A DNA stretch of 64,000 nucleotides from NCBI RefSeq assembly GCF_009914755.1, contig NC_060930.1; one strand, 5' to 3'. This stretch comes from the human T2T-CHM13v2.0 reference genome, Homo sapiens. The position numbers were made by a program, and so were the translations under genes. Positions 1 through 64,000 of this stretch are shown in pieces. The notes under the pieces were generated by a model. That model saw only the letters and a list, made by a program, of their open reading frames with translations. It ran no database searches and had not been told where the DNA came from. Position 1 is the stretch's first letter; each line of letters opens with the position of its first letter.

Positions 1-550
1 CACAGTTCTACTCTCTATAATAAAAGGAAACTTGTTGACAGTACAACATGGTATTTGGCTTATATAGGTGGTATTTGAGGCTCATTCTGAATGTACATTT
101 TTCTATAATGGTTATATATATTTATGCTAATAAGTGACTCCTTTCTTTTAAAATAGAATATTTCAGTGCTTTAGTAGTAAAATTGCTTTCAGTTACATCA
201 TCAAAATCTTTATCATTATATTTTAGTGATAATACCCTTGTTTTTATGCTTTAATAGACTGGGGGAGGGAGAGGGAAATGTATTAAACACCTTAAGCTTA
301 GAGTTAAAACTTTAAACATCAAGTGTATTCTCTTCTGACTGAAAGGTTTGTAAGAGAATTTTGTGATCAGTCTTCTATCATTATTTGTTCTCTTTGTAAG
401 AACACTGGCAGACACATGTTGTTCTTTTAGAGGATATTTGAATGGTATAAATGGCATGGAAAAGTGTTTAAGAAAACACACACATTTCTTTGAACATTTC
501 AAAGTAAAATGATCATAATTGTTCTAAAGTGGGTATCCATAAGAGTAGCT

Positions 551-693
551 GGACTGGGCAAGGTGGCTCACACCTATAATCTTAGTACTTTGGGAGGGCA
601 AAGCGGGAGTATCTCTTGAGCCCAGGAGTTCCAGACTAGCCTTGGCAACATAGGAAGGCCCTGTCTCTACAAAAAAATAAAATAATTGGCCTG
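551..693 (+). mobile_element. Alu monomer (FLAM/AluJ left arm)
   Basis: left-arm consensus plus A-rich end. Confidence 0.8.
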
Positions 694-1004
694 GAGTAGG
701 TAGTAAGACAGTAAACAAACTGGAAAGTCCAGCTATTTTTAATTTCCAACCAAACTGTTGAATCAATTAAAAAAAAAAACGAGTCTATAGTGCCTTTCAA
801 ATGCCTGAATTTTGACATTTGTACATCAGCTGATGGATTAATATTTTGAATTGCTATGTGATGGCTCTGCATGGGCATGGTGGCCAGTGCTTCAGTTTTG
901 ACAGCATTACCATCCTTGGTGATGACATGGACAGCAATGTTTCTACAATTGTTTGAAATGGTAAATATATTTTTGATTACATGCTGCCTTTTAGGCATAC
1001 GCTT

Positions 1005-1600
1005 TTATTCATTCCAAGTATTTATCGAACCTGCTGTTACAGGATACAGTGCATCCTGCATAAGGATACAGTGATGAACAAAGCAGACAAGATCCCCGCA
1101 GTCCTGTAGTTTACATTCTTATGGGACAAAGACTAATAGTGAACAAGTAAAACATGAAATAATAATTTCCATGTAGAGAAGTGTAATGGGTTGATGTGAT
1201 AGACTGACAGTATGATTTCTTTAAATCGCATATTCAGGGAAACTCTTTACTATGAAGCTAACATTTAACTAAAGACTAAATGGGGAATTGGCAGTGCCAC
1301 GATCATAAGAATGGCTTTTCCAGATAGGGAAGAGGTTGTGCTAAGTTACTAATCCAGGAATGAGTTTGGCATGTCAAAGAACAGAAAAAAGGGGCCACTA
1401 AGGCTGGAGCTTAGAGAGGAAAGGAGACAATGTTATGAGACGGGTTTGGAGAGACTGGCTGGGACCTACGTCATAAAAGGTTTTTGTAAGGTGATCTGAA
1501 GCATTTGGATTTTATATTAGTGCGATAGAAGCTTTCAGAGCATTTGAGATAGGGAAGTATTGTTACCTGATAAATATTTGAGATTTTTAAACACAGTCTT
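1005..1600 (-). mobile_element. L2 remnant
   Basis: ttcattccaagtatttatcga...gatacagtgatgaacaaagcagac pattern typical of L2 3' end. Confidence 0.6.
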
Positions 1601-2039
1601 TTGCATGTGATTTATAATTTGGCATAAATAGAAGTTTAAATCAGTGGCAATCAGTTAAGGCTGGGCAAGTTCCTCTCTAAATGGAGGTGTGTTACAAAGG
1701 AAAATCAGTAATAGTCTGTAAGTACTCAAAACTATCTCAGCAAGGTCTAGGAGTTGGGGAGGTAGAAAGACAGAGGTAAAACCAATCTTTTTGGTGGGGG
1801 AGGTGGGGATTGGAAGGGTTAAGGTGGAAAAATAAAAAGATTTTGAAGGTCTCATCCCATTAGGGATATAATATAATTTGCTTGAGGAAATCATTTGAAT
1901 CTTGGTAACTGTAATAAGCATTGAGAGGGAAGGTAACTATATTCATTTGTTAAATTCAGTAAGGAAGCAAAAGAGTATGTTGTGCAAACAGTGTTGTATA
2001 AAAATAGGAGAAAAGAGGAAACAAAATGAAATAATAAAC

Positions 2040-2640
<601 letters not shown>

Positions 2641-2939
2641 TTATCAGTTAAATAGGAATAATGAATTTTAACTGTAAAATAAATAAGACTTGATTCATTT
2701 TCATAGAAATGTATGTATTTGGCCATCTTTTATAATAATGGAAAAATTAATAAAAAGAGCTATCATTAAAGCAAGGCAAACAACAATAACAAAAAGAGAA
2801 ATGGTGTCCAGATCCTGGTTTCTAAATACCACTCTCCACTAAAAGGAATTTGGAGAAATGGCTGATTCTGGGGTTGTGATAGGTAAGACACAGAATGAGT
2901 ATGGTATCAGAAACCTAGAAAATGTTCAAAAAATTAAGA

Positions 2940-3076
2940 GTGCCCACTTCAAAAGCACCTGTACTAAAATTGGAACAATAGAGAGATGATTAGCATGGAT
3001 GACACACGAATTAGTAAAGCATTTCATATTCTTGTAAACTGTGTATGTTTTATCACAGTAAAAAAGAAAAAAAAAA
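2940..3076 (+). pseudogene. U6 snRNA retropseudogene (2940-3033, internal deletion) followed by a short L1-like 3' end and A-tail
   Basis: gtgcccacttcaaaagcacctgtactaaaattggaacaatagagagatgattagcatggatgacacacgaattagtaaagcatttcatatt aligns by eye to U6. Confidence 0.9.
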
Positions 3077-3324
3077 CACCAAAAGGATGTAGTTACATCA
3101 AAGGGAAACGGGAGCCAACTAAAAGGGCTCCCAAATGCCCAAACTGATAACAATTGGATTATAACTTAGACCGAGGGACACTCTATGAAATACCTGACGA
3201 GTTCTCTCTAAATACTGAAAAACACAAGAGAGGAGACTAAGGAGACATGATGACTTAATGCATTGTATCCTAGATTGGATCCTGGAACAAAAATGGGGTA
3301 TTAGTAAATAGCTGGTAAATTTCT

Positions 3325-3641
<317 letters not shown>

Positions 3642-4190
3642 GGTAAATTTCTAAGGCTAGAATTTAGTTCGTAATAGTGTACCAGTGTTGGTTTCTTTTT
3701 TGACGTGTGATGGCAATATTAAGGTGTTGACATTAGGGTAAGAGATATAAGGGTATTCTGAATTGTCTTCGTAACTTTTCTGCAAATCTAAAATTATTTC
3801 AAACTTAGTTTACTACAAAAAATAGACTTTCACCACTGAGGCTTATCGAACTTTTAATGAACAGAGCATTCTGATGTTATTTAAACAATTCAGGATAGAG
3901 AAATAAATGCTCTCTAGTTCATTTTAAACAGCTTGTAAAAATCTTGGGTTTATGAAATGGGACCTCTGAAGCTACACAAACGCAAACCCTAAGAAGCAAA
4001 AATGCTACCCACCTACACAGGAAGACAGCAGATGACAGTAGAGCTTCTCTGCCTCTGGTTGGTTAGGGGTAGAAAAGAAATAGCCACTTTGAGATTAAAT
4101 CCTAGGCTTGATTTTCAATGAGTTTGGAATTTGAAATTTATACCTGCAAGAGTAATGGAATCCTCAAATTAAGAAATTAATGTAAATGCT

Positions 4191-4488
4191 GGCCAGGTGT
4201 GGTGGTTTATGCCTGTAATCTCAGCACTTTGGGAGGCCGAGGCAGGCAGATCACTTGAGGCCAGGAGTTCGAGGCCAGCCTGGCTGACATGGTGAAACAC
4301 CATCTCTACTAAAAATAACAAAAATTAGCACAGCATGGTGGCGCACACGTGTAATCCCAGCTACTCAGGAGGCTGAGGCATGGGAATCACTTGAACCCGG
4401 GAGGCAGAGGTTGCAGTGAGCCAAGATTGCGCACGCTACTGTTCTCCAGCCTGGTGACAGAGCCAGACTCTGTCTCAAAGAAAGAAAG
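4191..4488 (+). mobile_element. AluS
   Basis: full dimer; TSD aagaaattaatgtaaa. Confidence 0.92.
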
Positions 4489-5209
4489 AAATTAATGTAA
4501 ATTTTCATTTTAGATCATCTAGCAAAAAGGTTTTAAAACTGAATTTTGGAGAAAATAATATATGGCTAGGTAGTTTATCAAACATTTTTATCTTGAAATG
4601 TTTATATTCTTGTATTTAAGATACTCTGTTTCTTTATTATAATTTTTAAAAAACAGAACTTTAATTTGCCCTGCTTTTATAGGAAAAAATATAGCAAATA
4701 TTGAAAACAGTGGCCATAAATTCTGGAAATACAGGGAAGTATACACATTAGTTTAATGTTACAATACTTGGTAAGATTGTAGCTATCATATGATGTATTC
4801 AGCATGTTGTCCCTCATTAGCAAAGATGGCTCAGTACACAAGTTCAAATTGCAAGAGCACTGCATTAATATAACAGTTTCATCAATCTCTATACATGCTT
4901 GTATGATTTACTGTCTCAGATGATTTATGTCAATTGTTTTTACTAAATCTAGGTAAACCTGGATTTGGAAATAAGACTATATTATATTCTCTTTAGTGTG
5001 AAAGTGTATGGAATTTGAAAATATGCATTTTATTTTAATCCCAAGTTAGGAACTAAAAACCTACCTTCTTTCTTATAAGACTGTTACTACTACATCTCAG
5101 GCAAATTCTCATTTTCATAATGCATATCTTCACAAATTTCAAATTTTTCAGTGTGGAAATTGCCCAGTTTTACCAGATGTTGCTCTGCTTGATATTGGTG
5201 CAATTTGCT

Positions 5210-5375
5210 GGGATTCAGATTCTGGCATTGCTATTTAATAATTGTGTGACCATGGACAAGTTGATTAACCTTATTGCATTTCAATTTTTTCATGTATAAA
5301 GTATTAATATGTTATATAAGTTTATTGTGAGGATTAAAGGAATTAATAAATACAAAGCACACATGGCACATGATG
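5210..5375 (+). mobile_element. MIR
   Basis: tgtgtgaccatggacaagttgattaacc...tgtgaggattaaa. Confidence 0.6.
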
Positions 5376-5410
5376 CTATTTTCTGACTGCTATTATAAGT
5401 ACACTACTGT

Positions 5411-5769
<359 letters not shown>

Positions 5770-6587
5770 TCAGTTCAAGTGCCTTGACTTTTTGTAATAT
5801 AAGAATTTGAAATTCTTGCAAGAAAATTTCTTTGGAACTTTTGTTTGAGTAAAATGATTTTAATGAAATGAAAGCTATGATTTACATTACTAGATCACCA
5901 GTGTGAATAGAATTACAAATAAATAGCCTCTTTTATTTTTATGTGGTTTATTTAGAGTAGGAAAGTAGCTATTGTAGCTCCCTGGTGTGTTGCACTTTTT
6001 GCAGTTCCCCTTCTGTGATGCGCTTTTATACAATTAGCTATAAGGTTTTTGCTTTTTTTCCCCCCAAATTTTGCTTTTTTCCCCCAAAATTAGTGTTGTG
6101 TTTAAATAGATACAGTATTTGGATGTAGTATTTAGATATAGTACTTAGTTACTAAGGATTATGTTTAAAATCCTTGATATTGTGTGTATTTGAAGTTTAA
6201 GAGAGGAATTTAATACTTTACAACAAACATACTTTATAGCCCCTGACATAATGTAATCATACTACAAGACTAAATACTTGTTCCACGATTGCTGATCTTG
6301 TACGTAACGTTTTTTGTTCTGATTTTGGAATTGTCCTCAAGACAATCTCATTCAACATTTATTCCTTTATTTATTAATTTGTTTTTAAACAACTAAAAAA
6401 TACAGTAAAATTTTACAAATTGAGTTTCATTTATTGGTATAGTTTTGTTATTTTATAGTATCACTTTTTATATGGCAAAGAAGCTATGATTTGCTTTTAA
6501 TAGGCTTATTGTAAGTATGCCATTAACTTTTTCATTTTGAAAACTGTATTTCCTGTTAGAATAAAACTACATAAATTTCTTTTTTAG

Positions 6588-6658
6588 GAAAGAATACCCA
6601 CCTCATGTCCAAAAAGTTGAAATTAATCCTGTAAGGTTAAGTCGGCTCCAAGGTGTTG
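6588..6658 (+). CDS. SENP6: SENP6 coding exon (ref. exon 7), 71 nt, (R)[23 protein letters not shown](E)
   Basis: tttttAG acceptor at 6586-87 and G|GTAAGT donor; translation matches recalled SENP6 and joins the next exon in frame. Confidence 0.96.
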
Positions 6659-7881
6659 GTAAGTGTGCAGTTTTGTTACACCTGTGAAGGATTTCAAATT
6701 GCTGTATGAAAAGTACAATGGAGATACGATGCTGGCTTTAGAATATTCCCAGGTATAATAGATATATATGTAGAAAACCATTTTTTTGTAACTGATTTGA
6801 GAATTTCTTCAATGGTAACCTGATACCTGGAACAGTTGCACAGTTAGGTGATTACAGTTTGAAATCTTTTGATTATTTTAGCATTTTTGCTATGTTACAA
6901 ATTTGCAAATAGTGTAACTGTAGTTGAGCTATAGCTTTGAAATTGAGTTTTATTGAACTATGTTATAATGTATTATGTAATTGTGTTTCCACTTACTGGT
7001 TTTGCTTCTAAAATTTAGAATACATTAGGGAAACACTCAATTAAAAAGAGACCACACCTGCTAAAACTGTGTTAATAGTAGATACTGGAAAATCATGGTG
7101 AGTAAGTATTTATATTCATATTGAAATATTTTTCAATATACTGGTTATTAATCCAAAAAATAAAATAAGGGCAAATAACATTTATAAAAAATATATCATC
7201 ATAAAATCAGTTTTCATTATCTGGAATAATGATTCTTAATGTGTGTCCATCTTGTTTTTCTGAGGCCTTTGTTTGTTTAAATAGCTCTGATGGCTCTTAC
7301 TTCCAAAATAGAATAATTTTTAAAAGCTAGGTTTTTCTGATAGCTTAGAATGTGCTTTTAAAAAACACCCACATTTTTTTTTCTACTTTGGGTGAAAATC
7401 TTTTGTGCATGTATTGAACATTTCTCTATTTCATAAAGAGAATATTCCAAACATTTCATCCTTTCTTAATAATGAACAGTCTTTATAGATGTGAATTATT
7501 ATACTTTACATACCAAGCATAGTTAAGCTTACTAAGTTTATTAAGTTTAGTAATAGTGACTACTCTCTTCAGCATTTATTCTGTTATACCTTAAATGTTT
7601 ATTGAGCTCTTACTCTGCTATATGCTTAGTCCAGTGCTTTGCATTCATTATTTACTTTTATCCTAGCTTTCTGTTGAAGATCCCTATAAGCTAAAAAACT
7701 TCCTCAAGGACATAGGGCTAGTAAATGACAGAGCTGGTATTGGAACCCATGTCTGTTTGATGCCAAATCCCACTCTTAAACACTGTACATTACTATATTC
7801 TTGCTCTGTCACAAAGAAGGTTACTACTAATCCTCAGAACTGTACAAAAGGTATTATTTTTATTTTAACAAATGCATTTCT

Positions 7882-8218
<337 letters not shown>

Positions 8219-8360
8219 CTAATAATGGTTTTAGATGCCTATCAGCCAGGCTTGTTACCAATAATTTTTAAAGTTTATTCAACAGCATTCATTAAGTAAA
8301 TAAGCATATTCAAGTTAAGAGAAAAAAGAGCATGCTTATTTACTGTTCTTTTAACTTGGG

Positions 8361-8671
8361 TTTTGTTTGTTTGTTTGTTGTTGTTGTTTTTTGAGATGGG
8401 GTCTCACTCTGTAGCCCAGGCTGGAAGGCAGTGGTGTGATCTCAGCTCATTGCAACCTCCGCCTCCCGGGTTCAAATAATTCTCTGCCTCAGCCTCCCGA
8501 GTAGCTGGGATTACAGGCGCCTGCCACCAAGCCCAGCTAATTTTTGTATTGTTAATAGAGACGAAGTTTCACCATGTTGGCCAGACTGGTCTCAAACTCC
8601 TGACCTCGTGATCCACCCACCTCGGCCTCCCAAAGTGCTGGGATTACACGCGTCAGCCACCGCGCCTGGCC
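8361..8671 (-). mobile_element. AluS
   Basis: full dimer; inverted relative to the Alu at 7882. Confidence 0.9.
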
Positions 8672-8679
8672 CTTAACCT

Positions 8680-9450
8680 ATTATTTTGAAATAATTTTAG
8701 ACTTAGAGAAAATTTGCAAATTTAATACAGAGACATACGTTTATTTTTTCACACAGCTTCCCTTAATGTTAGTATTTTATAATCCTCGTACACTTAGCAA
8801 AACTAAGAAATTGGTATAAGATTCTTAACTAAGCTGTAGAACTTATTTAGATTTCACTAGCTTTTCACTAATATCCTTTTTCTGTTCCACGATTCATTCT
8901 GTGATCCCACATAGCATTTGTCATGTTCTCTTAGTTTCCTTAACGATTTTGAAGACTAGTCAGTTGCTTTGTATAATGCCTCTCAATTTGGTGATGATGA
9001 TGTCTTAGGATTAGATTAAGGCTATGCATTTGGGGCAAGACTTCCACAGAAATGATGTTGTGGCATTCTCAGTGCATCATTTTAGGGGTTACATGATGTT
9101 GAATATGTCTTAGGATTGGTAGTGTTAACCATGATCATTTGGTTAAGATACTCTCTGCTGGGTTTTTTCACTGTAAAATTACCGTTTTTCCCTTGGTGCT
9201 TAATAAAGATTTTAGAAGAGATATACTCTGAAACTGTGCAAATACCCTGTTTTTCTTCAAACTTTCACCCACTGATTTTAGCATCCATTGGTGGGTCTTG
9301 CTGGCATCAGTTACTGCTTAATGTTTGTCTAATGTTGATTTTCTGTTTTCTTCATTTCTTTTACATTTATTGATTGGAAATCGTCTGTAGGGAAGATCTG
9401 TACCTTCCTGATATATTTATTGATGATTATTAATTATTTATAGCTGTGGA
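8680..9450 (-). mobile_element. L1MC-like 3' end remnant
   Basis: ttattttgaaataattttagacttagagaaa...ctctgctgggtttttcactgtaaa motifs. Confidence 0.6.
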
Positions 9451-10210
9451 CTCATTATTAATAAATGAGGGTTTTATGAGTAATACTTGTAAACCTTAGG
9501 AGAGGAATGTTGATGTATTTAACTTGTAAACTTTGTTTTCAGCTTCTTTTGTGTTAGGTAGGTACATGTATGCTTGGGTGTAGGATAAATAGCAATGCTA
9601 TAATAATACTGTATATATTGTTATATGAAGATTGCATTTTATTTCAAGATTTCCTTTGGAGATAACTTTTAAAACATTGAGATTTCAAACCACAAGATCA
9701 CTAATTACTTGCATAACACTTAGCATAATTTTCTCCTAAACGATATCATGGTCTTTCTATAGTTAACACTCAAGGTGATTTTCTTTATTGTTCTCTTTGC
9801 CTTCTTTATTTTGAATTTGAGGCACTTAGTATATTTTTTTATAAGTTATAGCCACATATCAGTACTTACCAGCATGATAAGCAGTTCTTTACTATAAAAT
9901 TAAAGTTTGTAAACCATTAAGTGTAATTTTTGGTCAGACCACAAGTCCTGTTGCTTTTTTATTTAGTTGCTTTAAAAATTTTTTCTAAACATACAGAATA
10001 ACAACCGTTAAGATCTCATTTTTCTCTCCACCTACTCTCTCATTTGTTTCTTAAACTCCCTTTTTTTTCAGCCTGTTTTTTGTATCCTTGTTAGAGAGAA
10101 CAGACATATATTGTCCCTGAATGTACATTTAATTATATTCTTCATGTAATTACATTATGTAATTACAACTCAATCACCTAATTTAGCACTGCTTAACACA
10201 TGTTAACTTT

Positions 10211-10507
10211 TGCTTTTTGTTCGTTTTTGAGACAGGGTCTTGCTCTATTACCCAGGCTTGGAGTACAGTGACATGATTATGGCTCACTGCAGCCTCGACC
10301 TCCGAGGCTTACATCATTCTCCCACCTCCACCAAGTAGCTGGGACTGCAGGCGCATGCTGCCACATCCAGCTAATTTTTTGTATTTTTTATAGAGATAAG
10401 GTTTCACCGTGTTGCCCAGTTTGCTGTCAGGCTTCTGGGCTCCAGCGATCTGCTCGCCTCAGCCTCCCAAAGTGCTGGGATTACAGGTTTGGGCCACTGC
10501 TCTGGCC
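10211..10507 (-). mobile_element. AluJ
   Basis: full dimer; TSD cacat(g/a)ttaacttt. Confidence 0.9.
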
Positions 10508-10746
10508 ACATATTAACTTTCAACCAGTCATGGTAGCTGTTGTTAATATTTTAATATATAACTCTCCAGATCTTTTCTATGCACATATACTCATTTTTAA
10601 ATTGATACATAATATTCATACTGTATGTACTGTTCTGTATGTAACTTGCTTTCTGACTTTATGATATCTAGTTTTTACACTCTCATTAAAAGATGACAGA
10701 CATGGAACCAGCATGGAAAACACAATTAAAGGAAGTTTAAGAATCA

Positions 10747-11046
<300 letters not shown>

Positions 11047-11107
11047 GAATCAAATGGATTCTTAAATTTATGGAGGACTTCCTTACAACTTTTTTTTGAC
11101 CTCGTGA

Positions 11108-11209
<102 letters not shown>

Positions 11210-11411
11210 TAAATGTGCAGTGGCCCACTATGTTTATGTGGCATAATTTGTTTTCAATGTTTTGACATTTAAAATATTATTACTGTACTGGTACGTGCTT
11301 TTTATATATTTGATCTATTTCTTTGCATCAGATCCCTAGAAATAAAATTTGGGGGACAAATGATATACAGATTTTTAAGACTTGATACGTTAATGCCAAA
11401 ATGCCTTGTGT

Positions 11412-11580
11412 GGCCAGGCGCGGTGGCTCACGCCTGTAATCCTGGCACTTTGGGAGGCCGAGGCAGGTGGATCGCTTGAGGTCAGGAGTTTGAAACCAGT
11501 CTGGCCAACATGGTGAAATCCCATCTCTACTAAAAATCTCAAAAAAAAAAAAAAAAAAAAAAAAAGAAAAAGAAAAAAAA
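11412..11580 (+). mobile_element. Alu left arm only, long A-tail
   Basis: TSD aaaatgccttgtgt. Confidence 0.88.
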
Positions 11581-11848
11581 TGCCTTGTGTAAAGATGGTT
11601 AGCTCCCAACACAGTATTATTTGAGTTGGCCTATTTTCTCCTGCTTTTCAGCAACATTAGATTATTATCATTCTTTTAGTTTTTGCCAGTCTGATCAAAA
11701 TGTTTTTCTTATATTTTCTTCATAACTGGTGAGATATCTTACTTACATGATTAATGGCCATTTGAATTTATTTTATTTATGTCTGCCCATTTATTTATGT
11801 GTCCTTTGCCTGTTTCTTACTTATTTAGCAACTCTTTGTTATCTTTGA

Positions 11849-12192
<344 letters not shown>

Positions 12193-12790
12193 TTACTTTT
12201 TTCTAATGTTGTCAAATAGTACATTGTAGTTGAATCTGTTGTTAAAGTTGGGTTTCCTTAGTATTGTATTTAGTAAAGCTTTTCCAACCCTGGGATTTTA
12301 AAAATATTCACCTTTATTTTCCAAAAGTCCTTGTAGATTTATTTTTATTTATTTACATGTTTTTACATGTACATCATTTTTATTTAACAGCATTATTTTA
12401 TTAATTAACCTTGTTTTCCCTCAATGCGTTTGGGTGAATGTCAGGAATGCCTACTGAAGTATTTAATAAATTGCTCTAGGAATCAATTTCAACATTTTTT
12501 CTCATGTTTTTGGAATGTTGTGTTTTTTTTTTTTAACTAGTTTATTTTGCAAATATATTTGTAAGTTTTCCACTGATATCTTAAAGTTAGGTATGATTAT
12601 TAATTCAAGCTGGCCTTGTGCCCCTATAAAATGACAGTGTCTGTTCTTGGGAAACTCCACGGCTAGATAGACTACAAACTTGTGAACATACTGTTGTAGA
12701 GTCAGAAAGTAGTATGTAAAAGCCAATTTAAAATGTGGTATCATAAAGGAGTGGTCACTGCCCTTTTCTGGAGTTTTAATTAAATCTTCA

Positions 12791-13113
<323 letters not shown>

Positions 13114-13659
13114 ACATAAGTAAAGCTGAGTTTTGAATCACTGGAATTTGACATACCAAGTCGAGGAGGAAAAGCTTTGCACCTAATGAGGATGGAATGC
13201 AAAGGCACAACAGGTGAAAGAGTCTCATCTTATTTGAACAAATAATGTATTTGATTGGAGAATGGGTAGAGGATAGCCAGAGTTGAAGCCATAGAAGTAG
13301 GTAGAGGTAGATTGTCATGCTAAAGAGTTTTTACAAAATCCTGTATGCCAAAAGTATAGTATTTAGCCAGAAGTGATTTTTAAAGAAGATAATGAGAATG
13401 TGATAGATACATGACTTTAGTTTTATTTTACACTGAAAATCAGTAGCAGCTACATGATGGAGAAAACCATTTTTCTAGTTTGTCTTTCTCTTTTGAAAAA
13501 TTATAAAAAATAATGTAAAAGCAAATACATAATCATTATAAAGATAACAGTTTGTATTCTATCACTGTCGTCTGGGTACTTATTTTTCAGCGTATTAGTA
13601 GTATCACAACTAAAATCTCAAATAAGAAAGTTAAGCCTCTTCCTTACCCTGCTTCTCCC

Positions 13660-14660
13660 ACAACTTCTATTATGAAAATGTTTATGCAGAAAAGTTGAGA
13701 CTTCTACAGTGAACATGTGTATATCTATGTGGTAGATAGATATAATTAACACTTTTCTGTTCTTGTTTTATGACATGTCCATCTAGTCATCCCTTACTAC
13801 GTTAATTCATCTTATTTTTTGATGCATTTTAAAGTCGATTGTAGACGCCTGGTATACTTCTAAACACTTCAGTGGGCATATTATTAACTAGAGTTCAATA
13901 TTTGTTTACAGTTTATTTTCTTTTGAGGGCTTGTTTGGAGGTTCTAGCAGGGGAGCACAGCTACTTGTATACCCTTGAACCAAGATCGGTCCTCCTCTAT
14001 TGGGGATGGTCGTCCTCTTTCACCCAGTGTGCAGCTTTGGAAGGGATGCGCATGGAGCGATGAGGGAGGAAGTGGACACCCACCTAGCCAGCCAGATCAG
14101 CCCAGTTACCCCTGGCGATCAATGGGGTGACAGATGTCGCAGCCAGATCACCCTCACATTCTTTCTTTTGAAATAAAATTTACTACAATGAAATACATAA
14201 ATCTTAAGTATATAAAATTTGAAAACTACATATCCCTTTCTAACCAAAATCCCCATGAAGACATAGTAGAAATGGTATCAGCACCTTAGGAAAGTTCCCT
14301 CATGTTCTTTCACAGTTAGTCCCTACCTCTTCCCCCTCAAATGTAACCATTGTTCTGATTTTTCCTAGCATAGATTAATTTTACCTGTTCTAGGACTTCA
14401 TGTAAATGGAGTAATGCACTATATACTCTTATGTGAGGCTTCTTTCATTCAGGATCTTATTTTGAGACTCATCCATCCTGGTGCTTGCATCAATAGTTTG
14501 TTTCTTTTTAACATTGCATTGTATGAGTATAACAAGTTATTTATCGATTTTCCTGATAATCGATAATATAAATAATCGATAAACAACACCTGGGTTGTTT
14601 CCAGTTTTTGTCTATTAAGAATAAAGCTGCTATGAACATTCTTTTTATGAAGGATCTTTT
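13660..14660 (-). mobile_element. Old L1M 3' remnant hosting the 7SK copy
   Basis: ggcttctttcattcagg...tgggttgtttccagtttt...aataaagctgctatgaacatt. Confidence 0.65.
13923..14161 (-). pseudogene. 7SK retropseudogene, 3'-truncated (about nt 1-239), no poly(A)
   Basis: reverse complement begins GAATGTGAGGGTGATCTGGCTGCGACATCTGTCACCCCATTGATCGCCAGGG (7SK 5' end) and ends CTAGAACCTCCAAACAAGCCCTCAA; flanked by TTTCTTTTGA direct repeats. Confidence 0.95.
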
Positions 14661-14798
14661 TTTAACTTGATTTTTTAAATGTCTTCTATTTATATCGAAC
14701 CTGTATATAGATCACTCTTACCCAGTAATATCTTCCATAGTCTCCCCTTTTGTGCATACCTGGAAATAGTGTAGTGTATTTAAAAAGACATTGAGCTA

Positions 14799-15092
14799 GG
14801 CTGGGCGTGGTGGTTCATGCCTGTAATCCCAGCACTTAGGCCGAGGTGGGTGGATCACCTGAAGCCAGGAGTTCGAGACCAGCCTGGCCAACGTGGCGAA
14901 ACCCTGTCTCTACTAAAAATACAAAAACTAGCCAGGCATGGTGACGCATGCCTGTAATCCCAGCTACTCAGGAGGCAGAGGCAGGAGAATTGCTTGAACC
15001 TGGGAGGCAGAGGTTGAGTGAGCCGAGATTGCGCCACTGCACTCCAGCCTGGGCGACAGAGCAAGACTCCGTCTCAAAAAAAAAAAAAAAAA
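14799..15092 (+). mobile_element. AluS
   Basis: full dimer; TSD acattgagcta. Confidence 0.9.
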
Positions 15093-16459
15093 GAATACAC
15101 ATTGAGCTACAAAATCTAGTAGGGAGTATCCTAATCTTCATGTTCCTACCGCAGGGTCTTTGGTAAATACTCTTTATTCTCTTTCTCATCCCTGTAAGAG
15201 GGATTCAGCATAATGTCACATGGTTTTTGTCTTAAGTACTTCTCTGGAGTAATCTGTTGAGGATTTGAGGCTACATCAGCCTAGCAAAAATCACTTCTGT
15301 GATCAGTTAGCTAGTAAAACTTCCACAGGCCACTTACTAAGTATTTGCCATCCTTGAACCAGTCCAATCTTAAGCTTTTTGCCATTTTATGTTTCTGCTG
15401 TAATTTTAGACTAGTTCATTTTTACTTGAGTTACCAAATCTTCTCAAGTGTTTTTCTCTTCTTTCCCTAGAAAATGGAATCCTAATGGAATTTCTTAACC
15501 CTGAGGCTAACATTTTTGTGTTTTTTTCTTAACTCTCTATAGATCTAGTTTCCTATAACACTATCAATCATTTACCATTTCTCCTCATGACATTGGTTTC
15601 AAAAGTCTCAGCTTAACTTTCTTAATTATGTCATTCCTTCCTTTTTCTCTTTCTTTCAGAGCCTTATAAATAACCTTGATTTAGGTAGGGATCAGAATTT
15701 TAATGTCATTTTTCTCTACCTATTATCAATTAAAATTTTGAATTATATCAAAGCTTTGGACATTTGTTTCCCTCTTTGTTATGATGGTAGAGAAAATGTG
15801 ACATAGACATGATGTTATAGGTATGGTGAAGAGAAGAGTGTGATTACATAATCAGGATGAAATGATACTGTTTTTTTAAATGTCAGTCTCCAGGATGCAG
15901 CAGAAAACTAATTAGATACATGTTTGAGCAAAATAATGTGCAAAGATACTGTGTGGCTTAAAAAGATTAATGAAGTATGTTTATAAGGAAAAAGCTTTCC
16001 TTTGGGTACATTATCAAATTTAGTAAGGCCAAAAAAGCTTGTAGGGGCTTATGTTTTAAGACTGCTTTACTGTAAATTAAGTTTTTCAAATAATTGGTTG
16101 TGTGTTTCAGACAACTGTGTTTATTTTCCGAATTCCAAAATGTCTGCCTTCTTTTTATAGTGTCACATCATAGCTCTTCAACAAAGTAACTTAGCCTTCA
16201 TAAAAATAATACCTGGATGCTCTGGACTGGAGCAGCTGCTCTGTAACCTCAGATTTTAGATCTCGGGAGAAAAAAAGCACTTTTTAGTTACTCTCTGGCC
16301 AGAGGCTAAGTCCTTAATTGTTCTATATCTGTGTATGAATCATTGTCTCTGTGTCACAAAGGTAATGCCATTTTCAGAGATGACATAGTGACAATGTCTC
16401 TTCCTCCGACCCCTGTAATTTCATTTTTTTATGTGTCATATAGTTTTATGTTTCTCATG

Positions 16460-17110
16460 TAATTCATTAATCCAGGAAACATTTATTAAGCCCTTGTGTA
16501 GTTTCTAGATGCTGGGAAAACACATGACTAAAACGTAATTTCTGCTCTTCCCAGAGCTGGCAATACAATGGGGGAACAGAAGTACAAATAACAATAAAAT
16601 GAGAGCTGTGAAAACTCTAGGGATTAATTGTGCCTAGAGTGGGGCAGAGGCAGCTTCTTAACAAAGAAGAGTTTGAATTCACCACATAGGCAGAGCTTCA
16701 CTTGTGAAAAGAACAGCATATGTGAGGGTAAAAGAGAGAACACATGAAGAAATGAACCTTTTTGAGGTAAAGTTTAAGTGGAAGTAAGATTGAAACAGGA
16801 ACTTCTGCTTGCCAAAAGATGGAATTTAATTAGAGTATTAGAATGACAAAGTCATGATTTTTAACTAGATCACTTTTTCAGTAGTGGGGAAGGATTTAAG
16901 GGGAGCAAAATTGGGATAGAGGACATCAGTTTAGGCAAGAGTTAAGCGTCAGAAATGTAGTGGCAGTGGGTTTGGAGAAGACAGAGTGAACTTAAGAGCT
17001 ATTTAGAAGTAAAGATGAAGGGACAAGGAGTAGTCATCGATTATTTAAATTTCTAGCTTTGGTGTCTAGGAAAATAGACGTGCAAACAATGAGAGGGTGA
17101 TGATCACTTA
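16460..17110 (-). mobile_element. L2 remnant
   Basis: aacatttattaagccc...ctagatgctggg; purine-rich L2 body. Confidence 0.5.
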
Positions 17111-17633
17111 GTGAAACTTTGTGATTGCACTAAGCAAGAATAATTATAGGTTTCTTAAGATGGTGTTGTATATCAAATTAAATATTATATAATATTGATT
17201 TTTATGTCTACATAATCTTATTTTTAAAAACCAAATGATAAAAGAATATTAAATATAGGAAACTAGAAGTATTTAACAAAGCTGTGTTTGTGCAGGTTAT
17301 TTTGGTTTACAGATTCTTCACTTATGTTTTAGAAACATGTTTGGCCTCTTGGATACTTAATCCTTTGCTGATAAAGTCAGATTATGGTAAATTTTAAATT
17401 GGCCTGTTTTGGAGTTCATCAAATCATTTAAACATTATAATTATATTTGTAATGAAAATTATTAAATTTACATAAAAAATATCGAGAAAAATTCTCTTGC
17501 GTGTTCCAAAGTTAGAAAATTAGCTTGTGGCAGGCTTAGTTTAGTTTCGTTTACCCAAACAATTGTACTGTTTGAATTCAAATTTTTCTCATTACTACTC
17601 TTAGAGTAAGTGACTTGGAAAAAAAGAAGGAAA

Positions 17634-17834
17634 CCAGCCTGGGCAACATAGGGAGACCCTGTCTCTACAAATAATAAAAAAATTAGCTGAGTGTGGTGGC
17701 ACGTACCTGTAGTCACAGCTAGTTTGGAGGCTGAGGTGAGAAGATCACTTGAGCTAAGGTGTTTGAGATTAGAGTGAGCTATGAGCATGCCACTGAACTC
17801 CGGCCTAGGTGACAGAATGAGACCTTGTCTCCCC

Positions 17835-17862
<28 letters not shown>
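17634..17862 (+). mobile_element. 5'-truncated AluJ
   Basis: partial left arm, right arm, long poly(A). Confidence 0.87.
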
Positions 17863-17865
<3 letters not shown>

Positions 17866-18122
17866 AATTGTGAGTATGTGAGTGGTTAGGCACAGGAAGG
17901 GCTTCTGTTACCTTAGTAGAACAAAATAAAGTGAAGAGGATATTGATACACTTGATGAAGTGGTCCATATGTGGAGATCCTGCTGAGGAGTGAAAAATAA
18001 ATAAGAGAAGAGTAATCCAGGATATAATTATTGGTTTAGTCTTATGTTCTGATTATTTTTTTGCTGAAACACTAGCTTATTTTAACTAAAACTTAAAGTT
18101 TATTTTTTTCTCCTTCCTTTAG

Positions 18123-18268
18123 AACGTATAATGAAGAAAACAGAAGAGTCCGAATCACAAGTGGAGCCTGAAATTAAGAGGAAAGTACAACAGAAACGGC
18201 ACTGTAGTACCTATCAGCCTACTCCTCCTCTATCTCCTGCTTCAAAAAAATGTTTAACCCATTTAGAG
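18123..18268 (+). CDS. SENP6: SENP6 exon 8, 146 nt, [49 protein letters not shown]
   Basis: long polypyrimidine tract + AG; GAG|GTAAGT donor; phase 1 to phase 0. Confidence 0.97.
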
Positions 18269-18519
18269 GTAAGTAGAGAAATTATTCTTTGTTGCTAATC
18301 AGATTGTGTTTTGATTAATATTAGTTTCAGTACTTATTAAATTCTAGGTGATCTTTTATCATAGGACCAGAAGAGACTTGGAAAACTTATTTAGGCAGCT
18401 TTTTCTGCCTTCAGTAGACCATTTTTATGCTTGTTCAAAATATAGAATTTATTTTTCTGTAAAGAATTTATCAGTGCTTCCCTGCAACATACTTCAAATG
18501 ATTGCTCTCTGCCAGAATT

Positions 18520-20140
18520 TTTTTCAAATAATTTTAAGAAGCCAAAAAGTTACAAAAAATAGTAGAAGAAAATCTATATATTTATCTCCCAGATTCCTTG
18601 TTGTTCACATTTGCTTTATTGTCCTCACTCTCTATGCCTTTTTCCCTCCTTCCTCCTGCCTACCCATAAACGTGTGTATATGTATTTTTTTGTACTATTT
18701 GAGTTGAAGTTGCAAGCATGATGCCCATTTACCATTTAATATTTAAGTATGTGTGTTTTTGGTTTTTTATAATCAGAATACATCTGTCAAAATCTCAAAG
18801 TTAACATTGATCTAAAATTACCATTTAATCCACAAGTCCCATTCAAATTTCAGCTAAATAATGTCCTTTATGCTTATAGAATTGAATTCAGGGTCATGTG
18901 CTGCATTGAATTGCTGCGAATCTTTAGTCTCTTTCAATAGAAATAATTTCACAGTCTTATCTTTTTCATAATCTTGGCATTTGTTGAGGAGTATAGGACA
19001 CTTACTTTGTGCCTCAAATTGGGTTTGTCTGATGTTTGTAAATGATGTGTGTAGTTTTCAAGAATGCTTCAGAAATGATGCTGTAATCTTACTGCATTAC
19101 ATCAGGAGACATACGATGTTGATTTTCACGTTAATGATATTTTACCTTAGTTAAGATGTTCTAGATTTCTTCACTGCAATGTCAGTTAATAGGTATTTGA
19201 CTAATTCATTAATAAGATTTCTAACATGAGCTAGAAGTATTTCTTATTCCATATTTATATATTCATTTATATCAGCATGTACATATGAATACTTTACTTA
19301 AAAGGGTTATAGTCTGTAACTTTCATGATGTTTCATGACTTACCTTGATGCTTCAATTGTCCCAGATTCCATGTGAGTCCCTTCAAGCTGGCCTCTGTTT
19401 TTTCTGACATGTCCCTATCATTCTTTGAAGACATTCATGACATTCACTTCTCTGCTTTTTAGTATAACAAGATGGTCTTAACTTATCTTGTATTTCTTTT
19501 TTTTTTTCCCCGAGATGGAGTCTTGCTCTGTCACCCAGGCTGGAGTTGAGTGGAGCGATCTCGGCTCACTGTAGCCTCCACCTCCCGGTTCAAGCAGTTC
19601 TTCTGTCTCAGCCTCCTGAGTATCTGGGACTACAGGCATCTGCCACCATACCCGGCTTATTTTTGTATTTTAGTAGAGATGGCGTTTCACCATGTTGGCC
19701 AGGCTGGTCTTGAACTCCTGACCTCACGTGGTCCACCCACCTCAGCCTTCCAAAGTGCTGGGATTACAGGTGTGAGCCACCGCGCCTGGCCATTATTTTG
19801 TATTTCTGTCTCAGCCCTAGAGTCATTCATTTCTCTGAGGAGCCATGCATACAAGGAGAAGGAAATATCTTCTCCTTTAAGTGGAGGGAACATATTTGGG
19901 CACTAGTTATGTTCATTCACATGGGTATTATTGTTTCTCGGCCTTCTCAGTGGACAAAGCTAAGAAATACATGTGTGTGTATTAATATTTAATCTATATT
20001 AGAATCCATAAGTTCACACTGATAACTCTAATTCCAGTCCAACACTGAGTTTATTTAATTTTTCCCACGTTGCATGTTTGTAACTCCCTTCTCCAGAGGT
20101 AAGTAACTTGACTCCCATCACCCCTGGTGTATTTACCTGT
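18520..20140 (-). mobile_element. L1MC-like remnant with inserted Alu
   Basis: gttgcaagcatgatgcccatttacc...tttgggtttgtctgatg motifs. Confidence 0.55.
19494..19791 (-). mobile_element. AluS
   Basis: full dimer; TSD ttat(c/t)ttgtatttct. Confidence 0.9.
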
Positions 20141-20309
20141 TAGCTTAGTTTTTCTTTATGTGATAATGTCCTGCCATGCCAACCTAAGTTTGGCTCAGGC
20201 CATGCTGATATCACCTACTGCTTAGCCTAGGTAAAGGAGGAGGAAAGCTCCTCCCTAAATACAACATCTTTTGTCCACTGGACATGCCCACTGAAAACCT
20301 CTGTTTGTT

Positions 20310-20425
20310 TGTTTTTAAAGTTCAGGGGTACATGTACAGGATGTGCAGGTTTGTTACATAGGTAAACGTGTGCCGTGGTGGTTGCTGCACAGATCATCAC
20401 ATCACCTAGGTATTAAACACAGCAA
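20310..20425 (-). mobile_element. Short L1PA/PB 3'-end fragment
   Basis: ttcaggggtacatgt...gtgcaggtttgttacataggtaaacgtgtgcc. Confidence 0.8.
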
Positions 20426-20554
20426 TAATTGTTTTTTAATAGAAGTCTTCCTTCTTTTACTCTATTCCTATGCCAATTGTTCTTACTTTCTTCTTAGTGG
20501 AGATAAAGAATTGTAGCCAGCCTCTATGTAAACTTTAATTCCTAGACAAGGTTA

Positions 20555-21032
<478 letters not shown>

Positions 21033-22081
21033 TTATTTATGGGTAGAGTCTTGCAGATAGTATGTGATATGTAATTTGGAATTATTTAATTTTGTAAAAC
21101 GCCTTCCACTTCTACTGACCAAAGCAGGGAATGAGATTTTAATCAGTTTTTTTTTTCTCTTCAATTTTTTTTGTTTGGAGAGATTGGATGTCGCTATGTT
21201 GCCCAGGCTGGTCTTGAACTCTTGGCCCTAAAGAGTCCTACTGCGTCAGCCTCCCAATGTGTTGGGCTTACAGACCTGAGCCACCATGTCCAGGTTTAGT
21301 CAGTTTTTGTTTTCCAAAAGAAACTACACTTAACATAAAATTTTTATGAAAATTTATTTACAGTATTCTCTACTAAAACAGAGCAGTATTGAGATTCTAG
21401 TTTTTAGAGAGTTAGGTTAATAAAATGTTAATCTCTAGTTTTTATCATGAAAATTTTTTTTATCTTATTCAGCATAGTGTATCTGCATTTTGTTCGTAAT
21501 TCTCACAGAGTTCCAAGATAAATGTTTCTTAGCTGATGGAAGGCATATGGTAATAGCTCAGAACATACTTCTGTTCATATTTTAATATTGGGGATTTTAA
21601 TAGTAGGAATGTGTTTTTTCTGTTTTAGTATCAATTTTATGAGAGGAAACAGCACTTTTCCATGGAATTCTTTTCATTTAGATTTGCCCTCTTTACCTTT
21701 ATTATAGATACTAAAGTAATGGAGCCAGTCAGTACTCAGCTTGATCATATCCTCAGATTCTTGGAGACAGAATTATTTTATATATAGCTGACTGCTAGAC
21801 TAGATAGTCTTGAAAATTTCTTCCAGCATTTTGATATTAAATCCCGACTAACATTACTTATTTAGGCTCTCATGGTAGCCATGATGGTAATGATGGGGAA
21901 GAGAGGGACTTAATTTTGAGACTTGGAGGGGATTCCTTAATGATGCAGTAAAATGCCAAAATCTTTTATTTCTTTTGTTCTTTTGGAACTTAAAGTTTAT
22001 GAACACCGTGAATGTTCAAAATGTGGAAAGGAAAAAGAAAATCAGACCAAATGCCAAAGTTGTGGTGTTCTTTTTTCTAAG

Positions 22082-22379
22082 GATTTGCAAAGAAATTGCA
22101 GACAAGCTATTACTTTGAATGAGTCTACTGGACCATTATTAAGAACGTCAATTCATCAGAATTCTGGAGGACAGAAGTCACAAAACACAGGATTAACAAC
22201 CAAGAAGTTTTATGGCAACAATGTGGAAAAGGTTCCAATTGATATTATTGTGAATTGTGATGACAGTAAACACACTTATTTACAGACTAATGGAAAAGTC
22301 ATTTTACCTGGGGCAAAAATACCCAAAATCACAAACTTGAAAGAAAGGAAAACAAGTTTGTCAGACCTAAATGATCCAA
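22082..22379 (+). CDS. SENP6: SENP6 exon 9, 298 nt, DLQRNCRQ...SLSDLNDP(I)
   Basis: ttcttttttctaAG acceptor; CAA|GTAAGT donor; lies within ORF 21953..22525; matches recalled human SENP6. Confidence 0.95.
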
Positions 22380-23866
22380 GTAAGTATTTTACTCCCTTTA
22401 ATATTGCTTATATCAATCCAGTATTTTTCAGATATATTTTTACAACCACTCTCCCCAACCCCATATATATTTTTAATATAAATGTGAGCTTAAAACTAAT
22501 CTTGTTCTCATCCTGTCCATCTTAAATAGTTAAAAAAAACAAAAAAAAGAACCACAGAACTTGACCCTAGTCTTAGATGAAGTGCTAGTTATAACCAGCA
22601 TTCTGACTTCGGCCAGGTTAATTTAATCTTTCTGATCTGTAAATGGGTAGATTTCCTGCTGATAGTGGTTTTTTTTTTTGTGGGGGGGGGGGGGTGCCTA
22701 AAATAACATAAAATATGCATAGCCCAATAAAATATTTGACATACAGTATCCTTACCACATTTGTTCCTAACTCTATATCCTGTCTTTTTACTCTTATGTG
22801 TATGTGTATGGCATGCAGTCCTTGTTTATAATAAATAGCAAAAGATTAGAAATTATTGGGGACTGGTTGACTAGAGTATACAGCGTGTATACTCTAAAGG
22901 AGTGAAAGATCTGATAAACTGTGTAATTTCCAAGATCCTTAATTAAGTGAATAATGCAAGCTACAGATAAGAGTGTATACTGTGGAGAATGAACATAATT
23001 TCTTCTAAAAAATAGAAATTGGGCACAGTGGTGTCCCAACTACTCAGGAGACTGAGATGAGAGAATTGCTTGAGTCTAGGAGTTGAAGTGTAGCCAGGGC
23101 AATATAGTAGGACCCTGTTGCTAAAAAAAAAAAACAATAATAATAATTATAAACAGAACACTAGGCTTTCCTTTTAATATATACTTGTGTAGTTTTTCAT
23201 TAAAAATATAGTTCATGGGCCTTTTTAAAAAATCTATATACATGTACACACATACGTCTGTATGTATATATATATACATCTATATATGTCAGGTACTGTG
23301 CTAAGCATTTTACATACCATTTGTTCTTGCAACGATTCTGTGAAATAGATACCCTTATTGTCCCTAATTCTACAGAGAAGAGAAATTGAGCCAAATAACC
23401 AGTAAGTGGCAAAACCCCACCTCTCAAATGCTATATATGTAAATCTGTTTAGATCGTCTAATCTGGCCTGTTAGGTTTTCTGCTAATAAAAGACCAGTGT
23501 TGAAAGAGAAACCATGCTCAATATTTGTTCCTGAGACTGGACAGTAAAATTAAAAAGACAGGTAGAGAAATACTGAGATGATACTTCTCTGGGACATGTA
23601 CATTACTCAGTAAAAATTAAGCATTTATGTTTGAAATACTAATAAAGTCAACGCATGACTTTTGAATGCTTTTTCTGTGTCAGGCTGTTTCAGGCCTGGG
23701 GATATAGCAGTGAATAAGACACTGTCCCTGTTCTCTTATAGTTTATGTGTAGCAGGGAGAAACAGATAAACAAGTGAACATCCGCAACAAGGAACAACAG
23801 AAAATTTAAATCAGTTAATTTGACTGTGTGTGTGCTTACTTTATTGGGTTATCAAAGTGATATTTA

Positions 23867-24246
<380 letters not shown>

Positions 24247-24606
24247 TCAGGGACAGAAATACTGGCTAGTGTGCCTGGAGGATAAAGAGACAAAAACAGA
24301 ATATTATGAGAAAATTGGATAAATAGGCAGGGGCCAGATTATGTAAATTTACAAACCATAGCAAGGAGTTTGTATTTGACTCAAATACAATGTGAGTGGC
24401 TTTGTGGAATTAAGATATAGAGATAGATTTGCTACGATTCAGTAATGAGTACAAGGTATAAGAGCAAATTACCATCATAGTGTCTTTTCTTGCTCACGTC
24501 CATTTACTCAACAAGACTTATTGAACATAAGGCACTGGTCCAGATTTTTCCAAGGACCAGTTAAGATTTTAGTAGCTTCCTGTGTGAGATAAAATTACTT
24601 GGCTAC

Positions 24607-24889
24607 AGCCAGGTGCGGTGGCTCACGCCTGTAATCCCAACATTTTGGGAGGCTGAGGCAGGCGGATCACCTGAGGTCGGGAGTTCGAGACCAGCCTGGC
24701 CAACATGGAGAAACCCCATCTCTACTAAAAATACAAAAATTAGCTGGGTGTAGTGGTGCACACATGTAATCCCAGGTGCTGGGGAGGCTGAGGCAGGAGA
24801 ATCACTTGAACCCAGGAGGCGGAGTTGCAGTGAGACAAGATCGCGCACTGTACTCCAGCCTGGGTGACAGAATGAGATTCCATCTCAAA
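24607..24889 (+). mobile_element. AluSp-like whose tail expanded into an AT minisatellite
   Basis: TSD tacttg(g/a)ctaca brackets Alu plus repeat. Confidence 0.9.
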
Positions 24890-25127
24890 ATATATATATA
24901 TTTTATATATATATGATATATAAAACGTATATATGATATATATAAAACGTATATATGATATATATAAAATGTATATATGATATATATAAAACGTATATAT
25001 GATATATATAAAACATATATGATATATATATAAAACGTATATATGATATATATAAGTATGATATATATAAAATATGATATATAAAATATATATACGATAT
25101 ATATAAAATATATATTATATATATATA
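24890..25127. repeat. AT-rich minisatellite, ~22-bp unit TATATATGATATATATAAAACG
   Basis: unit visibly repeated about 6 times, then degenerating. Confidence 0.92.
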
Positions 25128-25551
25128 CTTGACTACATGGAGTTTCACACATATTTACAATGCATTCTATTTTGTGAACAAGTTGTATGCAAATTATTTT
25201 TTACACCTTAAATTTTTTGGGACTCTGAAATAGACCTACTGTTCTTCTTGTAACTTGCTGATATTGCTGTTTGGGTGAGTGGTGATGGACTGTAAAATCA
25301 AATTTTATATTTGTATCATATTTTTTAAAAGATACCAAGTCTTAATGCTTTCTTCAGATTTAACTTTTTATCAGATAGAGTGGATTGTATCTTCATTCAT
25401 TTTTATTAATTTTAGATCTGGAGGAGGTCCAAAGCAAATTTAGGATATTTTCCACTTTGGTAATTTATTTGCATTTTTAATGGACAGAAATGAAATATAA
25501 AATTATAACTATAGTTTTAATATAAATTATAAATTATTAAAATACTTTTAG

Positions 25552-25781
25552 TCATTTTGTCCAGTGATGATGATGATGACAACGACAGAACTAACAGAAG
25601 AGAAAGCATATCTCCTCAGCCTGCTGATTCAGCATGTTCTTCCCCTGCACCATCCACTGGAAAAGTAGAAGCAGCACTAAATGAAAATACTTGCAGAGCA
25701 GAGCGTGAACTACGAAGCATTCCAGAAGACTCAGAGTTAAATACAGTTACATTGCCAAGAAAAGCAAGAATGAAAGACCAG
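25552..25781 (+). CDS. SENP6: SENP6 exon 10, 230 nt, (I)[13 protein letters not shown]...RKARMKDQ; SIM-like core plus acidic stretch
   Basis: ttttAG acceptor; CAG|GTACTT donor; ORF 25557..25817. Confidence 0.96.
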
Positions 25782-27907
25782 GTACTTTTCACTTTTGTTG
25801 ACATTTGTTCAGATTAATGCCTCCATTTTGGGGTGTAAATTTTTTTTAGAAGGCAGTTTGGTAGTGCCAAGAAAAAATGATGGATTATTAAGTGGGGCTT
25901 AAATACCACATGGGAGATTATTTGGAAGAACATTAAGCCATATACAAAAATAAGTTTCAATTAAACTTAAGGCTTGAAGTATAAAAAATTCAACAAGAAA
26001 ACACAGTATCAACCTTAAAATAAAATGTCAGTATGTACAAAAATTTCTTATAAAATCTAGCAGAGGAGAGAAGTCATTTTGACAGAGATATATTTTACTG
26101 TAATACTATGTTTCATTATGTTTTATATTTTACTATAAAAATTTCAAAAAGTTCACGTGGAAAAAGGTAATATGAACGACGTCAATAGACAGTGTATCTA
26201 GGACAACTATTTGTAATGCAGATGACATAGTATTTTAATGTCTGTAATAGACTGAGAACTCTTAAAAATTACAGGATAAAAACAAAATGAACAAAGGATA
26301 AGAATGGACAAAAAGAAAATTCATGTAGTAAACTACCACATGAAAAGTGAAAATTAAGGAAAATGAAATATAACTGTATTCAATGGACTTTAAAAATTGT
26401 TAAAAAATCAATTAATATGTGCTGTTGTCAAGAATCCAAGGGAAAGGACACTTTCCCAATTTGCTGATGGAAAAGAAAGTTACTATGATCTTTTGGGAAA
26501 GAAATGTAAAAATGACCATTAAAAAATTTTTAATGTGTACTATTTGACCAAATAATTAATTCCTTAGACTCCATCTTCCCCAGTACGTAAGGCTTTATAT
26601 GCAAACATGATTATTGGCAAACAAAATCGTTGCCTGTTAATATGGATATGGCTGAAAAAGTTAAGGTATATCCATATGATGCAGCCATTGAAAATAAAAA
26701 TTAGAACTTATATCAGTGACTTTTAGGAGTTCTGCATGGTACTGTTATGTGAGAGTACCAAAATAAGGAAATATGTGTATATTACTTTAGTATGAATGTT
26801 TTTATAAAATAATAAACTTGTATGTTAAATTCTATATGTATGTGTTTATACATGTCAGTGTTCATAGGAGTACAGATACAAATATGGGAACATATATACT
26901 TGGTTATTAAGATGGGAACCTTAAAAAATGAAAAACAACAAAAGCAATCATAAGGATAATAGAAAAATATATGGATTTACTTATTTACTTACTTATTTAA
27001 AGGGGGGATCTTGCTCTGTCACCCAGGCTGGCATTACAGGTGCAAGCCGCTGCACCCGGCTGGATTAATATTTTTATATAATCTTACAGAATGCCTTTCC
27101 CACATGGTAGCACGAGCAAAAATAGTAAATGAAAAGATGAATATATTTGATTAAATGAAAAGTAGAACAGTGTAGCAAAACACTCTAAACACAATTTGAT
27201 AGGTAGATGCAAATGGAAAAATAGTAAGCTATGTGACAAAGTGTAAAGTGGTCCTTTATATATTTTTAATTTTTAAAAAATAAAGAAACAGAGGCAAACC
27301 ATAGGGAAATAAGGAAAGGAAATGAATAGAATTCAAAAAAAATAGTAATCCAAGTAGTGAAAATGAAATTAAAATACCTTTTGTGAACTTCAGATTGCTG
27401 AAAAATTTAAAACTATGATATTGTCTCAATCTTGATCAGTGTTTGGAGAAGTGGAATGTTGAATGTATAAGTTGGTGTAACTGTTGAGGGCAGTTTGGCA
27501 GTAATTCTAAATGTGTACCACAACTGGCTGGACTGCAAAAATGCTCTTTGAAGAATAGTTTGCTATCGCAAGAGATTGGAAAGAACTTAGATGTCCAGCA
27601 TATGAGTTCAGTTAAATTAATGATGAATTTCCATGTAATGGAATTTTCAGATGAGCGGTTTTCAGACTGGCACACTGAATCATAAGGGTACCTCAGTGTG
27701 TACTGTCTTTGATGATGCTCCATGGAGGGTGTGGACCATTCATATTCTAGACTAAATCCTTTATTGTAGATTCAGCTGGAGCAGCTCTTTCCTGTTTTAT
27801 TAGTGAGCTAAATAACCTCTCATTTGAAGATATAACTCTACAGCTAAAAACAAAACAAAACACTTTTAAACCTCTCTAACAGGTTTCTTTAATAATAAGG
27901 GAAAATA

Positions 27908-28210
27908 GGCCGGATGCGGTGGCTCACACCTGTAATCCCAGCACTTTCGGAGACTGAGGTGGGCAGATTGCCTGAGGTCAGGAGTTCGAGACCAGTCTGG
28001 CCAACATGGTGAAACTCTGTCTCTACTAAAAATACAAAAAAATTAGCCAGGCGTGGTGGTGTGTGCCTATAATCCCAGCTACTTGGGAGGCTGACGCAGG
28101 AGAATTGCTTGAACCCCCTAGGGAGGTGGAGGTTGCGGTGAGCTGAGATCATGCCACTGCACTCCAGCCTGTGCGACAGAGCGAGACTCCATCTCAAAAA
28201 ATAATAATAA
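27908..28210 (+). mobile_element. AluS
   Basis: TSD aataataa(g/t)ggaaaata. Confidence 0.9.
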
Positions 28211-28777
28211 TGGAAAATATTAATGATAAATCTGTTAATAAGCCTGAAAAAGCAGTTTACAAAATCATATGATCATATTTTGTTTAAAATACATTTTTTT
28301 TTTCCTGTGACATAGATGGTAGAAATACCTTTAGAAGGATAATGGGAATGGTGGACATTCTTTTCCCTTATTTTCTGTCAAGATATTGTTTTATTCTTGT
28401 GATGATAATAAAGATACTAATATAATTACTTGTAATTAAAATTACATACCTATATGAAGTGTTTATGATAAATTTCTATTTGGAAGTGACTGGAATCATA
28501 ATTTAACAGATGAAAATAGTTTAAAATATGTAAATATATAAGGAAGGGTTATTTTGTAATGCAAATAACAATTCTCCTAAATTGCTTGCTTTCTAAAGAA
28601 TTACTGATTTAATTCAAGTATCACTGCCACTATAACTAGCAGCATTTTACTGTGCATGAAGCAATCTGCTAAACTGCTTTTTATGCATTAACTCAGTTGA
28701 GTGGGTACTCTTACTCTGCATATTTTAGAGTTTAGGGAACCAAAACTTACGTAAGTTATTAAGTTTTACAAGATCAG

Positions 28778-29085
<308 letters not shown>

Positions 29086-29391
29086 AAGATCACATCTTTA
29101 AAAGGTGGTGTGGCTGTTTGAATCCAGGCAGTCTGATTCCCAGAGTACTATTCCTGACTGCCATACTATTACTCAAATTTAAATAACAACCAAAGTATAG
29201 CTAAATAAGATACAAGGATTTACTGTTATATAAAAACCATGAATTTTAATTTTATCTAACACTGTTGAAGGGAAATCCATTTTATGTTGTGATATTTACA
29301 TTTCTTATATTGGGTCTTTGCATATGTTTATACTTAGCTTGCAGCCTTATTTTAGTAAATTATTAAGTGAACATTTTCTTTTCCTTTTTAG

Positions 29392-29559
29392 TTTGGCAAT
29401 TCTATTATCAACACACCTCTGAAACGTCGTAAAGTGTTTTCTCAAGAACCTCCAGATGCTTTAGCTTTAAGCTGCCAAAGTTCCTTTGACAGTGTCATTT
29501 TAAACTGTCGAAGTATACGAGTAGGAACACTCTTCCGGCTGTTAATAGAGCCTGTAATT
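29392..29559 (+). CDS. SENP6: SENP6 exon 11, 168 nt, [15 protein letters not shown]...LLIEPVI (NLS-like PLKRRKV)
   Basis: polypyrimidine + AG; ATT|GTAAGT; open frame, phase 0-0. Confidence 0.96.
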
Positions 29560-29730
29560 GTAAGTACATCTTAAGCTCTTTACTATACCAATTATAACAT
29601 TAAAAATTCCGTTGCTAAAGCTAATATATAATATTTAAAATTTATAAGTTAAAATATTTAATAGAATATCAGTTAGTTCAAGATTTCACATTGCTTTAAG
29701 AGTATATAAATAGTAGCTCCTTGCCATTAA

Positions 29731-29858
29731 AATGAGTTAGAAAACCTTCCAATATGTTATTGTTTATTATCATGCCAGCTTCGTGCATGAAACTTTCAAT
29801 GAGTTAGAAAACCTTCCAATATGTTAGTTTTAGTATCATCCCAGCTAAGTGCATGAAA
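29731..29858. repeat. Tandem duplication, 67-bp period, about 2 copies
   Basis: aatgagttagaaaaccttccaatatgtta starts at 29731 and 29798. Confidence 0.92.
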
Positions 29859-30280
29859 AGAATATATTAAAGAACTGTAGTGAGTGAATGAAGATTCCAG
29901 AAGTTTTGGGGTTTGCTGGAAAATGTATTATAGCATCAAGACTCCTAGAAATAGATTATTGTACTATAATGGCTGCCCAAAGGACTTTGTGTACTTTATC
30001 TTACCCATCATACCTGTGTACTTACTATTCTGCCACCAATCCAAGTTTTTATTTTCTATTTGAAATTTTAATATAATCTCCTTAACTAGCCTTCTTAGTC
30101 ATTATTTTTTTCTCTAATGTATTCTAAACATTGTTGCTAGATTAATTGTAAAGCACTGTATGTGTTCTGTAAGCCTTTGTTTTATAATGCCTTAACTTGA
30201 TGTCCCTATTTGTTTCCATCTCTTCTTTCAAACTGATATTGTCCTTTTTACATAAAGCACTTGTCTTTAAGAGAACTTAT

Positions 30281-30583
<303 letters not shown>

Positions 30584-31643
30584 TTATATCACAGCAGGAA
30601 AGTTGTAAGGTATTTTATTATTTAATGTAATGAATAATAACTGTTTCTTTTCTGGTAAAGGTTCATGGTTCTAGGATACAATATGATCAAAAGAAAAAAA
30701 ATTGTTTATAGGAGAAAATGAAATGTGAACCTGATTTCTTAGCAGAGCACAGCTCTATGAGAATCCGGCAAATTTTTCTTTTCCATCAAAAACCCTAAGC
30801 TTCTCACAATTTAAAAACTAAAGTTTCAGAAGTACCCTGGAGATTCGAAGCAAATTATATATAAATTGTCTACCCTTTATTGCCCAATAATATTGTAACA
30901 TATGTCAGTGTTTTTAGGGATTTATGAAATTTGTGTTTTGTTACAGCCCTCATACTGCAGACTGTCTTTCCTGGTTTCTGTCAATTAACAAAAATGTCAC
31001 TGTGTGTCACTTAGCACCTCAAAAATGTTCAGGAGTGCCCTGTAACTTTTACGGCTTTCTCCCACATTAATGCTGTTATTTATAACTCTTCAGTGTGATG
31101 AGTAAGGTTTTGCTGGTGATTTAGACATTTAATTAGAAAGTTGCATATTTAGTCTTAAAGCTGTTTATGAAGAACTACATTAAAATTTGGATGAATTTTT
31201 TCTAATAGGTTATATTTGCTACAGTGAAGAAAAACTTTGTAAATTTAGTTAAAAAAATAAAAGGCAGTATATGTAACATAAAATGTGTCAGTTTAAAAAA
31301 TTATAATGCTAAATGAAATATTCCAGCCAAAAAATATAATGTAGAAATTTGCAGTGTGGTATTAACCTTACTTGTAGCATGAGATTTTTAGCAAAGGGCA
31401 TTCTTCATTGAAGAATAATTAGTGGATCTGTATCTTCTTCAGATGGCGTAAATAAAAAGATGATTTGATATTTTCTTCTTGAACATAACTTCCTTATATT
31501 TTGTAGTGAAATGATTTATCTGCCAAGTTATGATTAATCTGAGAAACAGGTTTTAAATGTTTTACTATGTTTAATGTTTTATAAAATTCTACACTTGCTT
31601 ATTATTAGATAATTTAATCATTTTAATTTGCTCAGTGATATAA

Positions 31644-31965
<322 letters not shown>

Positions 31966-32141
31966 AATTGGCATTATTTAGAAGCGTCCATTTTATTTAA
32001 AAGCAAGTGCTTTTTTAAAGAAGTAAAATGGCATATATTATTAGGAATACCACATATGCACAAATTCATTTTTCAAATGAGAAGATATAAAACCAAGGTT
32101 TTCATTCAGTTTAAATTTAGAAACTTTCACAATGTAGATGA

Positions 32142-32465
<324 letters not shown>

Positions 32466-32586
32466 AGTGTCTACTTATAATATTAATGTGTGACTTACTT
32501 AGATATTTCTAAATGACAAATACTTAGATATCACTTCCTTCAATTCCTTTATCTTATGCAACAATTTTATTTAAATGCTTTATGTC

Positions 32587-32893
<307 letters not shown>

Positions 32894-32987
32894 TCATCAT
32901 TATTGACACTTTTTGCATCAGCTAACATTTTTCCAAAACATATAATGCGAACATCCACGTATGCTAGAATGTTTCGCAAGCTACTCC

Positions 32988-33450
<463 letters not shown>

Positions 33451-33959
33451 AGTACCCATGCTTAATGTCCCCAAATAATTTGTTATTTCCCAGAGAAACC
33501 AGTTAACACATTCCTTTCAGATGCAATCTTTAGAAAGTATGTTTAGTGACATTCTAGACTTTGCAATTAATTATTGTAGTAATTGCTAAATTTATTTTAT
33601 ATTTGCTTTCTCTTTTTATATTATAAAAATCTTCACACTGAAAAGTTGAAAGACTTTTGCAGTGAACATTTATATAACTCCCCGCTAAATTTTACTATTA
33701 GCATTTTATTGTATTTGCTTTCCATATATCTATTCATCCCTGTATATATTCATTTATCTTGTTTTTTAATACATTTCAAAATACTTGCCTCCTTTTTTGA
33801 ATGTCTCTTCTGTAAAATAATTAATTCAGGCTATAATAGGCTTAATGTGTCTTTTCCACATTGAAATAATTAGTTAGAAAATACCATGTTGTAACCACCA
33901 GTAATAAGTAATTCAGTCAAGGACCTTCAGTGATGGGAAACCATTGAGTGAAAGTCAGA

Positions 33960-34046
33960 CCCCCATGACATGCAATTTACCTGTATAACAAACCTGCACA
34001 TGTACCCCTGAACCTAAAATAAAAGTTAAAAAAAGAAAAAAAAAAG
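33960..34046 (+). mobile_element. Short L1 3'-end fragment with AATAAA and A-tail
   Basis: ccccatgacatgcaatttacctgtataacaaacctgcacatgtacccctgaacctaaaataaaag. Confidence 0.85.
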
Positions 34047-34275
34047 AGGAAAGAAAGACTGATGGAAGGGATGTGACAAGAATGTTAACAGTTTAACAGT
34101 TAGTGGGTTTAGATAAGCAATGTTTAGGTGTTCATTATAATGTTATACCAACTTCTCTGTGGGATTTTAAGAGATAAACGAGTAATATAAGAAACATTCT
34201 AAGTATTTGAATAAAAAAGTGAAGCCTGCCTTTCTTTGTAAGTCTAGAGCAATACTAATTCATCTTTTTTTTTAG

Positions 34276-34309
34276 TTTTGTTTAGATTTTATCAAGATAC
34301 AGCTAGACG
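34276..34309 (+). CDS. SENP6: SENP6 exon 12, 34-nt small exon, FCLDFIKIQLD(E)
   Basis: tactaat branch-like motif, T-tract + AG; ACG|GTAAGC; needed to keep frame between exons 11 and 13. Confidence 0.94.
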
Positions 34310-34700
34310 GTAAGCTATTTTATGTCTTTTTACTTACCAAAGCTTTCTTTACACCAAAGCACTTTACAGGAATAAAAGATTAAATAATATTCATAGAATT
34401 TATTAAGATGGTTAGTTGTTACATATATCTTCTTATCAAAGGGCATATATCTTGCTGTAATTTCATTCAGAAATATCACAGAACCTAACTTTTTAGAAAC
34501 CCCTTTTCATTTGGAAAAAATAAAAAAGTTTCTTTAAGGCAGTTATAAAGATTTTTTTTATTACCCACAAGAGTAATGATTTATAGAGCATAATAAATAT
34601 GTGCTTACATTTACTTAAACTTGTATTTCCTCACAATTTCCCCCATTCATGATATTACCCTCTTAAGAATTATTTTTCCATTTCATTTGTTTTCCTCCAG

Positions 34701-34895
34701 AACCAGACCATGATCCTGTAGAGATTATATTAAATACCTCTGATCTAACTAAATGTGAATGGTGTAATGTCCGAAAATTACCTGTAGTGTTTCTTCAAGC
34801 AATTCCAGCAGTTTATCAAAAGCTGAGCATCCAACTGCAAATGAATAAGGAGGATAAAGTTTGGAATGATTGTAAAGGAGTAAATAAATTAACAA
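34701..34895 (+). CDS. SENP6: SENP6 exon 13, 195 nt, [15 protein letters not shown]...KGVNKLT(N)
   Basis: tttcctccAG; CAA|GTAAGT; open frame. Confidence 0.96.
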
Positions 34896-34959
34896 GTAAG
34901 TTGTGTAAAACAGATTATAATAGATAATAATAGATACTGTATTTACAATATCTGTTAAA

Positions 34960-35170
34960 TAGCAAAATGTGAGTGCACTTTGACAGATGCCTTAGGTGTA
35001 TATTATCTACAATTGTCACAGCCACCTTGTGAAATAGATATTACTTTCTCCATTTTACAGATGAGGAAAAACTCACAGAAAGTGGAAGGGCTGAAGATAA
35101 AACCCAGACTTACTCATTTACAAAGTTTCTAAGTGGATTAAAACCCAAAAGATCTGCACTCTTAACTAAC
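34960..35170 (-). mobile_element. MIR
   Basis: ctccattttacagatgaggaaaactca core. Confidence 0.7.
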
Positions 35171-35869
35171 ACTGTAATCTGAGTAAAATAAAATTTTTTA
35201 ACTGATAGGAATATTAAATGTAAATCAGCCATATAAATCTGGAAATCTTGAAACTTGGCCTGAATAGGAAGTTGTTAAGTTCCTAAAATGGGCCTTAAGT
35301 CTTTATAATACATAGATGTGGTTCTCCAGGTTTTTTTCCTTCACCTTTAACACTTAAAGCATGGCTTGACTGCTTAGAAGATATACACATTTCAGCAGTA
35401 ATTGCTGCTTCAGCTTAATTATGAAAAAATGTTAGCTACCACTAAATTTGCAAGAGTTGGCACATTAGTGAAAAGCTGTTTTGCAGTTAGATTCTCTTGA
35501 GATACTACCAGTTCACATGGCAATTTTCTATTTGTGTTTGACAAAAATGTTAACTATTATATCTTTAAGACTATAGATTTAGATTTATTAGATGAAGTGA
35601 ATTAGTTACATACGTGAATAGATTTGTTCTTGAACTGTTGTTAGAGTAATGTATTCTGGTTCCTTCCAATAACTTAGGTGACATTGGCATGTAACACATA
35701 CTGGTCTTTCCAGTGATTGTTGTGTATCCACTGTATGTCAGACATTGTTGTGGACCTTTATACTGGGATTTCTGATTATCCTCCTGGAAAGAATTAATAA
35801 TTACTCCTTTTAAAAGTATCTATTTACTTCTTTTGTGTTTTTTTTGGACTTATATTTATTTCTTTTCAG

Positions 35870-36096
35870 ATTTAGAAGAACAATATATAATTTTAATTTT
35901 TCAAAATGGCCTTGATCCTCCGGCAAATATGGTATTTGAAAGTATCATTAATGAAATTGGTATAAAGAATAACATCTCCAATTTTTTTGCGAAAATTCCC
36001 TTTGAAGAAGCTAATGGCAGACTTGTTGCCTGTACAAGAACCTATGAAGAGAGCATCAAAGGAAGTTGTGGGCAAAAGGAAAACAAAATTAAAACT
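35870..36096 (+). CDS. SENP6: SENP6 exon 14, 227 nt, (N)[13 protein letters not shown]...KENKIKT
   Basis: tcttttcAG; ACT|GTAATT; ORF 35833..36141. Confidence 0.96.
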
Positions 36097-37422
36097 GTAA
36101 TTATGTTTTTTAATTTAAAAATATTCTTAAATTGTGGGTAGTTTTAAAGGGAAATATGTTTTATTTTAATACTGTTCATTTCAGTGTTAAATCTTTTTAA
36201 TTTTATTTCAGAATTACTTACTTTTTTGTGTGATTTGTAAACTACCTTGTGTCAAAACAGTGGTGGGTAGGTGCCAAATACCACTTGATACAGGTCTCAG
36301 AAGCATTTTTGGTTCCTCCACATTCTATCCTTATCTTTACTTTTCATCATCATTTTCTCTGTCATCCTTTTTTCTTTATACCCTACTTCCAACATATATA
36401 TGCACACACTGCTACATTCAAATGGATTGGTTACCCTGTGTCTTACGTTTGAAGAAATTGTGGTCCGTGGTGTACATTTGTATGTAATATAGGCATATAT
36501 GGTTGAAAACTTGAGAGATGAAGAATACATGCTATTTGATCTTTATTGTCAAAACATGTATCTAGTACTAAAATAACTATTCATATAGGTAGGTAACTCT
36601 GAAGCCACCTGAAGCAAAGGCCACAATACTACTAAACACATAGTATAATGGTAAATAATACAAACATAATTTTAAAACTCTAAGTTTATTTCCTATTACA
36701 GCAACTTAGCTTTGCTGACCTAATTTATTGGGAACAGATCTCTCACACTGCCTACAAACTTGGAAATATGGCTATCCACAGCGCAATCTTGGTGATAGTT
36801 GAGCAAGGACTCCCCAGAGAAGAGCTGTAAATATAGTTAAGTGGGTTGAGAAAAGAACAAAAGAAGAAAGGGAAATGGTTCTTTTTCTTTTGCATAGTTT
36901 GCATGGGAGACAGTGCCAGAGGAAGAAAAGAGCAGCATAATGCCACTGGGATGGACTCAAACTTCAGAGGAAGGTTCTTTCCTCCAAGGAACCCCTGTTT
37001 CACTTAGCTTTATGGAGGGCTGAAACTCATTAGACTGTGTTCCCTGAGCCTCTGCCCCTACATCTTATAGATTGCCTAGCCATTGAACTAAGAGGCAAAA
37101 ACCACTTTGGTTTTTTTGAAAGGTTATTTGAATTTTACCAGCATTATTTAATTTCATGTAGATAGTAGAGAGAGAAGTAAGATACTGGAAAATTACTGTT
37201 ACATAAGTTGGGAGAGTATCACTATCTAGAAGCTACAGATAATAAGAAAGTGGCCCCTAGTTTTGCCTGTTTCTTGTTTTTAATTGTTAAGTATCATGCA
37301 TACTTTTTAGTTCCACATTTTTAATCCTTTTGCATTGAAAAGCATTCTTGCCTTGTGCTTACCCTTTTTATTGAAACTTTTCCTAATTGACTGTAAATTG
37401 CTAATTTAATTTCCTTTACCAG

Positions 37423-37532
37423 GTATCATTTGAATCTAAAATACAACTTAGAAGCAAACAAGAATTTCAGTTTTTTGATGAAGAAGAAGAAACTGGAGAA
37501 AACCACACCATCTTCATTGGCCCAGTAGAAAA
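37423..37532 (+). CDS. SENP6: SENP6 exon 15, 110 nt, [36 protein letters not shown](K)
   Basis: ttcctttaccAG; AAA|GTGAGA; in frame. Confidence 0.96.
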
Positions 37533-37650
37533 GTGAGAGAATTCCTTTATATTTGCAATGATCTTAAATGTCTTTCTCTGTTTTATTACATTTCAGTTGT
37601 GTATATATATATAGATTTGTTTATTTGCTTGCCTTCTAATTTTGTTACAG

Positions 37651-37767
37651 GTTGATAGTATATCCACCACCTCCAGCTAAGGGAGGCATCTCTGTTACCA
37701 ATGAGGACCTGCACTGTCTAAATGAAGGAGAATTTTTAAATGATGTTATTATAGACTTTTATTTGAA
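37651..37767 (+). CDS. SENP6: SENP6 exon 16, 117 nt, (K)[38 protein letters not shown](K); start of peptidase C48 domain with SENP6/7 loop-1
   Basis: tttgttacAG; GAA|GTAAGT; Ulp1-family motif LNDVIIDFY. Confidence 0.97.
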
Positions 37768-37968
37768 GTAAGTTAATTTTCCACTGATCTTTTATTAAAT
37801 CTTTAACATTCCGTCATATCTTATGTCTTTGTTTTCCAGAGTCAGGCTTTTTGAGTTTTAAATTCCATCTCTGCCACTTACTGTGTGACATTTGGGGAGT
37901 TATTTTTTCTGTTTCTGTCTTTGCACATTTTAAAAATGAGAATTCTATCTAAAAAGTTGTGAAAATTG

Positions 37969-38263
37969 GGCCAGGGAGATATCTGGCTTATGTCTATAAT
38001 CCTGACACTTTGGGAGGTCAAGGTGGGAGGATCGCTTGAGCCCAAGAGTTCACGACCAGCCTGGGAAACAAAGTGAGACCTTGTCTCCACAAAAAATTTA
38101 AAAATTAGCCAGGCATATACCTATAGTCCCAGCCACTTGGGAGGCTCAGACAGGACGATTACCTGAGCCCATGAGTTCGAAGTTGCACTGAGCCATGATG
38201 GCGCCACTGCACTCCAGCCTGGTCAACAAAGCAAAACTCTACCCCCACACCCACCCCCGAAAA
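37969..38263 (+). mobile_element. AluJ within a MIR (MIR ~37850-38330)
   Basis: dimer; flanks agttgtga(a/g)aatt. Confidence 0.85.
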
Positions 38264-38899
38264 CAGGAGTTGTGAGAATTAAATGAGATCGTACATATCA
38301 AGTAGTAGGAAAAATGCCTAGTACAGTGTTAGAAGTTTATGGTCTTGTAGGAAGCACAAATACAGAATTAAAGCAATGATAGAAGCATTAACATGGTACA
38401 GTCCTAGCAGATGAGAGAATGCTTCATTATCTTTGGAGGTTGGGAGATATGAGGGACCAGGAAGCTTTCCTGGAAGAGCTTACATTATGACCCAATATAC
38501 ATTATGACCCAACATAACACATGTATACACCTATGTGCAATGTGTTTATACATTTATCAATTTGTATGTTTTTACTGGTTTGTGATATAAAATGGACATG
38601 TATATGAAATAAAACAGAACTTAGCATCAGTATGCATAGTTCTCTGTAATATTTTCTAGTTTCTTATACTGTGTTTCATTAAACAAAACAAAACTTTTAA
38701 AAATTGATGCTGGAATCTGCTGAATTGATTTTATAGCCTATTGGTGGTTGCAACTCAGTTTGGTGGGAAAACACATTGTTATAAAGAGCAAAGTTTTGAT
38801 CAGAGAAATGATATCATAATTGAATTTCTGTTAAGACCATTTTGATAGGCATGACATCGTGGAAGTCTAGATGAGAGGTGATTTAAGGAAATTTAATTA

Positions 38900-39480
38900 A
38901 GATGATTTAAGAAGCCTATTTAAGATATTTTAGTTGAAATGATGAGACATTTTATGAGGTAGAATTGTTTACTATATAGAATTAGTAGTACTCCAGGACT
39001 AATTAAGTGGATATTAAGGAGGAGAGGAAAGGGTACCAGGTAGCTCCTAGTTTTCTGGCTCACAAGACCTGCTAAATGATGTTGGCACTAAAGCAGTGAA
39101 TGCAGAAGGAGAACAGGCTTGGGTGAGGAGGGGATAAGTTCCCTTTTAGAGGTCTGTGATATAACAAAAGGACAGTGCCAATAAGCAGTTGAGCAAATGG
39201 TGCTAGAGTTTGGTTGAGTTCTGACCAACAGAGATGGTAAGATGTTGTTTAATTGTGAGAATGAATGAAATTGCTTATGTAGGGATATAGAATGAGAAAA
39301 AGAGTATACGGACAGATCCTGGAGATTACATTTTAAGAGATAGACCGGGAATAAAAAGGCTCCCATGAATAATTTCCAAAGCTGTTGAAGAAGTAAGAAG
39401 AGAAATTGAAGGGAAGTGAGAGCTTTAAAGGAGATTATACTCAGTGTTAACAATATAGCAGAGATCAAGGCAGATAAGGG
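38900..39480 (-). mobile_element. L2 remnant
   Basis: ctcctagttttctggct...gaaggagaacaggcttgggtg... L2 body pattern. Confidence 0.5.
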
Positions 39481-39499
39481 CTAACTAAGTATAATTTTG

Positions 39500-41232
39500 A
39501 GTTCACAATGACCCCAAGGTAATTAAGTTAACTATACAGCCTGGACTTGCACCCCTGAACTCCATTAGAGATGGTATCAGTGGAAGCCTATTGGAGGAGT
39601 CCCACCCCCATCCATCAGTAACAGGGAGCTCTCTGGTATCAGTGGAGGTCTAGTAGAGAACATGTACTTTTAGTCCCACCTCACAATAATGAGGTAACAC
39701 CCTACTACCCACTGGAGTGTGGTGCTAGAGGAAGTCTGCTAAAACACAAGAATTATATTGCTCTACATAGTTGCCAGCAAAAACAAAAACCATAGTACTC
39801 AAAATGTCCAGATTTCAAAATGAAAATCATTTGCCTTACCCAGAATCAGGAAGATCTCAAACTGAATGAGAAAAGAATATCAATAGACATTAACACCAAG
39901 AAGACACAAATGTCAGAATTATTTGACAAAGATTTTAAAGCATCTGATACAGTTGAGGTTTGTGTCCCCGCCCAAATCTCATGTCCATTTGTAATCCACA
40001 ATGTTGGAAGAGGGGCCTTGTGGGAGGTGATTGGATTCTGGGGGCAGATTTCCCCCTTTCTATCCTTGTTACATTGAGTAAGTTCTCACAAGTTCTGGTT
40101 GTTTATAAAAGTGTGTAGCACCTCCCCCTTTGCTCTCTGTTACTCCTGCTCTGGCCATGTAAGATGTATGTCCTTCCTCTTCACCTTCCCTCATGATTCC
40201 AAGTTTCCTGAGGCCTCCACAGCTACGCTTCCTGTATAGCCTGTGGATCTGTGAGTCAATTAAACCTCTTTTCTTTATAAATTACCCAGTCTCAGGTATT
40301 TCTTTTTTTTTTTTTGGAGATGGAGTCTTGCTCTCTCACCCAGTCTACAGTGCAGTGGCGCGATCTTGGCCCACGGCAGCCTTTGCCTTCTACATTCAAG
40401 CAGTCCTTCCACCTCAGCCTCCCAGGTAGCTTGGATTACAGGTACTCACCACCACACCCAGCTAATTTTCAGGTAGTTCTTTAGAGCAGTGAGAGAACGG
40501 ACTGATACAGCATCCATCATAAAAATGTTTTAATGAACATGATGACAACTCTTGAAACAAATGAAAACTCAAAACAATATAAAGAAGAAACAAATGGATG
40601 GGTCATGCCTGTAATCCTAGCAATTTTGGAGGCCAAGGTGGGAGGATCACTTGAGGCCAGGAGTTTGAGACCAGCCTGGGCAACATAGCAAAATCCTCAT
40701 CTCTACAAAAAAACAAAAATATAAAAAACAAGGAAGAAACAAATGGAAATTTTAGAACTCAAAATACAAAACTGAAATAATGACTTCAGGGGCTGGGCTC
40801 AATAGCAGAATGGAAAAGACAGAGGAAAGAATCAGTGAACTGTCTACAAGGAATGTCAAAGTAATGATATTAAATAGGTTGAAAGAAAAAGGATGGAAAA
40901 GATAAACCATACAAACATTAAACACAAGAAAGCAGAGTCTGACAAATAAACTTCTGAGGAAAGAAAATTACCAGGGATCAAGAAGGATGTTATGTAATGA
41001 TAAAGGAATGATCCACCAAGAAAACATACTAATCCTATGTACTAAACAACAGAACTATAAAATGTGTGAAGCAAAAACTGATAGACCTGAAAGGAGAAAC
41101 AGACAAATCCACAAATAAAATTGGAGATGTTAGTACCCCTCTCTCAACAATTGATAGAACAACTAGAAAGAAAATCAACAAGGATATAGAAGAACTCGAC
41201 AACACCATCAACCAGCAGGATCTACTCAACAT
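39500..41232 (+). mobile_element. Old L1M (5' region and ORF2 endonuclease remnant), host of the MST LTR, an Alu monomer (~40600-40730) and the L1PA
   Basis: ORF 41066 KQKLIDLKGETDKSTNKIGDVSTPLSTIDRTTRKKINKDIEEL is L1 EN-like; left boundary approximate. Confidence 0.75.
39945..40509 (+). mobile_element. MST-type (ERVL-MaLR) solo LTR interrupted by an antisense Alu right arm (~40302-40470)
   Basis: TG...CA ends; 5-bp TSD GCATC; tgagtcaattaaacctcttttctttataaattacccagtctcagg motif; inner Alu TSD caggta(t/g)ttcttt. Confidence 0.88.
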
Positions 41233-41246
41233 CAGGATTATATTCT

Positions 41247-47389
<6,143 letters not shown>

Positions 47390-47476
47390 CAGGATTATAT
47401 TCTATTTAGTTTAAACTGTGCCCCCATTTCAAGGACACCATTTTTCCTTTTGGTGTGTTTCAAAGTTCTTCATAGC

Positions 47477-48089
<613 letters not shown>

Positions 48090-48413
48090 TCTTTATAGAT
48101 AAGTCAAAAGATGTTATCTCTTTTTTAAGTGATCCATACAAGTGGCCAAAAAGCATATGAAAGATGCTCAACATCAGTAATCATTAGAGAAATGCAGCAT
48201 CAAAACAATATAACACAGTGTCATCTCACATCCATTAGGATGGCTACTATTAAAACAAAAACAAAAAAAAACAGAAAATAAGTGTTGGTGAGGATGTGGA
48301 GAAATTGAAACTGTTATAAAATGGTGCTGCCACTGTGGAAAACAGTGCGTAGGCTCCTCAAAAAATTTGAAATAGAACTACAATATGATCCAGCAATCCC
48401 ACTTCTGGGTATA

Positions 48414-48737
48414 CAGTCTCGTGCCACATAACGTTTCAGTCAATTATGGACCATATGTGATAGTGAGCCCATAAGATTATAATAACGTATTTTTACTGTA
48501 CCTTTTCTCTGGGCACACAAATAGTTTCCATTGTGTCACAGTTGCCTATGGTATTCAGTACGGTAACATACTATACAGGTGTATAGTGTAGAAGCAGTAG
48601 GTTATACCATATAGCCTAGGTGTATAGGACACTATGCCACCTCGGATTGTATAAGTACACTCTATGATGCACAACTTCAAATTACCTCATGATGCCTTTC
48701 TCAGAACATAACCCCATTCTTAAGCACTGCATGACTG
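48414..48737 (+). mobile_element. Tigger3/MER7-type DNA transposon inserted at TA in an old L1
   Basis: termini cagtc.../...catgactg; cccataagattataata...tttttactgtaccttttct core; L1 sequence resumes on both sides. Confidence 0.8.
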
Positions 48738-48765
48738 GATGTCCAAAAGAACTGAAAGCAGCGTC

Positions 48766-49111
<346 letters not shown>

Positions 49112-49513
49112 TGAGTGGTGGAAACAATCCTGCTGTCCATTGATGAACGGATAAACCAAATGTGGTGTATACATATAATGCAATATGTATACATTTCCTT
49201 CCTTAAAAAGGAAGGAAATACTGTTACTTGCTTTAACATAGATGAACCTTGAGGTCATTGTGCCAAGCACAGTAAGTCAGTCACAAAAGTATGATTTCTG
49301 TTATATGAGGTATCTAAAGTAGTCAAATTCATAGAAACAGAAAATAGAATTGATGTTTACTGGGATTTGAGGGGAAGGGGAAAAGGAGTTGTTTAATAGA
49401 CATATGTTCAGTTTTGCAAAACAAAGTTACTGGAGATCTGTTTTTAACACTGTGCATATACTTTACACTGCTGAACTCTACACTCAGAATGGTTAACATG
49501 ATAAATTTTATAT

Positions 49514-50235
49514 GTTTGTTTTTGTTTTTTTGTTTTTTGTTTTTTTTTTTTGAGATGAGAGTCTCGCTCTGTCACCCAGGCTCTGGAGTGCAGTGGTGCA
49601 ATCTCGGCTCACTGCAAGCTCCGCCTCACGGGTTCATGCCATTCTCCTGCCTCAGCCTCCTGAGTAGCTGGGACTACAGGCGCTCACCACCACACCTGGC
49701 TAATTGTTTTGTATTTTTATTAGAGATGGGATTTCACCTTGTTGGCCACGCTGGTCTTGAACTTCTGTCCTCAAGTGATCCCCCCTGCCCCCCATCAGCT
49801 TCCCAAAGTGCTGGGATTACAGGCATGAGCCACTGTGCTCAGCCTAATTTTTTTTTTTTTTTTTTAATAGAGGCAGGATCTCCCTGTGTGCCCAGGCTGG
49901 TCTCAAATTTCTGGGCTGAAGCGATCCTCCCACCTTGGCCTCCAAAGTGCTGGAATTACAGGCGATTACCATTCCCAGCTAAAATTTTTTTTTTTTTTTC
50001 AAAGACAGATTCTTACTTTGTCGTTCAGGTTGGAGAGCAGTGACGCAATCACGACTCACTGAAGCCCAGACCTCCCTGGCTCAAGTGATCCTCCTGCCTC
50101 AGCCTCTCAAGTAGCTGGGACTACATGTGCGAGCTACCACACTCTGCTAATTTTTAAAATTTTCTTGGAGATATAGGGTCTTCCTGTGTTGCCCAGGCTA
50201 TTCTCAAGGGATCCTCCCACCACTGTGCCCAGCCC
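49514..50235 (-). mobile_element. Cluster of 2-3 antisense Alus or arms
   Basis: successive poly(T)-headed Alu segments. Confidence 0.85.
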
Positions 50236-50399
50236 AAAATCACTGTTTAACTTCATCTTATAGTTAAAGGAGTTCTGATGATGTTAGATTTTCCATTTTA
50301 TGGAATAGCAACTAAACAGCTTCACCAGCATTCAGTATTTAAATGATGTATGCACTTAGAGAAATTGGTGCACCCAAATGGAAGAAATTCCCATAAGGC

Positions 50400-50995
<596 letters not shown>

Positions 50996-51177
50996 TCCCA
51001 TAAGTTTTTGTGGTAAGCTTGGGTTTTCCCTTTAATTCTAAAATGAGAGATATGATTATTATTTTAAAGTTAATAGTTGTGACACATGTACACTTAAAAA
51101 ATCTAGAACTGTAGTCACAGAAATCTTATGGGTGCATATCAGAAAAACGAAACTAGTTACTTTAAAAGCATAAATTA

Positions 51178-51480
51178 GGCCAGGTGCAGTGACTCACACC
51201 TATAATCCCAGTACTTTGGGAGGCTGATGCTGGAGGATTGCTTCAGGCAAGGAGTTCAAGACCATATTGGGCAATATAGCAAGACCCTTGTCTCTACAAA
51301 AACATACAAAAAAAAAATTAGTTGGGCATGGTAGTGCAGGCCTGTGGTCCCAGCTACTCAGGAGAGTGAAGTGAGGGATCACTTGAGCCCAGGAGTTTGA
51401 GGTTGCAGTGAGCTGTGACCATGCCACTGCACTCCAGCCTGGGCGAGAGAGTGAGACTTTATCTCAAAGAAATAAATAAA
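51178..51480 (+). mobile_element. AluJ
   Basis: full dimer. Confidence 0.88.
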
Positions 51481-51485
51481 GCACA

Positions 51486-51862
51486 GGCTGGGTGTGGTGG
51501 CTCAAACCTGTAATCCTGGAGGCTTCCCAGGCTAGTGCCTGAGCCCCACATCCCTCACCCCCCATCCTCCCCGCATCCCACTCCTACCTCACACCTGGCC
51601 CTGTGGCTCTTCCTCCTTCCCTTCCCCCGCCAAAAAAAAAAAATCTGTAATCCTAGCACTTGGGACGCCAAGGCAAGCAGACCACCTGAGCCCAGAAGTT
51701 CGAGATCAGCCTGGACAACGTGGCGAAACCCCATGTTTACCCCCACCAAAAAAAAACAAAGTTAGCCAGGTATGGTGGCGTATGCCTGTAGTTCCAGCTA
51801 CTCTGGAGGAAGAGGTAAGAGGATGGCTTCAGCCCAGGAGGCGGAGGCTGCAGTGAGCCACT
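51486..51862 (+). mobile_element. Alu interrupted by a non-Alu retroposed insert (51518-51640)
   Basis: Alu sequence resumes after duplicated ctgtaatcct. Confidence 0.87.
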
Positions 51863-51941
51863 ATGTCCAGCTCAGTTGTCTTATATCACAAATACATTTC
51901 CTTTTTTTAAGGTGAATATCCCTTTATTCAGTTAAGTTTTA

Positions 51942-52270
<329 letters not shown>

Positions 52271-52815
52271 CACCAAAGTAGCCATTATAGTTTGGGCCAG
52301 CAAAAGTCTCATGGTTCACTCATTACAGTATAGTCCCTGGACTGATAGCTATTTATCTACATAGTGTGTTTTGAAGATACTATTGTAGAATTCAGCAATT
52401 AATATAAACTGTGTCTTGATCTGACTCACTGTCTTGTATTATCTTCTGTAGGGGCACACTGAGTTGCCTGAAAGCAAGAAATCTTAAATTATGTCATTTT
52501 CATTGAAACTTGAGCTTTGGAATTATTGCATATTAGTGATAAAAGTAACAGATCTCAAGAATGTGCCCTCTAGGGGGCCAGATGTTTTAAGCATTTGCTC
52601 TTTCTGTGTAAGATTTCACAAGACTTTCAGACTGTCCTCATTTTGATAATATTAATATGGCCATAAGCTTGAACTTGCGTAAGTCCTATGAGAAAGTTTG
52701 GATCATAAATAAATTTAATATATCATAATTTCCCTTTGTGATATAAACGACTATTGTTACTTGTTTTGCTATAGATGTATAAAAAAATAACTAAGGCAAT
52801 AAAAAATTAGAACCA

Positions 52816-53132
<317 letters not shown>

Positions 53133-53269
53133 TTACAGAGTCATTGTTACCACCTCACCACTGTACAAGTTCTTTCTCTTTATTTTCTATTTTCATAAAA
53201 AATACTATGCTGCTGGATCTTCGTGGTTTATTAACTGAACTGTTTAAAATGAAATAAACAATACATAAT

Positions 53270-54105
<836 letters not shown>

Positions 54106-54295
54106 TAGAATGTGTCCTTGTTTTAAAACATTAGATCTTTATGTTATAATTTTATTTTCAAATAGCAATTTTCATTGCCTGAAGATAATCGGATAGTTAT
54201 CAAACTTTGCTAATAACTTCCTTGGTTCTAAAGAAGAGAGATTGATGGTTCTAAAGAAAAAAGATTTACTGAGTTTTTAATACAAAGCGAACTGT

Positions 54296-54606
<311 letters not shown>

Positions 54607-54644
54607 TTACATTAATTATATTTGAATTATTTTCTATCAAATAG

Positions 54645-54764
54645 ATACTTGGTGCTTGAAAAACTGAAGAAGGAAGACGCTGACCGAATTCATATATTCA
54701 GTTCTTTTTTCTATAAACGCCTTAATCAGAGAGAGAGGAGAAATCATGAAACAACTAATCTGTC
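54645..54764 (+). CDS. SENP6: SENP6 exon 17, 120 nt, (K)[39 protein letters not shown](S)
   Basis: aaatAG acceptor; GTC|GTAAGT; Ulp1-family motif HIFSSFFY. Confidence 0.97.
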
Positions 54765-55319
54765 GTAAGTCAAACTCTGAAAATATTTAACAGATGTAAG
54801 TCACTCACATTTAACTAAGTGAAAAATCACGTACTTGAAAGAAAACACAAATCTCTGCAGTTCTCTTGCTTACTTTTTAAATTCTCCAGCCAGGAAGAGA
54901 ACACACTAAATAAATCAGTTCCATTTTCATTCTTCATGGGTTCATATTCACCTTCCTTAAACTAACTTTGTGCTAGTTTTGGAATTTTTTTTAACAACTT
55001 ATTTATATTGAGGCAATATCATTTAGTTCTCTTATCAGTTTACAAAATTAATATAATTCATAATATTCTAATACTTTCAGAATACCTGGAATTTATAAAT
55101 GTTCTGGGTCAAATATCTAGAATAATGTTTCCCAAATGTGACTAGTAGGTTTTTTTAAAATTACTTAGATACTTACTAACTACAGATTACTCTGTTTTAT
55201 CCTAGATGTTTATCCATAATATCTAAGAAAGGAACCTGTGAATCTATACTCTTAATAAGCTCTTTGGGTGATTCTTCTCAGACAAATTAAGGAAATACTA
55301 TTGTACATAGTAGGCCTGA

Positions 55320-55617
55320 TTTGTTTTCTTTTTTTCAAGACAGGGTCTCACTCTGTCACCCAGGCTGGAGGGCATTGGTGTGATCTTGTCTCACCACAAC
55401 CTCTACCTCCCACTCTCAAGTGATCCTTCCACCTCAGCCTCCCAAGTAGCTGGGACTAAGGCACACGCCACTCCACCCAGCTAATTTTTGTATTTTTTGT
55501 GGAGACAGGGTTTCACCATGTTTCCCAGGCTGGTTTCAAACTCCTGGGCTCAAGGAATCTGCTCACCTCTGCCTCCCCAAAGTACTGGGATTTCAGGTGT
55601 GAGCCACCATGCCCCAC
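55320..55617 (-). mobile_element. AluJ
   Basis: full dimer. Confidence 0.88.
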
Positions 55618-56265
55618 CTTTTTCTTTATAATTCCTCTCCAATAGTGATGGCATCTAGCTCTGATAATTTGCTGGTAATTGATCAAAAGATACACTTAAG
55701 AATTGGTACTTTTAAAATTTAAAACTAGTGTTAGATGTCTTGAATTGATGGCTGCTATGCATAATAAATAATTAATAATAATAATATATTCTCTTATTTC
55801 AGCAATTCCTAATGTTGCATCTTAGAGGTGATAACAGTCATTGGTTTTGACCAGTGCTCATGGCTATATTGCTTCATCTACCATCAGATAATGCTCACTT
55901 TTCCTACTGTCTTCTCCCCAGTTACCCTAAGTCGTGCTTGGCTACACCTCTCAATATAGTTGCCAGGACCAATTCTGCAGTAATAAAAATAGTAAAGAGA
56001 AGTCTAGGCAAGATAAGCACTAGAACTTCCACCCCTCAGATGGAGTAACAGGAGTAAAATATCTTTCTCCAAATTCAACAATGGGTAGTCCCATGCCTTC
56101 CTAGTTTCCATCCAACAAGTTCTATTTTCTTTCCCCAGTTTGTCAAACCATTTTATGCAACTGTTTGAGCTATTACATCTGAATCTTCTTAATTTATAAA
56201 TCACTACATATAAGCTGGAGCACTAGAAATATTTCAGAAGCTTATAATTTATCTCTTTCTTACAG

Positions 56266-56358
56266 AATACAGCAAAAACGGCATGGGAGAGTAAAAACAT
56301 GGACCCGGCACGTAGATATTTTTGAGAAGGATTTTATTTTTGTACCCCTTAATGAAGC
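56266..56358 (+). CDS. SENP6: SENP6 exon 18, 93 nt, (S)[30 protein letters not shown](A)
   Basis: ctttcttacAG; AGC|GTGAGT; Ulp1-family motif [19 protein letters not shown]. Confidence 0.97.
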
Positions 56359-57535
56359 GTGAGTAAGAATTTCCTTTAAAGGAAAATCTTTAAATCATGT
56401 AAATGATGGCAATTTTTAAATAATGAGTATGAGGTGAAGAATTCATTTTAAAACATCTTTCTGAAATCTCTTGTGTATATTCATATTTGTACTGCCTGTT
56501 TTACAAGAATTAATGCAGTTTCACAGTGAAGCATGTAAGATATTGAATTTTAGAGACAATAGACCAGATACCTTTCTAATCTCATTTTATTCATTAATGT
56601 CAAATAATACCATTTTTAAAAATATGGTGCTTATTGTCTAGCAAGTAACCTATAGAAAAGTATTATTTTATACAAAAAGATGATTAGGTCACATAAAGGA
56701 ATTGGAATCTTAAGTTTAAAATACACTTCTGTTTTTAGCCAGAAGGGAGAAACGATGGTTGGATTTATGCCATTTTTCAATTAAAAACCATGTGGACTAC
56801 TTGAAGCAGTTTCTGAGTAAATGGAGGTGTTTAAAGATTTGTATTATTCTCTCCCAATGACTAGATAGTAGTATTTTACAATGGAGACTTAAAAGTTTTT
56901 TGTGTTTTATTCTTTCGCTTTTCTATGCCCTCAATCCAAAGAACACCAGAAATACACTTGTAGTCGGAAAACTTGGGTTTATCACTTGCATCAAGGAATG
57001 ACACACACCATGGGCCACTCTGGAGCCTCTCAATAAAAGGATGTTTCAAAGAACCTGTGACAGAATCTGGGCTTTCCTTGAGTGATATGGGGGAGGGTCT
57101 AAAGTAGTGGTTTGCCTAGGTAAAGAAGTAGCATTCACTCATTAATAAAGAAGAAGAATGTTGGCTATTTTGTGGTTTCCAACTGTGACCTTATGTTTTT
57201 CTCTGCTTAGACAAATTATGATATGGCCCTACTTTGTCTCATTCTATCATGGTTGCAGAATATGCTTTCCTGGAGTTGGTATTCTATGAGATTGTTTATG
57301 TCTAATAAGCCTAGCTGTGCCAAGCTAGCTTCTGAATTTTTTTTTTTTAACTTTTGTAGAGGTGAGGGTCTCACTGTGTTGCTCAGGCTGGTCTTGAACT
57401 CTTGGCCTCAAGCCATCCCCCAACCTCAGCCTCCCAAGTAGCTGGGATTATAGACATGAGCCACTGCTCCTAGCAAAGCTATATATTTTTAAATTCATAT
57501 TATCATAGTAAAATTTAAAATAACATTTAAAACTA

Positions 57536-57994
<459 letters not shown>

Positions 57995-58319
57995 TTAAAT
58001 AGAAATATTATTTGATTATACACGATTTAGGAATAGAGGCGCATCCCTCTTAGTCACTATACCTCTGCATGGAAGTTATTATCAGTGCTTCCAGTCATCT
58101 TAGTGAGAGGTAGAAAATGAACTCTGTAAGAGAGCTCTACCATTTGTAGATTAAAAAATAGCCTATAAATCAAGAGAGCTTGTTTTTGTTTTTGCTTTTT
58201 TTTTTTTTTTTTTTTTTGAAGAGACAAAGCTACAAATACTTATACACTAATTATGTTAGATTGGCTGCCATATATTTGTCATCTGTTTTGTTTTTATTTT
58301 TTCTGGTAGTACCAGTTTT

Positions 58320-59633
58320 GTTTTTCTTTTCTTTCTTTCTTTTTTCTCGAGATAGGGTCTCTGTCTGTCACTCAGGCTGGAATGTAGTAGCATGATGTCG
58401 GCTTACTGCAGCCTCAACCTCCCAGGCTTAAGTGATCCTCCGACCTCAGCCTCCTGAGTAGCTGGGACTATAGGTGCATGCTACCACGCCCAGCTAATTT
58501 TTGTATTTTTTTTTAGAGGATGGGGTTTTGCCATGCTGCCCAGTCTGGTCTCAAACTCCAGAGCCGAAGCGGTCCACCTGCCGTAGCCTCTCAAAGTGCT
58601 GGGATTACAGGCATGTGCCACTGTACCTGGCCCTAATTTTTTTCTGAAGTTTCTAAGCTGTTTATTAAAAATTGTTATAGTAATTTCCAGAAACACAAAT
58701 TTGATGTGTGGATCTAATCTATCTTAAGTGAAATTGCCTAGGTATTTTCTTTTGTTTTGTTTTGTTTTTTAGAGACAGAGTCTCATTCTGTTGCCCAAGC
58801 TGGAGTACAGTGGTGCAATCATAGCTCACTGAAGCTTCAAACTCCTAGGCTTAAGCAATCCTCCTGCCTCAGCCTCCTGAGTAGCTAGAACTACAGGCGC
58901 ATGCCACAGGCCCAGCTAATTTTTTAAAATTTTTTTGGAGATGGGGTCTAGCTGTGTTGCCCAGACTGGTCTCAAACTTCTGGCCTCAAGCAGTTCCCCC
59001 ACCTCAGCCTCCCATAGCACCAGGATTACAGGCATGAGCCACTGCGCCTGGCCAAAAGTCTGTGTAACCCTCTCTCTTGCTGTTAAAGTTAACGTAGCTG
59101 TTATTAAAAGGAATCATAAAAGCAAAACCCTGGCTTAATGGAAGTAATTGTTGGAAGTAATTGTCTGATTCAGCTTTCTCTTCTTAGGCCAAAAAGGATT
59201 TTTCCTAGTTTTTAGGTGAGGATATTTGTAGCTTAGCCACATTGGCATAGCTAAGAAATATTAAGAACTGTGATAGGCTTTATTACAGCTGTAGGTTGAG
59301 AGTCACTGTATTATACTATATTTCATCAATTTTATTTTATTTATTTTGAGATGGGGTCTCACTCTGTCGCCCAGACTGGAGTGCAGTGGCACCATCTCGG
59401 CTCACTGCAATCTCCGCCTCCCAGGCTCAAGCTATCCTCCCACCTCAGCCTCCAACCCCAGTAGCTTGGACCACAGGCACGTGCCATCACACCCAGCTAA
59501 TATTTTGTGTTTTTGGTAGAGACGGGGTTTTGCCACGTTGCCCAGGCCAGTCTCCAACTCCTGAGCTCAAGCGATATGCCTGCCTCAACCTCCCAAAGTG
59601 TTGGGATTACAGGTGTGAGCCACCGTGCCCGGC
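58320..59633 (-). mobile_element. Three separate antisense AluJ-like elements (58320-58632, 58746-59053, 59329-59633)
   Basis: each a poly(T)-headed dimer. Confidence 0.87.
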
Positions 59634-60454
59634 ATCATCAATTTTTAAAACACATTTTTTTCACATTGCAACATGTCTAAAGTTGAGATGTGACTTTATA
59701 AATAAAATAAAATTAGCTATGTGTTAGAAGTGATGAAATGAGGAGGTTGGTGTGTTAGCCTGATCTAAATCCATAGGGTACTAAGGAATAATAATGAAGA
59801 ACAGGAGAGAAGCAAGCTTTCATCCATCTGGACTTCGCAATACAGAAGATGAAGCCAGCCAGCCTATGACAGCCATTTCTACTGGATGCTGTTTGATGAA
59901 GAGATAGATAGTGCTGTTTCTTAGTACTAACTTGGGTACTCTAATATTCTACAAAAATGAGAAAGTGGAATAATTTTTATCCATGGCAAGATAACTTGTT
60001 TTTCATCCAGCAAATATTTATTGAACACCCTACCATAGGACAAATATTATTGTGCTTGACCAATAAGCTCCCTGACATCTATAGCCTGTTCCTTGTATCC
60101 CAGCACAGCCCTGTGTCTAGCAAAAAATGAATATTAGCCAGGACTGTACAGCTTCTTGCTTGTGTCCTATACTCTACTGTTGGGAACAGTGATACCTGAA
60201 TTCAGCTGTATCATAAGCACCTACTTGATAGCTGGAACTCTCTACTAATACTTAAATTTTTGTGCAAGGACTAGGTTAGATATGTTATTTCTTTTTAATG
60301 TATTAAATTTCAATATAGCATGAGATAAAACATTACTTATATACATATTTTTGATATTAAGCCTTTCCTATCTTAATAACACACAGTAACAGTAAAAAGA
60401 ACAAAACTATATATGCAATTCTTAGAATGTTGAAAAATCATATGACCTAATTAG

Positions 60455-60789
<335 letters not shown>

Positions 60790-61022
60790 TAATCTTTAAG
60801 ATGGATAGCTTTCCATCTTTTTACATAAAGAGAAGGCAAAGGGGAATGACGAGTTGCAAAGTGACATTACTTGCCAGAAAAAGCAATGAATTTTTCATTC
60901 CAAAAACAAGAAAGCGTTCAGGGATTGTTTGCAAAAGTAAATACAGGCTACATAATTTTAATACAAACTGTGTTATTTTTGAATAGACATTGTGTTCTGT
61001 TACTGAATCAGTGATTACATAA

Positions 61023-61360
<338 letters not shown>

Positions 61361-61487
61361 AGAATTAGGCATTTTTAATAAATTAATTGGCAAGAACTTT
61401 AGAAAAAAACATTTTAATTGATATGTATTGCCAAATATAATAAACTTTTCTAATAACATATTTAGTCATTTCATTTGTTTTTTACAG

Positions 61488-61915
61488 TGCACACTGGTTT
61501 TTGGCTGTTGTTTGTTTCCCCGGTTTGGAAAAACCAAAGTATGAACCTAATCCTCATTACCATGAAAATGCTGTCATACAGAAATGTTCAACTGTAGAGG
61601 ACAGTTGTATTTCTTCTTCAGCCAGTGAAATGGAGAGTTGTTCACAAAACTCTTCTGCCAAGCCTGTAATTAAGAAGATGCTAAACAAAAAACATTGCAT
61701 AGCTGTAATTGATTCCAATCCTGGGCAGGAAGAAAGTGACCCTCGTTATAAGAGAAACATATGCAGTGTAAAATACAGTGTGAAAAAAATAAATCATACT
61801 GCGAGTGAAAATGAAGAATTCAATAAAGGAGAATCTACATCCCAGAAAGTTGCTGATAGGACTAAAAGTGAGAATGGCCTACAGAATGAAAGTTTAAGTT
61901 CCACACATCATACAG
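61488..61915 (+). CDS. SENP6: SENP6 exon 19, 428 nt, (A)[12 protein letters not shown]...SLSSTHHT(D); catalytic His followed by a long insertion loop
   Basis: ttttttacAG; CAG|GTATGT; HW motif of C48 proteases; ORF 61501..61944. Confidence 0.97.
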
Positions 61916-62009
61916 GTATGTATCTAAATGTTTTGAAAGAATGAAAAAATTCAGAATAATCTGGATTTTTTAATAAACAGGATTAAGATCCTGTTTTAAA
62001 AAAAAATCA

Positions 62010-62623
<614 letters not shown>

Positions 62624-62921
62624 ATTGAGAACTTTCCATCACTCAAAAAAAAATCCCATTGTGCCCTTTTTGTAGTCTGTCACTTCTGTCACCCCTAGGG
62701 TGCAATTTTGAAATTGCAGTACAAAGTTTATATTTTCCATTTATTGGAACTTGGATCTATTTTTATTTCATAGGAAATTTACAGTATTCAGCATTAACAG
62801 TAGTTGTGCAGTCTTAGATGTATAAGACAAATTAGGTCTCAATTTACACATTGGTAAATTGAGATCAAATAACCCAAGGCAGAAATTAAAGCTTTCTCTT
62901 CAAAATAGTTGTGAACAGTCC

Positions 62922-63938
62922 TGAAGGGGTGGCCTGCCCTTCCACACCTGTAGGTATATCTCGTCAGGTGGGACGAGAGACTGAGAAAGAAATAAGACAC
63001 AGAGACAAAGTATAGAGAAAGAACAGTGGGCCCAGGAGAACGGCACTCAGCATATCAAGGACCTGCCCCGTCACCGGTCTTTGAGTTCTCTCTGTTTTGG
63101 TTGATTACTATTTTCACTATCTCAGCAAGAGGAATGCCGTAGGAGAGCAAGGTGATAATAGGGAGAAGATCAGCAAGAAAACATGTGAGCAAAGGAATCT
63201 GTGTCACAATTAAGTTCAAGTGGAGGTACTATGCCTGGATGTGCACGTAGGCCAGATTTATGTTTCTCTCCACCCAAACATCTCAGTGGAGTAAAGAATA
63301 ACAAAGGAGCATTGCTGCCAACATGTCTCGCCTCCTGCCATAGGGCGGTTTTTCTCCTATCTCAGAATTGAACAAATGTACAATCAGGTTTTATACTGAG
63401 ACATTCAGTTCCCAGGAGCAGGCAGGAGACAGTGGCCTTCCTCTATCTCAACTGCAAGAGGCTTTCCTCTTTCACTAATCCTTCTCAGCACAGACCCTTC
63501 ACGGGTGTTGGGCTGGGGGACGGTCAGGTCCTTCCCGTCCCACGAGGCCATATTTCAGACTATCACATGGGGAGAAACCTTGGACAATACCCAGCTTTCC
63601 AGGGCAGAGGTCCCTGCGGCTTTCTGCAGCGCATTGTGCCCCTGGTTTATCGAGACTAGAGAATGGTGATGACTTTTACCGAGCATACTGCTTGTAAACA
63701 TTTTGTTAACAAAGCACATCCTGCACAGCCCTAGATCCCTTAAACCTTGATTCCATACAACACATGTTTTTGTGAGCTCAAGTTTGGGGCAAAGAGGTTA
63801 GGGCAAAGTGGTTGGGGCAAAGTTACAGCATCTCAGGGCAAAGCAATTGTTCAGGGTACAGGCCAAAATGGAGTTTCTTATGTCTTCCCTTTCTACATAG
63901 ACACAGTAACAGTCTGATCTCTCTTTCTTTTCCCTATA
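62922..63938 (-). mobile_element. HERV-K(HML-2) solo LTR, LTR5A/B-like
   Basis: minus strand starts (T)ATAGGGAAAAGAAAGAGAGATCAGACTGTTACTGTGTC and ends GGCAGGCCACCCCTTCA; 6-bp TSD CAGTCC/CATTCC; about 1 kb. Confidence 0.93.
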
Positions 63939-64000
63939 CATTCCAATTAAAGCTTGGTTCTTCATTCCTCACTCTCCTTCACTGTTTTCAGTGGGAAGAG

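What the first reader, a model, noticed from the sequence alone, without database searches (positions are those of the whole stretch)
21962..22081. Fossil zinc-ribbon exon extension upstream of exon 9 behind a broken acceptor
Seen: the 87 intronic nt 21995-22081 are stop-free and in frame with exon 9. They encode [29 protein letters not shown], a CxxCG-x8-CxxCG four-Cys zinc-ribbon pattern. They follow a strong polypyrimidine tract (21962-86), but the junction reads taaa|GTT. The only AG (21994-95) is 1 nt out of register and would give an 86-nt, frameshifting, stop-containing extension. From memory (unverified), mouse Senp6 has a ~30-aa ..[18 protein letters not shown].. segment here. Inference: a one-base change destroyed the ancestral acceptor, splicing moved to a downstream AAG with a pyrimidine tract made from former codons, and this lineage lost a zinc module next to the SIM region. 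Residual use of the shifted AG would feed NMD.
Basis: partly seen in the sequence, partly recalled or inferred. Interest (0 to 1): 0.8.

Follow-up and report, generated by a model that had tools for sequence, protein, structure and literature searches.

The report
Fossil zinc-ribbon extension of SENP6 exon
Just upstream of a human SENP6 exon lies the decayed remnant of a 30-amino-acid zinc-binding segment that rodents, dogs, cattle and elephants still splice into the protein but that primates can no longer include.

Summary
Bases 21995-22081 are open, in frame with SENP6 exon 9, and encode [29 protein letters not shown]. The only upstream AG (21994-95) is one base out of register; splicing to it gives a stop after 40 codons.

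This is not chance. Of 249 mammalian SENP6 proteins fetched, 139 carry a 30-residue insert at exactly this junction, with the core [18 protein letters not shown] almost invariant. The human relic matches 18-24 of its 29 residues and lacks one codon.

All 15 named primate entries (13 species, lemurs to apes) have only the short form.

The short form is also annotated outside primates. In Vulpes lagopus, isoforms X2 and X4 differ only by these 30 residues plus one Ser elsewhere. So the segment is an alternative 3' splice-site extension, and primates lost the long option.

The CxxC-x9-CxxC ribbon is old. It occurs in 48 of 119 distant family representatives with a long N-terminus, all on the SENP6 side of the tree and none on the SENP7-like side.

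Its function is unknown, and the library searches found nothing on it. How the acceptor broke needs outgroup DNA.

The parts
18123..18268 (+). SENP6 exon 8. Its donor (GAG|gtaagt) serves both acceptors, and it ends in phase 0 (...CLTHLE).
   Evidence: hub annotation
21962..21986 (+). Pyrimidine-rich tract of the former upstream (long-isoform) acceptor.
   Evidence: 14 of 20 pyrimidines at -23..-4 of the 21996 start, within the range 10-19 of the 13 annotated acceptors in this window.
21994..21995 (+). The only AG here, displaced by one base from the reading frame. Its use gives an 86-nt frameshifting extension.
21995..22081 (+). Relic of the 90-nt exon 9 extension. It has 29 open codons, [29 protein letters not shown], homologous to the 30-aa insert of non-primate SENP6.
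   Evidence: 18-24 of 29 residues identical to 37 distinct orthologous segments.
22013..22018 (+). Site of the missing codon. Orthologues read [C/Y/F/R]-C-P-K where human reads C-S-K.
   Evidence: alignment and column table. That it was a single out-of-phase 3-nt deletion is inference.
22013..22063 (+). C4 motif [17 protein letters not shown] (CxxC-x9-CxxC), the zinc-ribbon core.
   Evidence: the only such motif in six frames of the window..
22067..22081 (+). Pyrimidine tract plus AAG of the acceptor actually used. It is made of the last five codons of the former extension (V L F S K).
   Evidence: K is the last residue in Afrotheria, Xenarthra and Laurasiatheria.
22082..22379 (+). SENP6 exon 9 as annotated ([14 protein letters not shown]...).
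   Evidence: hub annotation
22116..22118 (+). TGA reached if the shifted AG is used. It lies in exon 9, far upstream of the last junction, so the transcript is a candidate NMD substrate.
   Evidence: NMD itself is inferred.

Best explanation
Bases 21995-22081 are the disabled remnant of an alternative 3' splice-site extension of SENP6 exon 9.

In most placental orders an upstream acceptor adds 90 nt (30 aa, consensus VSEQRE[C/Y][22 protein letters not shown][K/N]) between ...HLE and DLQRNC.... This inserts a small four-cysteine zinc ribbon into the disordered N-terminal half of this SUMO-chain protease. The downstream acceptor, whose AG is the last codon (AAG) of the extension, gives the short isoform.

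In the primate lineage the long option was lost. In human the frame is still open and all four Cys survive. However, the AG now sits one base out of register, through either a G>A change at -1 or a 1-nt deletion at the junction. One codon has also been deleted. Only the short protein (NM_015571) can therefore be made, and any use of the old AG gives a frameshift with a stop after 40 codons.

The ribbon itself is an old hallmark of the SENP6 branch of the Ulp2-like proteases and is absent from the SENP7-like branch.

Shown: homology, the lesion, the distribution of isoforms, and the age of the motif.

Inferred:
- zinc binding;
- that the ribbon is a targeting or interaction module;
- that the loss dates to the primate stem or earlier;
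- NMD of the shifted product.
For: Sequence facts.

Homology:
- 322 proteins with E<=0.001, 120 listed. The script shows 115 of those 120 with the full insert at the exon 8/9 junction. They span rodents, lagomorphs, Afrotheria, Xenarthra, caniform carnivores and cetartiodactyls. The exceptions are 4 ape entries without it and P0045, which starts inside it.
- scoring only relic residues 1-40 finds 138 proteins; 120 are listed and none is a primate.
- of 249 fetched proteins, 139 are long, 109 short and 1 truncated. There are 37 distinct 30-aa segments, and positions 8-25 are nearly invariant. Human matches 18-24 of 29 residues with one gap.

Primates short only. The 15 named entries cover 13 species (Pan, Gorilla, Pongo, Theropithecus, Macaca, Rhinopithecus X1 with 360 cluster members, Prolemur, Eulemur X1, Propithecus, Microcebus, Carlito, Nycticebus, Otolemur).

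Alternative splicing outside primates: short junctions in canids, mustelids, pinnipeds, a bear, felids, hyaenas, a colugo, a golden mole and an elephant shrew. Vulpes lagopus X2 and X4 are identical except for the 30 aa and one Ser.

Age of the ribbon:
- phmmer of elephant SENP6 against 1.84e9 representatives.
- 48 of the best 150 carry CxxC-x9-CxxC with shared flanks ([AV][VL]CxxCGxxSx[DN]...CxxCx[RK]x[LF]P).
- 48 of 119 representatives with more than 300 aa before the protease domain carry it, 185-585 aa upstream. Shuffled controls give 10 of 30000.
- in a tree of 118 catalytic domains, a 100*-supported split has 54 rows without the motif. Those rows include the best matches of the human chr3 paralogue's exons. 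The other side has 64 rows, 47 with the motif, including elephant SENP6.

Fold: AlphaFold2 on alignment A1 gives pLDDT 80-82 for residues 21-40, the ribbon, and under 60 for the flanks.
Against: - No DNA of any other mammal could be read, so the state of the acceptor and of the 3-nt deletion in other primates is unknown. The dating rests on annotated proteins only.
- Clusters at 90% identity could hide a primate long form inside a non-primate cluster. Also, 18 of the 138 proteins and 202 of the 322 were not listed.
- Some short models outside primates come from projection-type annotation (Ensembl/UniProt rabbit and squirrel; '-T' models). In Glires the last residue is N, which cannot supply an AG, so those short models may be artefacts.
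- 'X1 is short' is weak evidence of genomic loss. Meles meles X1 is short while other mustelids list the short forms as X4/X5.
- No Pfam zinc-ribbon model reaches its cut-off: Zn_ribbon_3 scores 15-17.5 bits against 27. No PDB sequence or fold match is significant. 'Zinc ribbon' therefore rests on the C4 pattern and a medium-confidence model.
- The core of the relic has no amino-acid change in 17 codons. That is more intact than I would expect, by a rough estimate of my own, for about 60 My of neutrality. It may mean a later loss or another constraint.
- The representatives carry no taxon names, so 'ancient' is measured by divergence (50-87% identity in the catalytic core), not by named phyla.
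Confidence: 0.85

Rival explanations
1. Chance: an open intronic frame that happens to contain four cysteines.
For: Open frames of this length are common in this AT-rich window; 18% of intronic sites have 29 or more open codons upstream.
Against: The motif occurs once in six frames of the 64 kb. The relic matches 18-24 of 29 residues of a segment found at the same exon junction in 139 of 249 mammalian SENP6 proteins. Search E-values for the relic part alone go down to 6.7e-12 (leaving out the duplicated Perognathus model).
Confidence: 0.01
2. One reading: the upstream acceptor broke first, and splicing then moved to a downstream AAG that was newly recruited from codons in this lineage.
For: The used acceptor and its pyrimidine tract do lie in former codons. 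Glires, the sister group of primates among the taxa seen, end the segment in N, which cannot give an AG. Their NCBI X-numbered models listed are long.
Against: K is the last residue in Afrotheria, Xenarthra and Laurasiatheria and in the human relic. The short junction is annotated in at least caniform carnivores, felids, hyaenas, a colugo, a golden mole and an elephant shrew. Vulpes lagopus has both forms, which differ only by the segment apart from one Ser.
Confidence: 0.12
3. The relic is not dead DNA. The old upstream AG, with its good pyrimidine tract, still competes for the exon 8 donor and acts as a poison acceptor. The frameshifted transcripts are removed by NMD, which tunes the SENP6 dose. 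This can be true together with the best explanation.
For: The AG at 21994-95 has 14 of 20 pyrimidines at -23..-4, inside the range 10-19 of the 13 used acceptors of this gene. The stop comes after 40 codons in exon 9. The relic core is unusually intact.
Against: No transcript data could be consulted. RefSeq lists no such exon (hub table). The tract ends 11 nt before the AG, and the -3 base is A. The intact core may equally reflect the branch point and splicing signals of the used acceptor, which must lie within it.
Confidence: 0.2
4. The loss is recent or not fixed. It would be human- or ape-specific, and the short-only annotation in other primates would reflect annotation by projection from human.
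For: The relic has no stop, no second frameshift and an unchanged 17-codon core. Several lemur entries come from UniProt/Ensembl models.
Against: NCBI X-numbered models of Eulemur rufifrons (X1, 1110 aa), Microcebus, Nycticebus, Otolemur, Theropithecus and Rhinopithecus (X1, 1112 aa) are short. None of the 120 listed of 138 segment-bearing proteins is a primate. The colugo model is also short.
Confidence: 0.1

Closest known systems
Long SENP6 isoform of non-primate placentals (for example Mus pahari X2 P0029, Elephas maximus X2 P0018, Vulpes lagopus X2 P0043)
   Same: Same gene and same exon 8/9 junction. The relic matches 18-24 of 29 residues, with the same four Cys and the same core [14 protein letters not shown].
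   Different: In human the segment is intronic, one codon shorter, and its AG is one base out of frame.
SENP7S, the short splice variant of the paralogue SENP7 that lacks the HP1-binding region (PMC5399363, search listing and abstract only; PMC4281951, passages read)
   Same: Alternative splicing of a Ulp2-type SUMO protease removes an N-terminal, non-catalytic module thought to select substrates.
   Different: That is a choice made within human cells. Here the choice exists in other mammals, and the long option has been lost from the primate genome. The module is a C4 ribbon, not an HP1 box. The SENP7-like branch has no such ribbon.
Generic rubredoxin-like zinc ribbons (Pfam Zn_ribbon_3 PF13248, Zn_Ribbon_1 PF13240, DZR PF12773; ribosomal bL32 and eL37)
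   Same: Two CxxC knuckles, the first as CxxCG, about 20 residues long. These are the best though sub-threshold hits: Zn_ribbon_3 in 15 of 39 members at E<=1, and bL32 at E 0.0069.
   Different: For the proteins whose full tables were shown, no model reaches its curated cut-off. The SENP6 ribbon has conserved flanks of its own ([AV][VL] before the first Cys; x[RK]x[LF]P after it).
RanBP2-type / NZF zinc fingers (motif recalled from memory: W-x-C-x2-4-C-x3-N-x6-C-x2-C)
   Same: Small C4 finger of similar size. Low-rmsd local fold matches to RBM5 (7pcv) and ZNF265 (1n0z) fingers: 1.7-2.0 A over 23-24 columns, with E 6-7, not significant.
   Different: The loop is 9 residues, not 10. There is no conserved Trp. 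zf-RanBP does not appear among the Pfam hits.
SUMO-binding zinc fingers (MYM-type, HERC2 ZZ; PMC12751084, passages read)
   Same: Zinc modules in SUMO-pathway proteins, so a functional analogy is conceivable.
   Different: No sequence relation was found, and binding is untested.

Membership tests
Fossil (disabled) coding segment / pseudo-exon extension | Homologous to a segment that is coding at the same gene position in other species | tested here: met
   139 of 249 SENP6 proteins carry it between ..HLE and DLQRNC..
Fossil (disabled) coding segment / pseudo-exon extension | A lesion that prevents in-frame inclusion in this genome | tested here: met
   the AG is one base out of register, and there is no other AG between 21949 and 22028. 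The two in-frame AGs further in (22029-30, 22044-45) would drop the first CxxC and have purine-rich upstream sequence.
Fossil (disabled) coding segment / pseudo-exon extension | Absent from this species' transcripts | not testable with these tools
   Only the hub's RefSeq table was available, and it lists no such exon. No RNA-seq or EST data.
Fossil (disabled) coding segment / pseudo-exon extension | Relaxed constraint after the loss | not testable with these tools
   Needs primate DNA. At protein level there are 4 substitutions and a missing codon in the flanks, and none in the 17-codon core.
Alternative 3' splice-site extension | Long and short forms in one species that differ only by the segment | tested here: met
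   Vulpes lagopus X2 (1144 aa) against X4 (1115 aa). These are gene models, not reads.
Alternative 3' splice-site extension | In-frame length and an AG at both sites | tested here: inconclusive
   90 nt (30 aa) is in frame. The downstream AG is inferred from the last residue K and is seen directly only in human. The upstream AG of other species was not seen.
C4 zinc ribbon | Two CxxC knuckles with a short loop, all four Cys invariant | tested here: met
   C23, C26, C36 and C39 are the only invariant columns in 39 sequences; invariant in 37 placental segments.
C4 zinc ribbon | Match to a curated zinc-ribbon family above its cut-off | tested here: not met
   the best hit is Zn_ribbon_3 at 15.1-17.5 bits against a cut-off of 27.
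C4 zinc ribbon | Zinc-ribbon fold | tested here: inconclusive
   pLDDT 80-82 over residues 21-40, with short strand bridges; 0 of 85 Foldseek matches at E<=0.001.
C4 zinc ribbon | Binds zinc | not testable with these tools
   Needs metal analysis of a recombinant segment.
RanBP2-type/NZF finger | Trp before the first Cys, a 10-residue loop with Asn at a fixed place (motif recalled), and a Pfam zf-RanBP match | tested here: not met
   the loop is 9 residues and position -2/-1 is A/V-V/L. There is no zf-RanBP hit.
SENP6 (Ulp2-type Peptidase_C48) | C48 catalytic domain; orthology of the gene | tested here: met
   Peptidase_C48 at E 1e-30 in the orthologues. The hub annotation names the gene; elephant SENP6 maps exon by exon onto this locus.

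The most novel reading that the evidence does not exclude
The 30-residue ribbon is an ancient, regulated targeting module of the SENP6 lineage. It would be a reader of some chain, protein or nucleic acid, switched in and out by the choice of acceptor. Primates have lost it for good, so human SENP6 is wired differently from the mouse protein used in most in-vivo work. In addition, the surviving upstream AG in human would act as an NMD-coupled poison acceptor that sets the SENP6 dose.
Probability: 0.2. Interest if true: 0.8.

Novelty: new member of a known kind. Interest (0 to 1): 0.55.

Why it matters
SENP6 is the main poly-SUMO chain editor, acting on centromere, PML and DNA-repair substrates. 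How it finds its substrates is described as not understood (PMC4281951, passage read).

The listed rodent models (for example Mus pahari X2) and most other placental SENP6 proteins carry a conserved four-cysteine module that human SENP6 cannot make. The module goes back far beyond mammals on the SENP6 branch.

Neither the module nor the human/rodent difference turned up in five full-text searches.

It gives a concrete, testable candidate for a targeting element. It also warns against carrying mouse results over to human. Finally, it is a clean example of a lineage losing one arm of an alternative splice choice while the coding fossil remains legible.

Tried and rejected
1. Complex prediction. 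Chains: ribbon residues 12-52 of A1, a SUMO2-like ORF from a human retrocopy, and Zn. Score 0.04 against the mark 0.34, verdict 'no answer'. The alignment was not used by the tool. This is no evidence either way.

2. Foldseek against PDB: 0 of 85 matches at E<=0.001.

3. PDB sequence profile: best E 0.0069 (bL32), nothing at 0.001 or below.

4. Pfam: only generic zinc-ribbon models, below their cut-offs. zf_UBZ hit 10 of 39 members at E<=1 (best 0.00023). I do not treat that as membership.

5. ESM Atlas for the taxa of two distant carriers. The nearest clusters were 'Sentrin-specific protease 6' (Chordata), Platyhelminthes and Arthropoda. This is too indirect to name phyla.

6. Own-genome searches. 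DNA found only the locus itself. Elephant SENP6 protein found the gene, the chr3 paralogue and old retrocopies; the chr6:57.91 Mb retrocopy lacks residues 231-352, so it says nothing about the ribbon.

7. A profile search of the human genome for a ribbon relic in the paralogue was not accepted by the tool and was dropped.

9. Literature: 'SENP6'+'zinc finger'+'isoform' gave 94 papers, of which 15 listings were seen. 'SENP6'+'zinc ribbon' gave 2, both with single mentions of each term. The core peptide string gave 0. 'SENP6'+'splice variant' gave 33, of which 12 listings were seen. 'Senp6'+'mouse'+'human'+'exon'+'primate-specific' gave 3. No listed title or abstract start concerns this. Of the two papers opened, PMC4281951 does not contain the word 'zinc', and none of PMC12751084's seven 'zinc finger' passages concerns SENP6. 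Neither mentions a SENP6 splice variant.

10. I considered and rejected in-frame use of the inner AGs (22029-30, 22044-45). Both lose the first CxxC and have purine-rich upstream sequence.
Full report
THE OBSERVATION

A pyrimidine-rich run lies at 21962-21986, followed by ggaacttaaa and then GTTTATGAA. Bases 21995-22378 translate without a stop to [29 protein letters not shown] followed by the exon 9 peptide [14 protein letters not shown]..., and the frame is open from 21944. Exon 8 ends on a whole codon...CLTHLE, so an extension of exon 9 must be a multiple of three.

The only AG between 21949 and 22028 is 21994-95. It gives an 86-nt extension that reads FMNTVN... and stops after 40 codons at TGA 22116-18. 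The two in-frame AGs further in (22029-30, 22044-45) would drop the first CxxC and have purine-rich upstream sequence.

The open frame alone is not remarkable. In this window 18% of random intronic sites have 29 or more open codons upstream and 7% have 46 or more. The stop-free pattern CxxC-x9-CxxC, however, occurs once in all six frames of the 64 kb, and it is here.

WHAT IT IS

A search with the relic plus exon 9 found 322 proteins at E<=0.001, of which 120 were listed, all SENP6. Reading the junction in each, 115 of the 120 carry an insert between ...HLE and DLQRNC..., typically [30 protein letters not shown]. They come from rodents (including Mus pahari), lagomorphs, Afrotheria, Xenarthra, caniform carnivores and cetartiodactyls. 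Four ape entries go straight from HLE to DLQRNC, and one unnamed model (P0045) starts inside the segment.

Scoring only relic residues 1-40 found 138 proteins. Of these, 120 were listed and none is a primate.

Over all 249 mammalian proteins fetched, 139 are long, 109 short and 1 truncated. The 37 distinct long segments are all 30 residues, except that one (Rhynchocyon) lacks the first four. Positions 8-25 ([18 protein letters not shown]) are almost invariant.

The human relic matches 18-24 of its 29 residues. It differs by S>Y, Q>H, I>V and by one missing residue where [C/Y]CPK has become CSK. A single out-of-phase 3-nt deletion would explain both the gap and the P>S; this is inference, since no orthologous DNA was seen. 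The fourth cysteine ligand is kept only because the variable residue before the ribbon is Cys in this lineage.

WHO LOST IT, AND WHAT WAS LOST

A search centred on the gorilla exon 8/9 junction (454 hits, 120 listed; junctions read) shows the short junction in all 15 named primate entries. They come from 13 species:
- apes: Pan, Gorilla, Pongo;
- Old World monkeys: Theropithecus, Macaca, Rhinopithecus (X1, 1112 aa, a cluster of 360 members);
- lemurs: Prolemur, Eulemur (X1, 1110 aa), Propithecus, Microcebus;
- tarsier: Carlito;
- lorisiforms: Nycticebus, Otolemur.

No New World monkey is named; they may sit in the large cluster.

The same call shows that the short junction is not a primate invention. 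It is annotated in canids, mustelids, pinnipeds, a bear, felids, hyaenas, a colugo, a golden mole, an elephant shrew and some Glires models. In Vulpes lagopus, isoforms X2 (1144 aa) and X4 (1115 aa) are identical except for the 30 residues and one Ser elsewhere.

The last residue of the segment is K in Afrotheria, Xenarthra, Laurasiatheria and the human relic, and N in Glires. If that K is AAG, as it is in human (22079-81), it supplies the AG of the downstream acceptor, and the codons before it (I/V-L/P-F-S/P) supply its pyrimidine tract. No orthologue DNA was seen to confirm the codon.

The simplest reading is that the segment is an alternative 3' splice-site extension of long standing. Primates, perhaps already the common ancestor with the colugo, lost the upstream option.

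Caveats:
- These are gene models of mixed quality.
- Short models in Glires cannot use an AG at that place and may be projection artefacts.
- Clusters at 90% identity and the unlisted rows (202 of 322; 18 of 138) could hide exceptions.

HOW THE ACCEPTOR BROKE

Orthologues start the segment with Val (GTN), so the exon should begin at G 21995, preceded by AG. Human has AA there. A G>A change at -1 (...ttaag|G to ...ttaaa|G) and a loss of one G at the junction (...ttaaag|G to ...ttaaag|.) both give the human sequence. In the second case the AG is the ancestral one and the lesion is a frameshift of the exon rather than a broken acceptor. This cannot be told without outgroup DNA, which none of the tools holds.

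The old AG still has a fair context. It has 14 of 20 pyrimidines at -23..-4, against 10-19 for the 13 used acceptors of the gene in this window. Residual use, followed by NMD, is therefore plausible but untested.

THE RIBBON IS OLD

A phmmer search with elephant SENP6 against 1.84 billion cluster representatives (6916 hits, best 150 returned, no names) gave these results:
- 49 proteins carry C..C-x7-12-C..C, and 48 have exactly nine residues in the loop.
- They share flanks that the mammalian segment partly keeps: [AV][VL]-C-x-x-C-G-x-x-S-x-[DN]-x3-C-x-x-C-x-[RK]-x-[LFI]-P.
- Among the 119 representatives with more than 300 residues before the protease domain, 48 carry the motif, always upstream of the domain by 185-585 residues.
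- Shuffled versions of the same proteins give the pattern in 10 of 30000 trials.

I then built a FastTree of 118 catalytic domains. It used 117 representatives plus the elephant anchor. I left out 33 of the 150 that had no catalytic hit, fewer than 300 residues before the domain, or fewer than 250 from its start. The tree splits with 100* support into two sides:
- a side of 54 rows, none with the motif;
- a side of 64 rows, 47 with it.

The motif-free side holds the representatives closest to the exons of the human chr3 paralogue, P0290, P0286 and P0297. By its position this paralogue is SENP7 (my knowledge, not a call).

The other side holds elephant SENP6, an 11-row group around it, and a 47-row group of long-branched, more distant proteins, 39 of them with the motif.

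The 17 motif-free rows on the SENP6 side may be short isoforms or partial models. P0252, for instance, is the closest relative of the elephant long form. The root is not known and FastTree support is local only, but the ribbon clearly predates the split between mammalian SENP6 and those distant relatives. The taxa are not given. Two ESM Atlas look-ups pointed loosely to chordate, flatworm and arthropod clusters, which is a lead only.

WHAT KIND OF MODULE

In an alignment of 39 carriers the four Cys are the only invariant columns. AlphaFold2 on that alignment gives a mean pLDDT of 60, but 80-82 for residues 21-40, which form a compact knot with short strand bridges; the flanks are disordered.

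No curated family claims it:
- Pfam gives only generic zinc-ribbon models below their cut-offs: Zn_ribbon_3 at 15-17.5 bits against 27, hit at E<=1 by 15 of 39 members.
- The PDB profile search peaks at bL32 with E 0.0069.
- Foldseek finds nothing at E<=0.001. The low-rmsd local matches are zinc knuckles of MetRS and RanBP2-type fingers, at E 3-7.

I therefore call it a rubredoxin-like C4 zinc ribbon by pattern. It is not a member of the RanBP2/NZF family: the loop is 9 residues rather than 10, there is no Trp, and there is no Pfam hit. That family's motif is recalled from memory.

Its function is unknown. My best guess is a targeting or interaction module, because it sits in the long non-catalytic N-terminal half (185-585 residues upstream of the protease domain), is switched by splicing, and is strongly conserved where it is used.

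IS IT KNOWN?

The isoforms are in public protein databases, which is where the searches found them. Five full-text searches turned up nothing on a SENP6 zinc ribbon, a SENP6 isoform of this kind or a primate loss. The core peptide string occurs in no paper of the library.

The 2014 SENP review does not contain the word 'zinc' and mentions splice variants only for SENP2 and SENP7 (PMC4281951, passages). It states that how SENP6 is targeted is not understood. A 2025 review lists SUMO-binding zinc fingers but none in SENP6 (PMC12751084, passages). Subscription-only papers and supplements were not searched.

ONE THING I CANNOT EXPLAIN

If the long form was lost on the primate stem, the relic has drifted for some 60 My or more. 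Yet 17 consecutive core codons show no amino-acid change, while the 12 flanking codons show four changes and a deletion. By my rough estimate (not a tool result), two to four replacements would be expected in the core. The core lies 16-69 nt upstream of the used acceptor, where its branch point must be, and that may account for the conservation. A later loss, or continued use of the region in unproductive splicing, are the alternatives.

VERDICT

- It is wrong or untested on the order of events.
- It understates both the breadth of the loss (all sampled primates) and the age of the module.

Noticed in passing
outside the window: proteins P0202-P0245 (felids) and P0189-P0192, P0204-P0207 (hyaenas): All listed felid and hyaena SENP6 models, including the X1 isoforms (1112-1115 aa), have the short junction. 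No feliform appears among the listed long forms. This may be a second, independent loss of the long isoform in Feliformia, or merely missing RNA evidence.
   Followed up: no
own genome G000:C6:57910471-57912016 (- strand): An old, stop-ridden SENP6 retrocopy (39-64% identity to elephant SENP6). It passes from residue 230 straight to residue 353, so it lacks the whole of exon 9 with or without the extension. A further fragment lies at C6:61994092-61994475.
   Followed up: partly
P0003 (Perognathus longimembris isoform X8, 1328 aa): This model holds the exon 8 / ribbon / exon 9 region twice (junctions at residues 270 and 447). That explains its outlying E-values. It is either a tandem duplication or an assembly or model artefact.
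   Followed up: no
P0045 (unnamed, 296 aa): A transcript-derived model that begins [24 protein letters not shown]. The start codon lies inside the segment and the first residues are read in another frame, so it is probably a truncated or mis-started model.
   Followed up: no
P0043 against P0178 (Vulpes lagopus), residue 153: The two isoforms also differ by one Ser (QS-LDQ against QSSLDQ). This is the signature of a 3-nt tandem acceptor elsewhere in the gene.
   Followed up: no
window 35870 and 56266 (acceptors): Two other SENP6 acceptors in the window have long in-frame open stretches upstream (32 and 28 codons). Given the 18% background this is probably chance, and they were not searched for homology.
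   Followed up: no
P0054 (Rhynchocyon petersi): This elephant-shrew model reads ..THLEREYCPKCG.., so its ribbon segment lacks the first four residues (VSEQ). Another elephant shrew (Elephantulus, P0188) has the short junction. Acceptor use may vary within Afrotheria.
   Followed up: no
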